Source of the DNA: a virus
Lineage: Duplodnaviria; Caudoviricetes
Reading direction: 5' to 3' (one strand)
Length of the DNA stretch: 64,000 nt
IMG/VR virus record: IMGVR_UViG_3300023235_001725
Below the pieces are notes generated by a model. The model had not been told where the DNA came from. It searched no databases and saw only the letters and a list, made by a program, of their open reading frames with translations. Made by a program: the position numbers and the translations under genes. This document shows, piece after piece, positions 1 to 64,000 of the stretch (the stretch's first letter is position 1; the number at the start of each line of letters is the position of its first letter).

Positions 1-539
1 GCGTTATGAAAAACTGTCATCGAGAGTCCATTAAGTTTTTCAGTTACGAAAAAAGTTCGCCCCTTTAAAAGCTCTATCTCCGAATCTAAGTTTTGAATTC
101 TTTCCTCTTCTGTCTTTTTAATAAACGACGGAAAAACTCCAATTGCACTTTCCATCATTTCTTTTGGAATAGGTGGGTCGTACTTGATTATCTGTAACTG
201 CTCAGTTACATCTTCTCCAATTTTAAAATCTCCTGAAGAAAGAACTGACAAAGGAAGTATGAGGCCTTGTGATATTTGACCTCGAAGTTTCATTGTTCTT
301 AATCGGAACCCCGAAACTCCATATGGCAATTCTCTAAAACAAGATTTTCGAAGAAACTCAAATTCTTCTTTCACAGGCAATAAAGAATCTATCTCACAAT
401 AAACTACCATGTCGCCAACATTGAATTCTCCTTTTTTGACCACTGACCTCCAACCACCAACTTTTGCAAGTTCGATACGGTCAGCTTTTTTAATAGGATG
501 TAGTGATTCTATTCTCCGAATGGTTGCTAGTTTTCTCAT
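1..539 (-). CDS. ATP-dependent RNA ligase (DRB0094/Rnl2-like family), N-terminal part; runs off the window start
   Basis: Manual translation from ATG at 539 gives MRKLATIRRIESLHPIKKADRIELAKVGGWRSVVKKGEFNVGDMVVYCEIDSLLP...RLRTMKLRGQISQGLILPL, the typical N-terminus of this family. Missing from the ORF track because it has no stop in the window. Confidence 0.85.
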   Translation of the reverse strand, partial: MRKLATIRRIESLHPIKKADRIELAKVGGWRSVVKKGEFNVGDMVVYCEIDSLLPVKEEFEFLRKSCFRELPYGVSGFRLRTMKLRGQISQGLILPLSVLSSGDFKIGEDVTEQLQIIKYDPPIPKEMMESAIGVFPSFIKKTEEERIQNLDSEIELLKGRTFFVTEKLNGLSMTVFHN

Positions 540-582
540 GTAAGCAAATATACGCATTCAATTGGGTTTTGTTTCAAATAAG

Positions 583-666
583 CACGCCGAGCAGAAGTCG
601 AATCTGCACATCCCTTACGGGCAAGGGTTTTGGAGACCCTCTGTCTCACCAATGAATAGCCGACGT
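583..666 (-). tRNA. tRNA-Trp(CCA) with a long variable arm (atypical)
   Basis: Acceptor ACGTCGG/TCGGCGT, G73; anticodon arm AGGGT-CTCCAAA-ACCCT; V-arm CCC-GTAA-GGG; T arm GCAGA-TTCGACT-TCTGC; weak D stem. Confidence 0.75.
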
Positions 667-693
667 GTATTAATTCTAACGTTGTAATTTTAG

Positions 694-776
694 CGCTGGT
701 CGTAGGAGTCGAACCCACAAATCCCGAAGGCGACAGGGTTGGAATCTGTCTCTCTCACCTATGAAGTAGGACCAGC
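694..776 (-). tRNA. tRNA-Trp(CCA)-like with a long variable arm (atypical)
   Basis: Acceptor GCTGGTC/GACCAGC, G73; loop TTCCAAC on a stem with an A.C mismatch; V-arm CC-TTCG-GG; T arm GTGGG-TTCGACT-CCTAC. Confidence 0.65.
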
Positions 777-830
777 GTATCGTATCTGTTTGGTCAGGTT
801 AATCCTGACCTGGTCGATACAAACCATAAG

Positions 831-904
831 TGACCCCGCCGAGATTCGAACTCGGAACCCTCAGTTTAGAAAACTGATATTCTGTCCAATTGAATTACGG
901 AGCC
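831..904 (-). tRNA. tRNA-Arg(TCT)
   Basis: Canonical cloverleaf: GGCTCCG...TCAGT-TTTCTAA-ACTGA...CCGAG-TTCGAAT-CTCGG-CGGGGTC-A. Confidence 0.92.
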
Positions 905-906
905 AT

Positions 907-1731
907 TTAATTTCTTATATATGTGTTTACAAATCTTTTAACTCCCCCAGGCTTCATATTCAAAGCTTCGCAAGCTTGTTTCACCCAACCTCTTTTATTA
1001 AAATCAATATGAGACATGAGGTTTTTTCTTTTATTAACTTCTTCCTGTGAGAGCTTAAATTTGTTTTTAAACCCATCTTTCATCTTTCTACCTTTTACCC
1101 ACCCTTGACTAAAGAAATCTTCAATAGTCTGTTTGTTAACTTTTTTAGAATCAACTCCATTATTAATCCAGCAAGTATTAAATTGAGAATTAGATTTACC
1201 AATTCCTTTTCCTTTCTTTACTATTCTCAACTTTTTAATTGTCTCAGGTGTATGCTCTTTTCCTGACCAATCATAATGGTCTTGAATGTTTGGTATTCTT
1301 CCCTCTTTGTAGGCTTTTTTTAATCCTTTTAACCTAGCTTCCTCCCATTTCTTTTTAAACTTCGGGTTTTCATCTGCTTTTTTCTTAGCTGCTTTAGCAG
1401 CACAAATAGACCTATGCCTCTGATGCTCATCACTGATAAATCCCCCTCTGCCTCCTGGCATTAGATTCATACAGTCATTCTTAGCAATTTCCTCCAATGT
1501 CACGACCTCTTTTTCCTTATCAATCAACTCCTTTCGAGAATTGCAAAACTCAAGTATCTCTCTGGAGTGACATTCAGCTCCATGCTTATTGACAGAACGT
1601 CGAAGACGCTTACCTGAACCCAGGTATCCATCTTCAACTACATCGGTGGAATGCATCCCAATATAATATCTACCCGTTAGGGTATTAGTGGTTTTGTAGA
1701 TGTAATGAAACTTCTTTTCTTTTCTAGGCAT
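907..1731 (-). CDS. Free-standing GIY-YIG homing endonuclease with NUMOD3-like DNA-binding motif
   Basis: N-terminal YIYKTTNTLTGRYYIGMH and HTPETIKKLRIVKKGK; sits between tRNA genes like T4 SegB. Confidence 0.85.
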   Translation of the reverse strand: MPRKEKKFHYIYKTTNTLTGRYYIGMHSTDVVEDGYLGSGKRLRRSVNKHGAECHSREILEFCNSRKELIDKEKEVVTLEEIAKNDCMNLMPGGRGGFISDEHQRHRSICAAKAAKKKADENPKFKKKWEEARLKGLKKAYKEGRIPNIQDHYDWSGKEHTPETIKKLRIVKKGKGIGKSNSQFNTCWINNGVDSKKVNKQTIEDFFSQGWVKGRKMKDGFKNKFKLSQEEVNKRKNLMSHIDFNKRGWVKQACEALNMKPGGVKRFVNTYIRN

Positions 1732-1782
1732 GGTGTATTATTTCTAATACATAGCTTCAAAAAGTACAAAACCGCCCAGGGG

Positions 1783-1867
1783 TGGACGAAGTGGGGTTCG
1801 AACTCTCGCACCCCGAAGGGCCTACTGCCTTTCCAAGACAGCCTCTTTACCATTTGAGTATCTATCC
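1783..1867 (-). tRNA. tRNA-Ser(GGA), T-stem mismatches
   Basis: Anticodon arm CTGTC-TTGGAAA-GGCAG, long V-arm, TTCGAAC loop; T stem GAGAG/CCCAC has two mismatches. Confidence 0.75.
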
Positions 1868-1870
1868 ATA

Positions 1871-1960
1871 TGGAGGCGAAGATGGGGGTCGAACCCACGT
1901 AACATTTTACTGCCCTACCGCTTTAGCAAAGCGGCCTCTTTACCATTTGAGTACCTCGCC
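1871..1960 (-). tRNA. tRNA-Ser(GCT)
   Basis: GGCGAGG...CCGCT-TTGCTAA-AGCGG, long V-arm, GTGGG-TTCGACC-CCCAT, encoded CCA. Confidence 0.9.
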
Positions 1961-1996
1961 ATATGGCTCTAGTTTGAGTCGAGAGTCACGACTTTG

Positions 1997-2084
1997 AGGA
2001 AGCGAAGGGAATCCAACCCTCGTCACAATTAAGTGAGCCAGTTTTCAAGACTGGTGCGACAATGACAACATTCGCGTCACTTCC
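1997..2084 (-). tRNA. tRNA-Ser(TGA), non-canonical D and T loops
   Basis: GGAAGTG...CCAGT-CTTGAAA-ACTGG, long V-arm; T loop TTGGATT; D loop lacks GG. Confidence 0.7.
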
Positions 2085-2116
2085 ATAAAAACCCAACATG
2101 TCAAAGAACTGTATTG

Positions 2117-2202
2117 AGGAAGATAGAGGGTTCGAACCCCTGCCGAGCAAACGACACCCAGGGGTTCAAGCCCTGTTCCACACCACTTGCGAGGTACCTT
2201 CC
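2117..2202 (-). tRNA. tRNA-Ser(TGA)
   Basis: GGAAGGT...CAGGG-CTTGAAC-CCCTG, long V-arm, AGGGG-TTCGAAC-CCTCT. Confidence 0.85.
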
Positions 2203-2217
2203 TTATTTTTTGGACAC

Positions 2218-2249
2218 AAAAAAAGCCCTAAGATTTCTCCTAGGGCTTT
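2218..2249 (-). terminator. Intrinsic terminator of the tRNA-operon attenuator (3:4 hairpin)
   Basis: Minus strand AAAGCCCTAGG-AGAAAT-CTTAGGGC-TTTTTTT: 8-bp GC-rich stem followed by U7, 15 nt upstream of the first tRNA. Confidence 0.88.
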
Positions 2250-2274
2250 CCTTGATATCGTTTATGAATTCACA

Positions 2275-2358
2275 TTAACGCATAACTCGGTCAGGCCCTA
2301 GGTTTTTCCTAGAACTCCATCTTGATGACGACCAATTTATGTTTGGGAGTGTTTTCAT
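2275..2358 (-). CDS. 27-aa attenuator leader peptide MKTLPNINWSSSRWSSRKNLGPDRVMR
   Basis: Manual translation. Codons 9-17 are TGG TCG TCA TCA AGA TGG AGT TCT AGG. Contains the 1:2 hairpin (TCTAGG-AAAAA-CCTAGG) and segment CCTAGGGC, complementary to the terminator 5' arm. Confidence 0.85.
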   Translation of the reverse strand: MKTLPNINWSSSRWSSRKNLGPDRVMR

Positions 2359-2461
2359 TGTTTTTGTTCTTTACCTTCAAGTTTTATTTCTCAGGGACGA
2401 GAAGGAATTAGTTGTCAATATATAGTTGGGAAAAATATTTTCTCGTTCTATAATTGAGACG

Positions 2462-2469
2462 CAAAGATA
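2462..2469 (-). promoter_or_regulatory. Bacteroidota sigma-A -7 box (TATCTTTG) for the leader/tRNA operon
   Basis: Matches TAnnTTTG about 100 nt upstream of the leader ATG. Confidence 0.55.
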
Positions 2470-2560
2470 TACAATAAGTTGCATCTATTCCAAGTTTTTA
2501 TGTAAATATTTAAAAATTATTTTACAATTTACTGATTTTTAGTGTATTGTGAAATAGTAG

Positions 2561-4704
2561 TAAATTATTCCTTTACAGGATGAGGTGATAAACAGGGGTA
2601 TGATGTCAAACCAAGAAGTGCAAAATGTTGTGATTCCCTTACAGGATGAGATGATAAACAGGGGAGGGAGCAACTTCAAATACCTACAAGCTGTTGTGAT
2701 TCCCTTGCAGAATGAGATGATAAACAGGTCTAACGATGGAATAACCACCTTAGGCGAAGTTGTGATTCCCTTGCAGAATGAGATGATAAACAGGTTTAAA
2801 AGTTGAATGCGCCCCGTGCATCCCGTTGTGATTCCCTTGCAGAATGAGATGATAAACAGGTGAGCATTATTCTCTAAACAAAATTTATCTCGAATAAATT
2901 TCAGCCTATTTCAGATTAAACAACAACAATGGAAAATGAAATCGACCGTCTAAATTATCTTTTAACAGCTGTAAACACAGAGAACACATTGAAAGGGCTT
3001 GCACTTGCTGAAATCACCAAAATCTGCTGTCAAAAGTCAAAGAATTTCAGAGATATAAAGCAAATCGAAGACATCCTTCTTAAACTAAAAAATAATCAGC
3101 AGAAATTCCGTTTTAAACAGGAGATAAAATATTTCAAACAGATGGCAGGTAGTTGTGATTCCCTTGCAGAATGAGATGATAAACAGGCGGATTACGATTA
3201 GCCACAGCACCCAACAGTTGTGATTCCCTTGCAGAATGAGATGATAAACAGGCACAGCCAAATAAAGAATTACCAAGATGGTGTTGTGATTCCCTTGCAG
3301 AATGAGATGATAAACAGGTACCAAAACAGAAACATATTTGCTTGCCATGTTGTGATTCCCTTGCAGAATGAGATGATAAACAGGAGGGAATTGATACATC
3401 AGAAAGCCTTTATGTTGTGATTCCCTTGCAGAATGAGATGATAAACAGGGGCAATCGCCTTGAATAATTTTGCTGTTCAGTTGTGATTCCCTTGCAGAAT
3501 GAGATGATAAACAGGAGACTATAATGAATACCGATTTGAGGAAGAGTTGTGATTCCCTTGCAGAATGAGATGATAAACAAGGCAAAGGTCGGGAGCTTGC
3601 AAGCAGATATAGTTGTGATTCCCTTGCAGAATGAGATGATAAACAGGACAAAGGATAAGAAGGGCGTGTAGCTATTAGTTGTGATTCCCTTGCAGAATGA
3701 GATGATAAACAGGCAAAGCAACATCGAATGGAAGCAAGAGAGTAGTTGTGATTCCCTTGCAGAATGAGATGATAAACAGGTTCACCTTCGTTTCGAGGTG
3801 GTTTTTGTCTGTTGTGATTCCCTTGCAGAATGAGATGATAAACAGGGAAGCTTTTGGAACTAATTCCGCTAATCGAGTTGTGATTCCCTTGCAGAATGAG
3901 ATGATAAACAGGGGAATCGAATTCCTTTAGTACGTTCCTTTTGTTGTGATTCCCTTGCAGAATGAGATGATAAACAGGTAGATTAAATCTTAGTCTTCAA
4001 GACCAATCGTTGTGATTCCCTTGCAGAATGAGATGATAAACAGGGACGGTATGCATTCAAAATATCATTGCGCTGTTGTGATTCCCTTGCAGAATGAGAT
4101 GATAAACAGGTAGATTAAATCTTAGTCTTCAAGACCAATCGTTGTGATTCCCTTGCAGAATGAGATGATAAACAGGGACGGTATGCATTCAAAATATCAT
4201 TACGCTGTTGTGATTCCCTTGCAGAATGAGATGATAAACAGGCTACTTCAACTTGACCCAAAAAGACATACAGTTGTGATTCCCTTGCAGAATGAGATGA
4301 TAAACAGGTGCAGTCCAATTCATGATAAACGCATTAAAGTTGTGATTCCCTTGCAGAATGAGATGATAAACAGGTCAATTTCATGTTGGGTGCTGTGACT
4401 AAAGGTTGTGATTCCCTTGCAGAATGAGATGATAAACAGGTTTATTTAAACAATGCAAAAAACAAACCAAGTTGTGATTCCCTTGCAGAATGAGATGATA
4501 AACAGGTGGACCACTCAACCCAAATAACCCGCGCATGTTGTGATTCCCTTGCAGAATGAGATGATAAACAGGTGCACAAAGCTTTAATTATCAAAGGTTC
4601 ACGTTGTGATTCCCTTGCAGAATGAGATGATAAACAGGTGTTTGAAGTTGGCGAACTTGATTCTAAGAGTTGTGATTCCCTTGCAGAATGAGATGATAAA
4701 CAGG
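2561..4704 (-). CRISPR. CRISPR array: 29 repeats of 36 nt (plus strand GTTGTGATTCCCTTGCAGAATGAGATGATAAACAGG), 27 spacers of 29-31 nt and one 291-nt interruption
   Basis: Repeats counted by hand from 2561 (degenerate) to 4669-4704. Variants at 2627 and 3546. The leftmost repeat has lost only its minus-strand 3' end, which suggests minus-strand transcription co-directional with the cas genes. Confidence 0.98.
2929..3174 (+). CDS. 81-aa ORF inside the CRISPR array, antisense to it, ending at a TGA in repeat 6
   Basis: ORF track; A-rich start context (attaaacaacaacaATG); no family recognised. Confidence 0.4.
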   Translation: MENEIDRLNYLLTAVNTENTLKGLALAEITKICCQKSKNFRDIKQIEDILLKLKNNQQKFRFKQEIKYFKQMAGSCDSLAE

Positions 4705-4790
4705 GTACCTGTGGCTAATGCGCTAATAAACAAGCAACAACCACATGTACTGGATGGAAAAAAGACGTCAAAGAGCGCTTGCACAAGGAG

Positions 4791-5507
4791 TCAGATGTAG
4801 AGTTTTGAGTTTGTAATCTCCATAACCATTCCAAACCCTATTCCTGTAGATTGTCCCAAACCATAGTCGTGAATAGCTTGAGCAATCTTTTTGTTGCAAT
4901 GTACAACAACGCTGCATACATTTGCTTTGTTCACACTGGTTTTACTTGGGGCTCCAGAAGAACTCATCAAAATATCTCTAACCTTATTGTGGTTTGATTT
5001 CTGAACTTCAATTCTAAAGCCGTCAAATTTTAAAGTGTTGTCAATGTTTGACAAACGTCTTTTTGTTTGTTCAGACAACTCCTCTTCAAACCCATCATCA
5101 TTTAGGGTGTGAAATTCATAACGGCCTCCATTTTTTTTCTTTAGCAAAATGCCAGTTTCAGTGGTTTTAAAAACAGTAAAACCATCATACAAGTCTTCTT
5201 GGATGAACTCAATGCCCGTCAGTTTCATTCCAAATCCAAAATCTTTATTTGCTCCTGCTCCTGCGAGAAGTTTATTTAAAAAGCTCTCGTCTCCAGAGGA
5301 TATAAACAAACTGCCTCCATGAGCGTACTCAATGGATGTTCCGCCTTCTGTAATCGTTCCTCCAATCATCCTAGAGATAACATAGTTAGAAGGTTGATTG
5401 TGATAGAGATTATCTTTTCCTAAGCATTTATGAATGTAACTCACAACGTGCTTAAGGTTATTTGGAACCAACTCCTTTGCGGAGCTAAATTTTAACTGTA
5501 TTCTCAT
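4791..5507 (-). CDS. cas6: CRISPR-associated endoribonuclease Cas6
   Basis: C-terminal glycine-rich loop YGLGQSTGIGFG; adjacent to the array; ATGA-coupled to the upstream gene. Confidence 0.88.
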   Translation of the reverse strand: MRIQLKFSSAKELVPNNLKHVVSYIHKCLGKDNLYHNQPSNYVISRMIGGTITEGGTSIEYAHGGSLFISSGDESFLNKLLAGAGANKDFGFGMKLTGIEFIQEDLYDGFTVFKTTETGILLKKKNGGRYEFHTLNDDGFEEELSEQTKRRLSNIDNTLKFDGFRIEVQKSNHNKVRDILMSSSGAPSKTSVNKANVCSVVVHCNKKIAQAIHDYGLGQSTGIGFGMVMEITNSKLYI

Positions 5508-6385
5508 GACTCTATTGTAAGTTTAGTGGATATATCTCCTACTCTATCATAACCCTCAATGCTTAGCCTGTTTCCCGATACCACTCTTTCAATCCAAACC
5601 AAGCCTCCATCCAATATAGTTGCCACACCAGCTGAGTTTTCAAGGACTTCTTTGTCTTCTTCATCAAGCGGCACAATAAGGGTTCCGCTCAAGCGAATCG
5701 TTTTATCTATGCCATTGGGAACAACCAGCATAAGTCCTTTTGCGATAGAGTCCTTAGCCATCTCCATAGGGTCGTTTTTATCAGTAGGAGTCTTATTTCT
5801 CAGCCAGTTAACGACACCCGTTTTTCCAACTTTACGTTCTCTAAAATGAGAGAGCAAAGCTTGTTTAGAGGCTGAGTTTAAAGATTGCTTAAAAATATCA
5901 GGCACATCTTCTACTGGAACTTTTCTAATATTTGAGTGGCCCGTTGCCTCTATGAGCATTGTGATGAAATCACCATAATGCTCTTTTAGGTAGGCTTCAA
6001 TCAAATCCCAAGTGAGGTTTGTTATTTTGGCGTTTGAGTTCCAAAAAGCTTTCCTTGTGCGGCATATCTCTTTAATTTCTCGAACATCCCCTTTTTTAGT
6101 AACCCAAGTGGGCACTTCAATCTTTAGGAAGCTGTTTTTTGCCTTCTCAATCAATCTATCCTGCTTCTGATAGACACAGGCCCCAAAAAAAGGGACTGGT
6201 CTTTCATTAAAAAGCACGTGCAAGACATTTGAAATCTGATGATGTGTTAAGTAGGACTCAAATTGAGGGAGCCCCTTTCGAATCTCACCTGCGTCTTTAT
6301 TTCCAAGAAACAATTTATCTTTCGTGTCTTTATGGTTACGAAACAAAACTGCATCTTTAAACTTCAAAACCATAAATTCTTTCAT
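5504..6385 (-). CDS. cas5: Cas5-like subunit resembling Cas5fv (type I-F2)
   Basis: Lies between cas7 and cas6. C-terminal RLSGTLIVPL...ENSAGVATILDGGLVWI resembles the Cas5fv C-terminus as I recall it. At 293 aa it is large for a Cas5. Confidence 0.65.
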   Translation of the reverse strand: MKEFMVLKFKDAVLFRNHKDTKDKLFLGNKDAGEIRKGLPQFESYLTHHQISNVLHVLFNERPVPFFGACVYQKQDRLIEKAKNSFLKIEVPTWVTKKGDVREIKEICRTRKAFWNSNAKITNLTWDLIEAYLKEHYGDFITMLIEATGHSNIRKVPVEDVPDIFKQSLNSASKQALLSHFRERKVGKTGVVNWLRNKTPTDKNDPMEMAKDSIAKGLMLVVPNGIDKTIRLSGTLIVPLDEEDKEVLENSAGVATILDGGLVWIERVVSGNRLSIEGYDRVGDISTKLTIES

Positions 6386-7464
6386 GCTGGGGTGGTTTCG
6401 GTTTTCTTTACTTTCTCTGCTTTTTGCTTTGCGGCTTTGGCTTTCTTTTCCACGCTATTCTTTTTTAAAGTTGCTCGTTCTTCTTCCGCGTACTTCTTTA
6501 ATTCTTCATGAAGTTTTTTTGCATCTCCAGTAACATCTTCCGTATATGCTTCAAACACTTCATACTGCAGAGCTTGAATATTTTCTATTGAATTGATTTC
6601 GACCCAACCCTCTTCGCTGTTAAACCTGTCAATCAAAGGATTGGAAACCAGTTTCACCATCAGCTTCTCTTTGCGTGCATAAGCACTGCTTCGACTGATG
6701 TCCAACGTAAGAAGCTTTTCTAAAAATACAGAAACTAATAAACGAACCTGGTCATCTGTGAATTTGAATCCACGCTCAGCAATGTTTACAGAACTTCCTC
6801 TCATTTGGAAAAATCCAAGCTCATTATCAAATGAGCCAAAGTGAATGTCGGCGTACTTTTTGAATAAATCAAAATGGTCGGGATTAAAACCATAACGTCC
6901 CATGATTTCGTCACAAGAGTAAAACTGAAGCTCTTTCAGGTTTATAGCACCTTGAGATGAATACTTAATCTTCCCAATTGTTTCTTTTTTGTAGATAGAA
7001 TTATCACTTTTTTCTTCGTCTGCTTCATAGCTGATTTTCTCACCAGACTTTGAATGGAATTCGAGACGCGAAAGAGCATCGCACGTTTGTTCGGCAGCTA
7101 CTAGTGTAATGGCTCCTTTTCTTTTTAACGTATCGTTTTTAATGGCATGCAAGTGCCCATTAAGAATGCTTTCTGGATGGGCAAGGTTTGCATAAAGTAA
7201 ATCTTTATTGTGTGTAAGCTTTGGTGTTTGAGACACTTTATCATACATCGCATGCTTCATGCAGGTAGGCGAAATAACTAATTTGTAACGAGGCTCTTTT
7301 CCATCGTTGTAAATGTTTCTCTTTGCATACATTACGTTGCTATGGTATGATTTTAAGAAAGGGAATTTTTCTCCAATATGGAACCGTTGCTCATTGCTAT
7401 CGTAATTAACAACGCCATTGCCTTCAATTTCAATTTTAAAAAGAATTGACTTTACTTTGCTCAT
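6382..7464 (-). CDS. cas7: Cas7 backbone subunit resembling Cas7fv (type I-F2)
   Basis: KSILFKIEIEGNGVVNY, LVISPTCMKHAMY, SIYKKETIGKIKYSSQGAINLKELQF and FTDDQVRLLV...LDISRSSAY parallel Cas7fv blocks recalled from memory. Confidence 0.8.
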   Translation of the reverse strand: MSKVKSILFKIEIEGNGVVNYDSNEQRFHIGEKFPFLKSYHSNVMYAKRNIYNDGKEPRYKLVISPTCMKHAMYDKVSQTPKLTHNKDLLYANLAHPESILNGHLHAIKNDTLKRKGAITLVAAEQTCDALSRLEFHSKSGEKISYEADEEKSDNSIYKKETIGKIKYSSQGAINLKELQFYSCDEIMGRYGFNPDHFDLFKKYADIHFGSFDNELGFFQMRGSSVNIAERGFKFTDDQVRLLVSVFLEKLLTLDISRSSAYARKEKLMVKLVSNPLIDRFNSEEGWVEINSIENIQALQYEVFEAYTEDVTGDAKKLHEELKKYAEEERATLKKNSVEKKAKAAKQKAEKVKKTETTPA

Positions 7465-7506
7465 GGTAATCTGTTTAAAGGTTAATATGTAATTTCTATG
7501 AATTGT

Positions 7507-9834
7507 TTACTCGTAAATTGGCTGGTCAAACTCTTCCAGTAAAGTTTTTTTAATATATCCGTAAATGTCATGATATTCCATATCCATCCTCGGATACGGC
7601 ATTGATTTGTATTTCGCCATTATACGCAATAATTCAAGATTTGTGCTATGCTTTGGAACTTTTAAAAATCTAGTGTAATCAAAAGCGCAATCTGGCTCAT
7701 CGTTAAGATGTTTAATTATCTTAAATACTTTTGCTAGTGCGTTGGAGTCTTCATGGAAGTCTTCGGGTATAGAATCATAAATAGGAGTTGATTTAGGCTG
7801 TGTCCATTCTTTTTTTGCCCATTTTTTAGCAGTAAAAAAGATTTCATTTCCTTTGCTTCTATAGCTAGTTTCTTGTATTTTATGGACTTCCGAGTTTTCA
7901 CTTTTAATCGTTAACCTATTAGGATAAATTTTCTCATGTAAATCCATGCGGCTTTGTCGATATTTTGTGTTTAACCAGATTCTTCTTAAGGCTTCATTTT
8001 CTTTACAATGTTTATTATACAAAGAATATAGGTTATCTAAAGTTGTTTCCCCTTGACTTTGTGTTAGAAAATTAAACCATAAGTCAGACAGTTCTCGTGA
8101 GTACATTGTTTCGCGGGCTCTATTCTCACTTCGTCCAGAATTATCTGAAGGGATTCGATATGTTAGAATTTCAGACTGGTCATCATAATCTCCCCACCTG
8201 TCGACACGGCCTACTCTTTGAAGAGTAGCTTCTGGAGACAGGCAACTTTCAATCAAATGCCTAAAAGAAACATCTAAAGATGCCTGTGCTATTGGGCTCG
8301 CTATTACGTGTTCTTTTTCAATATTTCTGTCGGATTGCTTTCCATAGTTTTGAAGAATAACGCTTAATCGCGCTTGATTGTCGTCGTCCTCAAATTTTCC
8401 ATGAAACAAAATAGTATCTTCATTGTGTTTGTGCTTATTTCTTTGACACTCAACTATAGAATTAGAGATAAAAAGAACAGGGCTTTTTTTACTTTCAGAT
8501 ATTCTAGAACGCCCCTCTTTTGTAGTGAGTTTGTATGATTTATTGTGGACAGCAGGAGCATGTTCAAATTTTCCAGGCAAATGGGCTGTTGAGTTGTCAA
8601 ATGAATCCCAATAAACTGATAAATCAAGTGGGGTTGCGGACAGCAGTAAAGAGCGTCCGTTTGTCATCTGATGTCTTACCTTCATTAGATTTATAAAACC
8701 AGCCAGTAAAGCCCCGTCCGACACTAGCTCATGATACTCATCAAATACAACATCTGCATCGGATACCATTAATAAATCAATATCGTTACAATGCTCTTTT
8801 GTCGGACGTAAAAAGTTATCTACGTTGGTTACAATGATATCGCTTGAAAACTTTATTCCTAAATCTGAATTTGAGGCCTGTTGTTTTCCAGCGTAATATA
8901 ATTCTACTGAAGTTTCAATTCCTGCATTTTTAAGCTCTCTTAAGATGTTGTGGTACACTGATTGTGCCACAGCATTTCTTGGACACACCCAAATAAGCCG
9001 TTTATTGTTGACAGTGCTCCAAAGTAAACCTAGAAGTGTTTTTCCGTATCCAGCAGGGGCGTTGATTTGAACAGTCTTAAACGAGGTCGTCCTAGATGCT
9101 AAAGCAACTTGTTGTGTCCATCTTTTTTCATGTCCAGGATATGGGCATTTAGTAAAAGCGTAACGGTGTTGTTGAATCAGTCGTTCATTTATAGTTTTTT
9201 TAATTTCATCAACTGTAAAATCTCCTAATTCACTAACTAAGTGGTCAGCTCTTACCACGCACATGCGAATAATCGTGTTGTCAACGTTGAGGTCGCTCGT
9301 CTCGTTAAAATCTCTAATATAGTAATGAGGGCTTGATGTTTCAGCTATTCTTGGCCTATCAAGGACTTGGCCAGGAAATAATTCTTCGACGAATTCAATC
9401 ATTCTATCGATAGAATTATCTTTCTTCTTCCGAACCCACTCAAGAATAGACGCATCTGTGTGCTTGCCCATTACATTGTTAATGCCGTGATGCCAGTATA
9501 CTGCTTCAGCAACTTGTCTTAGCTCCTCTGAGTCAAAGCTGATGTACATTCTTACAAATGCCCATCCCACTTCATTGTGCGAAAAAATAATGTCTTTTTT
9601 CTTTGTTTTAGTGGATTTACCATTTAAAGAGTTTCGGAGTAAAGTTTGAAACTCGGTTTCGGCTTTTCCAATATCATGAAGAAGCGCCGCTTTGCGGATA
9701 ACTGATATAAAATGTTTTTTTTCTGTATCTGAGGTAACTATAACTGAGTCGGCAATATATTCCGCAACCTCAGCAACCTTTCGACTGTGCTCAATCAGGG
9801 TTTCGCCAGTACTTTTTGCTAATAACTCATCCAT
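7507..9834 (-). CDS. cas3: Cas3 HD nuclease-helicase, stand-alone (no Cas2 fusion)
   Basis: HD domain (LIEH, LHDIGK, WHHG, ADH) plus SF2 motifs APAGYGKT, DEYH, SATP and QRVGRVDR. Confidence 0.93.
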   Translation of the reverse strand: MDELLAKSTGETLIEHSRKVAEVAEYIADSVIVTSDTEKKHFISVIRKAALLHDIGKAETEFQTLLRNSLNGKSTKTKKKDIIFSHNEVGWAFVRMYISFDSEELRQVAEAVYWHHGINNVMGKHTDASILEWVRKKKDNSIDRMIEFVEELFPGQVLDRPRIAETSSPHYYIRDFNETSDLNVDNTIIRMCVVRADHLVSELGDFTVDEIKKTINERLIQQHRYAFTKCPYPGHEKRWTQQVALASRTTSFKTVQINAPAGYGKTLLGLLWSTVNNKRLIWVCPRNAVAQSVYHNILRELKNAGIETSVELYYAGKQQASNSDLGIKFSSDIIVTNVDNFLRPTKEHCNDIDLLMVSDADVVFDEYHELVSDGALLAGFINLMKVRHQMTNGRSLLLSATPLDLSVYWDSFDNSTAHLPGKFEHAPAVHNKSYKLTTKEGRSRISESKKSPVLFISNSIVECQRNKHKHNEDTILFHGKFEDDDNQARLSVILQNYGKQSDRNIEKEHVIASPIAQASLDVSFRHLIESCLSPEATLQRVGRVDRWGDYDDQSEILTYRIPSDNSGRSENRARETMYSRELSDLWFNFLTQSQGETTLDNLYSLYNKHCKENEALRRIWLNTKYRQSRMDLHEKIYPNRLTIKSENSEVHKIQETSYRSKGNEIFFTAKKWAKKEWTQPKSTPIYDSIPEDFHEDSNALAKVFKIIKHLNDEPDCAFDYTRFLKVPKHSTNLELLRIMAKYKSMPYPRMDMEYHDIYGYIKKTLLEEFDQPIYE

Positions 9835-9870
9835 AAATAAAAAGACTTTTTCATTAGCCTTGGTTTAATA

Positions 9871-9896
9871 TACGATGAATTAATAAAAAAGTTTCA
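9871..9896 (-). promoter_or_regulatory. ECF-type promoter TGAAAC-N16-CGTA upstream of cas3
   Basis: Exact 16-nt spacing; motif shared with eight other intergenic sites. Confidence 0.75.
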
Positions 9897-9907
9897 ACTA
9901 ACGTTGT

Positions 9908-10513
9908 TTACCACTCTACTATGGATAATTGTTTTGGGTCCCGACCTATCTCTTTAATCTCCGCCAAACATTCCTTCATGGTTATTCCCACTTGGTCCTT
10001 CGAAGATTGAATCACACCATCTGGGTTTACGCAGCACTCGACCGCATTCTTGAATCCAAACTGGGGCTCATCCCACCTTAAAGTGCGCTCCACTTTTGGG
10101 TTGTACTTCCCTGCTACTTTATAATGCATAATGCAATCTAATGAACAAAAGAAACCATGCGCAAATCCTTTGGGGATGTACAGCTGTTTCTTATTGTCTC
10201 CAGACAATTCGAACTCTGCGTGCTGAGTAAATGTTTTTGAGTATGGGCGCAAGTCTACGATAAAATCCGTGACGCTACCCTGTATTACACTAACAAGCTT
10301 TGCTTGGGCATGTGGTGGGAGCTGGTAATGAAGCCCTCTTAGAGTGCCTCTGGTGGAGTGAGATATGTTATCTTGGATAAACACTGGGGCTGCTCCAGTA
10401 GCTAATGCAAACTTCTCGTGATTGAATGATTCAAAAAATGAGCCTCGTATATCTTTAAAAACTTTAGGTGTTATAATGTATACTCCTTCAAACTTTGTAT
10501 TCTCTATCTCCAT
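9908..10513 (-). CDS. rmlC: dTDP-4-dehydrorhamnose 3,5-epimerase
   Basis: DIRGSFFE, QDNISHS..GTLRGLHYQ, QAKLV and IPKGFAHGF motifs. Confidence 0.93.
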   Translation of the reverse strand: MEIENTKFEGVYIITPKVFKDIRGSFFESFNHEKFALATGAAPVFIQDNISHSTRGTLRGLHYQLPPHAQAKLVSVIQGSVTDFIVDLRPYSKTFTQHAEFELSGDNKKQLYIPKGFAHGFFCSLDCIMHYKVAGKYNPKVERTLRWDEPQFGFKNAVECCVNPDGVIQSSKDQVGITMKECLAEIKEIGRDPKQLSIVEW

Positions 10514-10517
10514 GTGT

Positions 10518-10775
10518 TCATTCTATGAGTTGCCATCCAAAATCTAGATAATCTTTTCTAGATATAATTAAGCGTTTTCTTGGGTGCTTGTCAAAAAACT
10601 TCTTGAGGGCGCCACACTTTTCATACTCTTCACCGTTCTCAAAAAAGAAAATGGATTCATTTATTAGAAAAGTGGGAATCAGTTTTCCAAGTGTTCCTGG
10701 ATGTGCACTTACTGCTTCAAAAAGTAAGTTGTACATTTTAATATCTACGCTGGTTATGTTTGTTCGACCTTTCAT
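10518..10775 (-). CDS. Hypothetical protein
   Basis: ORF in a co-directional gene run. Confidence 0.6.
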   Translation of the reverse strand: MKGRTNITSVDIKMYNLLFEAVSAHPGTLGKLIPTFLINESIFFFENGEEYEKCGALKKFFDKHPRKRLIISRKDYLDFGWQLIE

Positions 10776-10871
10776 TGTATTAATAAATACAGGTCTAAAA
10801 TCAAAAACTAGCCATATTGAAACCAGCTGTTTTTTGCCGTATTACTGGCTATTTAATGCTTTCTGTTAAAG

Positions 10872-11306
10872 CTACATACTGATGCCTCCGCTAATTGTCT
10901 TAGCATCAATGTCTCCACTTTTAGTTGATACCAAACCAGCAATGTCTCCTTTTACATCAACATCTCCAGAAGCTGTTTTAACGCTGCCTTCAATGTTTCC
11001 TCCGACTTCGATATCACCAGAAGCGCTTTGAACGTCTCCGCGAATATCTCCTCCTACTTCAATGTCTCCGCTTGCTGAGGTTATTCGCCCTGAGTTACCT
11101 GTGACGTTTAAATTTCCAAAGGCTCCTTGGACCAGCTCTACATCGCCTTCAACAGTAATATTCACGACCCGCTTGCTATCTCCAACATGAACTTGTTCTC
11201 CATCGATGTAAATTTCTCCGTCTCCACTAATATTAACAACTTTACCTTCGTACTTATTTGAATCAATTCTAAAAATTGCCATAAATAATTTAATTAATTT
11301 GTTCAT
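10872..11306 (-). CDS. Repeat protein (DUF4097-like beta-solenoid)
   Basis: Tandem (S/T)ASGD(I/V)xVxG(D/N)I repeats. Confidence 0.65.
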   Translation of the reverse strand: MNKLIKLFMAIFRIDSNKYEGKVVNISGDGEIYIDGEQVHVGDSKRVVNITVEGDVELVQGAFGNLNVTGNSGRITSASGDIEVGGDIRGDVQSASGDIEVGGNIEGSVKTASGDVDVKGDIAGLVSTKSGDIDAKTISGGISM

Positions 11307-11360
11307 TTAAAAAAAGTATAGTGATTCTCTTTTTTTTTAGATATAAGCCTTATGTGGGTT

Positions 11361-11795
11361 TCAAGAAAACTCTGTTGAGGTTGAAAACCTCAACCCAAAC
11401 CACTTGTTATCAGTCTTTGTGCCATCCACCATATAATAAGGTTTTGAGATTTCTGGATGCATTTCTTCCCACTGGTCTGCATATTTATCACCAGTAAGGC
11501 CTCCTCGTTTCGCTTTAACCTGCTTCCAAAAATCATCTGCAGTAATGGGTGTATCGTACTCGTCTAAAATTTGATGATTCAACAGAAACTTTGTCAGAGA
11601 CTCTAATGAATCATAGTGCATCCAATTATTGTGGTTGAAACAAAACTCCCAACCATGAGAAGACTTTCCAATGTGGATTATCGTATCAAAAAAAGCTTTT
11701 TTTAGCTCTTTTAAGCGTTCTTGGTCCACAAGAGATTTGAGCACCTCTTTTTCATCATTGCTCACGATTCTGATTGCGTAGTAGTTTGTTCCCAT
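11361..11795 (-). CDS. Hypothetical phage protein (MGTNYY-type N-terminus)
   Basis: ORF; promoter motif directly upstream. Confidence 0.7.
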   Translation of the reverse strand: MGTNYYAIRIVSNDEKEVLKSLVDQERLKELKKAFFDTIIHIGKSSHGWEFCFNHNNWMHYDSLESLTKFLLNHQILDEYDTPITADDFWKQVKAKRGGLTGDKYADQWEEMHPEISKPYYMVDGTKTDNKWFGLRFSTSTEFS

Positions 11796-11805
11796 TTTTT
11801 GAATA

Positions 11806-11831
11806 TACGAAGAAATTAAGAAAAAGTTTCT
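11806..11831 (-). promoter_or_regulatory. ECF-type promoter AGAAAC-N16-CGTA
   Basis: Exact spacing; 10 nt upstream of the ATG at 11795. Confidence 0.65.
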
Positions 11832-12268
11832 TATTGGTTGAATTGCTTTTTGAGCATCTCTCGGATTGCGGAGGTATCTCTTGTTCCCTCAACGACTCCT
11901 TTTCCTATGTTCTCCAGGTTAGCCTTGTTGTCAATTGCTTTAGACAACCACTCTAAAGGCTCTTCTTGAATTACCAGCTGCTGAAGCATTTTTTTCCAAG
12001 TTGGAAGTGGCAGGAAATCAAAATCAATTTCTGTTCCTGCTGTTTCTGCGTTCTGTGTTTCCACTTCCAATAATCTATCATAATGTTCTCCGTTACCAAA
12101 AATAGCTTCGGCGAACTCATGCTTAAAGATTAAGCTGTTATAGCCTCCGTTAGTAGTCATCTGACCCCAGTGTATTTTTGTTCTGTCTATTTTGTGTCCA
12201 CCTTTCTCAGCTTCATCAATGGCTTTGTTAATTATATCTGTCCAAGTCATGCTTTTTGTGTTTTGCAA
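11831..12268 (-). CDS. Hypothetical protein
   Basis: ORF; TATCTTTG box upstream at about 12332. Confidence 0.65.
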   Translation of the reverse strand: MQNTKSMTWTDIINKAIDEAEKGGHKIDRTKIHWGQMTTNGGYNSLIFKHEFAEAIFGNGEHYDRLLEVETQNAETAGTEIDFDFLPLPTWKKMLQQLVIQEEPLEWLSKAIDNKANLENIGKGVVEGTRDTSAIREMLKKQFNQ

Positions 12269-12451
12269 AAAATACTTATTAAGCGTTAAATTTTAAAGTC
12301 TATGCTTTTCGTGATTCCCATGTTTAGCTACCAAAGATACAGAAAAAAGCATTTTACTTTGCGTTTGTTTTTTATTATGTTAAATTTGTGTTTCCAATGT
12401 TAAGTTAATGTTATGAACTATTTATTGGAGTAATCGCACAAAACATACATT

Positions 12452-12808
12452 ATGAAAAAGATATTAATTTTACTTATTATACTATGTACTCTCACCACTA
12501 CAGCTCAAGGGGAGTTGGAATGTGACTCACTTTTTAGCTGTTTCAGTTATTATGAAAGTGGTGAAGTCAAATTTAAAGGAACAGCTGATTGTCAAGAAAG
12601 AGCTCACGGAAAGTTTGTTGAGTTCCGAAAAAGCGGAGAAATACTTGGAGTTGGAGAATTCTCGCACGGAGTTCGAGTAGGAGTTTGGATTACATATTCA
12701 ACACTTGAGAAGTCTTCCTATGTTATATACTTCGATAAACACGGAAACAAGATAAGGGCTGAAAAGCTTGTTGGGGATTTAATTGTCGAAGCAAAGGAGT
12801 ACAAATAG
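12452..12808 (+). CDS. Secreted MORN-variant/YwqK-like repeat protein
   Basis: Signal-peptide-like N-terminus; YYESGEVKFKG and HGKFVEFRKSG repeats. Confidence 0.6.
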   Translation: MKKILILLIILCTLTTTAQGELECDSLFSCFSYYESGEVKFKGTADCQERAHGKFVEFRKSGEILGVGEFSHGVRVGVWITYSTLEKSSYVIYFDKHGNKIRAEKLVGDLIVEAKEYK

Positions 12809-12820
12809 CAGGTGTATTCT

Positions 12821-13234
12821 CTATGCAAGGAAGCTTTGCAAAGGCTTCATCGCGTATATTCCATGTGTTCGTATTGTCACCATTGGACTTGAGCCAACCT
12901 CTTCACCTTCAATGATAAAACCTTTTTCTGAAAAAGAGTCGTAAACTAGAGGGTATAAGATTAAAACCTCTTCCTGAACGTGGCGCCCAATCTTTCCTCG
13001 TATAAAGGCGTGCACATTTTTAATTTTAGACGTTATAGCTTTTTTCTTTCCTGCTGGATTTACAATAAAGTTAACGTTTTTCATCTCTAGCTCAGTCGCA
13101 TGGGCCACAACCAGGCTTTTCTGTTTAATGCTAAAAACTGTGCCTTTTCTATTTAAACATCGATATACGTCGACTGACTGAGAGTAATTGAGTTCTCTCT
13201 CTTTAAAAGGTGTTATGCTACTATTTGACATCAT
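12821..13234 (-). CDS. Hypothetical phage protein
   Basis: VDVYRCLNRKGTVFSI...KNVHAFIRG; ORF. Confidence 0.65.
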   Translation of the reverse strand: MMSNSSITPFKERELNYSQSVDVYRCLNRKGTVFSIKQKSLVVAHATELEMKNVNFIVNPAGKKKAITSKIKNVHAFIRGKIGRHVQEEVLILYPLVYDSFSEKGFIIEGEEVGSSPMVTIRTHGIYAMKPLQSFLA

Positions 13235-13252
13235 GCTGTAAATACAATGTTT

Positions 13253-14869
13253 TTACTTAACTAAGAAACCAACTTCATAAGTCATCCATCTGAGTTTTTC
13301 TTCAAGGATTTTATAGGCTACCGTTAGTTTTTTAAATAAATCTGGCTTGTCTTTTTTCCAATGCTCCTTTAGTTGAGAATAACCCGCATCCCACCTGTCC
13401 AAATGGAGTTCTGGGTGAGCTTTGGCATAAACCATTCGTTCTGGGCCGCTCCAATATAGCATTTTATTAGCTATCTCCAACACATCTACTGCATCTTGAG
13501 ACATGTGTTTCACATTGCTCTGAATCATACTGTTCATTATCGTGGCTGACCTGTCTTGTTTATGTTCAATGTCTATTAGACATGGGTCGCCCCAGAAAAA
13601 GCTGTTTCTTACATCATATTCCTGCTTTTTAAAAACAATTCCGCCTATCGAACTTTGATGTGACGCTGAATGGAACAAAGAGTAAACTAAAGAGTCTGCA
13701 GCGTATTGATTCCATAGTTCAGCAGAGGTGTTTGGGGCCATGTATTCGTCTTTTTGGTTAATCCAGGTGGAATACGGTCCCACGTGAGTCTTTCGTGCCG
13801 CAAACAAGCTACAAACCTTCTTTAGATTATCTGGTATAATAGAGAACCCGTTTCCTTTTGACGCAGCCCAGCTATATAGCGCTACTTGTTGTGGGTTTTC
13901 ATAAATATTGTTTGATGCATTCAGAAAATATCCAATCGCTCCATCAACAAGGCTTCCTCGCATTGTTTTGCCTTCCACTTTCCATTTTAATGCACTTGTG
14001 AACTGAGGAATGTTTTTATTTGACCTTAATCCTTTTGTCTCTTCCCTTGCCCAGATAGATGCTGCTTCTCTTTGGTCTGTGTTGTATAATTCTTTACGTT
14101 TTGGAAGAACTCCTTTGATGCGAGGGTCTGCAATCACTTCATAACTCCAAGATGTTCGTTCATCTAATCCTGGGGTCATCAAAGTGAAGGTTATTCCCCA
14201 GTCTGACTTTACCTCCATGAATTCTGATGCTGGAAACAAAAAACCGTCTTGGACCCTAAAATTCTTAAACATCCTTTCTCTAAAAGTTTTAAAACTTGAC
14301 CCAGTTAAAAAAAGAGGTGGTGAAAACACGGCAATTACAACATTGGAAATACCATATGCTTCTTTTATCGCATTGATGCGATAAAGAAACTGAGCGTAGA
14401 GCTGTTGAGATGACTTTCCCCAACCGTTTTCTCGCATTTCATTATTAATCCAAGTCTTGGCTGTTCCTGATTTATGGCTTGAGGTTGCTCCTTTATTGTT
14501 AGCGGTTGCGTATGGAGGATTTATTAAAAAGACGATTGGTTTGTCATCTTTTATTGCTTGTTTTAAAGCTGGCGACTGAGTCGTTAGCTTTTCAGAGTCA
14601 TCATTAAGGAAGTCAAACTGAAAAGCTTGCTGATTTGAAACTGTTTCACACTTATCAATATCAGCTTTATGAAGAGTTGAACTATACAATTCTTTAAATT
14701 CATATCCTTGGGTAAGGTTCATAAAGCCCGAAGCACAGTCCCACACCACATACTCTTGTTTCCAGTTTTTTCCCAAGTTGTCCTGAATCAGCCTATGTGC
14801 TTCGTCCACCCATATTTGAGGTGTATAAAATTCGCCTTCTCTTTTCTTTTTATCCAATGTGATAGTCAT
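13253..14869 (-). CDS. Large N6-adenine DNA methyltransferase-like protein (MTase plus probable specificity region)
   Basis: GEFYTP, VVWDCASG and FLINPPYA motifs. Start moved to MTITL (14869) because the longer ORF reads through an attC-like site. Confidence 0.75.
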   Translation of the reverse strand: MTITLDKKKREGEFYTPQIWVDEAHRLIQDNLGKNWKQEYVVWDCASGFMNLTQGYEFKELYSSTLHKADIDKCETVSNQQAFQFDFLNDDSEKLTTQSPALKQAIKDDKPIVFLINPPYATANNKGATSSHKSGTAKTWINNEMRENGWGKSSQQLYAQFLYRINAIKEAYGISNVVIAVFSPPLFLTGSSFKTFRERMFKNFRVQDGFLFPASEFMEVKSDWGITFTLMTPGLDERTSWSYEVIADPRIKGVLPKRKELYNTDQREAASIWAREETKGLRSNKNIPQFTSALKWKVEGKTMRGSLVDGAIGYFLNASNNIYENPQQVALYSWAASKGNGFSIIPDNLKKVCSLFAARKTHVGPYSTWINQKDEYMAPNTSAELWNQYAADSLVYSLFHSASHQSSIGGIVFKKQEYDVRNSFFWGDPCLIDIEHKQDRSATIMNSMIQSNVKHMSQDAVDVLEIANKMLYWSGPERMVYAKAHPELHLDRWDAGYSQLKEHWKKDKPDLFKKLTVAYKILEEKLRWMTYEVGFLVK

Positions 14870-15069
14870 GCTTTTAATATGAGCATGAGCGTAAAAAAAA
14901 GAAAGGAACAAATAATAAAACGGTGCATACGCACAATGCTGATAGCAAACTTTATTATACACCTTGTTAGTTATACACAGTACGGTTATTTAAGGTAGAA
15001 TTTTGATACGAAGAAAGAATAAACTTTTTAAAAATGTGCGGTGAAAATTTTAATTCTGAATATTTATAT

Positions 15070-15327
15070 GTGAACTACCCATCTACAGCAAGCTGATGGA
15101 AGGGCTTCTAAAAAAATATAAATGCAAAGAGCAGATACATATTCAGAATTTACAGCGTTTCGTAGACTTGCCCATTGGCAACGCCTCACCGCCTTTTTAT
15201 TTATCCTGCGAAGTTGGCCCCAACCCACAGCTTAATATTTTGTTTCGCTTATGATTTTATGCAAACAACGAAAAAGAACTTATTTGTAAATATATAAAAA
15301 ACGCTTACATCTCACCCACGCTAAATC
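15070..15327. mobile_element. Non-autonomous IS200/IS605-like remnant (PATE/MITE-like)
   Basis: Left end GTGAACTACCCATC...GATGGAAGGGCTTC hairpin and right end CGCTTACATCTCACCCACGCTAAA (half hairpin) resemble IS200/IS605 ends; no ORF between them. Confidence 0.5.
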
Positions 15328-15329
15328 AT

Positions 15330-15647
15330 ATGGAACAAGAAAAAAAATTAAAGAACTTCATTAAAACTACAATCATAGAGTTTTTTAATGAACAATATGA
15401 AAATATTCAACATTATGATTTATTTGAATATTATGAAAAACAACCAAAAGAATTAAAGGTAATTGTAGATAAATATTTGAATTTATTAGATAAACGTAAA
15501 GGTTATGATGTGATTAAGAAATTTCACGATGCAGTTTATAAAATAGGTTATACGTTTGATAGTGGATTAGATGCTGAACCACACGGTTTAAGACCCATAG
15601 GGGTTAAATTAAATCAGTTGGTAGGTTGGGAAGATATAGATAATTAA
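15330..15647 (+). CDS. Hypothetical cassette protein with an N-terminal FIKTTIIEFFNE motif
   Basis: ORF; motif shared with neighbouring cassette genes. Confidence 0.65.
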   Translation: MEQEKKLKNFIKTTIIEFFNEQYENIQHYDLFEYYEKQPKELKVIVDKYLNLLDKRKGYDVIKKFHDAVYKIGYTFDSGLDAEPHGLRPIGVKLNQLVGWEDIDN

Positions 15648-15903
15648 AACACGAATGTAGTATTGTGTATAACGCCACTTTTCATTTGTGAAAATTTTAT
15701 CACCAATATTCTCATTTACAAACTGCTTAAAGTTCTTAACTTTATCAATCATTTCTCTCATATCTTTACTCACTGGTCTGTTCATTTTCTTGGTTGTTTG
15801 TTAGTGTATGCCGTACACTGTATTGAATTTATTCGCTTGTTATGTGTAAGTGTTACATTCATCGTTCTAATCAACATTTAGGTTAAAAAATTTAAAAGAC
15901 AAT

Positions 15904-16299
15904 TTACCCCAATATTTTTTGAACCCAATCAGGTAATTTACTAAATTTAATTAATTTACATTTTACTGTTGGTAAATTATTTCTAATTGATTTTTGAATC
16001 CTGTGATTTCCATCAAGAATATATTTAATAGATTTATCATCATTCATCAAAATCAATACTGGGTATTGTATGTCGGATTTTTCTATTTTATCAATTTCTT
16101 CTGTGTTTCCGTCCCAAGTTAATACAATATTTTTTAGTTTATTGGTATCCATTTCTTGAACTTTAATGTTTTTTGTAAGGTCTAATATCTGAACTAACGT
16201 AACTGTTTGGTTGTCATTATTTGTCCAAGATGTATCTTCTAAACCTTCATTCAAAAATTCTCTTATAGTTGTTTTAATAAATCCTCTCAAATCTTTCAT
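15904..16299 (-). CDS. ParB/sulfiredoxin-like domain protein with an N-terminal FIKTTIREFLNE motif
   Basis: YPVLIL...ILDGNHRIQK motif. Confidence 0.7.
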   Translation of the reverse strand: MKDLRGFIKTTIREFLNEGLEDTSWTNNDNQTVTLVQILDLTKNIKVQEMDTNKLKNIVLTWDGNTEEIDKIEKSDIQYPVLILMNDDKSIKYILDGNHRIQKSIRNNLPTVKCKLIKFSKLPDWVQKILG

Positions 16300-16502
16300 T
16301 GTTTTCTTTTATATATAAATACTTAGAATTTAAATTTTTGTTTATTTCTTCGTATCAACATTTTACCTTAATTAACCACACCCACACATAACAACGTGTA
16401 TAATAAAGTTTGCTATCAAGTTCAGTGGTAATTTAAAAGTTCATCTAAGCAAACCTTCTCATACACCCATTCGTTACCCACAATGTAAAAAGCCGCCAAG
16501 CT

Positions 16503-17021
16503 TTACGGCTGTATGTTTAGCAACTCTTTTTCTCTTTTTCTAATACTTCTATAATCTATAAAGTTATGTGTTCCTTTATTCGCTTTTTCGCCAAATATTA
16601 TAATACTCATTCCCATCCATAAACCTCGTGGTTCATCATTAAAATTTACTTCACCGTTTATAAAACGTATTTCTGCATCAATCATAGTTTCTGCCCACCA
16701 TTTTGTATTACTTCTTACTGGTATTAAGCAAACTTTTGTGCCACCATTTATTAACGCTTCGTTATGTGCTTTTTTAACCCATTTACTTAAATTTCTATCA
16801 AATGGAGGGTTCATCCAACAATTACCAATCCAATCTTTATTTAAAGAATTATCTTCTTTAGTCCAGTATTTTGGTAATTTATGATTTAATGAACTTGCAC
16901 AAACATCAGTAGTTATTGCAAACTCTTTTATTAAAGGTTGTACAATCGTTTTAGGTGTACTATACTCAATGCTTTTACTCTCAAAAGAGTTGTTTTTATT
17001 TCCAATTTTATCTATTCCCAT
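16503..17021 (-). CDS. Phage N6-adenine DNA methyltransferase (PF05869-like)
   Basis: YSTP, DVCAS and CWMNPPF motifs. Confidence 0.85.
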   Translation of the reverse strand: MGIDKIGNKNNSFESKSIEYSTPKTIVQPLIKEFAITTDVCASSLNHKLPKYWTKEDNSLNKDWIGNCWMNPPFDRNLSKWVKKAHNEALINGGTKVCLIPVRSNTKWWAETMIDAEIRFINGEVNFNDEPRGLWMGMSIIIFGEKANKGTHNFIDYRSIRKREKELLNIQP

Positions 17022-17207
17022 TCTGTATGTATTTGCCCTCGTACCTCACGCACGGCTTTTTAAAAAGTGGGTAACACCGTATAAAAAACATTGCTAAATT
17101 GTGCAATATCAAAGGTCTGTTAATATTAATTTACTTTATTTCTAATCGTTAATTCTGTGCTTTCTAAACGCAACATTTCTTATACATGTACGTTAGCAGA
17201 AATAAAA

Positions 17208-17414
17208 TTATCCAGCCACCACACCATCAATAACCTTTCGTAGTTCAACATTTATTTCATCTCGCAAGTCCAACAATTCATCCATTGTTAAGTAACTTAA
17301 ACTATCTTCATTCAGCCATAGTTCAAATGACCTTCTACCAGTTGAATGATAGATACGAATTGTTTCAATCTTCGTTTTCAGTGTTTCCGTTTGTCCCCCG
17401 TCTTTGATTTTCAT
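17208..17414 (-). CDS. Hypothetical cassette protein
   Basis: ORF filling one cassette. Confidence 0.6.
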   Translation of the reverse strand: MKIKDGGQTETLKTKIETIRIYHSTGRRSFELWLNEDSLSYLTMDELLDLRDEINVELRKVIDGVVAG

Positions 17415-17523
17415 TTTTGTTTCAATTTATATTTACGAGCATCCCACGCTCAAAAGGGATAATTTTACATCTGCTAATGCTAACAACGTATAAAGTGCAT
17501 TAAAACGCCACTTATACTAAGCA

Positions 17524-17724
17524 TTAGCAAACATTAAAATCCACCTCTCTACCTTCTCCGCAAATATGGTAAAAGTCTTCTTTGTGGGCTTGCTCTCCTT
17601 TTTTCCAAACCCTTATATAAACATTTCTCGTAATTTTATTTCTCCTTGCTTTTATACCGTTTAGCTCTCCGTACTCAAACGGTTTGCTAACAAAGTATAA
17701 ATAACATTGCTTAATTAGGTTCAT
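17524..17724 (-). CDS. Hypothetical cassette protein whose start (MNLIKQCYLYFVS) lies inside the attC-like site
   Basis: ATG at 17724 is within site 17682-17779; the stop TAA lies in the core of the next site. Confidence 0.55.
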   Translation of the reverse strand: MNLIKQCYLYFVSKPFEYGELNGIKARRNKITRNVYIRVWKKGEQAHKEDFYHICGEGREVDFNVC

Positions 17725-17783
17725 AGTTTTAAATTTAGTGCTGCAAGTCGCAACGTTTCTTATACTAGTCATTAGCACCAATA

Positions 17784-18359
17784 CTACGAAAGTACTTCGA
17801 TTGAAAGTATTTTAATTTTAGTTTCATCGAATATCAATAAATTTAATTCTTTTGTTTCGATGATATATGTTCCGTCATAACCATTAAGTTTCAACCAATC
17901 ATATACCCAAGTTTGCTCAATTGATGAATAATCACCATCCAATAAATTATTATACTTTCTATCAATGTCATCATCAGGAAATTTATCCTCGATATATTCT
18001 AAAAGATTTTTACCAATTACATAATATTCTACGCCAATTTTATCATTTACTTTACTTTTTTCATAATACATTAATAAATCATAGGTTGATGGTAACTTTC
18101 TAAAATCTATAATATTATTAGTTAAAACTTGAATTTTGTAAATATGTGGTGAATAATTACCAGCATAGTATTTAGCAAATTCAATATTTGATGTTAAAAA
18201 TATTGGTGATTTGTAATTTATATCAAATAAAGTTCCGTTTTTTATCTTGAATTTATCGAATTTTTCTTTAGAACCGTGATACCAAGTATTATCATTTACT
18301 ATAAGTTGCTCATTAAGATATTCTCTAATCGTTGTCACTATAAACTTTCTCAATTCCAT
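17784..18359 (-). CDS. ADP-ribosyltransferase-like protein with an N-terminal FIVTTIREYLNE motif
   Basis: WYHGS...IFLTSNIEFAKYYA...YII-E pattern; start moved to MELRK. Confidence 0.5.
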   Translation of the reverse strand: MELRKFIVTTIREYLNEQLIVNDNTWYHGSKEKFDKFKIKNGTLFDINYKSPIFLTSNIEFAKYYAGNYSPHIYKIQVLTNNIIDFRKLPSTYDLLMYYEKSKVNDKIGVEYYVIGKNLLEYIEDKFPDDDIDRKYNNLLDGDYSSIEQTWVYDWLKLNGYDGTYIIETKELNLLIFDETKIKILSIEVLS

Positions 18360-18416
18360 TCTTTTATATATAGATATTCCAAAATTAAATTTCTGACAAA
18401 CAAACCGTACTGGTGC

Positions 18417-19200
18417 TAACGCTATGTATATTCCAGTTTTGTGAAAAACAAAACCGATAACATACATTTAACGTTATGCTCCATGCCTTAGTTCAGTTCT
18501 TCAATTTAACATTTGTGATAAAAAACAAAAAGAATTTTGCCAACGCACCTTATTTTTCAAGACTATCTCTGTTTATTAATTTCTTTCATCACTTCACTAT
18601 AATTCATATTAGGTTCGACATCGTAATAATTAATTACATCCTTAAAAACATCTTCACCATCAAATCCATCTCCAAGTATAAAATTTGAACTTTTAAACAC
18701 TACAAGTTCTTGTTGTAGACTATCTTTATGATGCCAAGAAATATCTTCAATTTCTTCAATAGCCTTATTGAACGATTTTTCATCATCAAATCCATATCCT
18801 GATAAACCCCATTCGGGTTCACTATTCCACATACCATTTGTAACATCTTTTCTTGGTGGATATGGTACATATTTACCGTCCCCAACTCTCTCGTTGTAAT
18901 CATCCATAGCATCTTTCTCCGTTTCAAACCATGCTTGCATATTTCCACTAAAATTACGTCTAGTATCATCATCTGCATCGCTTGTCCATCTTAGAAAATA
19001 TTTGGAATTATTAAGATTTTCATTTACAAATTCCTTAAAGTTCTTAACTTTATCAATCATTTTTCTCACATCTTCGCTCATAGTATCTTTATATAAAAAT
19101 AGTTTCAAATAAACATCATCCTTTAATAATTCAACACGTAGCATAACGCTATGTATATTCCAGTTTTGTGAAAAACAAAACCGATAACATACATTTAACG
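18417..19200. repeat. 57-bp identical direct repeat (18417-18473 and 19144-19200): two copies of one attC-like site
   Basis: TAACGCTATGTATATTCCAGTTTTGTGAAAAACAAAACCGATAACATACATTTAACG occurs twice. Confidence 0.95.
18563..19081 (-). CDS. Hypothetical acidic cassette protein with a KNFKEFVNE motif
   Basis: ORF; start moved to MSEDV. Confidence 0.65.
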   Translation of the reverse strand: MSEDVRKMIDKVKNFKEFVNENLNNSKYFLRWTSDADDDTRRNFSGNMQAWFETEKDAMDDYNERVGDGKYVPYPPRKDVTNGMWNSEPEWGLSGYGFDDEKSFNKAIEEIEDISWHHKDSLQQELVVFKSSNFILGDGFDGEDVFKDVINYYDVEPNMNYSEVMKEINKQR

Positions 19201-19212
19201 CTGTGTGTAATG

Positions 19213-19395
19213 CTACACTTTTGTACGTCTTGGCGGTGGCTTAGATTTTTTGGTTCTGATTTCTTGGAAGTCACACTCTTTGTCGTAAAATTTACTACAA
19301 CATCTTGCGCCTATTCCAAACAATGAGCGTTTAATATTTTCATTGGTACACCAAGCACCTTTGTTATTATATTTACAATTTATCTTTCTTTCCAT
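19213..19395 (-). CDS. Small Cys-rich hypothetical cassette protein
   Basis: ORF filling one cassette. Confidence 0.55.
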   Translation of the reverse strand: MERKINCKYNNKGAWCTNENIKRSLFGIGARCCSKFYDKECDFQEIRTKKSKPPPRRTKV

Positions 19396-19460
19396 TTCAA
19401 TATTATTTAATTAATAATCCGCACTACACACAGCACTTTGTATAGTGCATAGTTCGTTCC

Positions 19461-19706
19461 TCACAACGCCACCATACAAGGGGCGTTGCCATTAGAGTTT
19501 AACCAAACATAAGCTGTCGGGTCATACTTTTTTGGCTTTCCTAAATATTGGCTTTTATCGCAAACCTTACACTCTCGTCTAAATCCTTGTTCGTATATCT
19601 GTTTACATTTTTTATCTTTAAATCTAGTCCATTTGCTTATCTCCCAAAAGTGTAAGGAAAAACGGCAACTAACATTGTATAAAAAACATTGCTTAATTCT
19701 ATTCAT
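19461..19706 (-). CDS. Hypothetical cassette protein starting inside an attC-like site (MNRIKQCFLYNVS)
   Basis: N-terminus paralogous to that of 17524-17724. Confidence 0.55.
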   Translation of the reverse strand: MNRIKQCFLYNVSCRFSLHFWEISKWTRFKDKKCKQIYEQGFRRECKVCDKSQYLGKPKKYDPTAYVWLNSNGNAPCMVAL

Positions 19707-19761
19707 AATTTTAAATTTAGTGCTGCAAGAACAGGTCTTTGAACTTGGGTCAAATCGTCCA

Positions 19762-20451
19762 TTAAAAAACTCTCTGTGTTAGTCTCTCAAATCCGTCCTT
19801 CCATGTTTCGTGTTTATCAAATCTTTCACCACAACCAGTGGTTCCACCTTTCCAGCTTCCTCTTCTCTTTCCTACTTCTGAAGAGAATTCAACGTCAATT
19901 GTACGACTCACTTGGCTGAACATAGTTGTTCGTTTGAACCATCTCATTCTCCATTCTCTCTCCGAGATGGATATATCGGCATTAACCACGTTCAGTTCTC
20001 CATTTGGAGTGTGCTTATCAACATACGGCATATTAGTTCTCCACATTTTCTCTTTCCATTCGTCTTTATAAAAGTCTTGTTTGTCGCCTTTTATTGAATG
20101 AACCCATGTTCCATCCTTCAGTTTAATGCTGTGGCGAACGTGGTCGAGATTCCAGGGCATATTAATGTATTTAGATTTCTTTCCGTAACGAATAACAAAG
20201 CTCTGACTCTGCCAACCATCCTGATACCAATAACAGCCGTACTGTTCTGAGTCGCCGTAATCCTTTCTCTTGTGTGACCAGGGCATACTCCAAAACAGGC
20301 TCCAGAATAGGAATGCTATATGGATTTGGGGTCTCTCATCATCAGAATACCCGTGGCACTCGTAAGTTAAGTGAAAAGCAACTGGTTTTCCCCAGCTGTA
20401 TCTATAAAATGATATATTATCGTTTTCAAACTTCTTTGTGGGGTTTCGCAT
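19762..20451 (-). CDS. Hypothetical phage protein
   Basis: 229-aa ORF. Confidence 0.7.
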   Translation of the reverse strand: MRNPTKKFENDNISFYRYSWGKPVAFHLTYECHGYSDDERPQIHIAFLFWSLFWSMPWSHKRKDYGDSEQYGCYWYQDGWQSQSFVIRYGKKSKYINMPWNLDHVRHSIKLKDGTWVHSIKGDKQDFYKDEWKEKMWRTNMPYVDKHTPNGELNVVNADISISEREWRMRWFKRTTMFSQVSRTIDVEFSSEVGKRRGSWKGGTTGCGERFDKHETWKDGFERLTQRVF

Positions 20452-20523
20452 TCTACAAATGTAATCAATTTTACAAATATAAAAACTGTTCGAAGGGCGG
20501 CCTTTTTCTATCTGTAATTCAAG

Positions 20524-20595
20524 AGGGGCGTAGGGGGTTCGAACCCCTGACGTACAGGGTTAAAGCCTGATGTTCTACCTCTGAACTAACGCCCC
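20524..20595 (-). tRNA. tRNA with anticodon TTA (ochre-suppressor-like)
   Basis: GGGGCGT-TA-GTTC-AGAGGTA-GAAC-A-TCAGG-CTTTAAC-CCTGT-ACGTC-AGGGG-TTCGAAC-CCCCT-ACGCCCC-T; 7-nt loop with U33 and A37. Confidence 0.85.
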
Positions 20596-20789
20596 TTGTG
20601 GTAATGTGCTATCCGATACAGCCAGTCTCCACAATACGGTGAAGATAGAATATCTTTCTTAGCCTGCATAACTCTTCGTAACGAGGAATATGGACCAGAG
20701 TATTTGGTCCAAGCCACCCTGGGGCGATGCTTAGCTGTATAGTTTGAAGTCCATTCTATATAATATCTCGTGTTATCTACAGTAGCCAT
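20586..20789 (-). CDS. Hypothetical protein; its TAG stop lies inside the suppressor-like tRNA
   Basis: ORF track. Confidence 0.5.
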   Translation of the reverse strand: MATVDNTRYYIEWTSNYTAKHRPRVAWTKYSGPYSSLRRVMQAKKDILSSPYCGDWLYRIAHYHKGR

Positions 20790-20808
20790 AGCATTAAAAT
20801 AGTGGTTA

Positions 20809-21567
20809 CTAACTAGGTTTTGAAGTTATCAACCATTCTTTTAATGTCATGAATTCTTTCACCTTACCTGGGACAGAATTTTCTAGTTTGGCTAACTTTA
20901 TGTTGATTTTATCTTTGTTTTTTCTATCATAGATGTAGTCTATTATGCCTGGATTCTCTTTAAAGTACCATATCGCATATTCTAGTGTTCTCTCTATTTC
21001 TTCATCAATGGTTTTTGATTCATCAATATGCGTCAATACAATGGTTGGAAAATAAGAGCAGCATGGAATGGCGTCATTGCAGTTTGTTGACATATGTATA
21101 CCATACTTTGATTTCTCTGGACTTTCTAACTCGAATATTTCCACGGACAAAGATTCTCCGATACTGTACAAGGATTTCATCCACGAAGGATTTCTTTCTG
21201 GATTAAACTCTGTGTCTTTTACAATGTAAGTCTGTTTTGATATTTTGCTTGCCATTTCTTGCGCTGATTCTTCTTTAGCATTTAATTGGTCTATTTTTTT
21301 AAACACATCTCCATACTCAGAGAAGATTAAATCTGTTTTTTCACAAAACTCATCTATTATATCAAAGAAGTTTGATGCCATTGGGCTCATGTAGTACATC
21401 AGTACAAAGTTGTAAGACATTCTGTCTCCATTCCAGTATTGGACTTCAAAACTAATTTCACCACCCAACTCGGTGCCAAAATTAATATCCACACACTCAA
21501 ACTTGTCATTATAATCCATTACTTTTTTAAACCAATCCATTATTTTTTTTGTTTTTAATCCTCGCAA
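20809..21567 (-). CDS. Hypothetical protein
   Basis: 252-aa ORF. Confidence 0.7.
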   Translation of the reverse strand: MRGLKTKKIMDWFKKVMDYNDKFECVDINFGTELGGEISFEVQYWNGDRMSYNFVLMYYMSPMASNFFDIIDEFCEKTDLIFSEYGDVFKKIDQLNAKEESAQEMASKISKQTYIVKDTEFNPERNPSWMKSLYSIGESLSVEIFELESPEKSKYGIHMSTNCNDAIPCCSYFPTIVLTHIDESKTIDEEIERTLEYAIWYFKENPGIIDYIYDRKNKDKINIKLAKLENSVPGKVKEFMTLKEWLITSKPS

Positions 21568-21971
21568 GGCAAGTGACCATATTTATGAAAATACTTTAAT
21601 GGACGTTTCAATTTTCCATTAATCCAAAAACCCCATTTTCGTCGTGGCTTAAACGCTAATACAAATGTCCAGCAAGACACATCTTTAGGAAGCACTACAT
21701 TATGTATATGTTCTGCTTTTCTAAAGCGAATGCTTCCTTGTCTTAACTTATCGATTCCATTTGGGCTTATGTCTAAATAGCCTCCTTTCAGTATGAAAGT
21801 GATAAAATCCCAAGCATGGTCATGCTGGTGCGCGATTGGTTCACTTCTTATGAAGTTGTGAACTCGGAACGAAAATAAGTAGAAATTGAACACCCATCTG
21901 TAAGCATACGGGCAACTTTTTTCACCTAAAGCTTCGTTCCATCTGAACTGAATTGGTCTGAACTTTTTCAT
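21555..21971 (-). CDS. Cupin-like phage protein
   Basis: HQHDHAWDFITFILKGGY...RFRKAEHIHNV motif. Confidence 0.7.
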   Translation of the reverse strand: MKKFRPIQFRWNEALGEKSCPYAYRWVFNFYLFSFRVHNFIRSEPIAHQHDHAWDFITFILKGGYLDISPNGIDKLRQGSIRFRKAEHIHNVVLPKDVSCWTFVLAFKPRRKWGFWINGKLKRPLKYFHKYGHLPCED

Positions 21972-22480
21972 TTCTTGATTCGGATTATAGCTGAGGGTAC
22001 AGTTTTGTAATCCTCAACAAATGAATAATCTGGGACCATTGTCACGGAGTAGTTCTTATCTTGAAGCCACTCACGGAATTCTTTGTGCAGTTAAGTCTCT
22101 CCAACCATCCAAAAAGGAGATGTTAAGCTTGAGATTGTTCCGCCTGGTGCAAGTTGGTCATACATGTGCATGATGTGTTTGCAATCGACATTGTCTCGAA
22201 AGTTAGGACAGGCAATGACGTAATCATATGGTGTCTGGGCTTCGAATCGGAAGAAGTCTGAGCCAACCAACTCATATTCTTTTTCTTTCAGTGTGACTCG
22301 GCATTCTTGATTAAGTTCTACACAGTCAATTTTACACTGTTGGAATTTTTCTTGAACCCCGTCCGCCAATACTCCTGTGCCTGCAGATGGTTCTAGTATT
22401 CTCGCTCCAGGCTTCGGGTTTAATCTCTCACATAAAGCATCAATCACCACTTGGGGTGTAATTCTGTTTGTCTCTACCAT
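21968..22480 (-). CDS. Small DNA methyltransferase-like protein interrupted by an in-frame TAA at 22091-22093 (read-through or pseudogene)
   Basis: ILEPSAGTG motif; NPPF degenerated to CPNF. After the TAA the frame continues LHKEFREWLQDKNYSVTMVPDYSFVEDYKTVPSAIIRIKK and ends in an ATGA overlap with the next gene. Confidence 0.7.
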
Positions 22481-22502
22481 AGCTTTCGTTTTTTTTATTG
22501 TT

Positions 22503-22593
22503 TGGTGAACGGAATAGGAATCGAACCTACAACTTTTCTTATGGCCGCTAAGCCATCTAGTTTTGCGCCTTCCATCCTTTTAAGTACTCGTTC
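22503..22593 (-). ncRNA. tRNA-like RNA with an aberrant anticodon region; encoded CCA
   Basis: Acceptor GAACGAG/TCCGTTC-ACCA and T arm GTAGG-TTCGATT-CCTAT. The middle (ATGGC-TTAGCG-GCCAT plus extra nt) does not fold as a canonical anticodon arm. Confidence 0.55.
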
Positions 22594-22634
22594 GAACATT
22601 TCCTTAAAAATCTTGGTGCAATCCGCCCATGTTG

Positions 22635-22686
22635 TGGCGTGGGGAGAAACGAATCTCACGCGAATCTTCTTTCAGATTCTCACGCC
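22635..22686 (-). ncRNA. Mini tRNA-mimic, family 1, copy a
   Basis: GGCGTG-A-GAATCT/AGATTC-GC-GTGAGA-TTCGTT-TCTCCC-CACGCC-A. Confidence 0.7.
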
Positions 22687-22746
22687 ATGTGGGGGAAGTT
22701 GTTTATGAGAACAGCGCCTCCCCAAGCATCTCACTGCTCATTATAA

Positions 22747-22913
22747 TGGTCCCGCGAGAGGGTTCTGCCCCCCATCATTTCTTCAACATCAACTACTAAC
22801 TCACTCTTGTGGCCACGCAAGTGAGTTTTTGTGTTTGCATCCCGAACTGAGTCCTTTCGGTTCGTCTTCCACATTATCAGTGTGGTGCTTTAACATATCT
22901 AAGCTATCGCAGG
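22747..22913 (-). tRNA. tRNA-Ile(GAT)-like with a ~90-nt insertion between the variable loop and T arm
   Basis: Acceptor CCTGCGA/TCGCGGG-ACCA; CCACA-CTGATAA-TGTGG; insert at about 22774-22863; non-canonical T loop GCAGAA. Confidence 0.6.
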
Positions 22914-22919
22914 AAATTG

Positions 22920-23062
22920 TCCTGGAGGAAGGGCTCGAACCCCCGACCCCCACCGTTCGATTCCAATTCTCTACTTCACAACCCTTGTGGCCACGCAGGT
23001 TGCGTTTCAATCCTTTTCCTCATTTATCAGGGTGGTGCTCTAACCAACTGAGCTACTCCAGG
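22920..23062 (-). tRNA. tRNA-Ile(GAT) with a 69-nt insertion in the anticodon loop
   Basis: CCTGGAG-TA-GCTC-AGTTGGTTA-GAGC-A-CCACC-CTGATAA-[22955-23023]-GGTGG-GGGTC-GGGGG-TTCGAGC-CCTTC-CTCCAGG-A. Confidence 0.8.
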
Positions 23063-23065
23063 AAG

Positions 23066-23111
23066 TGCCGCTAACAGGAATCTCACCTATTCTAGTGCTA
23101 ATGCAAGCGGC
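23066..23111 (-). ncRNA. Mini tRNA-mimic, family 2, copy a
   Basis: GCCGCT-TGCATTAGCACTAG-AATAGG-TGAGATT-CCTGTT-AGCGGC-A. Confidence 0.7.
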
Positions 23112-23112
23112 G

Positions 23113-23192
23113 TGGTGGTGAGGGAAGGACTTGAACCTTCGACCTCCAGGGTTTTAAAGCCTGGTGCTCTGAACCAACTGAGCTACCTCACC
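23113..23192 (-). tRNA. Short-V-loop tRNA with a 9-nt anticodon loop CTTTAAAAC (central TAA); encoded CCA
   Basis: GGTGAGG...CCAGG-CTTTAAAAC-CCTGG-AGGTC-GAAGG-TTCAAGT-CCTTC-CCTCACC-ACCA. Confidence 0.8.
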
Positions 23193-23195
23193 AAG

Positions 23196-23241
23196 AGGCC
23201 CCAGGAAGACTTTCTCTTCCTCTAGTGCTAATGCAGGGGCC
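23196..23241 (-). ncRNA. Mini tRNA-mimic, family 2, copy b
   Basis: GGCCCC-TGCATTAGCACTAG-AGGAAG-AGAAAGT-CTTCCT-GGGGCC-T. Confidence 0.7.
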
Positions 23242-23242
23242 G

Positions 23243-23296
23243 TGGTGGCGTGGGAAGAAACGAATCTCCCGCGAATCCCTAATGGACTCTCACGCC
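23243..23296 (-). ncRNA. Mini tRNA-mimic, family 1, copy b; encoded CCA
   Basis: GGCGTG-A-GAGTCC/GGATTC-GC-GGGAGA-TTCGTT-TCTTCC-CACGCC-ACCA. Confidence 0.72.
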
Positions 23297-23332
23297 TTTT
23301 TTAAATTCCAACACGTCAATGAACTTTTGTTG

Positions 23333-23406
23333 TGACAGGAGAAAGATTCGAACTCTCGTCCCCAGGTTTTTAAGGCCTGGTGCTCTAACCGCTGAGCTAT
23401 CCCGTC
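23333..23406 (-). tRNA. Short-V-loop tRNA with a 9-nt anticodon loop CCTTAAAAA (central TAA)
   Basis: GACGGGA...CCAGG-CCTTAAAAA-CCTGG-GGAC-GAGAG-TTCGAAT-CTTTC-TCCTGTC-A. Confidence 0.8.
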
Positions 23407-23455
23407 TGGTGGCGGATTCAGGACTTTAACCTGAACTGGTGCTTATGCATCCGCC
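23407..23455 (-). ncRNA. Mini tRNA-mimic, family 2, copy c; encoded CCA
   Basis: GGCGGA-TGCATAAGCACCAG-TTCAGG-TTAAAGT-CCTGAA-TCCGCC-ACCA. Confidence 0.72.
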
Positions 23456-23459
23456 GTAG

Positions 23460-23506
23460 TGGTGCGGGGACAATCGAATGTCCCATGAGCCAAAAGCTCT
23501 CGCACC
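23460..23506 (-). ncRNA. Mini tRNA-mimic, family 1, copy c
   Basis: GGTGCG-A-GAGC/GCTC-AT-GGGACA-TTCGAT-TGTCCC-CGCACC-A. Confidence 0.68.
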
Positions 23507-23527
23507 GTGATATGGAAACCTGCATCA

Positions 23528-23947
23528 TCATGCGGCTTCTTTACAATTACAACTCTTGAGAGTTGGTTGATTCGTAAATTCTTTGAAAGCAAGTGGTAGA
23601 CTAGATAACCAACGGGCAGATTCTTTCCCTGGTTCTACGGTAATAGACGTGAACTGGTTGTCGAGGTCAGGCTCCTGGAAGGAACTGAAATTAATACCTT
23701 TTTGCGTGAGTTTGTCTCGGAGCTCGATGAGTTCTTGCTCGTCTTTGACTGATAAGAATCCTAAATATGGATTCGATAACCATTTTTCATAAATGGCTGT
23801 GTATTCTTGATTGAATACGTGGAATGAATGCATTCCTTGAGTTGCCTGCGCTCCAGGAGCGAGGTCTCGTCTTACGACGATGTAAAGCTTTAAGTTTTTC
23901 TTCTCTGTAGAAGGGTGTACTTACTGGTTGTCTAATGCTTTTTTCAT
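23528..23947 (-). CDS. PTH2-like peptidyl-tRNA hydrolase with an in-frame TAA at codon 9 (23921-23923)
   Basis: Frame from ATG 23947: MKKALDNQ*VHPSTEKKNLKLYIVVRRDLAPGAQATQGMHS...FQEPDLDNQFTSITVEP. The conserved KLYIVVRxDL..G..A.Q..H block lies upstream of the ORF-track Met. Confidence 0.75.
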
Positions 23948-24051
23948 GACTCTTATTTTTTGTTTGTTTCTGAACCTACTTCTTCAACTTCCGTGCCATC
24001 TGATATTAGATGTCATTTTGTCAGGCTGTAGAGTTGGCTCTCAATACAATC

Positions 24052-24077
24052 TACGACAAAGATATAAAAAAGTTTCA
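24052..24077 (-). promoter_or_regulatory. ECF-type promoter TGAAAC-N16-CGTA with an embedded sigma-A -7 box (TATCTTTG)
   Basis: Exact spacing; upstream of the PTH2/tRNA-mimic cluster. Confidence 0.7.
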
Positions 24078-24083
24078 CTTATT

Positions 24084-24317
24084 TCAATCTTTTTTTGAAA
24101 ATAAATCATCCGACAGCCCTGAGAAGTCCATTCCCTTTGTGTTTTCAGAGATTTCATCATTACTCTCAAATTCTGTATTTATTGCAACTCCTCTTCTTTT
24201 TTTATACTCGGAACGGACTCTTTTCGTCAGTGTTGTCTGCTCCTAGTCCGCTAACAAGTACCTGACAAAGGAAGCTGCAATACTGGCAGCAATGCGTCTT
24301 TGTTTTTTACCAATCAT
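24084..24317 (-). CDS. Possible 77-codon ORF interrupted by an in-frame TAG at 24243-24245
   Basis: Manual translation MIGKKQRRIAASIAASFVRYLLAD*EQTTLTKRVRSEYKKRRG...LFSKKD; fills an otherwise empty gap; no homology support. Confidence 0.35.
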
Positions 24318-24600
24318 AATTGCTTACCCCGTGAAGGAGTAGGAAGAATAACAACCATCCACCACCACTCTTATCTAGGGAGTATAGAGCGACTGCTCCT
24401 GCAATCAACCCCAAAGGAACTATGTTTTTCTTTAACACTTCCGCGAAAGATTTGTCGTTTTTCGCGCTTGCTTCTGCTTCATCTAGTGCCGCAGCGGTTT
24501 TTTTCCTCAAATCAACAACCGTAGTTGCCTCCGTTTTGAGATTTAATTCATTCAACGCTGATTCCAGCTCTTTGAATTTAGGTCTATTCTTTGCGCTCAT
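24307..24600 (-). CDS. Hypothetical protein with a hydrophobic C-terminus
   Basis: ORF coupled to its neighbours. Confidence 0.55.
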   Translation of the reverse strand: MSAKNRPKFKELESALNELNLKTEATTVVDLRKKTAAALDEAEASAKNDKSFAEVLKKNIVPLGLIAGAVALYSLDKSGGGWLLFFLLLHGVSNYDW

Positions 24601-25054
24601 TTGCTTTTTGTAGTAGGTGTAATGTTATGTCACTCCAGTTTGTAAATCTTTCATCGTGGCCATAATGGATGTGTTCACCACCGTAATCTGGCTGACCGTG
24701 TTCGTTTCCATCATCAACAAGCGCTGCTCCAGAGAGTCTTCCTTTGTAGGATGTAATCGTAAGTTCTTTTAGAAATGATTCCCCAAAGTGTTTTTGGACC
24801 CACATTGCTTTTCCTGTCCAACAGGCATTGTTTCGAATTGAAGGAGCTGTCAGAAATTTAATGTCGTAGTGGTCTTTAAGTTTTTCGTAAGCCTCCATAA
24901 ATCCAAACATAGGGTCAAGATTAATCCAGAAATCCAAATGTGAATGTGGGAACTGTTCATCAGGATGTCTTTTTCGCCACTCTGATGTACCTTTCGCAAA
25001 ATCAACTGCACAATGGTCCATGTCTATGTCTATGATTGGTCTTAAGTTTTTCAT
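24584..25054 (-). CDS. 5'(3')-deoxyribonucleotidase (NT5C-type HAD)
   Basis: IDIDMDHCAVDF, FLTAP, K..WVQKHFG and LVDD motifs. Confidence 0.85.
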   Translation of the reverse strand: MKNLRPIIDIDMDHCAVDFAKGTSEWRKRHPDEQFPHSHLDFWINLDPMFGFMEAYEKLKDHYDIKFLTAPSIRNNACWTGKAMWVQKHFGESFLKELTITSYKGRLSGAALVDDGNEHGQPDYGGEHIHYGHDERFTNWSDITLHLLQKANERKE

Positions 25055-25242
25055 ATAATTTTATTCACATTGCCAGGGTTTGAGCTCCTGGTAGATAGCG
25101 TTTGTTGGTAATTTTACTCTTCCTTCAAGGCTTCGTCTATTCTTTTTATTAATCTTTCAGCCTCATTGCCTCCATCATCCCAAGGCTGTATGAAGTTTGC
25201 ACAATCAATTAATAATTGTTTAATTTTATTGGTCATGCAGCG

Positions 25243-25452
25243 TTAGGTATCGATTCTCATTTTAGATAAAGACCTTGTTAAGTCTAAAGACGCTCTTTTT
25301 AAGGCTCCAGAAGTTTTGTCTCCTCTAATCCAGGAATGTTTGGGGTTTTTTTCAAAAAGGTGTTTATTTGAATCACTTTTTTTGAATTCTTTCAATCTTT
25401 TTAGAAATCTTTCTATTTCCGATTCAACTTCTTTTATATTTTCTATTCTCAT
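25243..25452 (-). CDS. Hypothetical protein
   Basis: ORF. Confidence 0.6.
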   Translation of the reverse strand: MRIENIKEVESEIERFLKRLKEFKKSDSNKHLFEKNPKHSWIRGDKTSGALKRASLDLTRSLSKMRIDT

Positions 25453-25506
25453 AATGAGGAAAAGTTTTTAGCTGATTGCAGCTTTAAAATAAATGCTAAG
25501 ATACAG

Positions 25507-25728
25507 TTAAGATTTTGTTTTTTCGTCACAGTCTGAGTGGTACTGTTGCTCGTCTTTCGGAGAAGTTTCTATTTGATATCTTAATAGTTTTTCCGCAACT
25601 GTTTTTAGATATTCAATTTCTTCTTCTCCCATTGCACAGCTTGCTTTCGTTTCTTGTAAGTGAGATTTAAGTCGTCTTGCAAATGTTTTGTCGTTTATTA
25701 TTCTGTTTTCTTTAATTGGATTTTCCAT
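25507..25728 (-). CDS. Hypothetical protein
   Basis: ORF; promoter motif upstream. Confidence 0.6.
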   Translation of the reverse strand: MENPIKENRIINDKTFARRLKSHLQETKASCAMGEEEIEYLKTVAEKLLRYQIETSPKDEQQYHSDCDEKTKS

Positions 25729-25743
25729 TTTGATTTTTATATA

Positions 25744-25769
25744 TACGGTAATATATAAAAAAAGTTACA
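25744..25769 (-). promoter_or_regulatory. ECF-type promoter TGTAAC-N16-CGTA
   Basis: Exact spacing. Confidence 0.7.
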
Positions 25770-25828
25770 TAAATCAATAGTTTGGAAACCACTATTTCTT
25801 TACAGGCTATTTATTAAAAACGAAATAC

Positions 25829-26098
25829 ATGAAAGCTTTTAAACAATTCTGGCGAGACCTTTTTACAAAAGATTTCTGGGACTTCACACTCTTGAGCAAG
25901 TCTAAAAAATGGAGACTTGTTCTTGTTACAGCACTTGTGACTTATGCCATTTTCTCATGCATTAAAGATTTTCCAAGTGTTGGTTGGAAAATAGGCGGCT
26001 CAGCAATAGCTGTTGGTTGGTGGTTTTTAAATGCTGCTCAGCTATACAGCACATATTACAAGGTTACATACAAGCTTAAAACGCAAGATAAAAAATGA
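25829..26098 (+). CDS. Two-TM membrane protein
   Basis: Two hydrophobic segments; ATGA-coupled to the next gene. Confidence 0.65.
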   Translation: MKAFKQFWRDLFTKDFWDFTLLSKSKKWRLVLVTALVTYAIFSCIKDFPSVGWKIGGSAIAVGWWFLNAAQLYSTYYKVTYKLKTQDKK

Positions 26099-26547
26099 GC
26101 AGAATCCTAAAGGACATGCTTACTGAGACCAGTAAAGGGCGGACAAAGTACAGCCAGGGTCGTATCTACTTGTTCGTTTCCTTTGGTGTTTTTTTTCTCT
26201 TGAATGTCATTTTAGCATTTTGTGCTATTACGAATTATACTCTAGAGGATAAAGACACACTTCTTGTGGTGTCTGAGAACTTGAGATGGGCTTTAGGTAC
26301 GTTTGGACTCTATGTTCTTGGCGGTAAAGGCATTGGTGCTTTTAGGGATAAACAAACTGGAATATCAAATGACTACCAGCACGAAGCTCAATACCCTAGC
26401 GGAGGTTATTATCCGCCATATGGAGGCCACTCGCACCCTGGGGGAGGGAAGCCGACCTTTGATGATGCTGACACATATCACGATGATTATTCAGACTCTC
26501 CTAATGAGGACGAGTATTATGCGCAGGACGATGAAGAGGTGGATTAA
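26095..26547 (+). CDS. Two-TM membrane protein with an acidic tail (holin-like topology)
   Basis: GRTKYSQGRIYL followed by two hydrophobic segments. Confidence 0.6.
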   Translation: MSRILKDMLTETSKGRTKYSQGRIYLFVSFGVFFLLNVILAFCAITNYTLEDKDTLLVVSENLRWALGTFGLYVLGGKGIGAFRDKQTGISNDYQHEAQYPSGGYYPPYGGHSHPGGGKPTFDDADTYHDDYSDSPNEDEYYAQDDEEVD

Positions 26548-26891
26548 ATTTTTCTACTAAGCGTTTTTTCCCAATCCGACTGGGCTTTTTTACGCTCCAC
26601 TAAGAAGTTGGCGCTAACTTCTTTTTCTTTACATTCAGTTAAAAAAGCATCCTCTATTGAAAGGTCAAACCTAAACCATTCTCTCCAATGATGATTGGCG
26701 GTTTTTGAAATATGCATCAACTGCTCAACCTCTTTGTAATTACAAGTGCTATAGTAGTTTATTAGATGAAGTTGGGTTGGGTTTCCAGTTTGAAGTTCTC
26801 CTAGCCTGGCTTTAGGGTGGTTAGATGTGTGTCCTATTTTATATAGGTCCGTATCTCCTTGTCGCACTAGATAAACATATCCTTTTCTCAT
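26544..26891 (-). CDS. T5orf172/GIY-YIG-domain protein
   Basis: GYVYLV...YKIGHTS...RLGELQTGNP motif. Confidence 0.8.
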   Translation of the reverse strand: MRKGYVYLVRQGDTDLYKIGHTSNHPKARLGELQTGNPTQLHLINYYSTCNYKEVEQLMHISKTANHHWREWFRFDLSIEDAFLTECKEKEVSANFLVERKKAQSDWEKTLSRKI

Positions 26892-26925
26892 AAAGAAGAA
26901 TACTCTACATCGATGTAAAAGTAAA

Positions 26926-26959
26926 GAAAACCCTGCCAAAATTAATCGACAGGGTTTTC
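26926..26959. terminator. Intrinsic terminator hairpin downstream of the TROVE locus
   Basis: GAAAACCCTG-N14-CAGGGTTTTC. Confidence 0.7.
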
Positions 26960-26974
26960 TAAAAGCTTTTAATC

Positions 26975-27050
26975 CTTGTGTGACCTAAGTGATTGGCATC
27001 CACCCGTAGGTGAACCGATGTGTTTTTCGGGGATACACGTTTGCCACAAG
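26975..27050 (-). ncRNA. Candidate structured RNA downstream of TROVE (possible Y-like RNA)
   Basis: End-pairing CTTGTG/CACAAG; inner GTATCC/GGATGC stem enclosing CCGA/TCGG and CACC-TACG-GGTG hairpins. Confidence 0.4.
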
Positions 27051-27062
27051 TACTATTATCCC

Positions 27063-28583
27063 TTATTCCTTAGTTGCAAGCTCAGCAAAATCAACATAAT
27101 TGTTGATAGTGTTGATAAGCGCTCTTTTGTCGACTTCTAGATTGTCAATGACATCAAAAATCTTTTCAGAGAATCCTCTTAGCGCGAATACGTTCTTCTC
27201 TGGGAACTGCATGCTTCCGCTTGCAGCCAAGTTGAACTCGTAAACTTTACAGTCCTGAGCACCGTACTTCTTCTTGTACGCTGCAAACTGAGTTTTTGGA
27301 GTATTGTACTCCATCCACGCTTGCATGTCCGAGAAGATGAATACACGGTCGTATTTCGCCTTCATCTTAACGAAGATGTCTTGGAAGTTCGTTCCGTGAC
27401 CAACCCTGTACTTGCCAACGTTGCCGTAGCCTTGGTTTGTATCAACAATCCAGTTTGCCATACCCATTACTGAGTCATTCACGTTAACTGGAAGGTACAT
27501 TGCGTGTGTTCCAAACGACATTACATCAGCATCACTAGCCTTGGCCATCATGGCTCCAAATAGAGCTGCCACTTTATTCCTGTAAGTTTTACCTCCAGCA
27601 ATTGGGCAATCCATAGAACCTGACAGGTCAATTACGACTGCAGTGTTTCCATCAAACTTTGGAATGTTAGAACAAGCTAGGTCTACGGCGGTGTTAAGCG
27701 CTCTTTGAACTTTCTTAGACTTTGTTCCAGTCAACACTGTAATCTCGTCGAGTGCAGTGATGTATCTGAATGGAAGAATCAGTGACTTCTTAATTCTTGC
27801 CTCTGTAGTCAACAGCTCGCATGCCTTGTTAAGAACCTCGTCAGAAGCATCTTGGATGATGTTTCTAAGGTTTCTTAGAAGAGCAAACTGTCCAATCTTA
27901 CCTGACATAACCAAGTCAGACCAAGCCTCAGCTTTGTTTGCGGCTTTCTCCTCAGAGGTCTTCGCTCCCTGGCCAGCTGCGGACAGCTTAGACTCGAAAG
28001 TGTTTTCACTCTTTAGGGTTCCAGCAACAAGCTCGGCAAGTGCCTTCTCGTTTCTAGCCGTTCCTTTTGGACGAACCAAGTTTACAACGTCAACAAGCGA
28101 TACTTCATTCTTGTCTCCTCTGTACTTGGCAAGCTGGTATGCATCGAACTTTCCGAAAGCTTTCTTGAAACCTTTCTTTAGCGCGTTTGGCAAAGATGCT
28201 TTCTTACCCTCTCTACCGAAGTAGTAGGACATAATCTCAGTCATGTCGTCTGGACGACGTACAATAGCTGCGTAAAACTCTTTAGCCCAGGCCTTACCTG
28301 AGGCGTGCTTAGCGATTTCACCCGCAAGTACGTGGGTGATAGAACGCATTCCAAACTCGTTACGGGCATAGACAGCCGCCTTTGCTGCGAACTCTGGGTC
28401 CACTTTGCTAAGAACGGATGTCAACTCCTTTATTTGGTCTCCTGCCTTCGAATAGAAGTCATCAGACACAAACGAGTTCAACAGAATCGTCACAAGCTCT
28501 AACTCTGGAGTCGACTTATAAGCCTCTCCTCCCGCTTTGTTGGTAGTCATTTCTACCTTTGATTTTTCGTTAAATTTTGACAT
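27063..28583 (-). CDS. Ro60-related TROVE-domain RNA-binding protein with C-terminal vWA domain
   Basis: NKAGGEAY, AKAAVYARNEFGMRS, ALLRNLRN, LPFRY and VVIDLSGSM motifs; start moved to MSKFN. Confidence 0.92.
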   Translation of the reverse strand: MSKFNEKSKVEMTTNKAGGEAYKSTPELELVTILLNSFVSDDFYSKAGDQIKELTSVLSKVDPEFAAKAAVYARNEFGMRSITHVLAGEIAKHASGKAWAKEFYAAIVRRPDDMTEIMSYYFGREGKKASLPNALKKGFKKAFGKFDAYQLAKYRGDKNEVSLVDVVNLVRPKGTARNEKALAELVAGTLKSENTFESKLSAAGQGAKTSEEKAANKAEAWSDLVMSGKIGQFALLRNLRNIIQDASDEVLNKACELLTTEARIKKSLILPFRYITALDEITVLTGTKSKKVQRALNTAVDLACSNIPKFDGNTAVVIDLSGSMDCPIAGGKTYRNKVAALFGAMMAKASDADVMSFGTHAMYLPVNVNDSVMGMANWIVDTNQGYGNVGKYRVGHGTNFQDIFVKMKAKYDRVFIFSDMQAWMEYNTPKTQFAAYKKKYGAQDCKVYEFNLAASGSMQFPEKNVFALRGFSEKIFDVIDNLEVDKRALINTINNYVDFAELATKE

Positions 28584-28686
28584 CTCGTCGTTGTTTATAA
28601 TTGTTGTTATTCTATTAATTCTTTGTTTTTGGCGCATAAAAAAAAAGCACCACATCTTTGCAGAGGGTGCTTTTTCGAAAAATATA

Positions 28687-29125
28687 ATGCCTTGGTCGGG
28701 TAATCCTGGAGAGAGTGGTTTTTCTATTTGTAGTTGAAGTAACTCATCTCCTTAACACCGTAAGGCAAATAACTGTTCGAGGTAAAATAGAGGGGGGTGA
28801 TAAGGTTGAAAGTTCTTTCTCTTTCGGTCATACGGTCTACCGTAATCGTGATTGTACTGTTCCAATCCGTCACCAGCTCATTAATGGCTGAAAATCCAAG
28901 TCTATCCTTGGTGTCTGGGTTTCTGTTTATGGTCTTTTCGAAACGGTCTTTCGACTATTCCAAAAAAGCCTGTTTGCTTGTTTGTTTATAGTTGAAGTAA
29001 CCCCTAGGAAACGTCAAAAACGTTCACACCTCTCAACACTCTGAAAGTCGTAAACTCTTGGTATATTTTGGAAAAAAATTGTTAAATGTGGAAATGAAGT
29101 AACTCTCTTTACCATTCTTACCTTA
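28687..29125 (-). ncRNA. Three candidate structured RNAs sharing GTTACTTCA in the TROVE leader
   Basis: Plus-strand TGAAGTAAC at about 28735, 28993 and 29095, each in a putative bulged stem; sigma-A -7 box TATATTTG at 29222-29229. Confidence 0.45.
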
Positions 29126-29380
29126 AGTTGTATTTCAATATGGCAATCGGAACCGTTGTTCCTACCAGTGAAATTAAATAGGGACAAATTTTAGAAACTC
29201 GTCTCTCGTTCAATCGCTCTGCAAATATAATTATGTTTTTGGAAACCACAAGCATAATTGCAAAAAAAATATACTTTTCTTATAACTATCTGACTATTAG
29301 GGTTAAAAGATTACAGCGGTGGAATAATTTATGAGTCTTTAGATATTATCGTTATAGATTCATATTTATAGAAAAGAAAA

Positions 29381-29656
29381 GTGATGAGCGAGAAGCAAGA
29401 ACAACCAGATAGCGCACCTGATGCGCCACAAACTCCGCAGACTACGGAATTTCAAATAGAAGAATCGGGAGAAGTAAGCATGCTTGAAATGGCTTGCCTT
29501 ATCAACAGTATTTTAGATTATTATACAGACGAGTCTGAAATTGATGGCGATGATTGGAAAAAGAAGACAGGCGTTGTCAAGGGGTTTGTTCCAGAAAGCG
29601 TTGATAAAGAAGTTGAAAAAGCTTTTGTGGCTCAGTTGAGAAAGTTTCAAGACTGA
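29381..29656 (+). CDS. Acidic hypothetical protein
   Basis: ORF. Confidence 0.65.
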   Translation: MMSEKQEQPDSAPDAPQTPQTTEFQIEESGEVSMLEMACLINSILDYYTDESEIDGDDWKKKTGVVKGFVPESVDKEVEKAFVAQLRKFQD

Positions 29657-29659
29657 TGT

Positions 29660-30520
29660 ATGTTCGAAGATACTAATCTACACTTGTTTTTAGCAGCAAC
29701 TGTCCCAGCGTTAAGTTATTTGGGTTTTATCTACTTTTTTGGTCGAAAACTAATCAACTGGAAATCATCTATCATATATCTCCTTTTCGGATTTGTGTCC
29801 ATTTTTTTTGTAGAAATGATTCAGTTTATTTTCCCACATATTCAAGACTTAATGTTCGTGAATAAAGATTTGGTGGAGATTGATTTTAATACAATGCAAG
29901 TAAACTACTCTCCTACCGTGTGGAGTTGGGTGTGTTTAGCTTTCATTCAAATTGCTTTGCTAGAAGAAATTATTAAGGGGGCAGCTTTTAAACTTACTTC
30001 ACTGCCTAGACGTCACAAGCTACGGAAAGAGAAGGACTCTTTGTTCGCAATCATGTTTTATAGTTGTTGCGTGGCTGTGGGGTTTGCAATTTTTGAAAAT
30101 GTTACCTATGCCATGAGATTCCTTCCTGCTCAAGGAGATGTTGCTACTCAATATTTAATGTCTCAACGTAGTATTTTTTCAGTCACCTCACACATGATAG
30201 CAGGATTAATTATGGGCTATGGTTTTGCTGTAGGTAGCATTAAGTCTGGGTTTAGGAAGATTCTCTATCCCTTAATTGGTTTTTTTGGAGGAATGATGTA
30301 TCACGGGACTTTTGACTACTTACTAATAACTGCCGATAGCCACGAGTCGTTTGAACTGTTTAAAGGATACTTTATCCATCTGCCAACAACAATGTTGATG
30401 GTTATGAGTCTGGTGTTTACATTTCTATTGGGGTCGCATCTTCGCTCTTACTCGTTGCGGTATAATAGAGTTCATCGAAAACGAAAACTATCAACTCTAA
30501 AAATGAAAAGCTCTGATTAA
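29660..30520 (+). CDS. prsW: PrsW-family intramembrane metalloprotease
   Basis: Multi-TM; ALLEEIIKG, GFAIFEN, SHMIAG and HGTFD motifs. Confidence 0.85.
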   Translation: MFEDTNLHLFLAATVPALSYLGFIYFFGRKLINWKSSIIYLLFGFVSIFFVEMIQFIFPHIQDLMFVNKDLVEIDFNTMQVNYSPTVWSWVCLAFIQIALLEEIIKGAAFKLTSLPRRHKLRKEKDSLFAIMFYSCCVAVGFAIFENVTYAMRFLPAQGDVATQYLMSQRSIFSVTSHMIAGLIMGYGFAVGSIKSGFRKILYPLIGFFGGMMYHGTFDYLLITADSHESFELFKGYFIHLPTTMLMVMSLVFTFLLGSHLRSYSLRYNRVHRKRKLSTLKMKSSD

Positions 30521-30956
30521 GGTCTGAAAGAATAATGACACCGTCGTGGTTCTTTATAGAAAAGCGCGTGTTTATATCTAAGGTTAAGTCTCGAAACATC
30601 TTTCTAGGCTCTTCTCCTTCTTTGAGGGTGAAGTCTGCAAAAAAAGGATTTATTACTTCATTTTCGTGAGATACAACTATTTCTCTCCTGACTGTGATAT
30701 TAGAAACATCTTGAAAAAAAGACATATCCATAGCGGAGTAAACGGTGTTCACCACATAGTAATCCTCGCAAGTATAATTTTCAATAAAGTCCTTTATGTG
30801 AAACATTAAGTTCATTATCTCCGCTACAGTCACTCCTGGGTCGATAAATGTTTTCTCTGATAGATTTGCCAGTAAAAAGCTGGGTAGCTCATCGCCACCC
30901 AGCTTTACTGTCTGCCCGTCAAACTCTAGTACGTTATTCGGCTTTATTTTTAGCAT
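30417..30956 (-). CDS. Hypothetical protein; 104-bp convergent overlap with prsW
   Basis: ORF coupled to the Clp ATPase gene. Confidence 0.6.
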   Translation of the reverse strand: MLKIKPNNVLEFDGQTVKLGGDELPSFLLANLSEKTFIDPGVTVAEIMNLMFHIKDFIENYTCEDYYVVNTVYSAMDMSFFQDVSNITVRREIVVSHENEVINPFFADFTLKEGEEPRKMFRDLTLDINTRFSIKNHDGVIILSDLNQSFSFLELIVFVFDELYYTATSKSEDATPIEM

Positions 30957-32979
30957 TCGTATTTCTTTTTTGGATAAACACCTTTTTATCTTTCTCTCTA
31001 TAAGAGAAGGTTATTGAGGCTCCTTCTTTTATTTCGCCCTTGAGGACAGCTTGCGCAAAAGTGTTCTCCAAATGTGATGTTATAGCTCTTTTAAGGGGTC
31101 TTGCTCCAAACTTCTTATCATAACCTACGTCTGCTATGAAATCTTTCACACTGTCTGACACTTTAACCTTATAACCTCTTTGTTCAATTCTGCTTATAAC
31201 AACTTGTAGTTCCAAGCTAACAATGTCCATTATCTCGTCCTTTGTAAGTGGCATGAAGATTATTTTCTCGTCAATGCGGTTGATTAGCTCTGGTCTGAAA
31301 AAATTTCCAAGCTCTCCCATGATAAGTTTCTCAATATCTTCTTGCTCTGTTTCTTTTGCAGCAAATCCAAGTGATTTATTCTTAAACAGCTTATCAGTTC
31401 CAATATTTGATGTCATAATGATGACAGTGTTTTTAAAGTTAATCTCTTGCCCATGATTATCCGTCAGTTTGCCTTCGTCAAAAATTTGAAGCATAATATT
31501 GAATACGTCTGGATGCGCTTTCTCTATTTCATCAAACAATAGTATGGAGTAAGGTTGGTTCTTAATTTTTTCAGTCAACAAACCCTTGTCTTCATGGCCA
31601 ATGTAACCAGGGGGAGACCCAATCAACTTAGCGACCGATATCTTCTCCATGTATTCACTCATATCAAACCTAATGAAAGACTCTGGGAGGTCAAACATGT
31701 ACTCAGCTAGCATTTTGCTTAAGTATGTCTTACCTACTCCTGTTGAACCTAAAAACAATAAAGATGCAATTGGTTTGTTTGGGTCCTGTATGCCTACGCG
31801 AGACCTTTGGACTGCCTCACAAATTTTTTCAATAGCTACTTTCTGTCCGATGACTCTATCTGAAAGGTATGTTTGCATTTTCAAGAGCTTATTGCTTTCA
31901 TTATCTGTAAGCTTAGACACAGGTATACCTGTGTGGGATGCGATGATTGCTGCTACGTCTTTTTTTGTGATAGGTTGTTTGTCATCTTTTAAGGACTGCT
32001 TCCATTTTTCAGTCATATTCTGGATGTTCTGCTTAGTGCTTCGCTCTTTATCGCGAAGTTTTGCTGCGACTTCATATTGCTGCTTCGCTACGGCTTTTTT
32101 CTTATCTTGTTCAATCTCTTGAAGACCTTCTTCGGCATCTTTTAGGTCTTTAGGTATTTCTCTAAATCCAAGCTTTGCTTTTGAGCCGACTTCATCTAAG
32201 ACATCTATTGCTTTATCTGGGAAATTCCTGTAGTTAATATATCTATCTGACAGCTCAACTATAAATTCTAATGTTTCGTCTGAAAATGATACGCCGTGAT
32301 AATCTTCATAGCGTTCCTTTATTTGTTTTAGAATTTCAACCGTCTGCTTCGCAGTTGGAACCGACAGCATGACTTTCTGAAATCTTCTATCAAGCGCTGA
32401 GTCATTAGCAATTGTTTTTTTGTGTTCCTCTAAAGTTGTTGCTCCAATAACACGCATTGTACCACGAGCTAGCTCTGGTTTAATGATTTGAGATGCATCC
32501 ATTGAACCAGATGCACCACCAGCTCCCATGAGATTGTGAATTTCATCAATAAATATGATAACATCGTCATTTTTTACTGCTTCGTCAATAATAGCCTTCA
32601 TTCGCTCTTCGAACTGGCCACGGTACTTTGTTCCTCCGACCAAGGAGGACAAATTTAATTCAATAATTCTTTTATTGAGTAACCATCTATCAGTTTTGCG
32701 ATTTACGATTCGCAAAGCCAGCCCTTCGACTAATGCTGTTTTTCCTGTTCCAGCCTCTCCTACGATTATGGGGTTATTCTTCTTTCTTTTGTTGAGAATT
32801 TGGACCATCATGTCGATTTCTTCTTCTCGCCCTATTACAGGGTCGAGTTCTCCTTTTGCTGCTAGCAGCGTTAGGTCTCTACCAAAATGTTCTAATACCT
32901 GCGTGGAACCCTCTGTGAAAGAAGGGCCCATCCCTTTTTCATCGTCATCAGGGTCTTGAGAAAATGCTCGTCCTGCCAT
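30934..32979 (-). CDS. clpC: ClpC/ClpB-family AAA+ chaperone lacking the N-terminal Clp-repeat domain
   Basis: LDPVIGR, GEAGTGKT, KYRGQFEER, DEIH, UVR coil, GSTGVGKT, DEIEKAHPDV and GARPLKR. Confidence 0.9.
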   Translation of the reverse strand: MAGRAFSQDPDDDEKGMGPSFTEGSTQVLEHFGRDLTLLAAKGELDPVIGREEEIDMMVQILNKRKKNNPIIVGEAGTGKTALVEGLALRIVNRKTDRWLLNKRIIELNLSSLVGGTKYRGQFEERMKAIIDEAVKNDDVIIFIDEIHNLMGAGGASGSMDASQIIKPELARGTMRVIGATTLEEHKKTIANDSALDRRFQKVMLSVPTAKQTVEILKQIKERYEDYHGVSFSDETLEFIVELSDRYINYRNFPDKAIDVLDEVGSKAKLGFREIPKDLKDAEEGLQEIEQDKKKAVAKQQYEVAAKLRDKERSTKQNIQNMTEKWKQSLKDDKQPITKKDVAAIIASHTGIPVSKLTDNESNKLLKMQTYLSDRVIGQKVAIEKICEAVQRSRVGIQDPNKPIASLLFLGSTGVGKTYLSKMLAEYMFDLPESFIRFDMSEYMEKISVAKLIGSPPGYIGHEDKGLLTEKIKNQPYSILLFDEIEKAHPDVFNIMLQIFDEGKLTDNHGQEINFKNTVIIMTSNIGTDKLFKNKSLGFAAKETEQEDIEKLIMGELGNFFRPELINRIDEKIIFMPLTKDEIMDIVSLELQVVISRIEQRGYKVKVSDSVKDFIADVGYDKKFGARPLKRAITSHLENTFAQAVLKGEIKEGASITFSYREKDKKVFIQKRNTNAKNKAE

Positions 32980-33087
32980 TTTTTTATGTCTATTGTTATA
33001 TTGTAGTACAACAATAGACATAAAATGGGACAAATTCAAATTTATTCATGATGCCCACAAATCGTTTTTACGTTTGTGGGTAGTTCA

Positions 33088-33303
33088 CTATACCACCAGT
33101 GACGGCTTTAATTCAAAATAAATGCTGTCTTCTTCTTCAATTGTATGAAGGTCAAATTTTTTTTCAGGATAGTTCTTTCGAATTTCATCCCACAAAGAAT
33201 CGAAACCTCTTCTTCTTAGCTCGTCTGCAGTTGCTTCAAAAACAATCTTCTTTACACTACGTGTTATAATTTTCATAACCACCTTTTTAAAAGTTATCAC
33301 CAC
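33088..33303 (-). CDS. Hypothetical protein
   Basis: ORF. Confidence 0.55.
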   Translation of the reverse strand: MVITFKKVVMKIITRSVKKIVFEATADELRRRGFDSLWDEIRKNYPEKKFDLHTIEEEDSIYFELKPSLVV

Positions 33304-33698
33304 TGAACTGGCTTTGTGCCAAAGCGGTATTTCTCCCTTAATTCAGAATAGAATTGAGGGTTGCCTTTCAGTTGTGAAATCACCTTGTCGGCCACTTCTA
33401 AGATGTTAAATTCTGGGTTTCTCTGTTTTTCGATTTTCAATCCGAGATTGAATTCCGTTGTTGGAAATTCATAAATCTCTTTATTGTCAGCTAGTTGAGC
33501 ATAGTCCCACAGATAATCTGCTACGGGGTCTACGTCTTGAGGAACCTGTGTCGCCTCCCTTCCTTCATAAGGAAACTTACCCTTGTCGTTTGTCGCATAC
33601 ACATGGGCTTGCCCATCATTTTCATGAATTGCGTATTTCTCAAAAAGAGCACTTCTTACTATGGAACGGATTAATTTCACGCCTATTTGGTTTCCCAT
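33297..33698 (-). CDS. Hypothetical protein
   Basis: ORF. Confidence 0.65.
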   Translation of the reverse strand: MGNQIGVKLIRSIVRSALFEKYAIHENDGQAHVYATNDKGKFPYEGREATQVPQDVDPVADYLWDYAQLADNKEIYEFPTTEFNLGLKIEKQRNPEFNILEVADKVISQLKGNPQFYSELREKYRFGTKPVQW

Positions 33699-33761
33699 AA
33701 ATAGGCACGAAAACCTATTTAGTCGCCTCTATTTAGTCGCCTCTAGCCTGTCTATTTCAGC

Positions 33762-34388
33762 TTAGATAAAGTCAATCTTGTTTTGAGTAGTCTGCCCTTT
33801 ATATCCAACGTCTTTCAACATTTCCAAGAGTTTGACTCTAATTAGCTGCTCCCCGATGTTTTCAATCTTCATTTGGAGTGAGTTATACTCACCAATCTCA
33901 AATTGGTCCTTAGCTTCCTTTTTGTCATTGACAGATTTAATTAGGACGTTGATGGCGTCTCTCATTAAATCACGAAAACCTTCTGGTGGAGCAAACTCTT
34001 TGTTTCGGAGAATGTCATACTGAATAGTGTGGATGTTGGCCATCATTGTCTTACAAGGGCAATCGTGAAGCTCCCCTTTGTAGTCCATGACTCTCACACA
34101 GCCGTCAATCATATCTAAGATAATCGACTGTTCCTTAGTGAACACGATTGTTTCCTCTTGAGTATCTTGAGCCACAATCATAGATACAAATCCTCTGATT
34201 TGTTCCATATTCATTTCTCTCTCTGGAAATAAGAATGTCGTCTTGGTGATGGGAATCATCTTCTCTAGGTCGTTGTAAGAAGAGTATGGGACGATGATGA
34301 ATTTGATTATTTTACCATTGTAAAACATCTTTGACATTGATTCTTGCTCTGGTGTGAGGTCGAATATTCCTTTTTTAAACTGACTCAT
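33762..34388 (-). CDS. Hypothetical protein
   Basis: ORF. Confidence 0.7.
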   Translation of the reverse strand: MSQFKKGIFDLTPEQESMSKMFYNGKIIKFIIVPYSSYNDLEKMIPITKTTFLFPEREMNMEQIRGFVSMIVAQDTQEETIVFTKEQSIILDMIDGCVRVMDYKGELHDCPCKTMMANIHTIQYDILRNKEFAPPEGFRDLMRDAINVLIKSVNDKKEAKDQFEIGEYNSLQMKIENIGEQLIRVKLLEMLKDVGYKGQTTQNKIDFI

Positions 34389-34399
34389 GTTCGCTTATG

Positions 34400-35014
34400 T
34401 TAGTTGTCAAACCAGAAAACAATTCGGTACTCCAAATCTTTTTTTTCATTTGACCTATTATCGTATCTAAAAACTTCTTCTTTTCTTTGCTCCATCGCCT
34501 CAATCAGGCCTTTGAGAGTATCTCTTTGAGATTCCCACTTTCTAAAAATTTGGCTTGGTGCGTTTCCACCGTGCCACCAAAATTTAGGCATTTCTCCCGC
34601 ATCTACTCGTGCTGCATCGTCTGGCGACATAAACCCAGAGTATTTAGTCTCTTTCTGGTTTTTTCTGTATTCTTTTAGCTCTGCCAAAGTTAACCAGGAA
34701 TGCGAATGACCATCACCGCCCCAATACTCTTGTTGTTCCATGATGTACGCACAACAATCGCTAGGAATGCCTTTGGGTTCGCATATAAAATTATTATCCC
34801 TTTCGTTTCTGACGTTGGCCAAGACTCCGAACAAATCGTAATTCCTTCCTCCGCAGACCTCGACAACATTAAACTGGCTTTCACCTTCTTCGTTATCTCT
34901 CTCGAAGTATTTATTCATCGTGAACAGGTCACAATTTTCCCAAACTTCTTTGTCTTCATCCATTGCTGGCCGTTGTGGCTTGCGCTCTGAAAACATGTGA
35001 ATATCACATCCCAT
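34400..35014 (-). CDS. Phage protein with an MGCDIH N-terminus
   Basis: MGCDIH, RNYDLFGVLANVRN, GDGHSHSWLTL and RIVFWFDN motifs. Confidence 0.8.
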   Translation of the reverse strand: MGCDIHMFSERKPQRPAMDEDKEVWENCDLFTMNKYFERDNEEGESQFNVVEVCGGRNYDLFGVLANVRNERDNNFICEPKGIPSDCCAYIMEQQEYWGGDGHSHSWLTLAELKEYRKNQKETKYSGFMSPDDAARVDAGEMPKFWWHGGNAPSQIFRKWESQRDTLKGLIEAMEQRKEEVFRYDNRSNEKKDLEYRIVFWFDN

Positions 35015-35038
35015 TGCTATTGTTTTTAATGCTCAATA

Positions 35039-35064
35039 TACGCAAGAAATTGAATTAAGTTACA
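35039..35064 (-). promoter_or_regulatory. ECF-type promoter TGTAAC-N16-CGTA
   Basis: Exact spacing. Confidence 0.7.
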
Positions 35065-36025
35065 TTCCAAAATGAGTCTCCATTGAAGATTGACAAATCA
35101 TAAGCAAACCACACTGGTATTCAACTTGGCTATCAAACCCTTCTTTCACTAGCTTGTTTTGACTAATAGTCATTTCAGCCTTGAAATCCTCGTAATTGTC
35201 ATGATTCCTCCACGCATCAATGTAGCCTTGCATTGCAGATTGAATCATATCAGCCAAAGTATATCCTCGTTTGTGCACCATCCATTCTGAGGGTGACCAA
35301 AACTGGACACCTTTTCTGTCTTCACGGAACGAGTAGTATAATCGCTTATAAACCTCTCCATCTCGGTTTTTTTGCTGGAATTCTAAGTAGCGTTCGTTTG
35401 CTTTCTTATCGAAAGTCAAGTGCAAGTGAGCATCAACCAATTGCATTGCTTCTTGAGAACCTGCAAAATCCTCTTCCTTGGTTACCATGCCAATAACGAA
35501 CACTGTTCCCCCAGTTTCTTTCGCCCATTTAAGAAGCATACGAACCGCCTCTACTTCGCGCTCTAATTTTCCGCCTGGAATATCAGATGCAGCAGTTTGA
35601 AGTGAGTCCACAATGATGAACTCTGTTTTGTTTTCTTTTGTCAATTCCAAAAAAGAGACAAGCGTAGGAATGCTTCTCTCGTCGTCCAAATGAGCATTAG
35701 CATGGAAGTCCATGTTTTGATTACGAGAGCGCACTTTACCTGCGCTAGACTCTCTTTGATATTGTGCGGACTTCATGCTTTTAAGCTCACATTGTAGTTG
35801 AGTAAATAGTGTGGTTTTGCCTGCCCCTGAGGAGCCAGTTACAAAATACACTTGCTCTTTAACGATTCCTCCATCAAACGAAAATAAATCATTAAGAAGA
35901 TTGTGTTCTGTGAGAAAAACTTGTAAAGGAATGTCTATCACTTTGGTAGACGGCGTCAACTGTGGTTTTAATTGGTCTGCTAAGTCTTGTTCTTCCATGA
36001 TTATATTTATATAGTGCTCATTCAC
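35060..36025 (-). CDS. RadA/Sms-like RecA-fold ATPase
   Basis: GSSGAGKTT, IIVDSLQT, VTKEEDFAGS and RDG motifs. Confidence 0.8.
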   Translation of the reverse strand: MNEHYINIIMEEQDLADQLKPQLTPSTKVIDIPLQVFLTEHNLLNDLFSFDGGIVKEQVYFVTGSSGAGKTTLFTQLQCELKSMKSAQYQRESSAGKVRSRNQNMDFHANAHLDDERSIPTLVSFLELTKENKTEFIIVDSLQTAASDIPGGKLEREVEAVRMLLKWAKETGGTVFVIGMVTKEEDFAGSQEAMQLVDAHLHLTFDKKANERYLEFQQKNRDGEVYKRLYYSFREDRKGVQFWSPSEWMVHKRGYTLADMIQSAMQGYIDAWRNHDNYEDFKAEMTISQNKLVKEGFDSQVEYQCGLLMICQSSMETHFGM

Positions 36026-36029
36026 AGTA

Positions 36030-36055
36030 TACGGTGAGAATTTAAAAAGGTTACA
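36030..36055 (-). promoter_or_regulatory. ECF-type promoter TGTAAC-N16-CGTA
   Basis: Exact spacing; nearly leaderless to the ATG at 36025. Confidence 0.7.
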
Positions 36056-36607
36056 TTAGGCTTCTGTGATATGCTCTGTGGTGAATAAATATCTCACTTT
36101 CTGATTTTTCCAGTAGGCTAATTTTTCATCCTGGGCCTGGCGTGTGATGTTGATTTTCGTTAGGAATCCCATGCAATCATCCTCTAAGGCAAATCCTGCA
36201 TAGATAGACTTAGGGTGTTCGGGAAGGAATATACAAAACATATCGAATTCCAAAACGTCTGAGCCGTTGGCTCCTTTGGCTTCTTGAAGTTGCTCTGCTA
36301 CAATCTTTTCTCGGTCGTAATCGTTTACGTCATTGTTAGACATGTAATTCCAAGCAGTCTTTACACCTTCTGGGAGGTCTACTACTCTCGTTCCGTCTAC
36401 TCTGTACCAGATTATTCCGTAATCCGTTAACAGTCTCAACTGGTCCTTATCGACTCTATCCACGATTAGAATCCAGGTCTTCTTAGTTTTGTTTGGCGCT
36501 CCTCTTGTTGCTCTTATAACGGAGCCATCGGAAAACAACTTGCTTCGCTCTGGGCGAACTTTCTTCAGGGCCCTATCGCGCCACCATTTTGTTGAAAATA
36601 TCCGCAT
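36056..36607 (-). CDS. Hypothetical protein
   Basis: ORF. Confidence 0.65.
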   Translation of the reverse strand: MRIFSTKWWRDRALKKVRPERSKLFSDGSVIRATRGAPNKTKKTWILIVDRVDKDQLRLLTDYGIIWYRVDGTRVVDLPEGVKTAWNYMSNNDVNDYDREKIVAEQLQEAKGANGSDVLEFDMFCIFLPEHPKSIYAGFALEDDCMGFLTKINITRQAQDEKLAYWKNQKVRYLFTTEHITEA

Positions 36608-37389
36608 TATGCTTTCTGAGGTTTAGGGAGAACAATAGTTTGAATGAATTTAAATGGGGTGTTGGTTGTCGATTCCCAAGAGATAATGTCTCCTATGTCT
36701 CTGCTTCCTTCGTAAAGTGGGTAGTCAAACGCAGCATAGTTGGTTGCATCTTTAGGCTTCACCTCTTGACCAGTGTTCCATTTGTATTTTTTGATTCCAT
36801 GCTCAATCTTGAGCGAGATGGTGTCTAGCTTAGGGAACAGCTCGTCGAACTGCTTTTTGCTCAAGAATTCCTCCTGGCCTTCAATCCTAACTCCAACTAA
36901 CCCGTTGAAGTTATCATCCCAATCTTTATCTGATTTTCTCTCAAAAACAAAGTCCACTATTGGAACTTCTTGTTGATGCAGGTCCCAGTAGAGCCTAAAG
37001 GTTTTTTGAAATGAGTCGTTTTGGTCCAAGTGAATCATTGTCCAAATTAAGCTTTCGATGTGGCCGTCAATATGCTCGTCAATGACTGCTCTTGTTCTTC
37101 CTTTCTTTTTCCCTTCCACATCTGGAACTGGAACTTCTTTAGTTCGTACAAAACAGCTAAAAATATCTCCTTGGCGCAATCCTTTGTGGAAGCCTTGAAA
37201 TGCGTCTTCTGAGTTTTCCCAGTGCCCTGGTTCTGGTTTCATGTAACAGGAGAGCATCTTATTGAAATTGGCCTCACCCATCATTTTCATGAATGTGCCC
37301 CACACACCAATTATGTCATGCGCATGCGCATCTGAATGATGGTTCATTTCATCTTCTATGCGCTTTTGAAACTTTTTGTATAAACTCAT
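36607..37389 (-). CDS. Hypothetical protein
   Basis: ORF. Confidence 0.7.
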   Translation of the reverse strand: MSLYKKFQKRIEDEMNHHSDAHAHDIIGVWGTFMKMMGEANFNKMLSCYMKPEPGHWENSEDAFQGFHKGLRQGDIFSCFVRTKEVPVPDVEGKKKGRTRAVIDEHIDGHIESLIWTMIHLDQNDSFQKTFRLYWDLHQQEVPIVDFVFERKSDKDWDDNFNGLVGVRIEGQEEFLSKKQFDELFPKLDTISLKIEHGIKKYKWNTGQEVKPKDATNYAAFDYPLYEGSRDIGDIISWESTTNTPFKFIQTIVLPKPQKA

Positions 37390-37410
37390 AAGACTGATTT
37401 ATTATCAATA

Positions 37411-37436
37411 TACGAGCCTCAGCTTAAAAAGTTTCA
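37411..37436 (-). promoter_or_regulatory. ECF-type promoter TGAAAC-N16-CGTA
   Basis: Exact spacing. Confidence 0.72.
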
Positions 37437-37742
37437 CCTTTTCTTGTTAGCGTCCATCTCTTCCCATGTTATTAGCCTTTCTGTATCTGGCTGGTCCACC
37501 ATCTCAATCATATTAAGACGTTCTGAAATTCTAATCATCTGACTCACGTGCCCTAGGTCATCGTAGAACTTTTTGCAACAAACCCCTTCTTTTCCTTCCC
37601 CTGTCATGTCTTTATGGCAAGTGAAATACGTTTGCTCTTTTACACATGTTTGAATGATTTCACTAGCTCGTTCTGGAGAGACAATTCTGTTTTTTGTGAG
37701 CAAGCAGTTTTTGCACGGACGTTTGTATACTTTGAATCCCAT
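37434..37742 (-). CDS. Cys-rich hypothetical protein
   Basis: PCKNCL, FTCHK and VCCKKF motifs. Confidence 0.65.
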   Translation of the reverse strand: MGFKVYKRPCKNCLLTKNRIVSPERASEIIQTCVKEQTYFTCHKDMTGEGKEGVCCKKFYDDLGHVSQMIRISERLNMIEMVDQPDTERLITWEEMDANKKR

Positions 37743-37746
37743 ATCC

Positions 37747-38181
37747 TTATTTTCCTTTTAGAATGGCCAATTCGTTTTCTAATTGTTTAATCCTGGATTC
37801 GTTTCGTGAAAGCTGATGCTTCTCTTCATGCAAATCTGCCGTGGCAATATCCTCTTGAGTAGATAATCGGAGCACTCCATAGTCAAACATATACCCACTG
37901 TGGTCGGAATGATGTTCAATTTTTACGTGGGTTGCTCCTTTGGATTTAAAGTCAGCAAGAAGCTTTTCTATTTGTTCAATAGAGACCCACGCCCCTCCTG
38001 CAGTTAGGTATCTATTGAGAATCTCACCATCTTTATCAAGGCGAATCTCACGCTTACAGTAAACGCAATCTGCGCCTGGCTCATTCCAGCCAGGGAGAGA
38101 CTCTCTGGTTTCGAAATCTAAGTCAGAAATCTCGGTGTCTCCGAAAATTTGAACTGTCAAACATTTTTCTATATCTCCCAT
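37747..38181 (-). CDS. Hypothetical protein
   Basis: ORF. Confidence 0.65.
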   Translation of the reverse strand: MGDIEKCLTVQIFGDTEISDLDFETRESLPGWNEPGADCVYCKREIRLDKDGEILNRYLTAGGAWVSIEQIEKLLADFKSKGATHVKIEHHSDHSGYMFDYGVLRLSTQEDIATADLHEEKHQLSRNESRIKQLENELAILKGK

Positions 38182-39263
38182 TATGACATCTTGTATTTGA
38201 AGTCGTGGCCCGCTTTCAATTGAATTAAAAACTCGTACATTGATGCGATAACACTTTTTACATCTTCTTTATGTACAGTCTCAACTGTTGTGTGCATGTA
38301 TTTTAGCGGGAAAGACATTAGAACAGATGCTGTTCCTTCACCAGCATAAGCAATTGCGTCTGTATCTGTTCCAGTGTGGTTAGAAGACGCTGCTAACTGA
38401 TACGGGATGGCGTTGCTGTCACAAACCTCTCGAACCATTTTAAGAAGATTATTTTGAACCGCTGGAGCGATAGTCAACACACCGCCTTGCCCAGCCTCAA
38501 ACAAGCCTTGTTTTGACGAGTTGTATGCTGGTGACGTGGTTTCGTGACAAACATCCACTACGAACGCCACATCGGGCTCTATTCGCTTCGCAACCATACC
38601 TGCTCCACGCAAACCAATCTCCTCTTGTACGGCGTTCACCACACAAAGCTTAAATGGTAATTCCACATTGTTCTCCTTCAAGAGTCTTGCGACTTCCGCT
38701 ATTGCAAATCCGCCAATCTTGTTGTCGAGAGCTTTTGCGGTGAAGTAATCTTTTCCGAGCCTCATGAAGTCCGCTTGGAATGTGATGATGGTTCCTACTT
38801 CGATTCCCATTTTCTCGGCATCCTTCTTATTTTTTGCTCCGATGTCCACAAAGATGCTTTCCAATGTCGATTCTTTCGCTCGCCCTTTTACATGAATTGC
38901 TGGATGACCGAACACTCCTTGAATTTTTCCTTTGGTTCCCCATACATCTACTCGCATAGATGGGGCTATTTGAGTATCGCTTCCTCCGTTGCGAATCACT
39001 TTAAGATAACCTCGGCTGTCAACTTGTTGAACATACCAAGCAATCTCGTCAGCATGGGCCTCAATCATTACTGTGTAATCGGAATCCATATCTCCCATTT
39101 CGGCTATGGCGCTTCCATATGTGTCCAGGTAAACATTATCCACGTAATCTGAAATGTGTTTTACCCACACTTGCTGTCCACCCATCTGAACTTCAAACCC
39201 ACTAGGCGAGCATGTGTTCAGGTATTCTTTTAAAAATTTCTTTTGGAGTTTTATTTTCGTCAT
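38181..39263 (-). CDS. M42-family metallo-aminopeptidase
   Basis: AHADEI, KALDNKIG, QEEIGLRGA, VDVCH, GTDTDA and KYMHT motifs. Confidence 0.92.
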   Translation of the reverse strand: MTKIKLQKKFLKEYLNTCSPSGFEVQMGGQQVWVKHISDYVDNVYLDTYGSAIAEMGDMDSDYTVMIEAHADEIAWYVQQVDSRGYLKVIRNGGSDTQIAPSMRVDVWGTKGKIQGVFGHPAIHVKGRAKESTLESIFVDIGAKNKKDAEKMGIEVGTIITFQADFMRLGKDYFTAKALDNKIGGFAIAEVARLLKENNVELPFKLCVVNAVQEEIGLRGAGMVAKRIEPDVAFVVDVCHETTSPAYNSSKQGLFEAGQGGVLTIAPAVQNNLLKMVREVCDSNAIPYQLAASSNHTGTDTDAIAYAGEGTASVLMSFPLKYMHTTVETVHKEDVKSVIASMYEFLIQLKAGHDFKYKMS

Positions 39264-39709
39264 TTAGTAAGGTTATTGTTGAGCTCCTTTAAACCATCAT
39301 CGATGGATTTGAGTAATTCTATATCTTTTGGAGTCTCCTCAGTCTTGTCGTCTGGGTCCTCTCGGCGAGCCTTATATAGGTTATATCCTTTTACTACAAA
39401 ATACATTACCAAAGCTACAATTAAAAAGTCAATTGCAACCTCTATAAACTGTCCATAATTTATCGACACCGCTTCTTTTATGACGTCTCCATTTAGTTTT
39501 GTTTCATTCCTTAATGTTAATTGCATATCAGCAAAATTTGCATAAGATGTAAACAAAGAGAAAGGAGGCATTATAATGTCTTTGACTAAAGAATTAATTA
39601 AGACACTGAATTTCATTCCGACTATGATTCCCACGACCATGTCTACGAAGTTCGCTTTGAGAGCAAACTTTTTAAATTCGGATACAAACTTTTTAACTGG
39701 GGCCATCAT
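39260..39709 (-). CDS. mscL: Large-conductance mechanosensitive channel
   Basis: EFKKFALKANFVDMVVGIIVG, SLVKDIIMPP and NYGQFI...DFLIVA motifs. Confidence 0.93.
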   Translation of the reverse strand: MMAPVKKFVSEFKKFALKANFVDMVVGIIVGMKFSVLINSLVKDIIMPPFSLFTSYANFADMQLTLRNETKLNGDVIKEAVSINYGQFIEVAIDFLIVALVMYFVVKGYNLYKARREDPDDKTEETPKDIELLKSIDDGLKELNNNLTK

Positions 39710-40053
39710 ACTGCGTATTCATCGCAGAAATCAAAAGTGAGTTCAAGCTCTGGGTCTTCCGCTGCTGCGTATTTTGCTTTGAACTGGTTTTCTTCGCAAA
39801 AATCAAGAAAGTTTTTGACCAGGTTTGCTGAATCAAACTCTTGGCCCTTGTCGAACAACCGTCGCACGATTGGGAACATCACCATTGCAGGATTAACTGT
39901 TATCGACTTCACCTGTTTAATCATTTTTTCATAGCCTGGAGATAGAAGAAAATTCTTCATCGCCTCCATCTTGCTTGTGCATGCTACTTTTTTCGAATCA
40001 TTGAGATGGTTAAGTAGTCCTGACTTCTCCCATAGCTCCATTATTTTATTCAT
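39706..40053 (-). CDS. Hypothetical protein
   Basis: ORF. Confidence 0.65.
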   Translation of the reverse strand: MNKIMELWEKSGLLNHLNDSKKVACTSKMEAMKNFLLSPGYEKMIKQVKSITVNPAMVMFPIVRRLFDKGQEFDSANLVKNFLDFCEENQFKAKYAAAEDPELELTFDFCDEYAV

Positions 40054-40483
40054 TCCAAGGTGTTTTTTTACAAATTTCTATTACCTTCTTGCATCTATTT
40101 ACAGAAAACATGCCTATGTGACACAATGCTTTGGGGATTCCCATTTTCTTTCTAAGCCAACTGTAGGCTTCTCTTCTGTTCCAGTTCTTTCTCCTCTCGT
40201 AAGCAATGGGGTCGAAAGCCGCGTGGGCTTGCTTCCTCCAGTTGCGAAGCTCTCCTTTGGCAACACTGCCTAAGCTCTCCTTTGAGGTCTTATGGTGAAC
40301 CCCAACATAAGCATCACAGGGCTCGCATAAATACATCATCCCATAACTACGACCATACACAAGGGATGAATCCACGTATTTTGTTTCGCCTTTGCAGTAA
40401 GGACACTTCTTTCCTCGAAGTATTTCAAAGTCCGCCCCCAAATGTTCGCATGCACTCTTTAATTCTGCATCATCTATTTCCAT
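40046..40483 (-). CDS. DUF3268-like zinc-finger protein
   Basis: CPYC, YLCEPCDAYVGVH, HAAFDP and CHIGMF motifs. Confidence 0.85.
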   Translation of the reverse strand: MEIDDAELKSACEHLGADFEILRGKKCPYCKGETKYVDSSLVYGRSYGMMYLCEPCDAYVGVHHKTSKESLGSVAKGELRNWRKQAHAAFDPIAYERRKNWNRREAYSWLRKKMGIPKALCHIGMFSVNRCKKVIEICKKTPWNE

Positions 40484-40500
40484 AAGTCTCTACTCTGTAT

Positions 40501-40962
40501 CTATGACGGGTCGCGCACTTCCGACCAAACTTTACTATTTAACCCTCTCTTGTATGTGGTCCCAAATCTGATTGGAGACGCCATGTTTGTTAATGCGATT
40601 TGCATCACAATCTTCGTCTCTTGAAATACTCGATACATTCGGAAATAATTCTCCTTGTACCAGGCTTTGTATTCCTCTAAATCCATTTTTGAAAACTCTT
40701 CCTGGGTCTTCTCTCCCATTTCTATTGCAATATCTTGGTCCCACGGTTTATTTCCGAACGGACGCTTATCGTCTGTACAGAATATACCTTCGTAGCAAAC
40801 GTCGTAGTCTGCTCCAAATGTGATATCTATTCTTGATGCTAATTGGATGTGGTGGGGTTCGATTCTAAACTCCTGCGCATTTTCGAGCTCTGCACTAATA
40901 GAATTCTTTTGTGCGTCTAATGTTATAAGCTCGTCTTCTTTCCAAATTTCTCTAAACCACAT
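40501..40962 (-). CDS. Hypothetical protein
   Basis: ORF. Confidence 0.65.
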   Translation of the reverse strand: MWFREIWKEDELITLDAQKNSISAELENAQEFRIEPHHIQLASRIDITFGADYDVCYEGIFCTDDKRPFGNKPWDQDIAIEMGEKTQEEFSKMDLEEYKAWYKENYFRMYRVFQETKIVMQIALTNMASPIRFGTTYKRGLNSKVWSEVRDPS

Positions 40963-40991
40963 AAGGGGACATTTTTAGTGTGCCTCCAATA

Positions 40992-41017
40992 TACGGTAGA
41001 ATTCAGAAAAGGTTTCA
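40992..41017 (-). promoter_or_regulatory. ECF-type promoter TGAAAC-N16-CGTA
   Basis: Exact spacing. Confidence 0.72.
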
Positions 41018-42400
41018 GTCTTTTAACTTGGAAATCATTTCTCGTGCATCACGGTAGTTCATAATTGCTTTTCGATTATGCTTGTCTACGTTTATAATTT
41101 TAAGCATCACGCATACTTTGAGAAAATCTTTAATTGCTTCTGTAGTCATCTCTAAGCCTATTGACTCAACAGCTATCGTAAAATCACTAAACGTGTATAA
41201 ATTCCCGCCTGGTATAACCTGTCCTTGGATGTAAAGAACACCCAAAAGTCTCATGTACATTTGAGACGTTTCGTCAAGAGAAGAAATATCAATCGCATCT
41301 ACATTATTATTTATGTTTTCTAATACAATCAAATGTGAGTCTTCTGGGATATCCGTGTATACGGGCTCTTTCTTTTCTTCAGCTATCTCTTCTATCTTTA
41401 AAACGTCCGCTTTGGGAATGAAGTCTCCTGTAACGGTTTCTTTATAAACAATCTTATTAGTTCCTAAAGCAGGTTCGGGCTCAGTTGCTGGTCCAGGTTC
41501 TAGAAAAGGTTCGGGCTCAGTTGCTGGTCCAGGTTCTAGAAAAGGTTCGGGCTCAGTTGCTGGTCCAGGTGTTGGAATCTTCTTTAAATCTTCTTCTTCT
41601 TTCCTAACGACCGTCATTTCAACGTTAAAGAAAAGTACGAGCATGATAGCAAATGGGTCAAATATTAAAACAAAAAACCCAAAAAACCCTTTTGTTGCTG
41701 TATCCATCTCCACTCCAAGCATATCCGCAATCATTTTTAACGGAGCTGCTTCACCCTGAGAGAGTTCCCCGCTCATTACAACGATGGAACTGTCGACCAC
41801 TGCGATATTTTCTATCACTAATCCAATCTCATTATTTAGTGAGTCAATGTCGAAGTTAAGTAGAGATATCTCTGTATTTGTTTCTTGTAGAAGGTTTTTT
41901 GCTTCACGTGCACTTCTCCATGCTTGTCTATTTTGAAGTGAGTCCATCCTGTCCTCCTGCTGCTTTCTGAGGCTAGAAAGTCCGTCAGCTCTATTTTCTT
42001 TTCTGTTAATCTGGTCTTCGAATCGAACAACTTTTCCTTTAAGCGATTCTTTTTCTCTTTCTTTAAGTTGAATCTCTTGATTGCCTATTTGAAATTCAGC
42101 ACTCGTCTCGGCATAGCCCCCAATTAGTTGGCCAAATATACCTATAGATGTTAAGGCCATTGCTACGATAATTCCAAATATAGCTCCTGCTCTTTGCAAG
42201 ATTCCAATTTCATTCCATCGCCTGTGAACAAAAGATGCTATAACCAATTTCCCAACCTCTAGCGCTGCTACTAAAAGTATTGCTGCCGTTCCTGCTCCAG
42301 AGGCGAGTTTTCCCACACCTGTTACAGAGAAGAACGCAGCGCATCCTGCCATAAAAAGGGCTGTCAATGCAATTAGGTATGCTCGTAATCGTCTTTTCAT
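41015..42400 (-). CDS. Membrane-anchored coiled-coil phage protein
   Basis: Three N-terminal TM segments (LEVGKLVIAS), coiled coil, IFDPFAI TM segment and a Pro/Glu repeat. Confidence 0.75.
   Translation of the reverse strand: MKRRLRAYLIALTALFMAGCAAFFSVTGVGKLASGAGTAAILLVAALEVGKLVIASFVHRRWNEIGILQRAGAIFGIIVAMALTSIGIFGQLIGGYAETSAEFQIGNQEIQLKEREKESLKGKVVRFEDQINRKENRADGLSSLRKQQEDRMDSLQNRQAWRSAREAKNLLQETNTEISLLNFDIDSLNNEIGLVIENIAVVDSSIVVMSGELSQGEAAPLKMIADMLGVEMDTATKGFFGFFVLIFDPFAIMLVLFFNVEMTVVRKEEEDLKKIPTPGPATEPEPFLEPGPATEPEPFLEPGPATEPEPALGTNKIVYKETVTGDFIPKADVLKIEEIAEEKKEPVYTDIPEDSHLIVLENINNNVDAIDISSLDETSQMYMRLLGVLYIQGQVIPGGNLYTFSDFTIAVESIGLEMTTEAIKDFLKVCVMLKIINVDKHNRKAIMNYRDAREMISKLKD
41471..41570. 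repeat. In-frame 36-bp tandem repeat, about 2.8 copies (PGPATEPEPFLE)
   Basis: AGGTTCGGGCTCAGTTGCTGGTCCAGGTTCTAGAAA repeated without spacers. Confidence 0.92.
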
Positions 42401-42446
42401 TTATTACAAAGTAACAAAATTATAGTTTAAAGCAAAGATATAATAA

Positions 42447-42881
42447 TTACTTTTCTCCTGGCTCAAGGTCAGTGTGTATGTTATCGCCAATGTTGTTTTT
42501 ATTTTTAAAGACTTTGATTTTTAAATCAATGAAATTTTTTGACTTTCCTATCGCGTGTTCATTGGGACGCAAATCTTTCAAGTGACGTCGAGTCCAGATA
42601 TTAATTTCCCCATCTGGAAGGTAATAGTCTTCATAGTTGTAGTACCACAAGCCTGTTCTACTGTCGTGAAGGTATAGAGGGTGTTGTTCTCCATAAGAAT
42701 AGGCTACATACATTTGCCCAAGCTCGCCTAAATCTTCCCCATAAGTGTGTGACCCAACAAAATTCTCTTGTCTATTTATAAAATCTGCTGCTTCTTTATT
42801 TGTAATTCTTTCTTCATCAAGCTGCTCTTCATCAATGAACTGCTGCAAGGACTCGCGTATTGTTTTCAGTAACCTTTTCAT
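42447..42881 (-). CDS. Hypothetical protein with a KTIRESLQQFIDE N-terminus
   Basis: ORF. Confidence 0.7.
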   Translation of the reverse strand: MKRLLKTIRESLQQFIDEEQLDEERITNKEAADFINRQENFVGSHTYGEDLGELGQMYVAYSYGEQHPLYLHDSRTGLWYYNYEDYYLPDGEINIWTRRHLKDLRPNEHAIGKSKNFIDLKIKVFKNKNNIGDNIHTDLEPGEK

Positions 42882-42923
42882 GAACAGTATCTTTTAGATG
42901 TAAATAGGTGATTATTTAAGAAT

Positions 42924-42949
42924 GGAAACCTTTGATTGACTCTTACGTA
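42924..42949 (+). promoter_or_regulatory. ECF-type promoter GGAAAC-N16-CGTA (plus strand)
   Basis: Exact spacing; 31 nt upstream of the ATG at 42981. Confidence 0.65.
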
Positions 42950-42980
42950 TCTTTTATAAAACTACAATAACAACACTGAC

Positions 42981-43754
42981 ATGAGGATAAAGCATTTATT
43001 CATTATTTTGACTGCCTTGTTAAGTTTTACAATTTTTGCCTTCAACAACCCTAGAGAAGTTGACGCCGATTTTTTTAAACACAGCTCAAGCGTGTCTGTT
43101 TTGGGGGCTCTAGTTCTATCAATGGAAGAAGCTAGATTTGACAAGCGAAAAGACTCTATTTACTCAAACTTGTTAGTTTACAATAAAGACGCTGTAAAGA
43201 CCACGGCAATAAACATTTTAAATGCCATCGAAGCATTCCATTTAGATGAGACTAAGCAAATGTATGAGTATTCTCTTTTTCAACTCTTATATGAATCTAG
43301 AGGAATACATATGAATGGCGGCTCTTTATTGAAATCATCCGCAGGCGCTCTGGGGATTTGTCAAATAAAATCTACTACAGCATTTCATTATTTAAAACTA
43401 GTAATGGGCGAGGATGACATGGATTTTCTAAGCAGTCTTGGTGCCACCCCTATTTCATTTACAGTAAATGATAAAGTCTCAAAAGTAGTTAATGGCGATG
43501 GTAAAGCTATTTGGATTACTCCTGTAAAAACTAAGAAAAAAGTTGCTAAATGGATGGAGAATGAAAAAAACTCTACTCTCTTGTGGGGTTTTATAATGAG
43601 GCGTAACACCGACAAATACGGTCACATAAATGCGCTCGTTATTTATAACACTGGAAAAGGTACTTGGGGTAAGCTTAGAAAGTCTGGATTCAATATGAAT
43701 TCCCATTCTTATCTTCGAGGGATTCGAAAAGTGGAAAAAGTATTAAACAACTAA
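42981..43754 (+). CDS. Lytic transglycosylase (SLT)-like protein with N-terminal signal/anchor
   Basis: YESRG...SSAGALGICQIKSTTA...ALVIYNTG motif order. Confidence 0.72.
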   Translation: MRIKHLFIILTALLSFTIFAFNNPREVDADFFKHSSSVSVLGALVLSMEEARFDKRKDSIYSNLLVYNKDAVKTTAINILNAIEAFHLDETKQMYEYSLFQLLYESRGIHMNGGSLLKSSAGALGICQIKSTTAFHYLKLVMGEDDMDFLSSLGATPISFTVNDKVSKVVNGDGKAIWITPVKTKKKVAKWMENEKNSTLLWGFIMRRNTDKYGHINALVIYNTGKGTWGKLRKSGFNMNSHSYLRGIRKVEKVLNN

Positions 43755-43819
43755 AGAATATTCAACCTTTTGTCGTGAACAACCTATCTGATGAATGGGT
43801 TTTTCGCTTGGTCATATAA

Positions 43820-43856
43820 AAAAAGCGGTTGATGAATAATTCATCAACCGCTTTTT
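43820..43856. terminator. Bidirectional intrinsic terminator between convergent genes
   Basis: Perfect 17-bp inverted repeat AAAAAGCGGTTGATGAA-TAA-TTCATCAACCGCTTTTT. Confidence 0.88.
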
Positions 43857-43883
43857 AACATGTAATTTCAGCAGAGACTTCCT

Positions 43884-44456
43884 TTAGAAAGGAAGGTCGT
43901 CACTTGATTCGTTAAAATCATTTTGAGTAAAAGACTGACCTTGTGGTTGACCTTGTGGTTGACCTTGTGGTTGACCTTGTGGTTGACCTTGTGGTTGACC
44001 TTGTGGTTGACCTTGTGGTTGACCTTGTGGCTGACCCTGTGGCTGACCTTGTCCCGCATACTCGTTTACGTTTTGCTGCGCCTGACCTTGATTGCTTGAT
44101 TGCTCACGCTGATTAGGGAGAAGCGTTAGCTTCCTAGCATGTACATAAGCTTTTTCTTTTTTCTGGCCAGATTCTTTATCTACCCAGCTGTTGTAGCGAA
44201 GTTCTCCTTCTATTAGTAAGGAGTTTCCTTTTTTTGTGAAGTTTTTCACCACATCCGCTTGAGCACCCCACACCTCTATAGTATGCCAGTGCGAATCCTG
44301 TTGCTTGTTTCCACTCGCGTCCATGTAAGTGCGGTTTGTCACCATGTTTATTAAAGCTTTTGGCGTAGTCTTGCCTGAGGCTTTTGAAGTAATCTGGCTA
44401 TACTCTGGGTCACTACCTAAAGTTCCGCAAAGAGTTACACTGTTAAATCCGTCCAT
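43884..44456 (-). CDS. ssb: Single-stranded DNA-binding protein
   Basis: NSVTLCGTLGSDPE, WHTIEVWG, KGNSLLIEGELRYNSW and C-terminal DDLPF; start moved to MDGFN. Confidence 0.92.
   Translation of the reverse strand: MDGFNSVTLCGTLGSDPEYSQITSKASGKTTPKALINMVTNRTYMDASGNKQQDSHWHTIEVWGAQADVVKNFTKKGNSLLIEGELRYNSWVDKESGQKKEKAYVHARKLTLLPNQREQSSNQGQAQQNVNEYAGQGQPQGQPQGQPQGQPQGQPQGQPQGQPQGQPQGQPQGQSFTQNDFNESSDDLPF
43936..44052. repeat. 12-bp tandem repeat encoding about nine QPQG units in the SSB linker
   Basis: TGACCTTGTGGT tandem copies. Confidence 0.92.
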
Positions 44457-44658
44457 TTTGTTGTTTTTTGTTGTGTTTTTGTGAAGCCAAACATTAGCCT
44501 CCTGTCCAATTGTAAATTTATAATTTATCTTTATAATTATAATACATTTAGCAAGTATTTTAAAGGTTTTTTTAAACATTTGTTTAACTTTTTTTATATC
44601 AGACAAGATATAGGTGAAAAAGGGCTTTTTAGGCTTATTTATGTGAAAGCATAATCAA

Positions 44659-46164
44659 ATGAGTAAGAAGAAAATCTTTAGTCTGGTCGAGAACTTTGTA
44701 AAGGCCTTTGAGAAAAAATACAGTTTGATTTCAGAAGCCGACGAAGAGGCTCCGAAATCGGCTAGCCCTGAAGCTAGAGAAATGCGCAAACAAGTTATCA
44801 ACGCCTTGATAGCTCCTCAGCCTAATAGGGAAGGGAAAGTAAAACCTCCAGCTACCGCTCAGAAGGCGGAGGAAATGGCTAAGGCAATAGTTTCTAGGGG
44901 AGCTGCTGCACGAACCATGATTAAAGGAAAGAGTAGTTACATAAATTACCAAACAACAATTGGAGATGCTAATAAAGGAGATTTAGGGGCTTCTGCAGAG
45001 TCTCAAACATTGGATTTGGTAATTGAGCTTCTAGTCCAAGCATATAATACTCCGCTAGGTGAGGAAGGGCCACTTAGCCTTTCTGCTGTGACTCCTGAGA
45101 TGAAGAGAAACATTATAGATGGACTTCGTTTTATATTTTTTCCTCTTGATGCTGCTGGGAACCCGACGCCTTTCTTTTTCTGGACATGGTATGGGCCTCA
45201 GGTTGGGATGAGTGTTCAGCTTTATAAGCCGCGAAAAGTAAATCCTGACACAGGGCAAGATTACGTAAACAAAGAGGCTATGGTCGAATATTCTCTTGAA
45301 GCTTATGATTACATTGCTTCATACACCATTCCTACGGCTTTAGCGAGAGAAGTAGCTAGTTCTGGCGAAAAGACATCGAGTTACATAATTGGCTCCACTA
45401 GAAATAGAATTAGCAAGATTATGTCTAATGATTCAAAGTTTGGTGACGTTGGTTTTGGTGGGACTAAGGGTCAGAGGCAAGATAGAAGCGGCACACCAAG
45501 AGGGCGGTCAATGAATATAAGTACTGATGTAGACAAGGATTATGAAAAACTCCAAGGAGACGATGAAGCTTATTTTGACATCTCTAAATACGGTGACTTA
45601 GGTGCGAGTGCTGCTCAAGACATAGAAGCGGCTCTTTACGCTCTAGGCGGAACAAAGCCACCAATGCACCAAAAGCAAATGTATTCAGCCGTAATCTCTA
45701 ACAATGAGAAATTTGACAGCTTGAAAAGCTTTGCTGAATGGATGGTTGATAATGTGTCTCAATATCCAGCTATCTCTGAGTACTTCGGAAACTGGCCTGG
45801 AGAAGACTCTAAGTTCTATGTGAAAAAGACAATGAACGAAATTGCATCACTGTTTAAAAGTGGTAAGTTCCTAAAAGTTCGACAAGAAGTTTTTGATGAA
45901 AAGTATGCAAAAATAATCAATAAAAACCCAGAGTTAGGGGCGAGTTTTGCTGGCGACTTCTTTGGACTCGACGCAAATGCAGACGATAGCTCTAAAACAA
46001 TGGGTGGATACGACCCTGTCTCAGGAAAAGAGTGGGGAGCAGTTGGAGACGACGGCGAACGTTATGCTCAAGTTGATGACCCAGACGCTTTCTACGCAAA
46101 TCTTGAAGAGGCTGTGAACTTTAGATTGTTTGAATTAGCTTTGAACCGCGCTCTACTAATCTAA
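44659..46164 (+). CDS. Large hypothetical protein
   Basis: 501-aa ORF; no family recognised. Confidence 0.75.
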   Translation: MSKKKIFSLVENFVKAFEKKYSLISEADEEAPKSASPEAREMRKQVINALIAPQPNREGKVKPPATAQKAEEMAKAIVSRGAAARTMIKGKSSYINYQTTIGDANKGDLGASAESQTLDLVIELLVQAYNTPLGEEGPLSLSAVTPEMKRNIIDGLRFIFFPLDAAGNPTPFFFWTWYGPQVGMSVQLYKPRKVNPDTGQDYVNKEAMVEYSLEAYDYIASYTIPTALAREVASSGEKTSSYIIGSTRNRISKIMSNDSKFGDVGFGGTKGQRQDRSGTPRGRSMNISTDVDKDYEKLQGDDEAYFDISKYGDLGASAAQDIEAALYALGGTKPPMHQKQMYSAVISNNEKFDSLKSFAEWMVDNVSQYPAISEYFGNWPGEDSKFYVKKTMNEIASLFKSGKFLKVRQEVFDEKYAKIINKNPELGASFAGDFFGLDANADDSSKTMGGYDPVSGKEWGAVGDDGERYAQVDDPDAFYANLEEAVNFRLFELALNRALLI

Positions 46165-46434
46165 TAAAATTTCTATCTCTCTCAAAAAATTCTCAAACTC
46201 GGAAGGGTTTGGGAATTTTTGCTTTAGAGAGATTGCTAATTTGCCCCAATCGTCGTCCCACATCGTTGTGTTGTTCGATTTAGTTACTCCATTTTCTCTA
46301 AGGAAAGCATTTCCCGCAGTTACTATTGAAGCAACTTCATTCGTTTTAAACCAGTTCTTAACGATTGCTCTTGTGATGTCTTCCTCTGTTATCTCAACAT
46401 CAACATTGATGCTCTTTTTTACGTACAATGCCAT
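46156..46434 (-). CDS. Hypothetical protein
   Basis: ORF. Confidence 0.55.
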   Translation of the reverse strand: MALYVKKSINVDVEITEEDITRAIVKNWFKTNEVASIVTAGNAFLRENGVTKSNNTTMWDDDWGKLAISLKQKFPNPSEFENFLREIEILLD

Positions 46435-46522
46435 TATAATTTGATTATTGTGTTATAGCAAAACTATAAAAAAAAAAGGGTTGACATCGCACCGCCAACC
46501 CTTCCTTTTCAGACTAATGCTC

Positions 46523-46780
46523 TTAAAGAGCCTTTACCACTACGGTATCAAAGTCGTTGGATTCTACTTTTACAATAGTTCCAGCGTCAGTGATTTTATA
46601 TATAAGTCCTTTTGTGTCAAAAAACAGCTTATCATAGTTCATTGTTGCAGAGTGCTCTATAACTAGACCAGTTTTTTTGTTTCTTATCATAATTCGGGGC
46701 TTGACATCTGTTGCCAAATAGGATTCAAAAATCTTATTTGCGTCCGAATGAAATGATTCATTTTGTACTTGCTCTTGCAT
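46523..46780 (-). CDS. Hypothetical protein
   Basis: ORF. Confidence 0.6.
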   Translation of the reverse strand: MQEQVQNESFHSDANKIFESYLATDVKPRIMIRNKKTGLVIEHSATMNYDKLFFDTKGLIYKITDAGTIVKVESNDFDTVVVKAL

Positions 46781-46793
46781 GGGACAAATATAA

Positions 46794-47285
46794 TCACCTA
46801 TTCTTGAAAAATCTAATTAAGTTCTCTACAATTCGGACATCGTTTTCAAAAAACTCAGCCAAATCGTCTAACATGTTTTCTGGAAGGTCGTCTAGTTTAA
46901 ACCAGCCCCAACCAGAAGCTTCTTTTTCAGTTTCGATATCTGGAATCCATTCTGCATCAAACAAACCAGCATAAATGTAATATTTAAAATGATTAGTGTT
47001 TATGATATCGATTGGTCTATTTGATATTTTATAGTCGATTTTGCATCTAGTCTCTTCCCAAAACTCTCTTTTGGCACAGTCCTTTGGAGTTTTATCTTGA
47101 CCTTCCTCGAATCCTCCTCCCCAGGTTGCCCATTCAAGCGGATTGCTTTGGTGCTCGCCACGTTTACATAGCAAGACTCGTCCTGTTGTGTAACATATAG
47201 GAAGGATTCCTGCTCCAATTAGTTTGTGCTTTAGTTCGTGCTCTTTCATTACTAATAAATAGAGTTCTTTCTTTGTTTGTTCCAT
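46794..47285 (-). CDS. NUDIX hydrolase
   Basis: Nudix box GGGFEEGQDKTPKDCAKREFWEET. Confidence 0.88.
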   Translation of the reverse strand: MEQTKKELYLLVMKEHELKHKLIGAGILPICYTTGRVLLCKRGEHQSNPLEWATWGGGFEEGQDKTPKDCAKREFWEETRCKIDYKISNRPIDIINTNHFKYYIYAGLFDAEWIPDIETEKEASGWGWFKLDDLPENMLDDLAEFFENDVRIVENLIRFFKNR

Positions 47286-47546
47286 GTCTCCATAACTAAG
47301 ATTGGAACCGCAATAAACAAGAAGAAAGCCGATGTGAATAAGAAGACGGTTGGAATTATTAAACAATAAACAACTAAGAGCGCAAAGGTGTTTCGTAACA
47401 TGAAATAGTGCTTTGTTATAGGTAGTCTGAAATATTATGACTAATGTTTATGTTGTTAGCGGTTTCTAAAAATTTGTAGTGCTTTTCTGTCAAAGACATA
47501 AAAAAATTAATGTCATGAAAACTGTGCCACGTGGTTGCTTTTTTTT

Positions 47547-49010
47547 TCACATGATTCCCCATAACATATAAAAAAGCTTGTGCTTAGCTCTTGTTACTGC
47601 GACATAATGAATATTCTGTGCCTCTCTGTCTTTGGCATCATAATTGAAACTTACTTTCTTGAGCTCTTTTTTTGGAAGGACGAAGCCATTGTCTATTAAT
47701 ATCTCTGGTGCACATGAGTTAACCACTACTACGTCTTCAAACTCTCTTCCTTTTGATTTATGAATGGTAGTAATAAATTTTTTAGAATCTTCGTTGATTT
47801 TTATGAACGCTATAAGCTCTTGTGGAGAGTCAAAGTGACTTTGCATATCTTTCACTTTTCTATCTAAAACAGGATTTGATTTGTTTTTTTTCATATCATC
47901 CAAATCTTTTTTTGTGAGATAATTTTCATACCTCATTGGGTACCTTTCCACCAGTAGCTTCTTTTCTAATTGTCGAATCACTGCGTTAGTTCGAACCAGG
48001 ACGGCGCACTCTCTTGAATTATCAAGAATTGTTATCAATTCTTGAGTGCTAGTTCTAATGATGTAATCCACTTCTCCAGGCATTGGGGAATTGGGCTGTG
48101 CTTCTAATTCTGAATACGAGTTTGAATTATTAACGATTTCAATGTCACTTCTAAAGTTAACTGTCAGCGTCATTTCTTTTGATTTGCGCCTATCTGAGAG
48201 CATTTTAATCAATCGATTCGCGTTTGCTCCAGAGTATCCGTATATTGACTGAAATATGTCTCCAATTAAGTAGTAGTATCGAGCGTTTAAAGATAAAAGA
48301 ACCCTTAACTGCAAGGCAGATGTGTCTTGGAACTCGTCCACAAAAATATAATCATACTTACCTTTGAACATTTTAAGCCATTTATCATCCTTGAAAAGTT
48401 TATCAACCTCTATCAACATGTCTGAGAAATCGCGAGCGTAAGTTTCTCTCTGAAACCTTTCGTACTCCAAGAGAAAGTTTGGAAAAGCAGACTTTTCACC
48501 TTCGGCCTGCATAAGCTTGTAGGCAGCTATTTTAGACGAAATAACATCTGCACTGGTGTACATTTCACTGATATTTGTGTAAAACTCTTCTTTCTCTTCC
48601 GACGATGCGTGTCTTGGTGGAGAAAATTGTTCTTTATACCATTTGACAAAGTCAAACCAGCTTGTTACATCTTTCCATTTGCCAGCCTTATTAAGGATAT
48701 GGAAGCAGAATGAGTGAATTGTTGTTATTTTAATTTGGTCATTTCCAATTCTCGATTTTAATTCTTCGGTCGCAGCCTTTGTAAAAGAGAAAAAGATAAT
48801 TCTAGATGGGTCAACCCCGCGTCTAATTAAATTTTTTAGTCGTTCAACACAGGAAAAAGTTTTACCGCTTCCTGCAACTGCAGATAAGACAATAGACTCT
48901 TTTCCTTTGAACTCAATAAATGTCCTTTGCTCTTCTGTAAGTTGTCTGTCGTGAATCTCGTCGAAAATGTCAATTTGGCTAAGGTCTCTTCCTTTTTGCT
49001 TTTTTGCCAT
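47547..49010 (-). CDS. UvrD/Rep-family SF1 helicase
   Basis: AVAGSGKT, VDEFQD, GDIFQSIYGY, VNFRS, TIHKSKGREF and YVAVTRA motifs. Confidence 0.93.
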   Translation of the reverse strand: MAKKQKGRDLSQIDIFDEIHDRQLTEEQRTFIEFKGKESIVLSAVAGSGKTFSCVERLKNLIRRGVDPSRIIFFSFTKAATEELKSRIGNDQIKITTIHSFCFHILNKAGKWKDVTSWFDFVKWYKEQFSPPRHASSEEKEEFYTNISEMYTSADVISSKIAAYKLMQAEGEKSAFPNFLLEYERFQRETYARDFSDMLIEVDKLFKDDKWLKMFKGKYDYIFVDEFQDTSALQLRVLLSLNARYYYLIGDIFQSIYGYSGANANRLIKMLSDRRKSKEMTLTVNFRSDIEIVNNSNSYSELEAQPNSPMPGEVDYIIRTSTQELITILDNSRECAVLVRTNAVIRQLEKKLLVERYPMRYENYLTKKDLDDMKKNKSNPVLDRKVKDMQSHFDSPQELIAFIKINEDSKKFITTIHKSKGREFEDVVVVNSCAPEILIDNGFVLPKKELKKVSFNYDAKDREAQNIHYVAVTRAKHKLFYMLWGIM

Positions 49011-49021
49011 TCTCTAGTTTG

Positions 49022-49852
49022 TTATTGAGGTTGAGGAGTGTTCATTTTTTTAATGAAACTCTCAATGATGTTTTTTGTGTCTCTAGGAGTTTTTTCTGAA
49101 TTTATCATCCACGTGATATACCCCATATCTGTTGTAACGATTTCATCCAATGGTCTTCCTTTATACTTTCCAAAGTTCAGGTTGATTTTTCCGCTGTCGT
49201 CTTTTACAAGCTGCCCTTTCATATCAACTGCGCCTTTTCCTTTTCCGAATGTCTCAGAAATAGATGATGTGTTGTTGTTGAATGACTTTTCAACTCCGTT
49301 TTTGTCTGTAATTATTTGACCTTGATGTTTATCAATCATCCCATTAAGGATTTTGACATAGTTCACGGTGTGGGCCTCGCTACCAATCGGAGCTCCTCTC
49401 ATGAAATCTTGATTCGCAAATTGCGCTGATGCCTGGATGAAGTCTCTTGGAGATATCTGGTGATACATAGACTGTAGGTCTACGATGTTTCGGTCTGAAC
49501 AAGAAAACGCAAGGCCTGCTCTTGCAAACTCTTCCATTAAAAAGTTGAGGTCGAATTCAACATTGAACCCCGCGATGTCTGCATCGCCAATAAAGCGGTG
49601 AAGATTTTGAGCTATGCTGAAAAATGTGGGTTGACTGCTCACTATATCATCGGTGATGCCGTTCCTACTTGATGCCTCCTCTGGGATGGGCATTTCGGGG
49701 TTAATTAGTCTTGTCCCTGTCTTTTGTGTGCCGTCTGGGTTGTATCGAGTGATTGTGAGTTGTACAATCCTATCCAAATTCGGCTTTAACCCTGTCGTAT
49801 GCGCCTTAATGAATACGATGGACTTTGTGAGCTGTAAATTCAATGTATCCAT
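49022..49852 (-). CDS. DnaQ/DEDDh 3'-5' exonuclease homologue, probably catalytically inactive
   Basis: Fold motifs TTG, GFNVEFDLNFL and NFGKYKG are present, but ExoI reads FIKAHTTG (D and E lost) and ExoIII HxAxxD is absent. Confidence 0.8.
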   Translation of the reverse strand: MDTLNLQLTKSIVFIKAHTTGLKPNLDRIVQLTITRYNPDGTQKTGTRLINPEMPIPEEASSRNGITDDIVSSQPTFFSIAQNLHRFIGDADIAGFNVEFDLNFLMEEFARAGLAFSCSDRNIVDLQSMYHQISPRDFIQASAQFANQDFMRGAPIGSEAHTVNYVKILNGMIDKHQGQIITDKNGVEKSFNNNTSSISETFGKGKGAVDMKGQLVKDDSGKINLNFGKYKGRPLDEIVTTDMGYITWMINSEKTPRDTKNIIESFIKKMNTPQPQ

Positions 49853-49894
49853 GATTTTTGTATTTATAATCCAAAAGTATAACTTTTTTTGGAA

Positions 49895-50170
49895 TTATAA
49901 CCATGATTCTTCAATCATTTTTCTCCTCGCTTCTAAATCAAGAGGACTCCATAATTCAACTGTTTCTTCTTGAAAATCAACCTCTTCATCCTTTGCCCAA
50001 AACCATCGAACCTGACTCACATTCTCTACAGTGTTGTATAGAAAGTGCCCGTCCTCCTCCACGGAGCTTTTAATCAAAAGCTCCCCATTAGGGATGCAAT
50101 TCCCATTTGAAAATATTTTAACCTCTTTAAGTCGATAATAAGCTACCTGTGTTTCAACACACTTACTCAC
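49895..50170 (-). CDS. Hypothetical protein
   Basis: ORF. Confidence 0.55.
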   Translation of the reverse strand: MSKCVETQVAYYRLKEVKIFSNGNCIPNGELLIKSSVEEDGHFLYNTVENVSQVRWFWAKDEEVDFQEETVELWSPLDLEARRKMIEESWL

Positions 50171-51044
50171 CGCTTCCTAGGTTTGTATTCAAAAACTCTT
50201 TTAGGGCAGAACTTTTTTCAAAAACCCTAAGCCTTCTAAGTGTGTCTTCTTTTATTTGTCTAACTCTCTCGTTGGTTAATTCTAATCTCTCAGCGATGTC
50301 GCGAAGAGTCGTAGCCTCTTCATTGTTTAATCCGAAATACATGTTTAATATAACCTTTTCTCTTTCAGTTAAATTGTCAAACAACTCGTTTAACTCATCT
50401 TTCAATGCCTGGTGATTCATATCTTGTTCAAACCGTTGATAAGAGTCTCCAATTAAAAAGTCTTTTACCTCTGTTTGTGAGTCAGATTTTATCTGGTCAT
50501 CAATAGAAACTTCGAAGTTTCCATTGATGTTAAAGCTTTTAATATCGCTTTCTGTAATTTCATCTATCTCGGCTAAGATTTCTTCATCAGAAGGCTCTCG
50601 ACCTAAACGTTGGTAAAGCTTTTCTTTTGTTTTTACAATCTTGTTGATGGAGTTGATTCGATTTACAGGGAGCCTGATGTTCCCAGAGTGGTCGTTTACC
50701 GCTTTTATAAGTGCGTGGCGAATCCACCATACGGCGTAGGAAATAAACTTAAAACCCTTTGTCTCATCAAACCTGCTAACAGCTTCCATAAGGCCGATAT
50801 TACCCTCTGAAATTAAATCCTCCAGAGGAAGTCCGCTGTATAGATATTCTTTTGCCACAGAAATAACAAATCTCAAATTAGTCTTTGTTAAGTCATGAAA
50901 TGCTTTCTCGTCTCCAGCCTTAGCCTTGACAGCCAGTTTAACTTGGTCATCCCCACTAAGGACTTCTATCTTTTTAATGTCTTTGTAATAGCTTTTTACG
51001 GAAACTGATTCCTTATAATAGCTACTTTCTCTTTCTTTTTGCAT
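50163..51044 (-). CDS. Sigma-70 family factor, Bacteroidota RpoD-like (no region 1.1)
   Basis: NLRFVISVAKEY, DLISEGNIGL, FDETKGFKFISYAVWWIR, IRLPVN and LTNERVRQI motifs. Confidence 0.93.
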   Translation of the reverse strand: MQKERESSYYKESVSVKSYYKDIKKIEVLSGDDQVKLAVKAKAGDEKAFHDLTKTNLRFVISVAKEYLYSGLPLEDLISEGNIGLMEAVSRFDETKGFKFISYAVWWIRHALIKAVNDHSGNIRLPVNRINSINKIVKTKEKLYQRLGREPSDEEILAEIDEITESDIKSFNINGNFEVSIDDQIKSDSQTEVKDFLIGDSYQRFEQDMNHQALKDELNELFDNLTEREKVILNMYFGLNNEEATTLRDIAERLELTNERVRQIKEDTLRRLRVFEKSSALKEFLNTNLGSGE

Positions 51045-51074
51045 CGCCGCGAAGTTTGGTAAACACTATAAATC

Positions 51075-51521
51075 TTAATCGTTCCAATTAAGATTCGCAA
51101 AGAACTCTTTTAACTCTTCAAAGTCTTCTTTACTTGTTACATTCATTAGGCATTCCACAGCGCCTTCCTCTTTTTTGTCCATCCTCATCCCTTTGATGCG
51201 AACATTTAAATACCTCTTTTCCAACCCTCTCTGCCTATGCGAAACCAGGTCAAACTCAAGTTCCCCATGTTTCTCAGAACTTAAACTGTAATAAGTTTCA
51301 TCATAAGGCTTTGATTCAGCGGTGTCTGGAACGCTGTTAAATTGCTCCTCTGTTACTAACGATGGCTGAGACACAGGCTGTTGCTTATCGGCGACAATTG
51401 GTTCTTGAACAACTGGTTCTTGAACAGTTTGTGATTGAATAGTTTGTGATTGAATAGTTTCTCCCAAAGAAGGTAGTTGAACCTGAGGGGGAATTCTTGG
51501 TTTAATTCTGCGAGATGGCAT
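51075..51521 (-). CDS. Hypothetical protein
   Basis: ORF; start moved to MPSRR to remove an overlap. Confidence 0.65.
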   Translation of the reverse strand: MPSRRIKPRIPPQVQLPSLGETIQSQTIQSQTVQEPVVQEPIVADKQQPVSQPSLVTEEQFNSVPDTAESKPYDETYYSLSSEKHGELEFDLVSHRQRGLEKRYLNVRIKGMRMDKKEEGAVECLMNVTSKEDFEELKEFFANLNWND

Positions 51522-51594
51522 ACCTGTACCTTTAATTTTTTGTTTCTTCTTCAAAGGTAGCACGATTATAATCAGAAAACAAATTATAATTATG

Positions 51595-52392
51595 TCAAAT
51601 AGTCCTAGAATCTCTAATGTTTGTAACATGATGTCCAAAGAAATTAACATTCGGGAAAACTTCCCTAACCTTGTCTTCAGTAGTTTTTAACCAATTGGCT
51701 TTGTCCTCATAAAAATGAACTTCGTCATATTGACCTTCTTCTATCTCTTTCAAGATGACAGTGGATTTCCACTCTGGGATTCCGATTTTTCCTGCTCCTG
51801 GAAAACAATGTAAACCTCTGTTTGGATATTCTAAATTAGCCCATCGCAGTGTAATGTCTATTGCTTTTTTTAATTTTTCATCTCGGCCCGTAACAATCAT
51901 CTTGTTTTGAGCGGCATTATAAGCAGAAATGAGTTTTTCGTTTACTTTTGACCCAATAGTTGAATCGTCCTTATGAAAGCCTTTAATTTCTTTTACGGTA
52001 AGATACCCTTGTTTTTCAGTGAAAGCCCCAGGAAAGTCTCTCATTTCACTCCGTCGGACACCGTGGCGTTGAGTAAACTCTTTCGCTGGAGTTGAATCAA
52101 CCACGTCATCTATTTTATCCTGTATAATACCCATCTGGGCGCCAGGAAGAGGGCGTCCGTTTCTAGCGTCAACGACAATAATAAAATCACCTTTCACTTG
52201 AAAAATAACATCCTTACCAAAAATCATATTGAATATATGCTTGGATTTTCGGAGTTGAGACTTATTATCAGCTCCGTCTCCAGAAACTCCAAGGTCTATG
52301 ACCCCTTTTTCGTCTGAGTCCATATACTCTGCGAATGTAGGTGTGTATGTCAGAGTGTCGTCGTAATCAAACACATCTAGTCTTTTGTTCAT
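51595..52392 (-). CDS. HAD-superfamily hydrolase-like protein
   Basis: VFDYDDTL, IVTGR and FYED motifs. Confidence 0.75.
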   Translation of the reverse strand: MNKRLDVFDYDDTLTYTPTFAEYMDSDEKGVIDLGVSGDGADNKSQLRKSKHIFNMIFGKDVIFQVKGDFIIVVDARNGRPLPGAQMGIIQDKIDDVVDSTPAKEFTQRHGVRRSEMRDFPGAFTEKQGYLTVKEIKGFHKDDSTIGSKVNEKLISAYNAAQNKMIVTGRDEKLKKAIDITLRWANLEYPNRGLHCFPGAGKIGIPEWKSTVILKEIEEGQYDEVHFYEDKANWLKTTEDKVREVFPNVNFFGHHVTNIRDSRTI

Positions 52393-52846
52393 GCGTAACT
52401 TTTTTTACTCATCTTCGTACATATATAAGATGAAGCTATTTTTAATAAAATTTAAGAGTATAGACAACGAAAAAGAGGTCTATGATAAGCTTTTTGAGCT
52501 AGCTGACGGCAGGTCTTTTATACCGTTGGACTCTACTACTTTTATATTATTGGCTAATAGAACTAAAAAAACTGTCCTTCATACCTTAAAGTTTGAATTA
52601 GAGCCAGGATTTTTATTAGTTGACATCTCCGAAAATAACATAGAAGATTTCTTTGTCGATAACAGCTTTGACCAAACTCATCTCCATAATTTCATTGAAG
52701 AGTATCATAATGAGCGTGACAAATGTAGTTCAAATTCAAGCAAGACTCTATCTGAGCTTGATATTATTTTAGATAAAATCAGTGCCCATGGAATTGACGA
52801 GCTGACATGGAGAGAGAGAAAGCGCTTAGAAGAATTGTCTAATTAA
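52385..52846 (+). CDS. Hypothetical protein
   Basis: C-terminal LDIILDKISAHGIDELT...RLEELS; true start probably near 52430. Confidence 0.65.
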   Translation: MFMRNFFYSSSYIYKMKLFLIKFKSIDNEKEVYDKLFELADGRSFIPLDSTTFILLANRTKKTVLHTLKFELEPGFLLVDISENNIEDFFVDNSFDQTHLHNFIEEYHNERDKCSSNSSKTLSELDIILDKISAHGIDELTWRERKRLEELSN

Positions 52847-53247
52847 ACCTTTAACTTCATGTCTGGGGTGTGAAAGTTTTTCTTTCGCATGATTGTTTGA
52901 TTAACTAATTCATACTGGCCCTTCCCAGTTTTGTTTAATGCGAATGGGATATTGATATTGGAATTTAAATCAATAATAACCGCTTCTGTTCCTTTTTTAA
53001 AATTTGGAATCTTCTGCCCATATTTTCTATAAGTCTTTGTGAATAAATCTACTAGCTCTTGAGATTCAATCTCTTTACCATTCCTTGGGTCGTTGAGTCT
53101 ATCAACGAAGTGGTGGGTGAACTCTATGTCTACCCCAACATCTCTGAATAAGTCATCAGCATAATCCTCTACTTGGTTTAAGTCTTTCTGAGTCATAAAC
53201 TCCATTAAGTAACCTCTAACCGTGTGTCTCAAATGTTCTAAGTCCAT
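52843..53247 (-). CDS. Hypothetical large-phage protein (FTHHFVDRLNDPRN motif)
   Basis: ORF. Confidence 0.75.
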   Translation of the reverse strand: MDLEHLRHTVRGYLMEFMTQKDLNQVEDYADDLFRDVGVDIEFTHHFVDRLNDPRNGKEIESQELVDLFTKTYRKYGQKIPNFKKGTEAVIIDLNSNINIPFALNKTGKGQYELVNQTIMRKKNFHTPDMKLKV

Positions 53248-53549
53248 TAGTAAAGTGTTTTGTATTTGAGTATCTTTTGCATCGCTACAGCGTCCAGCAC
53301 AAGGCCTTCTCCATTTTGCAGTGTAAGCGTGTATTGTTTGCTGATTGCATCCTCTAAAGTCTCAAAACTTAACCTGGTTCCATCGATGGAAAATCCTCTT
53401 TCTGAATATACCACTGCAAACGGTGATTCTGTTTGAGAATCAAACTGAACAACTGTCTCAGGTTTCCTAGCTTGCTGCTGTGGGACTTGTGGAGGCATTT
53501 GAGAAAGCGCCTCTTTCACCAACTTTAATATATGCGTTGCTTTGTCCAT
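53247..53549 (-). CDS. Hypothetical protein
   Basis: ORF. Confidence 0.7.
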   Translation of the reverse strand: MDKATHILKLVKEALSQMPPQVPQQQARKPETVVQFDSQTESPFAVVYSERGFSIDGTRLSFETLEDAISKQYTLTLQNGEGLVLDAVAMQKILKYKTLY

Positions 53550-53652
53550 TTAATAGCTTTTCAATAAATAGGTAAAGAAAAACGCCTGGCGGTAGAGCTC
53601 AGGCGTCTTCATTAATGAGAAACAAACAATAATTATGGCAACAAATATTGAT

Positions 53653-53979
53653 TTATTCTTTTTCTGGTTTATCAAAATCAGGAACAAACTCTTCTCCTCC
53701 AGTTTGCTGATTACGTGCTGATTTCATGAATTCAGAAAATTGCATGAATTCTTTCTCTTCTTTCCCTTTCTTTCTAGCAAGCTTATTAGAGTATCCAACG
53801 CTTCTTGCTTTTTGTTCAGCAACAGTTCTTTTTTTGCCAGCCTTCTTAGAGTGGTGTTTTTTGTACTTGGCTATGTTTTTCATCTTTTTCATTGCTTCAT
53901 TGTTATGGAATAATATGAGAGCACTTAAATCAAATCCAAAGCATAAACCAAAATTATCCTTAACATACGCAATCTCCAC
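53653..53979 (-). CDS. Basic hypothetical protein
   Basis: ORF; start uncertain. Confidence 0.5.
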   Translation of the reverse strand: MEIAYVKDNFGLCFGFDLSALILFHNNEAMKKMKNIAKYKKHHSKKAGKKRTVAEQKARSVGYSNKLARKKGKEEKEFMQFSEFMKSARNQQTGGEEFVPDFDKPEKE

Positions 53980-54304
53980 CGCATCCTCCGTCTCCTAAAT
54001 CGTTGTTACAGGTGGATGGCGGTGTTGGGTTGTACGGGGTGCCTGTGTTGTTTGTGATGTACGAATTAGGGATGCTAAAGATGTGGGGAAGCTCTAGGCC
54101 CAAATCTTCAAGAAGCTTTACAGATTTTTGAGCAGCTAGAGTTTCTTTTAAAACCCAATCGACTCCTATTCCTTGTTCGTCAGAATAATCTGTGTTGTCT
54201 TGGATTTTGTAGGCAAACTTTGATATTTCAATAACCTTCCATTCTTGAATATCTCCTTCCTCTTCTATCACAAGGTATCTGTGATTTAATTTTAGGTTTT
54301 TCAT
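53960..54304 (-). CDS. Hypothetical protein
   Basis: ORF. Confidence 0.6.
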   Translation of the reverse strand: MKNLKLNHRYLVIEEEGDIQEWKVIEISKFAYKIQDNTDYSDEQGIGVDWVLKETLAAQKSVKLLEDLGLELPHIFSIPNSYITNNTGTPYNPTPPSTCNNDLGDGGCGGDCVC

Positions 54305-54444
54305 GTTTTTTTACTTTTAATTATATTGATATAATATTAATTCTTCTTGCAAATAACATCAAGATGTTATTTGCAGAGCATGGAGAATTTTTTTTAATTA
54401 TAAAAAAAGACCCCCACTAAGGAAGGTCTTTTTATACATCAAAA

Positions 54445-55095
54445 TTATGCTCCACAGCCAAAGCAATCAAAATCGCTTTCTTCTGGTCTAGCAGGTAGGT
54501 CATCGTAATCAGCTGTTGGTTCGTCTAATTGTTCTTCTTGCGCTTTTTTTGTCACAGTAAACTGAATAGCATCTGCAGCAGGCTTTGTCCGTAAGTAATA
54601 CATTCCAGTCTTAAGTCCTTTGTTCCATCCATAGAAGTGCATTGAGGTTAATTTTTGAAAATCTGGTTCGTCAATAAACACATTCATAGACTGACTTTGA
54701 CAAATAAATGCACCTCTATCTGCTGCCATGTCAAGAATATTTTTCTGCTTAATCTCCCAAACAGTTTTGTAAACATCCTGGATATCTTCTGGAATCTCAT
54801 CGATTCCTTGGACAGAGCCTCTGTTAGCGATGATTTTATTTCTAAGATTAAAGTCCCAGATTTTCAATTCGATTAATCTTTCAACCAAGTGAGGGTTCAC
54901 CAATACAAAGTTTCCAGAAAGAACTTTACGCTCGTAAATGTTTGAAGTAAAAGGCTCAAAACATTCGTTGTTTCCTAGGATTTGTGCTGTGTTATGACTT
55001 ACGCATCCGTTCCCCATTATGTAATGCTCCTCTCCTGGTACCGCTAAATCCCATGTAGGCTTTACTTTGCTTGGTGTTATTTTTTTTACTTTCAT
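54445..55095 (-). CDS. nrdA: Ribonucleotide reductase alpha, C-terminal fragment, fused to a 35-aa C-intein
   Basis: [35 protein letters not shown]|[13 protein letters not shown]...CQSQSMN...GLKTGMYY...CFGCGA. Confidence 0.93.
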
Positions 55096-56360
55096 TTTAT
55101 ATTGTTTTTAAGAAGAAAGTCTTCTACTTTCTCGTTGTTTACCTCTTTAGTTGAGCTGCTCCAAAGCTCTAAATATTTATACCCTTTCTCTAAAGCTAAG
55201 TCCTTCTTTCTCTGGTCTATGTTGTGTATTTCATCTGCAGACATTTTAACTCTATTAATACCTGAGCCTTTTAATCTCCAAGATTCCCAATTTTTCCACT
55301 CCTCCTTACTTAGCCTTTCTGGGTTTGGATGATATCTTTCGCCATGATACTCAATTATGATTTTTCGCTCAGGAATAGAAAAATCATAAAACCTCATGCA
55401 AGCGGAGTATTCGTCGTAAATACCTAACTCCTTACTCTCATCTATACCCACAAGTACTTCGAGTTCGCTTGAAAACTTATCAAACAGCGGTTGAAAAAAC
55501 ACAAGACTCTCTTTAGAAGCTCTTCCGAAATGTACTTGTTTCTTTAAAAAAATCTGCTCCACTTTGTTAATCGATTCTTTCTTTGACAAGCCTTTTGATA
55601 TCCAATAATCCACTGAAGAGGTGTTTAAATTTTCTGTATGAAACTTTTTTCTCATCTCTTCCGCATCCTCCTTGCTATATCCTTTATTAATCCAGTGTTT
55701 AGAAGTGAATACGCTTGTTTCTTTTTTTGCATCAACGTACTTATCCCACATATCTTTACCTTTATCTTCTCCGTGCTGTTGAATATACTTTTCTTTCGTG
55801 TGCTTTGAAGAATCTTGAAACTCTTTAAACAAGCTCAACCCTTTCTTTTCTCCATGTCTTTCTATAAAACCTTTCTCAGACGTTGCTTTGGAAGATTTGA
55901 AATTATCAATCTCAACCAGTGCTTCTTTCTCTGAAAAGCCCTTCTCAACCCAGTACTCCACTTTATAAGGAGTAACCCTGCTGCTGTAGGCATTTTCTTT
56001 TTTAATATTACCTAGCTCTAAACCCCATTTTAAATGGTAAAACTTATCTGAGTTAGAATCTGTCTTATTGGTTAATCTATACTTTACATATTTTTTAAAC
56101 CTTTCTCCATCAAAACTCTCAGACAACTCTTTTATGTTATCCCTTACTTTATGGCCAGGCATTTCTTTGCTTTGAATTACTTCAAAAGCAGAAATAAAGT
56201 GACTCACATCTAAGGACTCATGCATTTTAATTAATGCATACCCTGCCTTGATGTTGTCAAATATTAATTTGTCCATTTCAATGTTTGAGTTTCTTCTGAA
56301 AAAATCAGATACCCCCTTTAAAGTTCTTATCTCTGTATTATTAATTTTAAACCTATCCAT
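55092..56360 (-). CDS. Vsr/DUF559-like (PD-(D/E)xK) putative homing endonuclease inside the fractured nrdA
   Basis: C-terminal FYDF...[11 protein letters not shown]; internal YW(V/I)xKGxSxxEA repeats. Confidence 0.78.
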
Positions 56361-56417
56361 TCTGTGCTATTTATTAATAAATAGCACAGAACTTTAGGCT
56401 GTCATGCCAGACGCAAC

Positions 56418-58634
56418 TTAGTTTTCAATTAGTTCTTCACATTTAATAGTTAGAATATCATCGTCTTCTTTTAACTCATTTACATAAACCCACTCATCTC
56501 CTGTAGTTCGACTCACAAGAAATCTATGATTTCCCGTAGCCTCCATTGTAGACCCATCTTCCATTTCTATATGGTAGACCTGCTTATGCCCATTGTAGTA
56601 CATCTTATCAGTTTCAACCTCTCCATTCATCGTGTCAACAATAACTGACTCTTTAAGAGTAATCCAATGTGGAGCATCAACCGACTCAATAGTTTTCCAA
56701 TCAATTCCACTTTGTTCTAAAATAGATTTGAAATTATTCACTTTTCCTTGGCTAAAGAACTCAGTGTCAATTACTTGACAACTTGCTGTAGGCATTGGAG
56801 CCAACAGCAGAGAGTTTCTAGCTCCAAACTCTTTCACTTTGTCCTTTAGACCATTCCAGTCCAAATTTAGATTCGGTGAGAGCTGAGACTCTTCCCAGTA
56901 ATCAAACTGGAAAATGCCTTTGCTTAGGTCTGAGCCTGGGAACGTTTCATATGCTCCATCTTTCATAGCTTCCTCCATAGAGGCCTCCATAGAAGCGAAG
57001 TAAATCATTTCGAAGATTTCCCTATTAAGTTGCTTTGCTACCTCCGAATCGAATGCCACGTGCATCTTAGCGAACACATCGGCTAAACCTTGAACACCAA
57101 TGCCAATTGGTCTGTGACGTAGGTTTGATTTCTTAGCCTCCACAACTGGGTAGAAATTTCGGTCGATAACCTTGTTAAGGTTTTTTGTGACCACCTTTGT
57201 AACCTCATATAGCTTATCAAAATCAAACTCGTACACTTTCTTGCTTGGGGTCTTAGCTGTGTTTGTTTGCTTCAAATACATTGGCAACGCAATAGATGCA
57301 AGATTACAAACAGCTACTTCATCTGGAGAAGTGTACTCCATAATTTCTGTACAGAGATTAGAGGACTTGATTGTTCCCAAGTGCTTTTGATTAGATTTAT
57401 GGTTAGCGGCATCCTTGTAAAGCATGTATGGAGTTCCTGTTTCAATTTGAGATTCAAGAATCTTGAACCAAATGTCTTGAGCAGGGATTGTCTCACGCCC
57501 TTTGCCTTGCCTCTCATATTTGGTGTACAACTTCTCAAAGTCATCTCCATAGCAGTCTGAAAGCCCAGGGCACTCGTTAGGGTCCATTAAAGTCCAGCTT
57601 GCGCCTTCATCAACTCGTTTCATAAACAAGTCTGGAATCCACATCGCGTAAAACAAATCTCTCGCACGCATCTCTTCTTTTCCTGTGTTCTTTTTCAAAT
57701 TAAGAAACTCGCGTATGTCTGCATGCCAAGGCTCTAAGTAGATTGCAAAAGAACCTTTTCGTTTTCCTCCACCCTGGTCAACATAACGAGCTGTGTCGTT
57801 AAAGTTTCTAAGCATTGGAACAATTCCATTAGAGGTTCCGTTGGTTCCTTTAATATAAGAGCCTTTGGCTCTTATGTTGTGAATGCTCAACCCTATCCCT
57901 CCAGCTGATTGTGAAATCAATGCACACTGCTTTAAAGTGTCATATATTCCATCAATAGAATCATCTTTCATCGTTAACAGGAAACAGGAAGACATTTGCG
58001 GTTTTGGAGTCCCTGCATTAAACAATGTAGGTGTTGCATGAGTAAAATACTTCATGGATAATAAATCATAAGTCTCTATAGCTTTGTCAATATCATCCAT
58101 GTGAATACCTACTGCAACGCGCATAAAAAGATGTTGAGGCCTTTCTGCTGGTGTTCCATGAGTCTTAAGAAGATACGAGCGTTTCATTGTCATGAATCCA
58201 AAATAGTCAAGCTGAAAATCTCGGTCTTGAATGATTGCCCCATTAAGTCTTGCACTGTTTTTTTTCACCACCGCATAGGCTTCCTCGCTAATAAGCGGTG
58301 CTGGTGCTTTTGTGATTGGGTCGACATACTCGTAGAGGTCTTTTATTGTCTGAGAAAACAATTTCTTTGTTTCCTTGTGAAGTGAAGTAATGGCTATTCT
58401 GGCTGCCAACTTTGAGTAATCTGGATGTGTTGTAACAAGAACGGCTGCCTTCTGAGCTGCTAATTCATCTAATTGCGTTGTTGATACACCGTCGAATATT
58501 CCTTGAATAACTTTTTGGGCTACTTCTGAATAATTAACTGCCTCCGATAAATCATAGCATTGCTTTTTAATTCTAGCAGCTATCTTATCAAACCTAACTT
58601 CTTCCTTAGAGCCGTTGCGTTTAGTAACTTGCAT
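56418..58634 (-). CDS. nrdA: Ribonucleotide reductase alpha (class Ia), N-terminal fragment with ATP cone, fused to a 120-aa N-intein
   Basis: VTKRNG cone, [35 protein letters not shown]|CQV...ATGNHRFL...LKEDD. Confidence 0.95.
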
Positions 58635-58718
58635 GTTTTGATTGTTATGTTGTAAAAAAAAAGAATAAGAGCCCCTATCCGATACTGCCCATATCGGTTA
58701 AGTATAGGGGCTTTTACT

Positions 58719-59708
58719 TTAAAAATCTGCGTCTTTGCTGAATGTCCTGGAGGATTTCCCACTGGCAACTCCAGGCTTTGCGTATTCACCGACTCGCCCT
58801 TCGAAGAAATTTGTTTTTGTGTCCACAGAAATCTTTTCCATGAAGTCAAACGGATTGATTGCATTATATTGTTTTGGACAGTTGAACTCGACAAGTAATC
58901 GGTCTGCCACAAACTCAATATAACTTTGCATCTGAAGAGCATTCATCCCTAAAAGACTCACTGGTAATGCATCTGTCACGAATTCTTTCTCTATATTGAC
59001 AGCATCTTTAATGATTTCAATGATTTCATCTTTAGAAATCTTGTTCACTAAGTGTTTGTTGAAAATGTGTACAGCAAAATCACAGTGCAATCCTTCATCT
59101 CTGGAAATTAGCTCGTTTGAAAAAGCTAACCCTGGCATTAATCCTCGGTCTTTTAACCAAAAAATAGAGCAAAAGCTTCCTGAAAAGAAAATGCCCTCGA
59201 CTGCTGCAAACGCAACTAATCTTTGAGCAAATGTCCCTTCATCAATCCATTTTAAAGCCCATTCAGCTTTCTTGCGAACACAGTCAAGAGTTTCTATCGC
59301 TCTAAAGAGCTTGTCTTTCTCGTTGCCGTCTTTAACGTAGGTATCGATTAATAGGGAATATGTTTCCGAGTGTACGTTCTCCATTGCTATTTGGAATCCG
59401 TAGAAGAACTTAGCCTCTGGATATTGAACCTCTGAAAGGAAGTTCTCTGCCAAATTCTCGTTTACAATTCCATCACTAGCTGCAAAAAAAGCAAGAACAT
59501 GCTTAATGAAATGACGCTCATTATCGTTTAATTTATCATTCCAATCTACAAGGTCGGCCTCTAAATCAATTTCTTCAGCCGTCCATATACACGCCTGTTG
59601 TTGTTTATAGTGTTGCCAAATATCATTGTGTTGAATCGGAAAAATCACAAAGCGGTTTGGATTTTCTTGTAAAATAGGCTCTATCCTATCAAGCGTCTTT
59701 TCACTCAT
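58719..59708 (-). CDS. nrdB: Ribonucleotide reductase beta subunit
   Basis: [44 protein letters not shown] and TNFFE motifs. Confidence 0.96.
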
Positions 59709-59876
59709 AGTAATTAAATTTTAGTCTTTAAGAATTATTAATACTCAATCCGAAAACCAGTTGAGTTTTTGGGGGGCCTTTCTAAATATGGCTTCTTTTT
59801 ACTAAGTCGGGCTTAGTTTTTTCACATCGTCATTTAGCCCTTATAAACGACAATAAAAGCAGCTAAATAAGTTTTT

Positions 59877-62012
59877 TTATTCCTCACCAAAGGAATCATA
59901 GTCTTCAAAATCTTCTGGGTCCCAGTCGTTCGTGTCCAAACCGAGCTCGCCTTCTAGTTGTTGACTTTCTTTTTCGTTTCTCGCGGTCGATTCTGAGTCA
60001 CTTCTCTCTTCTTCTTGCTGTTGAAAAGCTGACCAATCATTCTCAGAAACTTTCGTCTCAGGGTTTGACATAGACTCGTGGTGAACATACTCTTTATCGA
60101 ACGGAGTGTAAATTTCCTTTGCATCAACACTTGAGTCCTCATAACTGTGGTCTAGCTTTTCTTCATGATACCTAGCTGTTTCAATATTGTAAATCAAATT
60201 TGCCGTACCTGGGCGACCAATGAGTTTCTGCTTCTTAATTTTTTGAGACACAAACTGTACAAGCCCAGGATGTCGGAACGTGTCGAAGTGTGCTTCATTT
60301 CCTTGGGTGCGTCTAGCTCTCAGTCTTGAGAGGTAATATGGCTGATACGTTGCAAGCAAGTTATCTACTTTATTGCTCCACATTGCTCCACCAGCCAAGT
60401 TGTACTGGTCAGGAAGCTGATGGTTTCCTGCGTTCATCAAATCGTCGGTCTGATTGCGGTCAGTAACTTTCTCAATGTTTCCTTTAGGGTGACAAACGAT
60501 AATTTTGTATATGTTGTGGTCCAGAGCGAATCTTTTTTCCTTGCTCAGGTACACTCCGATATATTGGTCGTCTCTACCTCCTGCTGATGCCCAGTCATTA
60601 TCCAACTGGTTAAATGGGTCAGTCATGCACCCCTTGATGTCATGCTTGATAATTAGTTCTTCAAACCTGTCATTAATGTATCGTGGAGTCGGAGTGTCGT
60701 CCTTTGGGTACACAAAGTAAAAGTGCTCCATCATAAAATCAATTCCACGGTTGTACTCCGCAAGTGTCATTTGATTAGGGTGATAATGCTCTGTGGACTG
60801 CCCTACATACATATGTATTAAGTCTTTATAGAAGTCAATAGGAGGGTTTTGCTCTGGTGAGAAAATGCCCCATTTTGTTCCTTCTTTAAAGCTTTTAATA
60901 AGCATTAGTTGGAGCATTAGTGTGGTTTTACCGTGATTAGGTATTCCGTGCATAATGTTCACCTCTCCTAGCTTCCACCTCCAGTGTGGGTCAATAGAAT
61001 TAAAGTAAGTGGTCTCTCCTTTCGCATCTCCTTTGATGTAGGACTGAACCATCGCCTCCCTGATATCTTTCAAGTATATTACGTCACGCGCTGGCGATTC
61101 TGGGTCAAAGTCGCTCATCTCACCTTCTTGGGTGAAAAAAGAGTTTTCGTGCTGATTAGCATACGTAATATAAACCCTCTTTACAATCTCTCTAAAGTCT
61201 CTTGAGTCAACAGAAGATGCCCTGGGTTGGTAATCCTCGATTAGGTTTTCGATGACAAAATCCATCTTTAACCCAAATCTATTACAGGCTGAAGCTATGT
61301 AAACTAAAAATTTATGCTTGTTTCCGTCTCCATAATCATTTGTCCTGTCTGCCCACGCTTTTACTCGACGATAAACTTCACGTCGGTCTGAAAGTTTTGT
61401 TCCGTCTTTAGAGAACTCAGTGACCACTGGTTTCTCTTTAATCATGATATCAAACACCTTACTATCTGGATTCACAAATAGATTTGGGTCATAGCTCTCA
61501 TAGCATAACCTCGAAATATCTTTCAAATCATCCCAACCTTCAAAGTCGTCCATCTTAAAGTACATTCGAAGTGCTTCGAAATACTTACTATAGTCGCTTA
61601 TTACTGCTGGGATTTTTATCAGCACTTTGATACCATCTCCACTTGGAGAGCGGAAATAGGCGTATGTATACGAATCCTTCTCTAATGCCCCTGTCCACTT
61701 CTCGTAGTGTTCTATGTGGTCAAAATCAAGGCAAATTAATCCTGCAGATTCCTGGATTGCATCGTTCGCTCTCCATTTAAACTTTCCCGAAAAAGAGTAC
61801 GCTGGCAGATTCTTTTTAAGAGTGCTTCGCTGCTCTTTAAATTCCTCAGTGATTGGAAGCGCTCTTAGACCTTCAATCCACTCTTTTGAATGACCAGACT
61901 TTATTCTCTCCAATGCTTTCGTTACATCAATGTGATGTGGGTTTTTCGAGTCGAAAGTGTTTTTGTAAATTGTTATAGTTCTTGTCCCTACTTCATGATT
62001 CTTCTTGTCCAT
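59877..62012 (-). CDS. Primase-helicase (VirE-N/BT4734-like domain, PriCT, Twinkle/DnaB-like SF4 helicase)
   Basis: FRSPSGDGIK, DISRLCYESYDP, HGIPNHGKTT, TDPFNQL, HP and GGAMWSNKVDN; start moved to MDKKN. Confidence 0.82.
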   Translation of the reverse strand: MDKKNHEVGTRTITIYKNTFDSKNPHHIDVTKALERIKSGHSKEWIEGLRALPITEEFKEQRSTLKKNLPAYSFSGKFKWRANDAIQESAGLICLDFDHIEHYEKWTGALEKDSYTYAYFRSPSGDGIKVLIKIPAVISDYSKYFEALRMYFKMDDFEGWDDLKDISRLCYESYDPNLFVNPDSKVFDIMIKEKPVVTEFSKDGTKLSDRREVYRRVKAWADRTNDYGDGNKHKFLVYIASACNRFGLKMDFVIENLIEDYQPRASSVDSRDFREIVKRVYITYANQHENSFFTQEGEMSDFDPESPARDVIYLKDIREAMVQSYIKGDAKGETTYFNSIDPHWRWKLGEVNIMHGIPNHGKTTLMLQLMLIKSFKEGTKWGIFSPEQNPPIDFYKDLIHMYVGQSTEHYHPNQMTLAEYNRGIDFMMEHFYFVYPKDDTPTPRYINDRFEELIIKHDIKGCMTDPFNQLDNDWASAGGRDDQYIGVYLSKEKRFALDHNIYKIIVCHPKGNIEKVTDRNQTDDLMNAGNHQLPDQYNLAGGAMWSNKVDNLLATYQPYYLSRLRARRTQGNEAHFDTFRHPGLVQFVSQKIKKQKLIGRPGTANLIYNIETARYHEEKLDHSYEDSSVDAKEIYTPFDKEYVHHESMSNPETKVSENDWSAFQQQEEERSDSESTARNEKESQQLEGELGLDTNDWDPEDFEDYDSFGEE

Positions 62013-62694
62013 CTGTATCTTTTCGTTGCGTTGCTGTTCCATAATAGTTCCCGATTGTCCATTTTCGAGAACTGTGCCCATTTTGAAGCCTGTGATTTGG
62101 GTTCTGATTTAGATACTCTATAAACTTATCACCGTAAAGTGTGCGCGGTCGAATGAAGTTTGTCATCTTATCGTTGTCTTGCCACTCTAGCGTCTTTATT
62201 TCGTTTACTATTTTAAAGTCTTTTACTGTTTTCCCGTCTTTCAGCCATCTCTCTACAAACTCAAATGTCTCCAAACTGTCTGTGGGGAAGCTTCTTTTTG
62301 CAAACAAATTTAAGTGCTCTACAATTTCTTTCACCACTGGATAAGTTGGTGATTTAAGAAAGTCTGCAGACTTTATTTTGCTATTCTTGTGCTCTTGGAG
62401 CATGCGCTTGCTGAAGTAGGCTCCTGTTGATGAATCTTGAAGCAATACGCCTTTGTCAAAGAGCTCTCCAAATGCGTTGTTGAATACGTTTTCATTTGTT
62501 ACCCTCAACATTTTCTGTATATCAAACCTTGACATCACTTTGTTTCGAAAAACCATGTAACCATATGGGTCTCCTCTATGCATATGACATAGAAGGTCAA
62601 TCCACATCCCTTTCGCCGTTAAAGAGCAATGCTTTAACTTAGCATCATCCAACCAGTCTTCTGGGTAAAATGTAAATCCTTGTCTGTCTATCAT
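61993..62694 (-). CDS. Phage replication-initiator-like protein
   Basis: N-terminal FYPEDWL...KGMWIDLLCHM; C-terminal FIRPRTLYGDKFIEYLNQ (phage C-terminal domain). Confidence 0.7.
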   Translation of the reverse strand: MIDRQGFTFYPEDWLDDAKLKHCSLTAKGMWIDLLCHMHRGDPYGYMVFRNKVMSRFDIQKMLRVTNENVFNNAFGELFDKGVLLQDSSTGAYFSKRMLQEHKNSKIKSADFLKSPTYPVVKEIVEHLNLFAKRSFPTDSLETFEFVERWLKDGKTVKDFKIVNEIKTLEWQDNDKMTNFIRPRTLYGDKFIEYLNQNPNHRLQNGHSSRKWTIGNYYGTATQRKDTDGQEES

Positions 62695-63716
62695 AGTTGT
62701 ATATTGTTGTAGTTTCTTCCGTACTCTCTCTCGTTCACCATTAAGGAATAAAACACTGAAAAAAAGTCTTCTATAGTTCCACTAATGTAATCTTCGTACC
62801 CGTCTGAACGGAAATAACTGATTGTTGTTTGTATGTCTCTATCCTCGCTTAGTGGCAAATAAATAGTTTCACTAATTTGCTCGTAGTCTTCTAGTTGTAA
62901 AGAAGGGTTTTCTAAATTAAGCATACTTGCGTTTCTAATCAACAGGTCTCTTGACTCTAAGATTTGCCGATAAACAATTAAGCTTTTTTCTTCCTGGAGG
63001 ATTTCAGCTTCCTCACACATCTGTTGGTATGTATATTTCTCATCTTTAATAATTGGGAAGAATTTAATGATTTTATCTCTACTTAACCTGTCTACTCCAT
63101 CTACAAAACTGTTTCCCACGAAGCAATTAAGCATTAGTTCATTTTCAATATTGTAACCAAGCTTCTTCTGAAAATTTGCCTTGGTTATCAAATTCATTTT
63201 TGGAGTCATTACAGAAACGTTATCATCTATCAATTGATAGAATTCGTGCTCCCTAGAGAATATTATAATTCGCTCACCTTCTTTTGTTGATTGGTTAACA
63301 TATCCAGCTAGCATATCTGTGCCTTCGGTTTTTTTTGAAATCAACTGACGAACAGAGCAATTATCTAAAAGTCTCTGACATTTGTTTATTTGTCTCAATA
63401 TTGCCAAGTCATGTTCTTCACGTTCAGTTTCCACACCAAAATCCGTTTCAATATAGAGTCGCTTTCTCTTTTCCCATTCTTTTTGCTTTTCAAGATGATA
63501 GGGAGGGTAGTTTTTGTACTTTGTATCCCCAGCCTCCATACCATCCCATGCCACCACAACCCTTGACGGTCGAACGTGGTGAAGAAGGTAATTGAGTGCC
63601 TCGAAGAACCCAACAATTCCTCCACACTTTAACCTCTGCTCTTTGTTCTCATACTTCAAACGCTTAAAATGTTGGCGCTTAACCAACCAGTCTCCGTACA
63701 AGATTAAAGTCTGCAT
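62691..63716 (-). CDS. 5'-3' exonuclease/FEN-like homologue, probably catalytically inactive
   Basis: Fold recognisable (VVVAWDG, YPPYH), but acidic motifs are altered: LILYG, EGTD, SREHEFYQL, and no GD.SDN. Confidence 0.72.
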   Translation of the reverse strand: MQTLILYGDWLVKRQHFKRLKYENKEQRLKCGGIVGFFEALNYLLHHVRPSRVVVAWDGMEAGDTKYKNYPPYHLEKQKEWEKRKRLYIETDFGVETEREEHDLAILRQINKCQRLLDNCSVRQLISKKTEGTDMLAGYVNQSTKEGERIIIFSREHEFYQLIDDNVSVMTPKMNLITKANFQKKLGYNIENELMLNCFVGNSFVDGVDRLSRDKIIKFFPIIKDEKYTYQQMCEEAEILQEEKSLIVYRQILESRDLLIRNASMLNLENPSLQLEDYEQISETIYLPLSEDRDIQTTISYFRSDGYEDYISGTIEDFFSVFYSLMVNEREYGRNYNNIQL

Positions 63717-63771
63717 GCTGAAATTATAATTTATTCTACAAATATAAAAAATATCTGTTACCATCAAAGCA

Positions 63772-63816
63772 GAAAACGCCTGAAACTCATGTCAACTCAT
63801 GAGTTTAGGCGTTTTC
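63772..63816. terminator. Intrinsic terminator-like hairpin
   Basis: GAAAACGCCTGAAACTCATG...CATGAGTTTAGGCGTTTTC. Confidence 0.65.
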
Positions 63817-63860
63817 GCTATTCTAAGAACTTATGTTTTCAGAGGTATTAGCAAAGAGTT

Positions 63861-64000
63861 CTAGTCCAAGCTAACATGGTCCCAATCGTTATCATATTCA
63901 AGACTCCACCCGTCTTTTGTCGACGCTTTGTAATCGTCAATTGCTTTCTTTTCGTCCATAATGAAGCCGTGGTCTGTGCAGAGAATTTTTCCCCTAGCAG
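63861..64000 (-). CDS. C-terminal end of a gene running off the window (possibly RecA/UvsX-like)
   Basis: ...ARGKILCTDHGFIMDEKKAIDDYKASTKDGWSLEYDNDWDHVSLD*; family guess from memory only. Confidence 0.4.
   Translation of the reverse strand, partial: ARGKILCTDHGFIMDEKKAIDDYKASTKDGWSLEYDNDWDHVSLD

Follow-up and report, generated by a model that had tools for sequence, protein, structure and literature searches.

A putative ribosome-mediated attenuator with tRNA-matched sensor codons ahead of phage tRNA genes

Seven tRNA genes of an uncultured salt-lake phage are preceded by a 27-codon leader and a switchable stop, and judged in silico this arrangement is rather likely to be a ribosome-mediated transcription attenuator; the tRNA genes would then probably be made mainly while the codons listed in the leader are read slowly. 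The same core had been proposed in a sequence-only reading of the window (the whole 64 kb stretch of DNA that was analysed), whose statements on the leader, helices, terminator and tRNA anticodons were all reproduced. Codon statistics, folding and shuffles support it, as do homologous leaders and unrelated units elsewhere, and it is the agreement of run statistics, alternative helices, homologues and unrelated units on which the support is based.

In the textbook view, tRNA genes are controlled at the promoter level, by growth rate and the stringent response, and leader-peptide attenuation belongs to amino-acid biosynthesis and a few synthetase operons. Our literature search found no published description of a codon-matched attenuator for tRNA genes, and the earlier reading, too, was aware of no phage tRNA operon with such control. 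If the attenuator is real, it would feed back directly on decoding capacity with single-isoacceptor resolution, a kind of loop undescribed for any tRNA gene. It would also explain how tRNA-rich phages avoid making tRNAs that are not needed, and each leader would predict the codons that limit translation during infection. Being short and modular, the element might be put to use for sensing tRNA availability.

Leader, sensor codons and alternative helices

The leader ORF lies on the minus strand (2275..2358; 27 codons and TAA; translation MKTLPNINWSSSRWSSRKNLGPDRVMR). Its codons 9-17 (minus strand, 2334..2308) read TGG TCG TCA TCA AGA TGG AGT TCT AGG, and all nine match anticodons of the seven downstream tRNAs, as had been claimed from the sequence. 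No longer cognate run occurs in the six frames of the window, where the runner-up has six codons; codons of the cognate set account for 10.7% of those in the window's long ORFs, and runs of nine are expected by chance 0.0023 times per window, a figure that is far lower still within 300 nt of a tRNA array. An exact search of IMG/VR with the sensor run returned zero matches. The 20 nt upstream of the leader ATG are 65% A and contain no Shine-Dalgarno (SD) sequence. Upstream of the window's long ORFs the mean is 43% A, and an SD-like 4-mer is found in only 2 of 38. This A-rich, SD-less initiation context looks typical of the phage's own genes, and the leader ORF is likely to be translated.

Three mutually exclusive helices of similar energy can form around the run (-20.6, -23.5 and -24.1 kcal/mol for 1:2, 2:3 and 3:4, respectively), in accordance with the logic proposed earlier. 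Segment 1, TCTAGG, is located at 2313-2308, segment 2, CCTAGGGC, at 2302-2295, and the terminator 5′ arm, GCCCTAGG, at 2246-2239. The anti-antiterminator helix 1:2 (minus strand, 2281..2341; -20.6 kcal/mol) had been limited to TCTAGG, which proved too small an extent for a helix that is indeed present: its 5′ strand covers 2341-2308, including the sensor run, and pairs with a 3′ strand at 2302-2281, which contains CCUAGGGC. In the antiterminator helix 2:3 (minus strand, 2239..2302; -23.5 kcal/mol) the same CCUAGGGC (2302-2295) pairs with GCCCUAGG (2246-2239). The intrinsic terminator, helix 3:4 (minus strand, 2218..2253; -20.8 to -24.1 kcal/mol), ends in U7 at 2224-2218, 15 nt before the first tRNA (2202), as reported earlier, but its stem has about 16 pairs instead of the eight given there. 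It is expected to function in the host. The 15 nt between U7 and the first tRNA leave no room for a promoter, and no promoter box was found between them.

The segment 2/3 duplex has -17.8 kcal/mol, where shuffles average -8.9 and 4 of 2000 reached the observed value, and the leader fold as a whole is much more stable than its shuffles (z -7; 0 of 200). The sequence CCTAGG occurs at an ordinary frequency in the window (6 found, 6.1 expected). When the leader was folded with a ribosome mask, a footprint on run codons 1-7 made helix 2:3 the minimum free energy structure before segment 4 emerges; a ribosome stalled at the last two run codons, 8 and 9, masks segment 2 itself. Across positions 1-2722 no natural variation was found in four salt-lake runs; the population is clonal there, and therefore holds no natural compensatory changes to read.

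The proposed mechanism can be described as follows. Transcription would start at a Bacteroidota-type promoter near 2462, or arrive by read-through from the upstream cas/CRISPR unit, and a ribosome would translate the 27-codon leader. Where TGG, TCR, AGT, TCT and AGR are decoded fast, the ribosome would clear the run and helix 1:2 would re-form behind it, allowing the 3:4 terminator to fold and RNA polymerase to stop at U7 (2218), before the first tRNA. Where a tRNA is scarce or uncharged, any sensor codon may be read slowly, and the stalled ribosome would occupy segment 1; segment 2 (CCUAGGGC) could then pair with segment 3 (GCCCUAGG), block the terminator and let the tRNA genes be transcribed. 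The direction of the switch would thus be from slow decoding to read-through, and its net effect would be feedback on decoding capacity for exactly those isoacceptors that the operon supplies.

tRNA genes, promoters and neighbouring genes

All seven tRNA genes are on the minus strand, and the anticodon set listed earlier (UGA twice, GCU, GGA, UCU and CCA twice) was confirmed; no further tRNA type was found within 583-2203. ARAGORN calls four of the seven. The tRNA-Ser (GCU) at 1871..1960, the tRNA-Ser (GGA) at 1780..1868 and the tRNA-Arg (UCU) at 830..904 are found by ARAGORN and by the Rfam scan. The other four are non-canonical. The first UGA tRNA (2118..2202), missed by ARAGORN, has a Ser-like GGAAG start and scores 28.7 bits with the tRNA-Sec model; the second (1998..2084) scores 35.0 bits and folds into a cloverleaf. 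The first CCA tRNA (693..776) has a long variable arm and a tRNA-Sec match below the cut-off, and the second (583..667; 37.4 bits) shows, by our reading of the sequence, what may be an 8/5 acceptor/T arrangement like that of bacterial tRNA-Sec. The amino-acid identity of the UGA and CCA tRNAs is unproven because tRNA-Sec is their sole Rfam match and its scores (28.7-37.4 bits) are below the gathering score of 47 bits. The "Ser" label given earlier to the two UGA tRNAs is accordingly unproven, and so is the "Trp" identity given to the CCA pair, in which the variable arm is long and the fold resembles that of tRNA-Sec. With TGG in its list, the proposed switch would also monitor these two CCA tRNAs, whose identity is maybe not Trp. 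Other tRNA genes of the window, at 20.5 kb and 23 kb, directly follow protein genes and have no leader.

The operon is split by a GIY-YIG (SegE-like) homing-endonuclease ORF (minus strand, 907..1731; PF19835, E 5.9e-6), and a terminator-like hairpin lies at 1789-1772, by the tRNA-Ser (GGA). Since the ORF and the hairpin stand between the leader and the tRNAs for Arg and with CCA anticodons, it may be that TGG and AGR sense tRNAs over which the leader terminator has lost control.

The promoter box noted earlier at 2462 is present: TATCTTTG (minus strand, 2462..2469) conforms to the Bacteroidota -7 consensus TAnnTTTG, precedes the leader ATG by about 104 nt and is the sole box of this type between the CRISPR array and the tRNAs. 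The motif stands directly upstream of several long ORFs in the window. In total it was counted 43 times on the minus strand and 33 times on the plus strand, which by a rough estimate is near the base-composition expectation, with no overall enrichment. A second promoter-like box, TATATTTG (minus strand, 545..552), precedes the ATG of an RNA ligase gene (539) by 6 nt. Because the ligase has its own promoter-like box, it need not be co-transcribed with the tRNAs, and the co-transcription suggested earlier found no support. The best matches to the ligase in IMG/VR and the JGI metagenomes are 58-61% identical, none of them with the same tRNA operon upstream, and the INPHARED phages gave isolated tRNA and ligase matches only. 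That anticodon nucleases trigger the switch is speculation.

Leaders in other contigs and alternative readings

The leader was compared with three homologous units in other viral contigs, to which two unrelated units, L031 and L162, can be added. In the homologue L174 the leader (MKTPLNISNLNSSTSLCTSIRRYRS...) has an S/T/L/C/R run and is followed by tRNAs for Ser (UGA), Thr, Cys, Arg, Leu and Leu; its terminator differs from that of the window, and a new antiterminator, GAUCAGGC:GCCUGAUC, still pairs (0 of 2000 shuffles). In the homologue G006-G009 an R/W/S run is retained, and the tRNA set is Ser/Cys/Arg/CCA. For the G008 homologue 631 of 2000 shuffles reached the complementarity, and no antiterminator there is significant. 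The co-variation of leader codons with tRNA content that was to be looked for in related phages is seen in these units: run, terminator and antiterminator shift together with the tRNA set in L174, and G008 conserves run and tRNA set but lacks a significant 2:3 helix. Conservation of W/S/R in G008 could come partly from shared ancestry and codon slippage instead of selection. A search with a 5′ motif common to both G008 units brought up a single further locus, which is an ordinary protein gene, and the motif is thus a general promoter or 5′UTR element; a search with the post-terminator motif gave no new homologues.

Antiterminator complementarity exceeds shuffles in five of the six units (4, 6, 78, 9 and 0 of 2000), and in those five the antiterminator is located in the 3′ part of the ORF. 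Both features speak for the attenuator and against a translation-dependent element of another logic, in which a close ribosome carries the polymerase through and slow decoding lowers the tRNAs, or in which read-through is leaky and fixed. We consider such an element unlikely; a loop that cuts tRNA output during a shortage would not stabilise the supply. On the other hand, it would accommodate the G008 homologue and the masking of segment 2 by stalling at run codons 8-9. Also in its favour, the distance from stop codon to terminator is strikingly constant across the six units, 21-24 nt and 30 in one, which could matter for ribosome-polymerase contact.

The homologous leaders share the MKT..N N-terminus and a portion of the run, AGATGGAGTTC, as would be expected of a functional peptide. 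Promoter, short ORF and terminator also form a self-contained unit, so one may ask whether the locus makes a small W/S/R-rich peptide, or a small RNA of about 240 nt with its own terminator, the tRNAs being expressed from an unrecognised promoter or by leakage and the codon match being incidental. This is quite unlikely, given the 15 nt between U7 and the first tRNA, with no promoter box, and the run of L174, which has become S/T/L/C/R along with its changed tRNA set. Further, a conserved peptide function does not explain why unrelated leaders match their own tRNAs. L031 has a QQPQPQP leader before Pro and Gln tRNAs, and L162 an L/H/R/C leader (LHRL.LC.HR.R) before Cys, His, Leu and Arg tRNAs; their geometry also matches, with 21-24 nt from stop codon to terminator arm and 10-13 nt from U-run to tRNA.

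The third alternative concerns chance. A CRISPR array at 4716-2560 lies upstream of the leader and probably shares its direction of transcription, running into the leader terminator with no other terminator between them. Being the first after the cas/CRISPR unit, this terminator may simply end the cas/CRISPR transcript, with a spurious ORF happening to lie before the tRNA array; many windows were screened, and rare coincidences are to be expected. We nevertheless regard this as very unlikely. The homologous leader also occurs in contigs without a CRISPR array directly upstream, and the rarity of the run, above all so close to a tRNA array, and of the antiterminator among shuffles (4 of 2000) has been described above. 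Matched units are, moreover, enriched over mismatched controls. When regions upstream of tRNA clusters were scored with their own codon sets, the window excluded, two of 103 reached at least 5 and a third about 5.0, against 0.14% with mismatched sets and none of the reverse-strand regions. For each of the six leaders its own tRNA set gives the best score, save that the window and G008a, whose sets are near-identical, both score slightly higher on the smaller set of the window. The majority of the sampled tRNA clusters have no such leader; automated unit detection under-scores units whose first tRNA is missed by ARAGORN or that have gaps of more than 115 nt.

Finally, a T-box-like switch made of RNA only, in which anticodons read the codon run directly and without translation, is hardly credible. 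It is true that the run is by definition complementary to the downstream anticodons and is one strand of the helix competing with the antiterminator. However, neither a T-box nor any other riboswitch came up when positions 1-6000 were scanned permissively with cmscan (E up to 1), and in known T-boxes one specifier codon acts together with a contact at the acceptor end. Moreover, every one of the six units has an in-frame AUG in an initiation context typical of its own phage, and its stop codon is set at a fixed spacing from the terminator.

Extending the attenuator from this locus to a family is, in our judgement, an evenly balanced question: phages with Bacteroidota-type promoters may carry modular attenuators in which each leader lists the codons of its own tRNAs and slow decoding switches the unit on. 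If they do, every tRNA sub-operon would be turned on when the codons matching its own tRNAs are read slowly.

Comparison with known systems

The unit shares with trpL, hisL, leuL, thrL, ilvL and pheL a short ORF that contains a sensor-codon run, exclusive 1:2, 2:3 and 3:4 helices and a terminator with a U-tract. As in the leaders of amino-acid operons, the terminator helix is slightly more stable than the two others, and more than one codon type is sensed at a time, which is also the case in thrL and ilvL. The differences are as follows. First, the phage unit controls tRNA genes and not biosynthetic enzymes; second, its sensor feeds back on the supply of its own readers, at the level of the isoacceptor; third, it is phage-borne, with Bacteroidota-type promoters and SD-less initiation; fourth, its segment 2 lies upstream of the stop codon, and the scan of 1-6000 matched no Rfam amino-acid leader family.

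The pheM leader, which attenuates pheST (phenylalanyl-tRNA synthetase) of E. coli, is likewise a leader-peptide attenuator on a gene of the decoding machinery instead of a biosynthetic pathway. It is chromosomal and senses one amino acid, whereas the phage unit yields the tRNAs themselves and senses five anticodon species. T-box riboswitches also couple tRNA status to the choice between terminator and antiterminator upstream of translation-related genes, but they bind uncharged tRNA directly and translation is unnecessary; a specifier loop and T-box motif are absent from the phage leader, as judged by the lack of an Rfam match. The tRNA clusters of T4 and T5, with their RNA repair genes, offset codon bias or host tRNA cleavage, and there too an RNA ligase lies beside the tRNA array, and homing endonucleases break the array up. 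We know of no codon-matched leader and terminator for clusters of this type, and the literature search likewise found none.

The four non-canonical tRNAs recall the allo-tRNAs, which, like other non-canonical tRNAs, came from tRNA-Sec searches (PMC5389517, PMC7609411): their variable arms are long, their D-arms are odd and the model that fits them best is tRNA-Sec, and in two of them the anticodon is CCA, which is unexpected on a tRNA with a long variable arm. The defining feature of allo-tRNAs is an acceptor branch of 12 bp in an 8/4 or 9/3 arrangement (PMC5389517), whereas folds and alignments of the phage tRNAs fit, by our reading, a 7/5 or 8/5 arrangement.

A codon run matched to the downstream tRNA genes

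The source phage is uncultured and present in at least 20 salt-lake metagenome runs. The GC content of the window is 38%, a Shine-Dalgarno-like 4-mer is found for only 2 of its 38 long ORFs, the sequence 5′ of the start codons is A-rich, and Bacteroidota-type −7 boxes (TAnnTTTG) stand directly 5′ of several long ORFs; this consensus and initiation without a Shine-Dalgarno sequence have been described (PMC6847099). On the minus strand, the locus begins with cas3, two unassigned ORFs and cas6 (9834..4791), followed by a CRISPR array of 29 repeats (4716..2560, minus-strand reading; degenerate repeats at the 2560 end), an AT-rich spacer with a TATCTTTG box (2469-2462) and a leader ORF of 27 codons (2358..2275). 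The hairpin-U7 terminator (2253-2218) ends 15 nt before the first of seven tRNA genes (2202..583), which are split by a GIY-YIG homing-endonuclease ORF (1731..907), and a TATATTTG box (552-545) precedes the RNA ligase gene (PF21189).

Codons 9-17 of the leader, whose peptide is MKTLPNINWSSSRWSSRKNLGPDRVMR, are TGG TCG TCA TCA AGA TGG AGT TCT AGG, and under standard wobble rules the anticodons located 3′ of it (UGA, UGA, GCU, GGA, UCU, CCA and CCA) read exactly these codons. This cognate run is the longest in the six frames of the window (the runner-up has six codons); runs of this length are expected 0.0023 times in the window, the cognate set accounting for 10.7% of codons in the long ORFs of the phage. 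The statements of the sequence-only reading about the leader, the run, the helices and the tRNAs were all correct. Its label of Trp for the pair of CCA tRNAs is not justified, given their sub-threshold tRNA-Sec match and long variable arms.

ARAGORN calls four of the seven tRNAs. The sole Rfam match of both UGA and both CCA tRNAs is the tRNA-Sec model, below the gathering score, and these tRNAs have long variable arms and unusual D-arms. Their stems are kept through compensatory changes between the two window copies and the copy in a related phage, which argues that they are genuine and conserved RNAs, which would decode UCR and UGG. In the CCA tRNAs (window 583-776; 3163-3246 of the related contig L176) the long variable arm is combined with a conserved CAUUGGUGAG D-region and a fold resembling that of tRNA-Sec. 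Two different phages have them in conserved form, with compensatory changes in the stems, and their amino acid may be Trp, Ser or another. Elsewhere in the window, ARAGORN calls a tRNA with anticodon UUA (20523-20595), which would read the stop codon TAA; yet TAA is the stop that the long ORFs use most often (28 of 45), and with code 11 the ORFs seem intact. A dense tRNA region (22640-23510) includes two tRNA-Leu (UAA) genes, tRNA-like genes whose anticodon loops have long inserts that may be introns (about 22760-23060), and short tRNA-like hairpins, each with a CCA-like tail at the hairpin's end.

Predicted alternative folds of the leader RNA

The leader RNA folds far better than its shuffles (z about −7; 0 of 200 as good), and three mutually exclusive helices are predicted. 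Helix 1:2, the anti-antiterminator (2341-2308 with 2302-2281; −20.6 kcal/mol), has the sensor run itself as its 5′ strand; helix 2:3, the antiterminator, pairs CCUAGGGC with GCCCUAGG and adds interior pairs (−23.5 kcal/mol); and helix 3:4, the terminator, has about 16 pairs and U7 (−24.1 kcal/mol). Complementarity between the ORF region and the 5′ arm of the terminator amounts to −17.8 kcal/mol; shuffles average −8.9 (sd 2.1), and 4 of 2000 of them reach the observed value. A ribosome footprint was then set so that its A site occupied each of the nine run codons in turn, and the RNA transcribed up to the emergence of segment 4 was folded. The minimum free energy structure had seven or eight of the eight 2:3 pairs for run codons 1-7, and segment 2 was masked for run codons 8-9.

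The anatomy, the energies, the statistics and the co-variation described below are shown by the sequences. The best explanation, and in our judgement the probable one, is ribosome-mediated attenuation of the classical kind, here acting on tRNA genes. If any sensor codon is decoded slowly, segment 1 would be held and segment 2 freed, which would block the terminator and let the polymerase enter the tRNA operon. Host anticodon nucleases, which the sequence-only reading offered as a trigger, are a speculative part of this picture. We infer that the ORF is translated, that the terminator functions in the host and that the switch acts in this direction. The element would work like trpL, hisL and thrL, and like pheM of pheST. 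An Rfam search of the element found no leader family and no T-box match, and full-text literature searches turned up no account of tRNA genes under leader-peptide attenuation, in phage or elsewhere. Leader ORF and terminator could instead make up a translation-coupled element with a different logic, which we regard as unlikely.

Recurrence and co-variation of matched leaders

The tRNA genes of all loci analysed were grouped into sub-clusters, and short ORFs in the 300 nt upstream were scored by their best cognate-codon window. Leaving out the window locus, 2 of 103 non-redundant upstream regions score at least 5 and a third about 5.0; the same regions give a rate of 0.14% with disjoint codon sets borrowed from other clusters, and on the reverse strand no region scores as high as 5. 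Of the three highest-scoring units, two come from phages whose ligase is only about 46-54% identical to that of the window. Contig L031 has MITKLFQQPQPQPKHLRSEAC before Pro-UGG and Gln-UUG, and contig L162 has MKTLSLHRLSLCTHRSRSEGLKS before Cys, His, Leu-UAA and Arg-UCU; in both, the terminator ends 10-13 nt before the first tRNA, and 22-24 nt separate stop codon and terminator arm (21 nt in the window). Their antiterminator complementarity is reached by 6 of 2000 (L031) and 78 of 2000 (L162) shuffles. In the third top unit, L080, a run of Gln codons only precedes Thr and Gln tRNAs. In a 6 × 6 comparison of leaders with tRNA sets, which is descriptive only since some units were picked for matching, each leader scores best on its own set, apart from the window leader and its homologue in the first unit of related phage G008, whose sets are near-identical and which both do marginally better with the window set, the smaller of the two. 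Most sampled tRNA clusters have no such leader, and a codon-matched leader is a recurrent option, not a rule. Strong terminators also lie 15-23 nt 5′ of two further tRNA sub-clusters of other phages, at L161:1770-2100 (Lys-CUU/Phe) and on the minus strand of L162 (Phe/Ile/Trp/Gln/Met; 5′ of Phe-GAA at 14864-14939), where upstream scoring found no clearly codon-matched ORF. The ORF might be a small peptide or small RNA gene with an incidental codon match. The fit of unrelated leaders to their own tRNAs weakens the peptide reading, and we hold this alternative to be improbable.

True homologues were retrieved with a 20-nt stretch common to both canonical tRNA-Ser genes; relatives traced through the RNA ligase are distant, with identities of 61% at most, and lack synteny, and the window population is clonal in four runs. 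In the related contigs G006-G009 (L166, L167, L168, L175 and L176) the leader is MKTVITNRWSRWSSSSNRATERTLVCQNVM, with the run AGA TGG TCC AGA TGG AGT TCG AGT TCG (AAT) AGA and then a U8 terminator. Their operon starts with a non-canonical UGA tRNA, Ser-UGA, Ser-GCU, Cys-GCA, Ser-GCU, Ser-GGA and Arg-UCU, continues with an HNH-like ORF (weak Pfam match, below cut-off), a weak tRNA-like match (26.8 bits, below the 29-bit cut-off), Arg-CCU and an ORF with weak helix-turn-helix and HNH matches, and ends with a CCA tRNA resembling those of the window and a strong terminator. Alignment with the window DNA covers the ORF start, the core AGATGGAGTTC, GTTATG close to the stop codon and the stretch that runs from the U-tract into the first tRNA; flanking codons of the leader have diverged. 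The substitutions and codon-sized indels in the run all stay within the cognate set; this offers no more than moderate support for selection on the codons, because some indels look like slippage. This W/S/R-type unit has no significant antiterminator (631 of 2000 shuffles reach its complementarity).

The leader of contig L174 starts similarly (MKTPLNISN...) and has the run S-T-S-L-C-T-S...R-R.R-S before a non-canonical Ser-UGA tRNA, then Thr-UGU, Cys-GCA, Arg-UCU, Leu-UAA and Leu-UAG, and later Met-CAU, Ser-GCU and Arg-ACG; a CCA tRNA was not detected in L174, and TGG is absent from its leader. Its terminator is unlike that of the window, and the ORF has a new 8-bp antiterminator, GAUCAGGC:GCCUGAUC, reached by 0 of 2000 shuffles. 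L174 shows the co-variation of leader codons with tRNA content that the sequence-only reading had proposed as a check. The second unit of G008 has the same 5′ element as the first, and an L/F/V-rich leader before Phe, Val and Leu tRNAs. Homologous leaders occur in contigs with no CRISPR array directly upstream, which weakens the notion of a chance ORF beside a cas/CRISPR terminator and leaves it very unlikely. That a translation-free switch senses the anticodons directly is hardly to be expected. In G008, a sub-threshold HDV-like ribozyme match (RF02682; L177:2591-2659; 35.9 bits against a cut-off of 44) lies directly 3′ of a tRNA-Leu gene.

Operon interruptions and neighbouring genes

In the present operon, the four Ser-type tRNAs are separated from the Arg and CCA tRNAs by the homing endonuclease and by a terminator-like hairpin (1789-1772), and the leader probably reflects the state of the operon before the endonuclease insertion. 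This hairpin is followed by a T-run, overlaps tRNA-Ser (GGA) at its 3′ end and stands immediately 5′ of the endonuclease ORF; it may terminate the first part of the operon. Homologous operons carry endonuclease-type ORFs at differing places (window 907-1731; L176:1907-2317 and 2636-3133; L167:12310-12460), of GIY-YIG type in the window and with weak HNH matches, below Pfam cut-offs, in the relatives; in L167 an HNH-like ORF takes the place of most of the first non-canonical tRNA. Co-transcription of the RNA ligase with the tRNAs, which had been thought probable, is not needed, because a separate promoter-like box stands 6 nt 5′ of the ligase ATG.

The adjoining phage-borne CRISPR-Cas unit (2560-9834) is a minimal type I system with Cas3 (HD and helicase), Cas6, two ORFs without a Pfam match and the 29-repeat array; no cas1 or cas2 was seen beside it. 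At least five spacers (e.g. 3647-3677, 4374-4405 and 4573-4603) match other contigs of the same salt-lake metagenomes. Two of these contigs reach about 700x depth in one run, which suggests that the phage targets elements that are abundant in the same community.

Follow-up and report, generated by a model that had tools for sequence, protein, structure and literature searches.

Class 1 CRISPR arrays of a huge-phage family share the format and leader signature of type II-C arrays

A family of huge phages carries class 1 CRISPR effectors beside arrays that are built like those of type II-C systems. Their format, 36-nt repeats with 30-nt spacers (36+30), is a trait of the whole family and not a peculiarity of the phage analysed here. 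The spacer-length spectrum is the same in the phage family and in II-C, and the leaders of both have a common signature, a T at position -13 together with a T-run. The reading we favour, with a probability of about 0.55, is that the II-C Cas1-Cas2 of the host loads the phage array in trans. A II-C system in the host is assumed in this reading.

The window, by which we mean the whole stretch of 64,000 nt that was analysed, is phage DNA and encodes tRNAs, a ribonucleotide reductase, a primase-helicase and further phage replication genes. The sequence is present in 20 salt-lake metagenome runs from 2017-2018 and is absent from the GenBank phage set. The longest contig with the window Cas6 has 446,956 bases, so that the window covers 64 kb out of about 447 kb. 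Four co-oriented genes on the minus strand (cas3, a cas7fv-like gene, a 293-aa gene and cas6) are followed downstream by the array (Table 1). Cas3 has no Cas2 fusion, and only the part of the Cas3fv profile given in Table 1 is matched. The Cas7fv-like protein matches NF040577 at an E-value of 7e-13 but with 48.6 bits against a cut-off of 200, and the PADLOC Cas7fv profile at 1.1e-11; its homologs carry PF28157 (Cas7fv-like). For the 293-aa protein there is no family match, and a cas5 role is suggested by operon position alone. The best profile matches of Cas6 are TIGR01877 (general Cas6) and PADLOC Cas6b, with no Cas6f match among them. An initial annotation, made from the letters of the window, had named a class 1 effector here, and the Cas3 with its HD and helicase domains, the Cas7fv-like protein and Cas6 bear this out. 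In the two genomic contexts examined, Cas6 homologs belong to the same phage-type operon or stand alone on a phage contig. No cellular I-B relative with the 36+30 format was found among the Cas6 and Cas7 homologs. These genes are best explained as a putative phage-borne, Cas8-less, type I-F2-like system without adaptation genes, of which the array would be the functioning spacer store.

The array comprises 29 repeats of 36 nt at a 66-nt period. Among its 28 spacers, 24 are 30 nt long, two are 29 nt, one is 31 nt and one is 291 nt; a recount of the repeat positions agrees with the earlier count of 24 spacers of exactly 30 nt among 27 normal ones. Type I-F2 (I-Fv) arrays have 28-nt repeats and 32-nt spacers, against 36+30 in the phage. 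The repeat (36 nt) reads GTTGTGATTCCCTTGCAGAATGAGATGATAAACAGG on the plus strand and CCTGTTTATCATCTCATTCTGCAAGGGAATCACAAC in the sense of the crRNA and the cas genes. The copies starting at 2561 and 2627 carry 9 and 2 mismatches, respectively, and are followed by 27 near-perfect copies, the last at 4669. This decay at the low-coordinate end places the leader at 4705-4790, beside cas6, and indicates that the array is read on the minus strand. Within the 291-nt interruption, a plus-strand ORF (2929-3174) extends into the next repeat. Two repeat-spacer units are duplicated in tandem (3943-4074 and 4075-4206, 99% identical), and the duplication and the interruption point to recombination. The predicted fold of a single window repeat is no better than that of shuffled sequence, and the repeat has no match in IMG/VR or JGI metagenome contigs. 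In one contig, from run X1, the array jumps from 2692 to 4669; the jump is most likely an assembly collapse over the repeats and is not counted as a deletion.

Table 1. Features of the CRISPR locus in the window (coordinates are positions in the 64,000-nt stretch)
Feature	Coordinates	Strand	Basis or remark
CRISPR array	2561..4704	-	29 repeats; oldest, degenerate copies at 2561 and 2627
291-nt interruption	2861..3151	.	replaces one 30-nt spacer
Spacer	3648..3677	-	exact match to non-array contig, depth ~717, run X3
Tandem duplication, two repeat-spacer units	3943..4206	-	halves 99% identical
Spacer	4309..4338	-	matches non-array contig, 4.4-11 kb, salt-lake runs
Leader, 86 nt	4705..4790	-	between cas6 stop codon and first repeat
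cas6, 238 aa	4791..5507	-	TIGR01877 62.3 bits (cut-off 58.65); PADLOC Cas6b 8.1e-31
293-aa gene, cas5fv position	5504..6385	-	gene order conserved in relatives
Cas7fv-like backbone subunit, 360 aa	6382..7464	-	profile matches, homologs
Stand-alone Cas3, HD nuclease and helicase domains	7507..9834	-	PADLOC Cas3fv profile positions 312-842 of 951

The phage family was built from Cas7 homologs and their contexts, followed by a Cas7-profile scan of IMG/VR with 26 resulting loci, most of which lie on contigs of 100-600 kb. Together with one MAG contig (L086), the set comprises 12 lineages with Cas7 identities from 77% down to 25%. The 66-nt period and the 36-nt repeats are found in all 12. Repeats end in AATCACAAC in 11 of the 12 lineages and in GGGAGTCTCAAC in the remaining one, most of them ending AAGGGAATCACAAC, and the 5' half differs from lineage to lineage. 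A hairpin of 5 bp with a 5-nt loop ends 6 nt before the repeat end; it is 85% paired across lineages, with weak covariation. The 146 unique spacers of the family are 30 nt long in 84.9% of cases, 29 nt in 11.0% and 31 nt in 2.1%, and none is common to two lineages. The MAG with the L086 system also carries a Cas1 that adjoins a PrimPol gene and an array of 37-nt repeats, which is not a II-C system.

We scanned 185,579 species genomes for three copies of AATCACAAC at the period of the phage arrays. At least 120 arrays matched, with Bacteroidota, Kiritimatiellia/Lentisphaeria and Gammaproteobacteria among the matches listed, and all arrays among the matches listed are 36+30. The flanking ORFs were clustered and scanned with PADLOC. 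At least 53 loci have Cas9 together with the type II forms of Cas1 and Cas2 upstream of the array, and at least 65 have some of these, co-directional with the repeat in its ...AATCACAAC sense. Apart from these, the phage-type operon of L086 is the sole cas neighbourhood among the matches listed; the remaining listed loci show the cas-distal flank only, or a contig end.

An independent II-C sample was drawn through type II Cas1 (TIGR03639) from 151 evenly drawn Bacteroidota genomes. The protein is present in 31 of these, and the arrays seen have 30-nt spacers in 26 of 26 cases, with 36-nt repeats in 15 and 44-48-nt repeats in 11. Most of the repeats end CAA[AT][TC]CACAAC. II-C spacers beside cas genes (n = 1208) are 30 nt long in 74.5%, 29 nt in 13.7% and 31 nt in 5.7% of cases. 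Where a II-C array has a degenerate repeat, it stands at the cas-distal end. This puts the integration end next to cas2, in the order leader-[xxTGT...AATCACAAC], and the polarity of the phage arrays is the same.

The reading direction of II-C crRNA was taken from five Bacteroidota loci with a canonical tracrRNA on the antisense strand just upstream of cas9. In these, an anti-repeat identical to the final 19-24 nt of the repeat in cas sense is followed by a TAAGG or TAAGGC nexus, hairpins and a terminator T-run. It follows that II-C crRNA begins with GUUGUGAUU and runs toward the leader. In crRNA sense, GTTGTGATT opens many of the II-C repeats that adjoin cas9-cas1-cas2, as it does the window repeat on its plus strand, in line with the earlier remark that the plus strand starts like Bacteroidota II-C repeats. 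Compared by eye, the window plus strand agrees with a common Bacteroidota II-C crRNA repeat in 14 of the first 17 nt.

Repeats of type VI-B were sampled through Cas13b itself (NF038190), which is present in 6 of 401 Flavobacteriales genomes. Verified Cas13b genes beside reference VI-B arrays match this profile at E-values of 7.7e-261 and 6.7e-246, and one VI-B repeat beside a verified Cas13b is GTTGGGACTGCTCTCATTTTGAAGGGTATTCACAAC. The measurable arrays adjoining Cas13b are 36+30. The format had been called typical of types II and VI-B at the outset, and the II-C and VI-B arrays measured here do share it. The window repeat is identical to four distinct VI-B repeats at 20-23 of 36 positions, a level attained by no more than 4 of 50,000 shuffled sequences; the proposed resemblance of the minus-strand repeat to Cas13b-array repeats is real. 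On average, phage family repeats share 19.3 of 36 positions with VI-B repeats and 17.7 with II-C repeats of the 36-nt class, and VI-B and II-C repeats share 16.6 with each other; the shuffled control gives 9.2 ± 1.9. Phage, II-C and VI-B repeats form one superfamily in which the phage repeats are slightly nearer to VI-B. As to VI-B membership, the format and the 3' end of the window repeat fit, and its 5' end is CCTG, without the 5' GTTG of VI-B. Neither Cas13b nor a tracrRNA-like anti-repeat outside the array was found in the window.

Leaders were aligned at the leader-repeat junction, the sets having been chosen without use of the leaders. The window leader has a T at -13 (the plus-strand A at 4717) within a TTA at -14 to -12, and a run of six T at -59 to -54 (4758-4763). 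Among the phage leaders, the T at -13 is the sole invariant column between -60 and -1 (12 of 12 lineages). It is also found in 26 of 26 Cas1-sampled II-C leaders and in 45 of 60 cross-phylum leaders, a comparison made with II-C leaders only, which does not imply specificity to II-C over other types. A TTA 9-11 nt from the junction is present in 12 of 12 phage, 10 of 26 II-C and 34 of 60 cross-phylum leaders; at other offsets in the phage leaders its count is 0-6. Five phage leaders, that of the window among them, have the T-run at -57 to -59 and a sixth has it at -53; a T-run occupies this region in most II-C leaders too. This common signature gives new support to the borrowing of host II-C Cas1-Cas2.

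With the 36-nt class of II-C arrays, the phage arrays share the repeat length, the spacer spectrum, the end AATCACAAC (GTTGTGATT in crRNA sense), the polarity, the leader T at -13 and the T-run near -58. The description of the window array as class-2 in format holds in each respect compared, namely repeat length, spacer-length spectrum, polarity, leader-distal repeat end and leader signature. The phage arrays differ from II-C in that no cas9, cas1, cas2 or tracrRNA adjoins them, and their repeats are unlike II-C repeats in the middle and in the leader-proximal half. Moreover, the phage array is presumably read opposite to II-C crRNA and cut by Cas6.

II-C Cas1, Cas2 and Cas9 HMMs found nothing in a six-frame translation of the 64-kb window (of a genome of about 447 kb), nor in 538 kb of 34 family loci searched within 10 kb. 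In a control, even a Cas1 outside type II was picked up by the II-C Cas1 HMM, at 5.6e-26. Five records of related huge phages, three of them at least 98% complete, contain neither Pfam Cas1 nor Pfam Cas2. The initial annotation had named a cognate cas1/cas2 elsewhere in the genome as evidence that would speak against borrowing; none was seen in the window, in the 34 family loci or in the three near-complete relatives. What was found, then, is a window in which no cas1/cas2 was detected and whose leader, repeat and spacer length match those of the would-be donor system.

Contigs of four salt-lake runs were compared with the window array. Single spacers have counterparts, with 0-2 mismatches, in non-array contigs from that lake, and the sequences flanking the matches are non-repeat, which identifies the matches as protospacers. 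The contig of 4.4-11 kb in Table 1 also matches the spacer at 4573-4602 and part of that at 4111-4140 (about 4111-4137). Spacer 4375-4404 matches another contig of run X3, also at a depth of ~717, spacers 3319-3348 and 3582-3611 match one contig, and spacer 4639-4668 matches a contig of 26.5 kb. On the GTTGTGATT side, five protospacer flanks read ATAAAC, GAATAA, CGATAC, GGAATA and CGAAAA. An A stands at +3 in all five (a T at -3 in crRNA sense), which at n = 5 is weak statistically, a number too small to separate a Cas9-type motif from a type I one. These five flanks show no motif on the other protospacer side and no I-F CC motif. Elsewhere, the window array gave chance-level matches only to GenBank phages and repeat-to-repeat matches only to five huge-phage genomes. 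Three spacers of relatives matched only the array-bearing contigs themselves in IMG/VR, and the 146 family spacers gave one imperfect self-match (in L151) when compared with the family loci.

We propose a pathway in three steps. Upon infection, host II-C Cas1-Cas2, possibly with Cas9, would recognise the phage leader and repeat and insert 30-nt spacers at the cas6-proximal end (step 1). Recognition would rest on the repeat ends xxTGT...AATCACAAC and, in the leader, on the T at -13 and a T-run close to -58. The array would then be transcribed from leader to trailer, as its anatomy suggests and opposite to II-C crRNA, and the phage Cas6 would cut beside the small hairpin near the repeat 3' end (step 2). 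If the usual 8 nt holds, the 5' handle of about 8 nt would be AUCACAAC. The PAM end of each spacer would face the leader, as in II-C and VI-B, and so adjoin the 5' handle, and the crRNAs would guide Cas3 against co-occurring genetic elements (step 3). Reversal of the reading direction would bring the PAM-side end of the spacer up against the 5' handle, the position at which a type I complex requires its PAM. A wider claim, for which we would give slightly less than even odds, is that this huge-phage class 1 family keeps its arrays tuned to a host II-C integrase through the T at -13, 36-nt repeats with the II-C ends and the 30-nt spacers. VI-B arrays and phage arrays may also share an origin as dependants of II-C adaptation.

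A different history could account for the same format. The phages may have captured or inherited an array from a VI-B or II-C system and kept its format ever since, with change by recombination, duplication and decay only. In one lineage, 8 contigs carry identical arrays; in a second, 7 contigs have the same array except for one spacer and one cut contig end. The contigs in question are near-identical phages from different samples. No ongoing acquisition is therefore seen in these phages. The two-unit duplication and the 291-nt insertion in the window array fit such a history, as do the blocky arrays with diverged repeats in two other lineages (L127 and L149). These identical arrays and recombination scars, together with the need to assume a II-C system in the host, keep frozen inheritance alive as an explanation. 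However, the 12 lineages have no spacer in common, and spacers match contigs from the same lake with few mismatches or none. The T at -13 is invariant down to 25% Cas7 identity, which suggests continuing selection for recognition by an integrase. On balance, we consider frozen inheritance unlikely.

Three further explanations have lower probabilities still. The initial annotation had also raised the possibility that the phage crRNAs load into or jam the host Cas13b or Cas9. The VI-B likeness of the window repeat, the GTTGG...CACAAC ends of the repeat in one lineage (L128), which resemble VI-B, and the by-eye agreement with the II-C crRNA repeat would suit this idea. It nevertheless found no support and is improbable: the phage has a Cas6, a backbone subunit and a Cas3 of its own, its array runs in the direction opposite to II-C crRNA, the window holds no tracrRNA-like anti-repeat, and the format is family-wide. 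In addition, the window repeat starts with CCTG and lacks a 5' GTTG, so that the terminal GUUG/CAAC stem cannot form. At least as improbable is that the phage has adaptation genes of its own outside the window, or uses a different kind of integrase. Roughly 85% of the genome lies outside the searched 64 kb, but the near-complete relatives and the surroundings of the 34 family loci, as given above, lack Cas1 and Cas2. Least probable of all is convergence, in which Cas6 and Cascade requirements dictate the 36+30 format and the handle, and the arrays resemble those of II-C by chance. The common class 1 handle is AUUGAAAC, with which AUCACAAC agrees in 5 of 8 nt, and 30 nt equal five 6-nt Cas7 segments. 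Convergence leaves unexplained the common leader T at -13 and T-run, the same minor class of 29-nt spacers, and a repeat identity some 9 positions above shuffled sequence.

If loading by host II-C Cas1-Cas2 is correct, in-trans adaptation would extend to a class 1 effector that is encoded by a phage and served by a class 2 integrase of the host. The phage would be armed by the adaptation module of the host Cas9 system, across CRISPR classes and across genomes. Reversed reading would turn the PAM end on the Cas9 side into the PAM side of a type I system. Such loading would also explain the spacer source of many phage CRISPR systems without Cas1. The invariant T at -13 offers a concrete, testable II-C leader determinant, and the predicted hosts are Bacteroidota that carry II-C systems with 36-nt repeats.

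CRISPR systems without Cas1, Cas2 and Cas4, with spacers against co-occurring elements, have been described in huge phages (Al-Shayeb et al. 2020, PMC7162821). The same work puts forward, in general terms, the use of host Cas proteins by phages of this sort, so that host-protein use by Cas1-less phage systems is already published. There, host-like repeats are tied to phages that also lack interference genes, and a class 1 effector is not paired with a class-2-format array. We found no published description of such a pairing. The type I-F system of phage ICP1 differs in having Cas1 and Cas2/3, a 60-nt crRNA and a 32-nt spacer (PMC10161043). A 2023 PNAS paper on a compact type I-F system in a bacteriophage was rejected as a precedent because it concerns ICP1 and not the phage family of the window.

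The effector genes are closest in kind to type I-F2 (I-Fv) of Shewanella putrefaciens CN-32, which is likewise Cas8-less, has a Cas7fv backbone subunit of which the phage protein is a putative relative, and shows the same order of cas3, cas7, cas5-position gene and cas6 (PMC4937334). The phage system is unlike I-F2 in that its Cas3 is unfused to Cas2, no Cas1 was found in the window, and its Cas6 groups with general Cas6 or Cas6b profiles instead of Cas6f.

For the array, the nearest parallel is the VI-B system of Flavobacterium columnare, where an array of 36-bp repeats acquires spacers in trans, dependent on the II-C cas1 (Hoikkala et al. 2021, PMC8092290). Further cases of in-trans adaptation cited there are III-B beside type I and IV-A3 beside I-E. 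Like the phage system, the F. columnare VI-B locus has an effector without cas1/cas2, 36-nt repeats and 30-nt spacers. Its repeats resemble those of II-C mainly at the leader-distal end (GTTGT in II-C sense), as the phage repeats do. Reading of the VI-B array proceeds from leader to trailer, the reverse of II-C, with the PAM ends of the spacers facing the leader, an orientation that we likewise infer for the phage; the II-C crRNA direction in F. columnare agrees with the GTTGTGATT sense derived here from tracrRNA (PMC8092290). The phage case differs in its recipient, a class 1, Cas3-based DNA-targeting system that is carried on a phage genome instead of the host chromosome and would be loaded, putatively, by the same kind of II-C integrase.

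In the window array, a non-repeat insert occupies the position of a spacer, and an ORF that begins within the insert extends into the next repeat. Contigs from three runs span this region (2825/2831-3181), and the insert is therefore real in the population. The array also holds a tandem duplication whose copies are distinguished by a single base in one spacer (ATTGCGCT versus ATTACGCT). Outside the array, the sigma-70-like match is directed into the trailer end. If this promoter is active, array transcripts in the II-C crRNA sense would result. The window also contains a tRNA that would read the UAA stop codon.

Features of the window array and its surroundings
Feature	Position	Strand	Details
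Sigma-70-like promoter match	2412-2454	plus	TTGGGA, 17 nt, TATAAT
Non-repeat insert	2861-3151		291 nt
ORF	2929-3174	plus	81 aa
Tandem duplication	3943-4206		two units
tRNA	20523-20595		anticodon TTA

In one phage lineage (L151:12122-12740), a stretch of 15 nt is duplicated within the repeat, with TAAGGTAATCACAAC present twice, resulting in 51-nt repeats and a period of ~81 nt. The 597-kb phage record G004 has the family repeat in two separate array regions, 565076-566859 and 595614-596490, ~30 kb apart. On another phage contig (L232:2495-3169), a solitary gene for a distant homolog of Cas6 (30% identity) adjoins baseplate genes, and neither cas3 nor cas7 lies close to it.

Contigs matching spacers 3648-3677 and 4375-4404 were compared with the phage by depth in two salt-lake metagenome runs. 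In X3 these contigs are at a depth of ~717 and the phage at ~31, while in X7 the values are ~11 and ~80. The abundances of spacer targets and phage run in opposite directions across these two samples (n = 2 only).

Directly upstream of cas9, a putative antisense transcript with a clear terminator was seen in gammaproteobacterial and other II-C loci (L042, L050, L033, L094, L013, L047, and L049). The initial 21-26 nt of the cas-sense repeat are copied at its 5′ end, so that in a crRNA starting GUUGUGAUU its pairing partner would be the 3′ part and not the 5′ part. This layout differs from the canonical tracrRNA layout observed in the Bacteroidota loci.

Follow-up and report, generated by a model that had tools for sequence, protein, structure and literature searches.

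The CRISPR array of a large uncultured salt-lake phage is interrupted by 253 nt of non-repeat DNA, one edge of which is marked by an 8-nt fragment of the repeat. The reading that we somewhat favour, on the strength of the junction sequences, is that a single DNA rearrangement joined the 253 nt to the array exactly at a spacer-repeat boundary, leaving a scar that is tolerated and in which an 81-codon open reading frame, ORF81, would be a by-product. Two routes to such a junction can be envisaged: an insertion that duplicated 8 bp where spacer and repeat meet, or a join or deletion, mediated by microhomology, that brought a repeat together with native DNA lying upstream of a second array. Either would have produced the present arrangement, in which an 8-nt repeat stub follows spacer 24, with a main array of 24 repeats on one side of the interruption and an old, distal mini-array of five repeats on the other.

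The stretch of DNA analysed here (the window, 64,000 nt in full, from a genome of 447 kb) encodes nearly all of its genes on the minus strand. Matches to PHROGs in the window include ribonucleotide reductase, helicases and primase, and tRNA genes are also present. The cas operon comprises genes for Cas3, a Cas7fv-like protein, a Cas5-like protein and Cas6, in that order (Table 1); the large subunit (Cas8) is absent from it, the Cas6 is of the general Cas6 type, and a search with Pfam and NCBIfam profiles found neither cas1 nor cas2 in or adjoining the operon. Beyond the array, between tRNA clusters and about 830 nt from the array's old end, lies a gene for a free-standing GIY-YIG (SegE-like) homing endonuclease (907–1731, minus strand), which might give rise to double-strand breaks and rearrangements nearby.

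The array starts 86 bases past cas6 and runs from position 4704 down to 2561. It consists of 29 copies of the 36-nt repeat GTTGTGATTCCCTTGCAGAATGAGATGATAAACAGG, separated by spacers of 29–31 nt save for one gap of 291 nt. The true terminal repeat, at 2561–2596, keeps 27 of the 36 positions, and the repeat RNA is unstructured on either strand. Within the main array, a block of two spacers with their repeats occurs twice in tandem (3943–4074 and 4075–4206) with one base difference; L001 has only the G variant of this unit and lacks the two-unit duplication, and in L005 the A variant alone is present. Either the duplication exists in the phage, or two strain variants were assembled in tandem. Numbered from the leader, spacers 5 (4375–4404) and 23 (3188–3216) have the 14-mer TGTTGGGTGCTGTG in common as reverse complements, with base differences nearby; they seem to derive from opposite strands of one target region, and the overlap suggests that one rival locus, or two variants of it, has been sampled repeatedly.

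Table 1. Coordinates of the cas operon, the two parts of the array and the features of the interruption
Feature	Position	Strand	Description
Cas3	7507–9834	-	cas operon; Pfam/NCBIfam profiles
Cas7fv-like protein	6382–7464	-	weak match, 48.6 bits against a cut-off of 200
293-aa protein in Cas5 position (Cas5-like)	5504–6385	-	placed by operon position
cas6	4791–5507	-	last gene of the cas3 / cas7fv-like / cas5-like / cas6 operon; Pfam PF01881, TIGR01877; relatives have the same gene order
Main-array leader	4705–4790	-	family-conserved box TCTTTGAC at 4767–4774; box and similar flanks common to the leaders of L006, L007, L017, L036 and L041
Main array, 24 repeats and 23 regular spacers	3152–4704	-	all repeats perfect save one with a single change (3546–3581)
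Spacer 24	3122–3151	-	30 nt, in phase; intact repeat on the 5' side only, as transcribed
Repeat stub	3114–3121	-	8 nt, CCTGTTTA as transcribed, the first 8 nt of the repeat; 8/8 identical, in phase
Unique insert	2861–3113		253 nt, 32% GC, plus strand A-rich; resembles neither the repeat nor other parts of the window nor related loci
ORF81 (P0001)	2929–3174	+	61 codons from unique DNA, about 20 from stub, spacer 24 and repeat
Leader-box copy TTCTTTGAC	3036–3044	- (array strand)	175 nt upstream of the distal mini-array
11-nt direct duplication TAAACAGG(T/A)GA	2853–2863 (left), 3114–3124 (right)		10/11 identical, 261 nt apart, family D3
Distal mini-array, 5 repeats and 4 spacers	2561–2860	-	last two repeats as transcribed (2627, 2561) with 2 and 9 changes

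The direction in which the array is read was approached through relatives of Cas6 (26–73% identity, with L006 and L007/L033 at 69–73%), retrieved together with flanking DNA from ENA/Logan, IMG/VR and JGI. Where the retrieved loci reach past cas6, an array of the same 36 + 30 format in most cases follows that gene on the same strand, about 70–180 nt downstream. The 20 distinct repeat consensi of the relatives are freely variable in their first half and all end in GGAATCACAAC or a close variant, with a mean information of 0.84 bits at positions 1–18 against 1.81 bits in the last eight; these figures are partly circular, as the GGAATCACAAC motif anchored the extraction, and an unanchored k-mer view shows the same ends. 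Changes in the relatives' repeats accumulate with distance from cas6. The position of the array after cas6, the shared 3' GGAATCACAAC and the decay away from cas6 together indicate a minus-strand reading of the window's array. Judged from Cas6 processing in type I systems, its crRNAs probably carry the 8-nt 5' handle AUCACAAC. Where repeats of relatives decay, the 3' end GGAATCACAAC is kept and the 5' part is lost. The clearest case is L010, a 362-kb IMG/VR phage in which positions 7100–8700 hold a long eroding array with irregular gaps and many half-repeats that consist only of GGAATCA(C/A)AA(C); the arrays of this phage family evidently decay and rearrange extensively.

The interruption itself was first noticed in a sequence-only reading of the window, which described a gap of 291 nt (2861–3151) in place of 30, and this is confirmed between the repeats at 2825–2860 and 3152–3187. 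The same reading took 3086–3121 for a cryptic, in-phase repeat, and here only the edge holds. TAAACAGG, the 8 nt with which the plus-strand repeat ends, is indeed found at 3114–3121, exactly 30 nt before the next repeat, whereas the other 28 positions are at chance: 3086–3113 matches the repeat at 7 of 28 positions, which is the mean of random 28-mers drawn from the insert, and the GCAGAA pointed out in this segment is shifted and not significant. The 8-mer TAAACAGG occurs once in 124 kb of non-array sequence (both strands counted), so that an in-phase copy would arise by chance with p ~2e-5. The repeat-derived part is an 8-nt stub only, and its edge is abrupt. As transcribed, the order is an intact repeat, spacer 24, CCTGTTTA, 253 unique nucleotides and an intact repeat that again starts with CCTGTTTA. 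The repeats on either side of the gap are perfect, and decay is seen only at the far end of the array.

These features bear directly on the question of whether the interruption arose by slow decay, either of a terminal repeat of the main array or of four repeat-spacer units. The length would be about right, since 30 + 4 x 66 = 294 is near 291, and relatives such as L010 do possess long arrays in decay, in which gaps measure some 96 nt or more. Identity, however, is 8/8 in the stub and falls in a single step to chance, the repeats next to the gap carry no changes, and aligning the repeat locally to the insert as a whole detects no relics of hidden, decayed repeats (p = 0.34 against shuffles). 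Moreover, the 3' GGAATCACAAC that the decaying repeats of relatives keep is missing, and the stub preserves the variable 5' end instead. Slow decay is thus largely refuted, and we regard it as very improbable. Of an earlier suggestion, two fused arrays with a decayed terminal repeat, the second part is not supported; fusion as such is compatible with the data and gains some weight from a leader-type box in the insert that is described below. The retention of only the variable 5' end, together with perfect repeats on both sides, points to a one-off join rather than to erosion, and the sharp break with its 10/11-nt direct duplication argues for insertion or illegitimate recombination.

Among the three origins put forward in the sequence-only reading, the recombination of foreign or other DNA at repeat microhomology therefore fits best, given the sharp junction (8/8, then 7/28) and the direct duplication. 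The third, an oversized captured fragment, lacks the full flanking repeat expected from normal integration; the insert is bounded on one side by an 8-nt stub and is 253 nt long, against 29–31 nt for the regular spacers. The insert is flanked by a duplication of the target-site type (8 nt exact, 10/11 in all). Terminal inverted repeats were not found, the only inverted matches being subterminal and weak (11–14 nt, 79–82%), and blastn and tblastn comparisons returned no further copy of the insert in the window or in 40 related loci; nor does the insert carry a transposase. Lacking terminal inverted repeats, a second copy and a transposase, the insertion route is left without a known agent.

One agent that might be proposed is an aberrant integrase-type capture, performed by host or co-infecting Cas1-Cas2 or by a transposase with an 8-bp stagger, in which 8 bp were duplicated rather than the 36-bp repeat. 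During spacer integration Cas1-Cas2 attack the spacer-repeat boundary, and the insert has one of its ends precisely where spacer 24 meets the repeat; the geometry spacer - repeat(1–8) - insert - repeat(1–36) is also that produced by staggered cuts 8 bp apart. Against this, the cas operon of the window has no cas1 or cas2, 253 bp is far above the normal length of a prespacer, the insert has neither inverted terminal repeats nor further copies, and microhomology explains the pattern equally well, so that we consider such a capture unlikely.

A BLAST search for the source of 2861–3121, the check that had been proposed for this segment, gave no match in the window or the 40 related loci. A phage collection yielded no match to positions 2400–5000, which include the insert, to the cas operon, or to the array at a looser E-value. 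The exact repeat pattern had zero matches in IMG/VR and in GTDB genomes, 24-nt pieces of spacers 23, 24 and 25 had zero exact matches in IMG/VR, and the stub with the adjoining 24 nt of spacer 24 had zero exact matches in JGI metagenome contigs; neither an empty site nor a protospacer was recovered from IMG/VR, from the JGI contigs or by comparison of the whole array with the phage collection. As these searches turned up neither an ancestral empty site nor a donor, and neither an intermediate relative nor a more distant one with or without the insert, the direction and the mechanism of the rearrangement are read from one junction, at which the two routes are inseparable.

Short-read assemblies often break or mis-join CRISPR arrays, and the two-unit spacer duplication of the window (3943–4206) is missing in L001, both of which would be in keeping with an interruption created by misassembly or in a chimeric contig. 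The same 291 nt and flanks recur, however, where different ENA samples were assembled independently with MEGAHIT, and again in a separate JGI assembly. At least 24 ENA contigs carry the identical 291 nt, five assemblies from different samples are letter-identical and have the same neighbouring spacers, and the exact sequence of ORF81 is recorded on 28 contigs. At the level of assemblies, this recurrence rules out the artefact that had been named beforehand as a possible refutation, and we give it practically no credence. In the JGI contig (L031; 154 kb, from another study) the flanks are 99.9% identical and the interruption is identical, and comparison of its positions 7065–8171 with 2561–4790 of the window shows that its leader is followed directly by the window's spacer 18, the 17 leader-proximal spacers being absent. 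Either 17 spacers were gained at the leader end without cas1 or cas2 in the locus, or they were lost by a repeat-to-repeat deletion. Since the interruption is present in this shorter array as well, it belongs to the old portion that the arrays have in common, and it is fixed among the phages sampled.

The array strand of the insert contains a sequence that may bear on its origin. A box of the form (g)(t/c)TCTTTGA(C/T)(g/a)t is common to the leaders of the window and of the five relatives named in Table 1, mostly about 60–95 nt before the first repeat. The copy in the insert, TTCTTTGAC, is farther from its array, at 175 nt from the mini-array, and lacks the flanking consensus bases of the true leaders. 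The 8-mer TCTTTGAC has 10 copies in 128 kb (both strands of the window) against 4 expected, which gives a chance of about 2% of finding one in the stretch and on the strand of the insert. The insert and the true leader also have TTGTTG(C)TTGTTTA in common (p = 0.08), and the overall alignment of the insert to the leaders of relatives or to the array trailer is not significant. As a leader would be, the insert is AT-rich (32% GC) and is located immediately upstream of the repeat at 2825–2860 on the minus strand. On the basis of the family box on its array strand, the insert may serve, or may have originated, as a second leader of the old distal mini-array. Scans for sigma-70 promoters and terminators produced nothing convincing, with no terminator-like site on the minus strand of the insert; the lack of Shine-Dalgarno sites suggests that the host is probably without sigma-70-type promoters. 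A box close to that of the family's leaders, gtTCTTTGACatg, is found at 2100–2108 (minus strand) within the tRNA region, and the leader-type box might serve RNA genes of the phage as a promoter or regulatory element.

On the opposite strand, the sequence-only reading had pointed to an 81-aa open reading frame at 2929–3174 that uses a TGA inside the repeat as its stop, and both the frame and the stop are as described. Because the array is read on the minus strand, ORF81 would be antisense to the pre-crRNA, again as that reading had it, although the orientation is borrowed from the arrays of relatives. ORF81 could be a real small phage gene, located between two arrays and transcribed against them, whose product is perhaps a regulator or an anti-defence protein; its mRNA might then pair with the pre-crRNA and affect the processing of the distal spacers. 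It is the sole open frame of the six, its start context, A-rich and without a Shine-Dalgarno site, resembles that of the window's genes, and the A-rich plus strand of the insert (AT skew +0.22) is typical of the coding strands of this phage. The codon score, 0.14 per codon compared with 0.22 +/- 0.06 for 81-codon pieces of real genes, is at the 6th percentile and inside the real-gene range, and is far above that of other frames, being matched by no shifted frames and by 0.3% of antisense frames.

Null models conditioned on an open frame weigh against a gene, as 7–10% of open non-coding stretches or real shadow frames reach the codon score of ORF81 (p = 0.07–0.10), and on these sequence statistics its codon usage appears weakly gene-like. 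A first-order model of the insert's composition produces an open stretch of at least 62 codons in 19% of cases, so that the open frame is not surprising from composition alone. Stub, spacer and repeat contribute about 20 codons at the end of the frame as well as its stop, gene callers also call plainly spurious ORFs in this array, and no relative has an ORF at this place. Homologues were not found in any library searched: HMMER against 1.84 billion representative proteins and a word-indexed search of a 5.8-billion-cluster index each returned only ORF81 itself, and there was no match in Pfam, NCBIfam, PDB or PHROGs (best PHROGs E = 0.07). The AlphaFold2 model has four helices at low confidence (pLDDT 57; 0.59 for the ESM model), and the ESM Atlas offered only generic helical look-alikes. 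All available copies of ORF81 are identical. A real gene is, on this evidence, a possibility that we hold to be rather doubtful; most likely ORF81 is a by-product of the A-rich strand of the insert, or what remains of the 5' end of a gene since lost, joined by accident to codons of the spacer and repeat.

If the interruption is a tolerated scar, as we favour, its consequences for the guides of the array can be sketched by analogy with type I systems. Transcription would proceed from the leader near cas6 through the main array on the minus strand, and Cas6 would cleave every repeat 8 nt short of its end. Spacer 24 would thereby receive a correct 5' handle with no Cas6 site after it, and its RNA would extend for about 327 nt (8 + 30 + 8 + 253 + 28) to the next intact repeat, which is not a standard crRNA; such an RNA would presumably be either trimmed or unproductive. 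The four distal spacers would be made only through read-through of the insert or through initiation inside it. The minus-strand RNA of the insert has no unusual fold (z = +1.24), the insert matches no Rfam family above noise, and none of the 28 spacers has a seed run of at least 10 nt, or a match of at least 20/30, to 2861–3121. That only the oldest spacers are affected is probably why the scar is tolerated.

Alternatively, the interruption could be functional, with ORF81 as a true antisense gene whose transcript and the pre-crRNA control each other, or with the RNA of about 327 nt serving as a giant guide for the Cas8-less, Cas7fv-like backbone. In the related type I-Fv system the Cas7fv backbone adapts to the length of the crRNA (PMC4937334), which by analogy makes a giant guide conceivable. 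We nevertheless judge a functional interruption improbable, and the split array is a well-documented structural scar of modest interest unless ORF81 or a giant guide is made. Were ORF81 real, it would represent a rare instance of a gene lying antisense within an active array. The locus shows that the arrays of huge phages without spacer-capture genes of their own change by recombination, duplication, deletion and scars, and not only by addition at the leader; it also constitutes a natural test of how a minimal, Cas8-less type I system deals with a guide that has no downstream Cas6 site.

CRISPR arrays split by inserted DNA have been described, including cases caused by IS elements and by transposons that target repeats (e.g., PMC11837452). 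The present array resembles these in having non-repeat DNA within a regular array, a short direct duplication at the junction and correct phase on both sides, and differs from them in the lack of a transposase, inverted terminal repeats or a second copy, the interrupting DNA being 253 nt that match no known element. The stub also recalls the degenerate terminal repeats found at the leader-distal end of arrays, as it is in phase, 30 nt past the last intact repeat and on the leader-distal side of the main array; unlike such repeats, it keeps only 8 nt, ends abruptly and retains the variable 5' end rather than the conserved 3' handle. With respect to the effector, the closest parallel is the minimal I-Fv (I-F2) Cascade of Shewanella putrefaciens CN-32, in which the number of Cas7fv subunits follows the length of the crRNA (PMC4937334). 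The two share Cas3, a Cas7fv or Cas7fv-like protein, a Cas5-like protein, Cas6 and the lack of any large subunit, and they differ in that here the Cas7fv match is weak (48.6 bits against 200), the Cas6 is of the general type, repeats and spacers measure 36 and 30 nt, and the locus is phage-borne, with no cas1 or cas2-3; assembly on a 291-nt guide would be hypothetical. The combination of a partial repeat and a spacer-like segment beside a small ORF in a CRISPR-cas locus is reminiscent of CreTA and other repeat-like regulatory RNAs (bioRxiv 10.1101/2023.03.03.530964). A CreTA-like circuit was considered and rejected, as the insert and the region around the start of ORF81 contain no seed match to any spacer and the stub is only 8 nt long. 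Precedents exist for interrupted or split arrays, for truncated terminal repeats and for internal leaders; the present case differs in three respects, namely the clean 8-nt stub, the lack of any recognisable mobile element and the setting, a Cas8-less type I locus that is carried by a phage and has no adaptation genes.

Follow-up and report, generated by a model that had tools for sequence, protein, structure and literature searches.

The DNA of a giant salt-lake phage contains, at 14.9-19.7 kb of the 64,000-nt stretch analysed here (the window), nine small gene units with imperfect hairpins between them. Is this an array of mobile cassettes, as the initial annotation proposed by analogy with integrons, and if so, to what system does it belong, with neither a recombinase nor a transposase being detected among the approximately 50 window ORFs tested? 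The reading preferred here, and regarded as probable, is that mobile gene cassettes form an orphan array in this region, as part of an integron-like system that is found specifically in Bacteroidota and their phages.

Sites and units of the array

On the + strand the hairpins that separate the single-gene units have the form TAAC-n3-GTATA...TATAC-n5/6-GTTA, the full consensus being TAAC-n3-(G/A)T(A/G)TA...TA(T/C)A(C/T)-n5/6-(G/A)TTA. The sites in the window have the TAAC/GTTA core, the GTATAA/TTATAC boxes and the asymmetry of 3 versus 5/6 nt between spacers that characterize a wider family. They are:

14940-14975, + strand (inverted orientation): half-site S0, with proximal arm, n3 and GTTA GTTA; low-coordinate end of the array
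15665-15673: half or remnant site
about 15801-15842: degenerate remnant site in a decayed unit, ending in GTTA at 15839
16389-16476, - strand: S3, long-loop hairpin matching the covariance model
17072-17195, - strand: S4, long-loop hairpin matching the covariance model
17475-17526, - strand: S5, short hairpin typical of the family (17481-17526 by the consensus), loop CGTTTTAATG
17688-17774, - strand: S6, its left part 89% identical to S10
18417-18476, - strand: S7, with the body of S8, identical from TAAC up to G
19144-19203, - strand: S8, copy of S7, followed by GCTG in place of GTTA
19431-19488, - strand: S9, variant with cores CAGC ... GTTG
19670-19729, - strand: S10, truncated to proximal arm and loop; high-coordinate end of the array

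A covariance model trained solely on sites from other contigs and run over the 64 kb found seven of the window sites, all on the - strand (S5 with 55 bits, E 1e-10), and gave no other significant match. A regular-expression detector, run over 528 kb of unrelated loci, gave a background of 2 sites. GC content is 0.31-0.33 in the array versus approximately 0.38 in the remaining window. The units and the genes beside them are:

13253-14869, - strand: flanking gene (538 aa), weak Eco57I-methylase-like match
14970-15673, + strand (inverted relative to the other units): C1, ends GTTATACACA / TGTGTATAAC; gene at 15330-15647 (+), 105 aa, phrog_37263, function unknown
15609-15842, - strand: decayed unit with the degenerate site and the 5′ part (58 aa) of a C7 gene paralogue
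15839-16392, - strand: C2, 131-aa gene at 15904-16299 (-); ends GTTATGTGT / ACACATAAC
16473-17075, - strand: C3, ends GTTACCCAC / GTGGGTAAC, their complementarity extending to 23 nt at 87%; gene for a Dam-type N6-adenine DNA methyltransferase at 16503-17021 (-; PF05869, 2e-21); intrinsic terminator at 16491-16510
17192-17484, - strand: C4, 68-aa gene at 17208-17414 (-); ends GTTAGCAGA / TCTGCTAAT, then a second core, GC-TAAC
17523-17691, - strand: C5, 169 nt with one doubtful short ORF only; ends (A)TTAGCAAAC / GTTTGCTAA(C)
17771-18420, - strand: C6, ends (A)TTAGCACCA / TGGTGCTAA(C); gene for a 191-aa ADP-ribosyltransferase-like protein at 17784-18359 (-; PF18760, 7e-6, below cut-off)
18473-19147, - strand: C7, 172-aa gene at 18563-19081 (-); ends GTTATGCT / AGCATAAC
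19200-19434, - strand: C8, 60-aa Cys-rich ORF at 19213-19395 (-); ends GCTGTGTGTA / TACACACAGC
19485-19673, - strand: C9, ORF at 19461-19706 (-); weak end pair GTTGCC / GGCAAC
19762-20451, - strand: flanking gene, not a cassette, for the CBASS inhibitor Acb3 (PF25187, 7e-34)

The gene model of C9 is uncertain since its ORF overlaps both adjoining sites. With Acb3 adjoining, the array lies in an anti-defence neighbourhood, and the cargo (the Dam methylase and the ADP-ribosyltransferase-like protein, with Acb3 nearby) points to anti-defence accessory genes.

The features of the array that had been described earlier are confirmed, starting with the inverted-repeat sites between single-gene units. 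The site that had been noted in both orientations (14940-14969 and 16389-16418, 29/30) belongs to an inverted duplication of approximately 135 nt (14940-15074 versus 16308-16418) that holds a half-site together with the 5′ UTR and initial codons of a gene. The 57 bp described as identical in two sites is a tract of 57-62 nt common to 18417-18478 and 19144-19205, S7 and S8 having the same body and differing in both flanks; metagenome contigs also have that body, next to other spacers and flanks. The truncation of the last site is real, the likeness of S10 to S6 ending at 19729, and in the decayed unit 15705-15772 is 88% identical to 19013-19080 within the C7 gene. A viral contig, L008, is approximately 90% identical over the S4 body and the Dam 5′ UTR, with body, R flank and 5′ UTR being the same up to the ATG, where a different gene follows, and with another distal spacer. 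The reassortment of body, spacer and 5′ UTR modules goes beyond what one G|TT crossover can explain.

Complementary unit ends and the proposed exchange

It had also been claimed that each cassette is bracketed by its own complementary core pair. This holds for eight of the nine units, in which the start after G|TT is complementary to R'' of the unit's own end site. Past the four-base core, perfect complementarity runs for 6 bases in C1, C5, C6 and C8, for 5 in C2, C3 and C4 (that of C4 being counted with the doubled TAAT core) and for 4 in C7. The exception is C9, where it is weak, at 2 only. The summed run length is 41 versus a permutation mean of 9.9, and none of 100,000 partner permutations reached 41. 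The two flanks of any one site are not complementary to each other. Since C8 has GCTG/CAGC at its ends, the core trinucleotide covaries, and since some units come after A|TTA, complementarity begins exactly at TTA. Across the site family at least 4 end matches are present in 44 of 95 adjacent site pairs, versus approximately 3 with shuffled partners; complementary ends are thus absent in about half, the gp36 cassette of Polaribacter phages P12002L and P12002S being an example.

Each junction is probably a structure-specific recombination site, predicted to fold as a single strand. In the predicted fold an R box, made up of TAAC/GTTA and 4-6 further unit-specific pairs, would be followed by an unpaired, asymmetric spacer, 3 nt on one side and 5-6 nt on the other, and further in by an L box (GTATAA/TTATAC) and a hairpin that varies. 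Strand exchange by a Xer-like tyrosine recombinase would take place within or beside the GTTA core, so that on the + strand a cassette would run from TTA-flank to ...flank'-TAAC-n3-body-n5/6-G. Such a span would account for the complementarity between the two ends of a cassette and for its absence between the two flanks of one site. The Bacteroidota host probably provides the enzyme in trans, and the array may currently be active in this phage.

The site family, its recombinase and related systems

Over 119 viral contigs and over 120 genome contigs have sites of this type, and nearly all of them are from Bacteroidota. Pairs of the inner stem each show 14-15 double changes with 95% remaining paired. 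The strands are asymmetric, with G opposite T beside the core in 83% of sites and, in the stems, 161 G.T versus 59 A.C oppositions. With only 1-3 exact sites per bacterial genome, and those clustered, the hairpins do not act as a general signal of the host. Contigs that are unrelated to one another share discrete body alleles. Gene direction follows site polarity in viral loci (80:4) and opposes it in bacterial ones (8:70).

A clade of Xer/IntI-like tyrosine recombinases adjoins all three chromosomal arrays first inspected, and in Bacteroidota chromosomes and some phages the enzyme is always at the GTTA end of the array. When loci were picked from the enzyme side, sites were 3′ of the recombinase on the opposite strand in 5 of 8. 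Within one flavobacterial family, approximately 68 of the 81 genomes sampled have the Xer-like enzyme. Of the viral contigs with sites, only 6 of 49 (3 of 12 among those that are complete) have a tyrosine recombinase of any type. At its GTTA end the window array has none. The gene at 13253-14869 was considered for that role and rejected, not being a recombinase, and its relatives in other DNA are without adjoining sites. With that gene set aside, and none of the tested ORFs being such an enzyme (the earlier statement that an integrase is missing stands), the array is an orphan, CALIN-like one.

A classical integron or CALIN served by IntI was rejected, the window being without a recombinase and the family enzyme without the IntI-specific additional domain (I2 helix region): 23 residues are present where VchIntIA (2a3v) has 66, and the score against TIGR02249 is 197 bits for a cut-off of 265. 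In a published study Qi, Rajabal, Ghaly, Tetu and Gillings (2023; PMC9892861) described CALINs in virulent phages including P12002L, with HattCI calling one member of the present family an attC. That member, P12002L_attC1 (primer in their Table S3; NC_028924, 29974-30077), lies among methyltransferase cassettes, and P12002L, like the window, is without an integrase. Their treatment differs in that sites were handled as classical attC; the other family sites of P12002L, the dedicated Xer-like recombinase and the chromosomal arrays are not part of it. In their assay P12002L_attC1 gave no verified recombinants with IntI1, which fits a different enzyme.

There are nevertheless parallels to integrons, especially sedentary chromosomal ones and CALINs. 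Common to both are arrays of mostly single-gene cassettes, structure-defined sites with R and L boxes, an unpaired spacer, a variable hairpin and an AAC/GTT core, cassette starts that pair with R'' of their own site, asymmetric strands, chromosomal arrays that have a Xer/IntI-branch tyrosine recombinase at one end, and enzyme-less orphan clusters. In chromosomal arrays of the family the site also comes after its gene, and it is the bottom strand that folds better. In contrast to integrons, the family recombinase is co-oriented with the cassettes, the layout is analogous to attC but the boxes are fixed and different (TAAC/GTTA and GTATAA/TTATAC, with a conserved loop in one subfamily), distribution is restricted to Bacteroidota and their phages, and neither attI nor Pc has been identified. 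Phage cassettes, unlike those of integrons, carry the gene on the opposite strand, with the site therefore upstream of it. The integron-like reading is thus supported, by hairpin covariation, complementary ends, recombinase-adjoined arrays and the re-ordering described below, and its classical attC/IntI version is not.

Gene modules bounded by short sites and moved by a Xer-type recombinase are also known from the pdif modules of Acinetobacter plasmids and from IMEX elements, which use double-stranded 28-bp dif-like sites and housekeeping XerC/D. The boxes of the present family recall dif arms (TTAT..GTTA), but its Xer-like enzyme is a separate paralogue, and its sites are long hairpins in which the R box is extended in a cassette-specific way.

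For the site family, the order of cassettes varies between close relatives. The cultured phages P12002L and P12002S have backbones 99.7% identical and two methylase cassettes in opposite order, with the re-ordering junctions inside a common ACGTTA, within the GTTA core. A methylase gene 90.5% identical is between family sites in a Cellulophaga phage. For the window phage itself no relatives closer than 46% amino-acid identity were found, and no cassette circles or excision junctions were seen in the data, which were short contigs.

Alternatives weighed and the wider meaning

One rather unlikely alternative is that the sites are composite regulatory modules, a promoter plus a terminator or stabiliser hairpin, with genes being shuffled by homologous recombination between modules and no dedicated enzyme being involved. 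The model would be the PeSLs of T4-type phages, conserved stem-loops on either side of small accessory genes in the hyperplastic regions of large phages, marking the break-points at which genes are gained, lost or replaced, for which such shuffling is documented (Arbiol et al. 2010, PMC2839356; Comeau et al. 2014, PMC4122927). Shared 5′ modules are likewise present in the window array, in which 5′ UTRs and first codons are common to different cassettes. The junction to a different gene at the ATG in L008, the consistent position of phage sites upstream of a gene in one orientation, and the lack of a recombinase in most site-bearing phages are also in its favour. However, PeSLs are promoter-terminator motifs recombined by homology, of other host range and other sequence, and are without unit-specific complementary ends or an associated recombinase; such ends and a covarying core are not what homologous recombination predicts. 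Chromosomes reverse the gene direction relative to site polarity and keep polarity relative to the recombinase, and the P12002L/S junctions are at the core, outside the long conserved body. Neither sigma-70-type promoters (34 matches versus 29.1 expected from shuffled sequence) nor intrinsic terminators (2 versus 2.2) are enriched in the region, and the pairing of early sigma-70 consensus with terminator stem-loops that is typical of PeSLs was not found, the scan being one that omits Bacteroidota-type promoters. A promoter within the site body, alongside recombination, is possible.

A role at the RNA level, with the 5′ and 3′ ends of an mRNA pairing as a panhandle beside the hairpin to allow processing of the RNase III type or to protect against decay, would accord with end pairs that bracket single genes, intergenic hairpins and oppositions that are G.U-compatible on the sense strand in phages. 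It is nonetheless very improbable. In bacterial arrays that polarity runs antisense to the genes, so that the favourable G.U pairs turn into A.C mismatches in RNA; the combination of fixed polarity to the recombinase with a gene direction that flips between phage and chromosome argues for a role in DNA rather than RNA. No Rfam family was found for the hairpins, and recombinase association and cassette re-ordering would be left unexplained. Least probable of the readings considered is that the bodies are small non-autonomous palindromic elements, REP- or MITE-like, that insert between genes, the cassette look being secondary. Identical body cores with different spacers and flanks, and the recurrence of body alleles, are as it would have them, but insertion of a palindrome would not create complementarity between the distant ends of a gene unit, the few exact copies in a bacterial genome are clustered rather than dispersed, and no HUH or transposase partner was seen.

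The orphan cassette array preferred here can be placed in a broader scheme, which is held tentatively and with somewhat less than even confidence. Bacteroidota and their phages would share an analogue of the integron that is based on a Xer-like recombinase without the IntI insertion. Arrays without the enzyme would be retained by lytic phages, the present giant one among them, and shuffled in trans by the chromosomal recombinase of the host during infection, and phage cassettes would be inverted, with site and 5′ UTR before the gene, for self-expression. If this is so, such arrays are a phage-side store of anti-defence genes taken from a common pool.

Architecture and setting of the array

The array at about 14.9-19.7 kb is genuine: an orphan set of integron-like cassettes that lies outside the classical integron family. 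The integron-like reading of the initial annotation is supported. On the + strand its junctions read TAAC-n3-GTATA...TATAC-n5/6-GTTA, a form on which sequence reading, a repeat finder and a script agree, with small variants (ATGTAT, ATTA, CAGC and GTTG). Inverted-repeat sites of this kind do separate single-gene units as had been proposed; seven are complete and four half or decayed.

16389-16476, complete site
17072-17195, complete site
17481-17526, complete site
17688-17774, complete site
18417-18476, complete site
19144-19203, complete site
19431-19488, complete site
14940-14975, half or decayed site
15665-15673, half or decayed site
about 15801-15842, half or decayed site
19670-19729, half or decayed site

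Sequence just right of one GTTA is complementary to sequence just left of the following site's TAAC, and the flanks of any single site do not pair with each other. Further complementary bases at the unit ends number 6, 5, 5, 5, 6, 6, 4 and 6 in units C1-C8, for which the claim that each cassette is bracketed by its own complementary pair holds, and only 2 in C9, for which it is weak. The sum is 41, compared with a mean of 9.9 when partners are permuted, and none of 100,000 trials reached it. C5 and C6 come after ATTA rather than GTTA, with complementarity there beginning at TTA, and in C8 the core itself covaries (GCTG...CAGC); the sequences of these three units fit a strand exchange that would fall right before TTA. 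The proposed cassette on the + strand would then be TTA-flank ... flank'-TAAC-n3-body-n5/6-G. The repeat finder also bears out the identical 57 nt shared by sites S7 and S8, the site copy present in both orientations (29/30) and the truncation of the last site at 19729. The inverted copy is included in an inverted duplication of about 135 nt that comprises a half-site, 5' UTR and first codons, which makes C1 an inverted unit.

The surroundings are those of a large phage, with genes for ribonucleotide reductase, helicase-primase, SSB, a sigma-70 factor, tRNAs and a Lon-like protease, almost all window genes being on the - strand. GC content is 0.31-0.33 at 14-20 kb, compared with about 0.38 elsewhere in the window. 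The stretch is present in 24 salt-lake metagenome DNA runs, and no RNA runs containing it are listed.

19762-20451, - strand, Acb3 (CBASS inhibitor), 229 aa, 7e-34, directly adjoining the array, just upstream
20523-20595, - strand, tRNA with anticodon TTA (ARAGORN), a would-be suppressor of TAA stop codons
50163-51044, - strand, full sigma-70 family factor with regions 1.2, 2, 3 and 4
907-1731, - strand, SegE-type GIY-YIG endonuclease-like ORF beside the tRNA cluster

That the phage encodes its own sigma-70 factor bears on any promoter reading of its intergenic motifs. As for cargo, C3 is a Dam-type methyltransferase (PF05869, 2e-21) and C6 weakly matches ART-PolyVal (7e-6, below cut-off), profile searches assigning no family to the remaining cassette genes. 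With tblastn the nine cassette proteins gave weak or partial matches only against all fetched loci, among which an identical cassette in another context was not found. Two N-terminal leaders are each shared by more than one unit, and could serve as a 5' recombination module or for targeting, e.g. to have an ART-like protein packaged or injected.

15330-15647, + strand, C1, leader (K/R)xFIxTTIREFLNE
15904-16299, - strand, C2, same leader as C1
17784-18359, - strand, C6, same leader as C1
18563-19081, - strand, C7, leader MxxDxRxMIDKVKNFKxFVNEN
15609-15785, - strand, decayed remnant unit, same leader as C7

The site family and the associated recombinase

A 21-base motif from S4, S6 and S10 matched four IMG/VR contigs, whose similarity to the window by BLAST is limited to the sites, plus the Dam 5' UTR in one case. 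The structural pattern TAAC-n5/6-GTATAA-n12-42-TTATAC-n3-GTTA is present in more than 119 viral and more than 120 genome contigs, both lower bounds, and the genome contigs among the matches listed are nearly all from Bacteroidota (Flavobacteriales, Cytophagales, Saprospiraceae and others). Across 35 aligned short-loop sites the helix is 95% paired, with 8 to 15 double changes at each of the four variable inner-stem pairs; the two flanks of one site mostly do not pair. At least four consecutive complementary bases occur at unit ends in 44 of 95 adjacent site pairs from all fetched loci, compared with about 3 when partners are shuffled; complementary ends are missing in about half of the pairs. 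The check by custom covariance model was positive: built from foreign sites only, the model found S5 in the window at 55 bits (E 1e-10) and also S7, S6, S4, S10, S8 and S3, making seven window sites, all on the - strand, with nothing significant in the window outside the array sites. In unrelated loci totalling 528 kb the site detector had a background of 2 sites, and Rfam holds no family matching the sites. Bacterial genomes carry only one to three exact sites each, clustered, which excludes a dispersed repeat or general terminator.

The loop is nearly invariant in the short-loop subfamily (CGTTTTAATG); loop conservation is not characteristic of attC sites. Long-loop site bodies and the Dam 5' UTR share a recurring motif, GAGGTACGA (other strand CGTACCTC), exemplified as follows.

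window 17030-17050, GAGGTACGA/CGTACCTC motif
Polaribacter phage P12002L (L263) 38040-38075, same motif
outside loci L051, L043 and L187, same motif

A compact tyrosine recombinase (199-269 aa) is among the genes of some viral contigs that carry sites. The window has no integrase, as initially stated: the recombinase profile gave nothing there (best E 0.43), and no recombinase or transposase was detected with Pfam among the roughly 50 window ORFs scanned. The same recombinase clade ends all three chromosomal arrays first inspected (Tenacibaculum L261, Rufibacter L262 and Fluviicola L260), and of 81 genomes sampled from one flavobacterial family about 68 have a high-scoring member (E below 1e-67) that clearly outscores the housekeeping Xer tier. 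Since the strict site pattern occurs within 1.5 kb on either side of only 6 of 30 recombinase genes, enzyme-centred 20-kb loci were used instead, and in 5 of 8 of these the sites are on the 3' side with polarity opposite to the recombinase gene. In phages and chromosomes alike, the enzyme's place is the GTTA end of the array. It scores closest to integron integrase, XerA, XerD and XerC, without reaching the cut-off of any of them. Most members keep the catalytic residues (R, K, HxxR, H and Y). Where VchIntIA/IntI has 66 residues the array recombinase has 23, so that the IntI-specific insertion is missing. In the Tenacibaculum copy (L261, 14400-15209, - strand) Leu replaces the first catalytic Arg (GLLISE vs GLRxSE), a substitution that may leave it inactive. 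In the 81 flavobacterial genomes many copies lie about 1 kb or less from the end of their contig, as expected if adjoining repeat arrays break short-read assemblies.

Cassette movement and competing readings

BLAST of window 14000-21000 against 50,697 phage records gave no match, and an exact window 40-mer is absent from IMG/VR; the flanking 229-aa Acb3 gene led to no relatives, and the flanking 538-aa gene only to ones at most 46% identical and without arrays. As these searches gave no close relative of the window phage, shuffling was tested on the site family in cultured phages. In P12002L family sites surround methylase genes, and its backbone is 99.7% identical to that of P12002S. Gene order is gp36, gp37, gp38, backbone in P12002L and gp38-like (98.6% identical), gp36-like, backbone in P12002S, so that cassette order does differ between these two carriers of family sites. 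Identity between the two runs to ...CAAACGTTA, with divergence directly beyond. The relocated gp38 cassette has the ends GTTGTATG.../...CATACAAC and its site body on the 5' side of the gene, which, on sequence, is the shape proposed for the window cassettes. In a Cellulophaga phage, family sites enclose a methylase gene of 90.5% identity, with ends GTTATGCA/TGCATAAC. No recombinase is listed in the P12002L annotation or in the 15.7-kb fetched part of P12002S. In a look for circles or excision, short Logan contigs from four salt-lake runs, broken at site edges, yielded few joints, with short sides or unknown inserts. P12002L_attC2, an element tested by Qi et al. (PMC9892861), is a repeat of about 68 nt ending in TTATCCGTTGTTA, present twice in P12002L and once in P12002S, and every copy sits at a backbone/cassette edge.

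L263 (P12002L) 29172-29239, attC2 repeat
L263 (P12002L) 37200-37265, attC2 repeat
L360 (P12002S) 8831-8898, attC2 repeat

Whether the sites act as DNA or RNA is addressed by their polarity, defined by the strand reading TAAC-n5/6...n3-GTTA. Flanking genes run with it in 80 viral cases and against it in 4, the bacterial figures being 8 and 70 (L013-L258); the site is upstream of the gene in phage cassettes and downstream in chromosomal ones. The latter arrangement is also that of integrons, whereas phage cassettes are reversed. G stands opposite T beside the core in 83% of sites on the polarity strand, and the stems have 161 G.T versus 59 A.C, an excess by which one strand folds better; that strand is sense in phages and antisense in chromosomes. 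An RNA signal should track transcription, a constraint to which a DNA site would not be subject. Scans of the region for sigma-70 promoters and terminators gave no enrichment. N4-type hairpin promoters, IS200/IS605-type ends and homing-endonuclease footprints were dropped, none having any supporting feature here.

A further reading comes from the promoter-terminator stem-loops (PeSLs) of T4-type phages, which are promoter modules of this kind (PMC2839356, PMC4122927): site body plus 5' UTR may be such a module, given that different cassettes of the window array have 5' UTRs and N-terminal codons in common. Locus L008 matches the window in body, R flank and 5' UTR up to the ATG, then continues with another gene and another distal spacer, and in salt-lake contigs the S7/S8 body comes with different spacers and flanks; together with the shared 5' UTRs and codons, this indicates that homologous exchange between modules also occurs. 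As the promoter-module reading predicts neither complementary ends nor a fixed geometry relative to the enzyme, it is rated secondary, an added layer on cassette recombination rather than the main explanation.

Relation to integrons and implications

IntegronFinder 2.0 reported integrons as only rare in Bacteroidetes, and clusters of cassettes lacking an integrase (CALINs) have been described in virulent phages, P12002L among them (PMC9892861). P12002L attC1, a member of the present site family, was the sole site without verified recombinants with IntI1 (PMC9892861). No account of a Bacteroidota integron-like system with an Xer-like enzyme turned up in full-text literature searches. The recombination mechanism is inferred, with fair comparative support.

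Integrons are held to rest on one IntI innovation, an extra domain for recombining folded single strands. If an Xer-like enzyme without that domain does run arrays throughout Bacteroidota and their phages, structure-specific cassette recombination would have evolved twice or would predate IntI, and integron-finding tools would overlook cassettes across a whole phylum. Phages, strictly lytic ones included, would acquire a defined way to exchange anti-defence genes, those of the window array being the methylase and the ART-like gene, beside Acb3.
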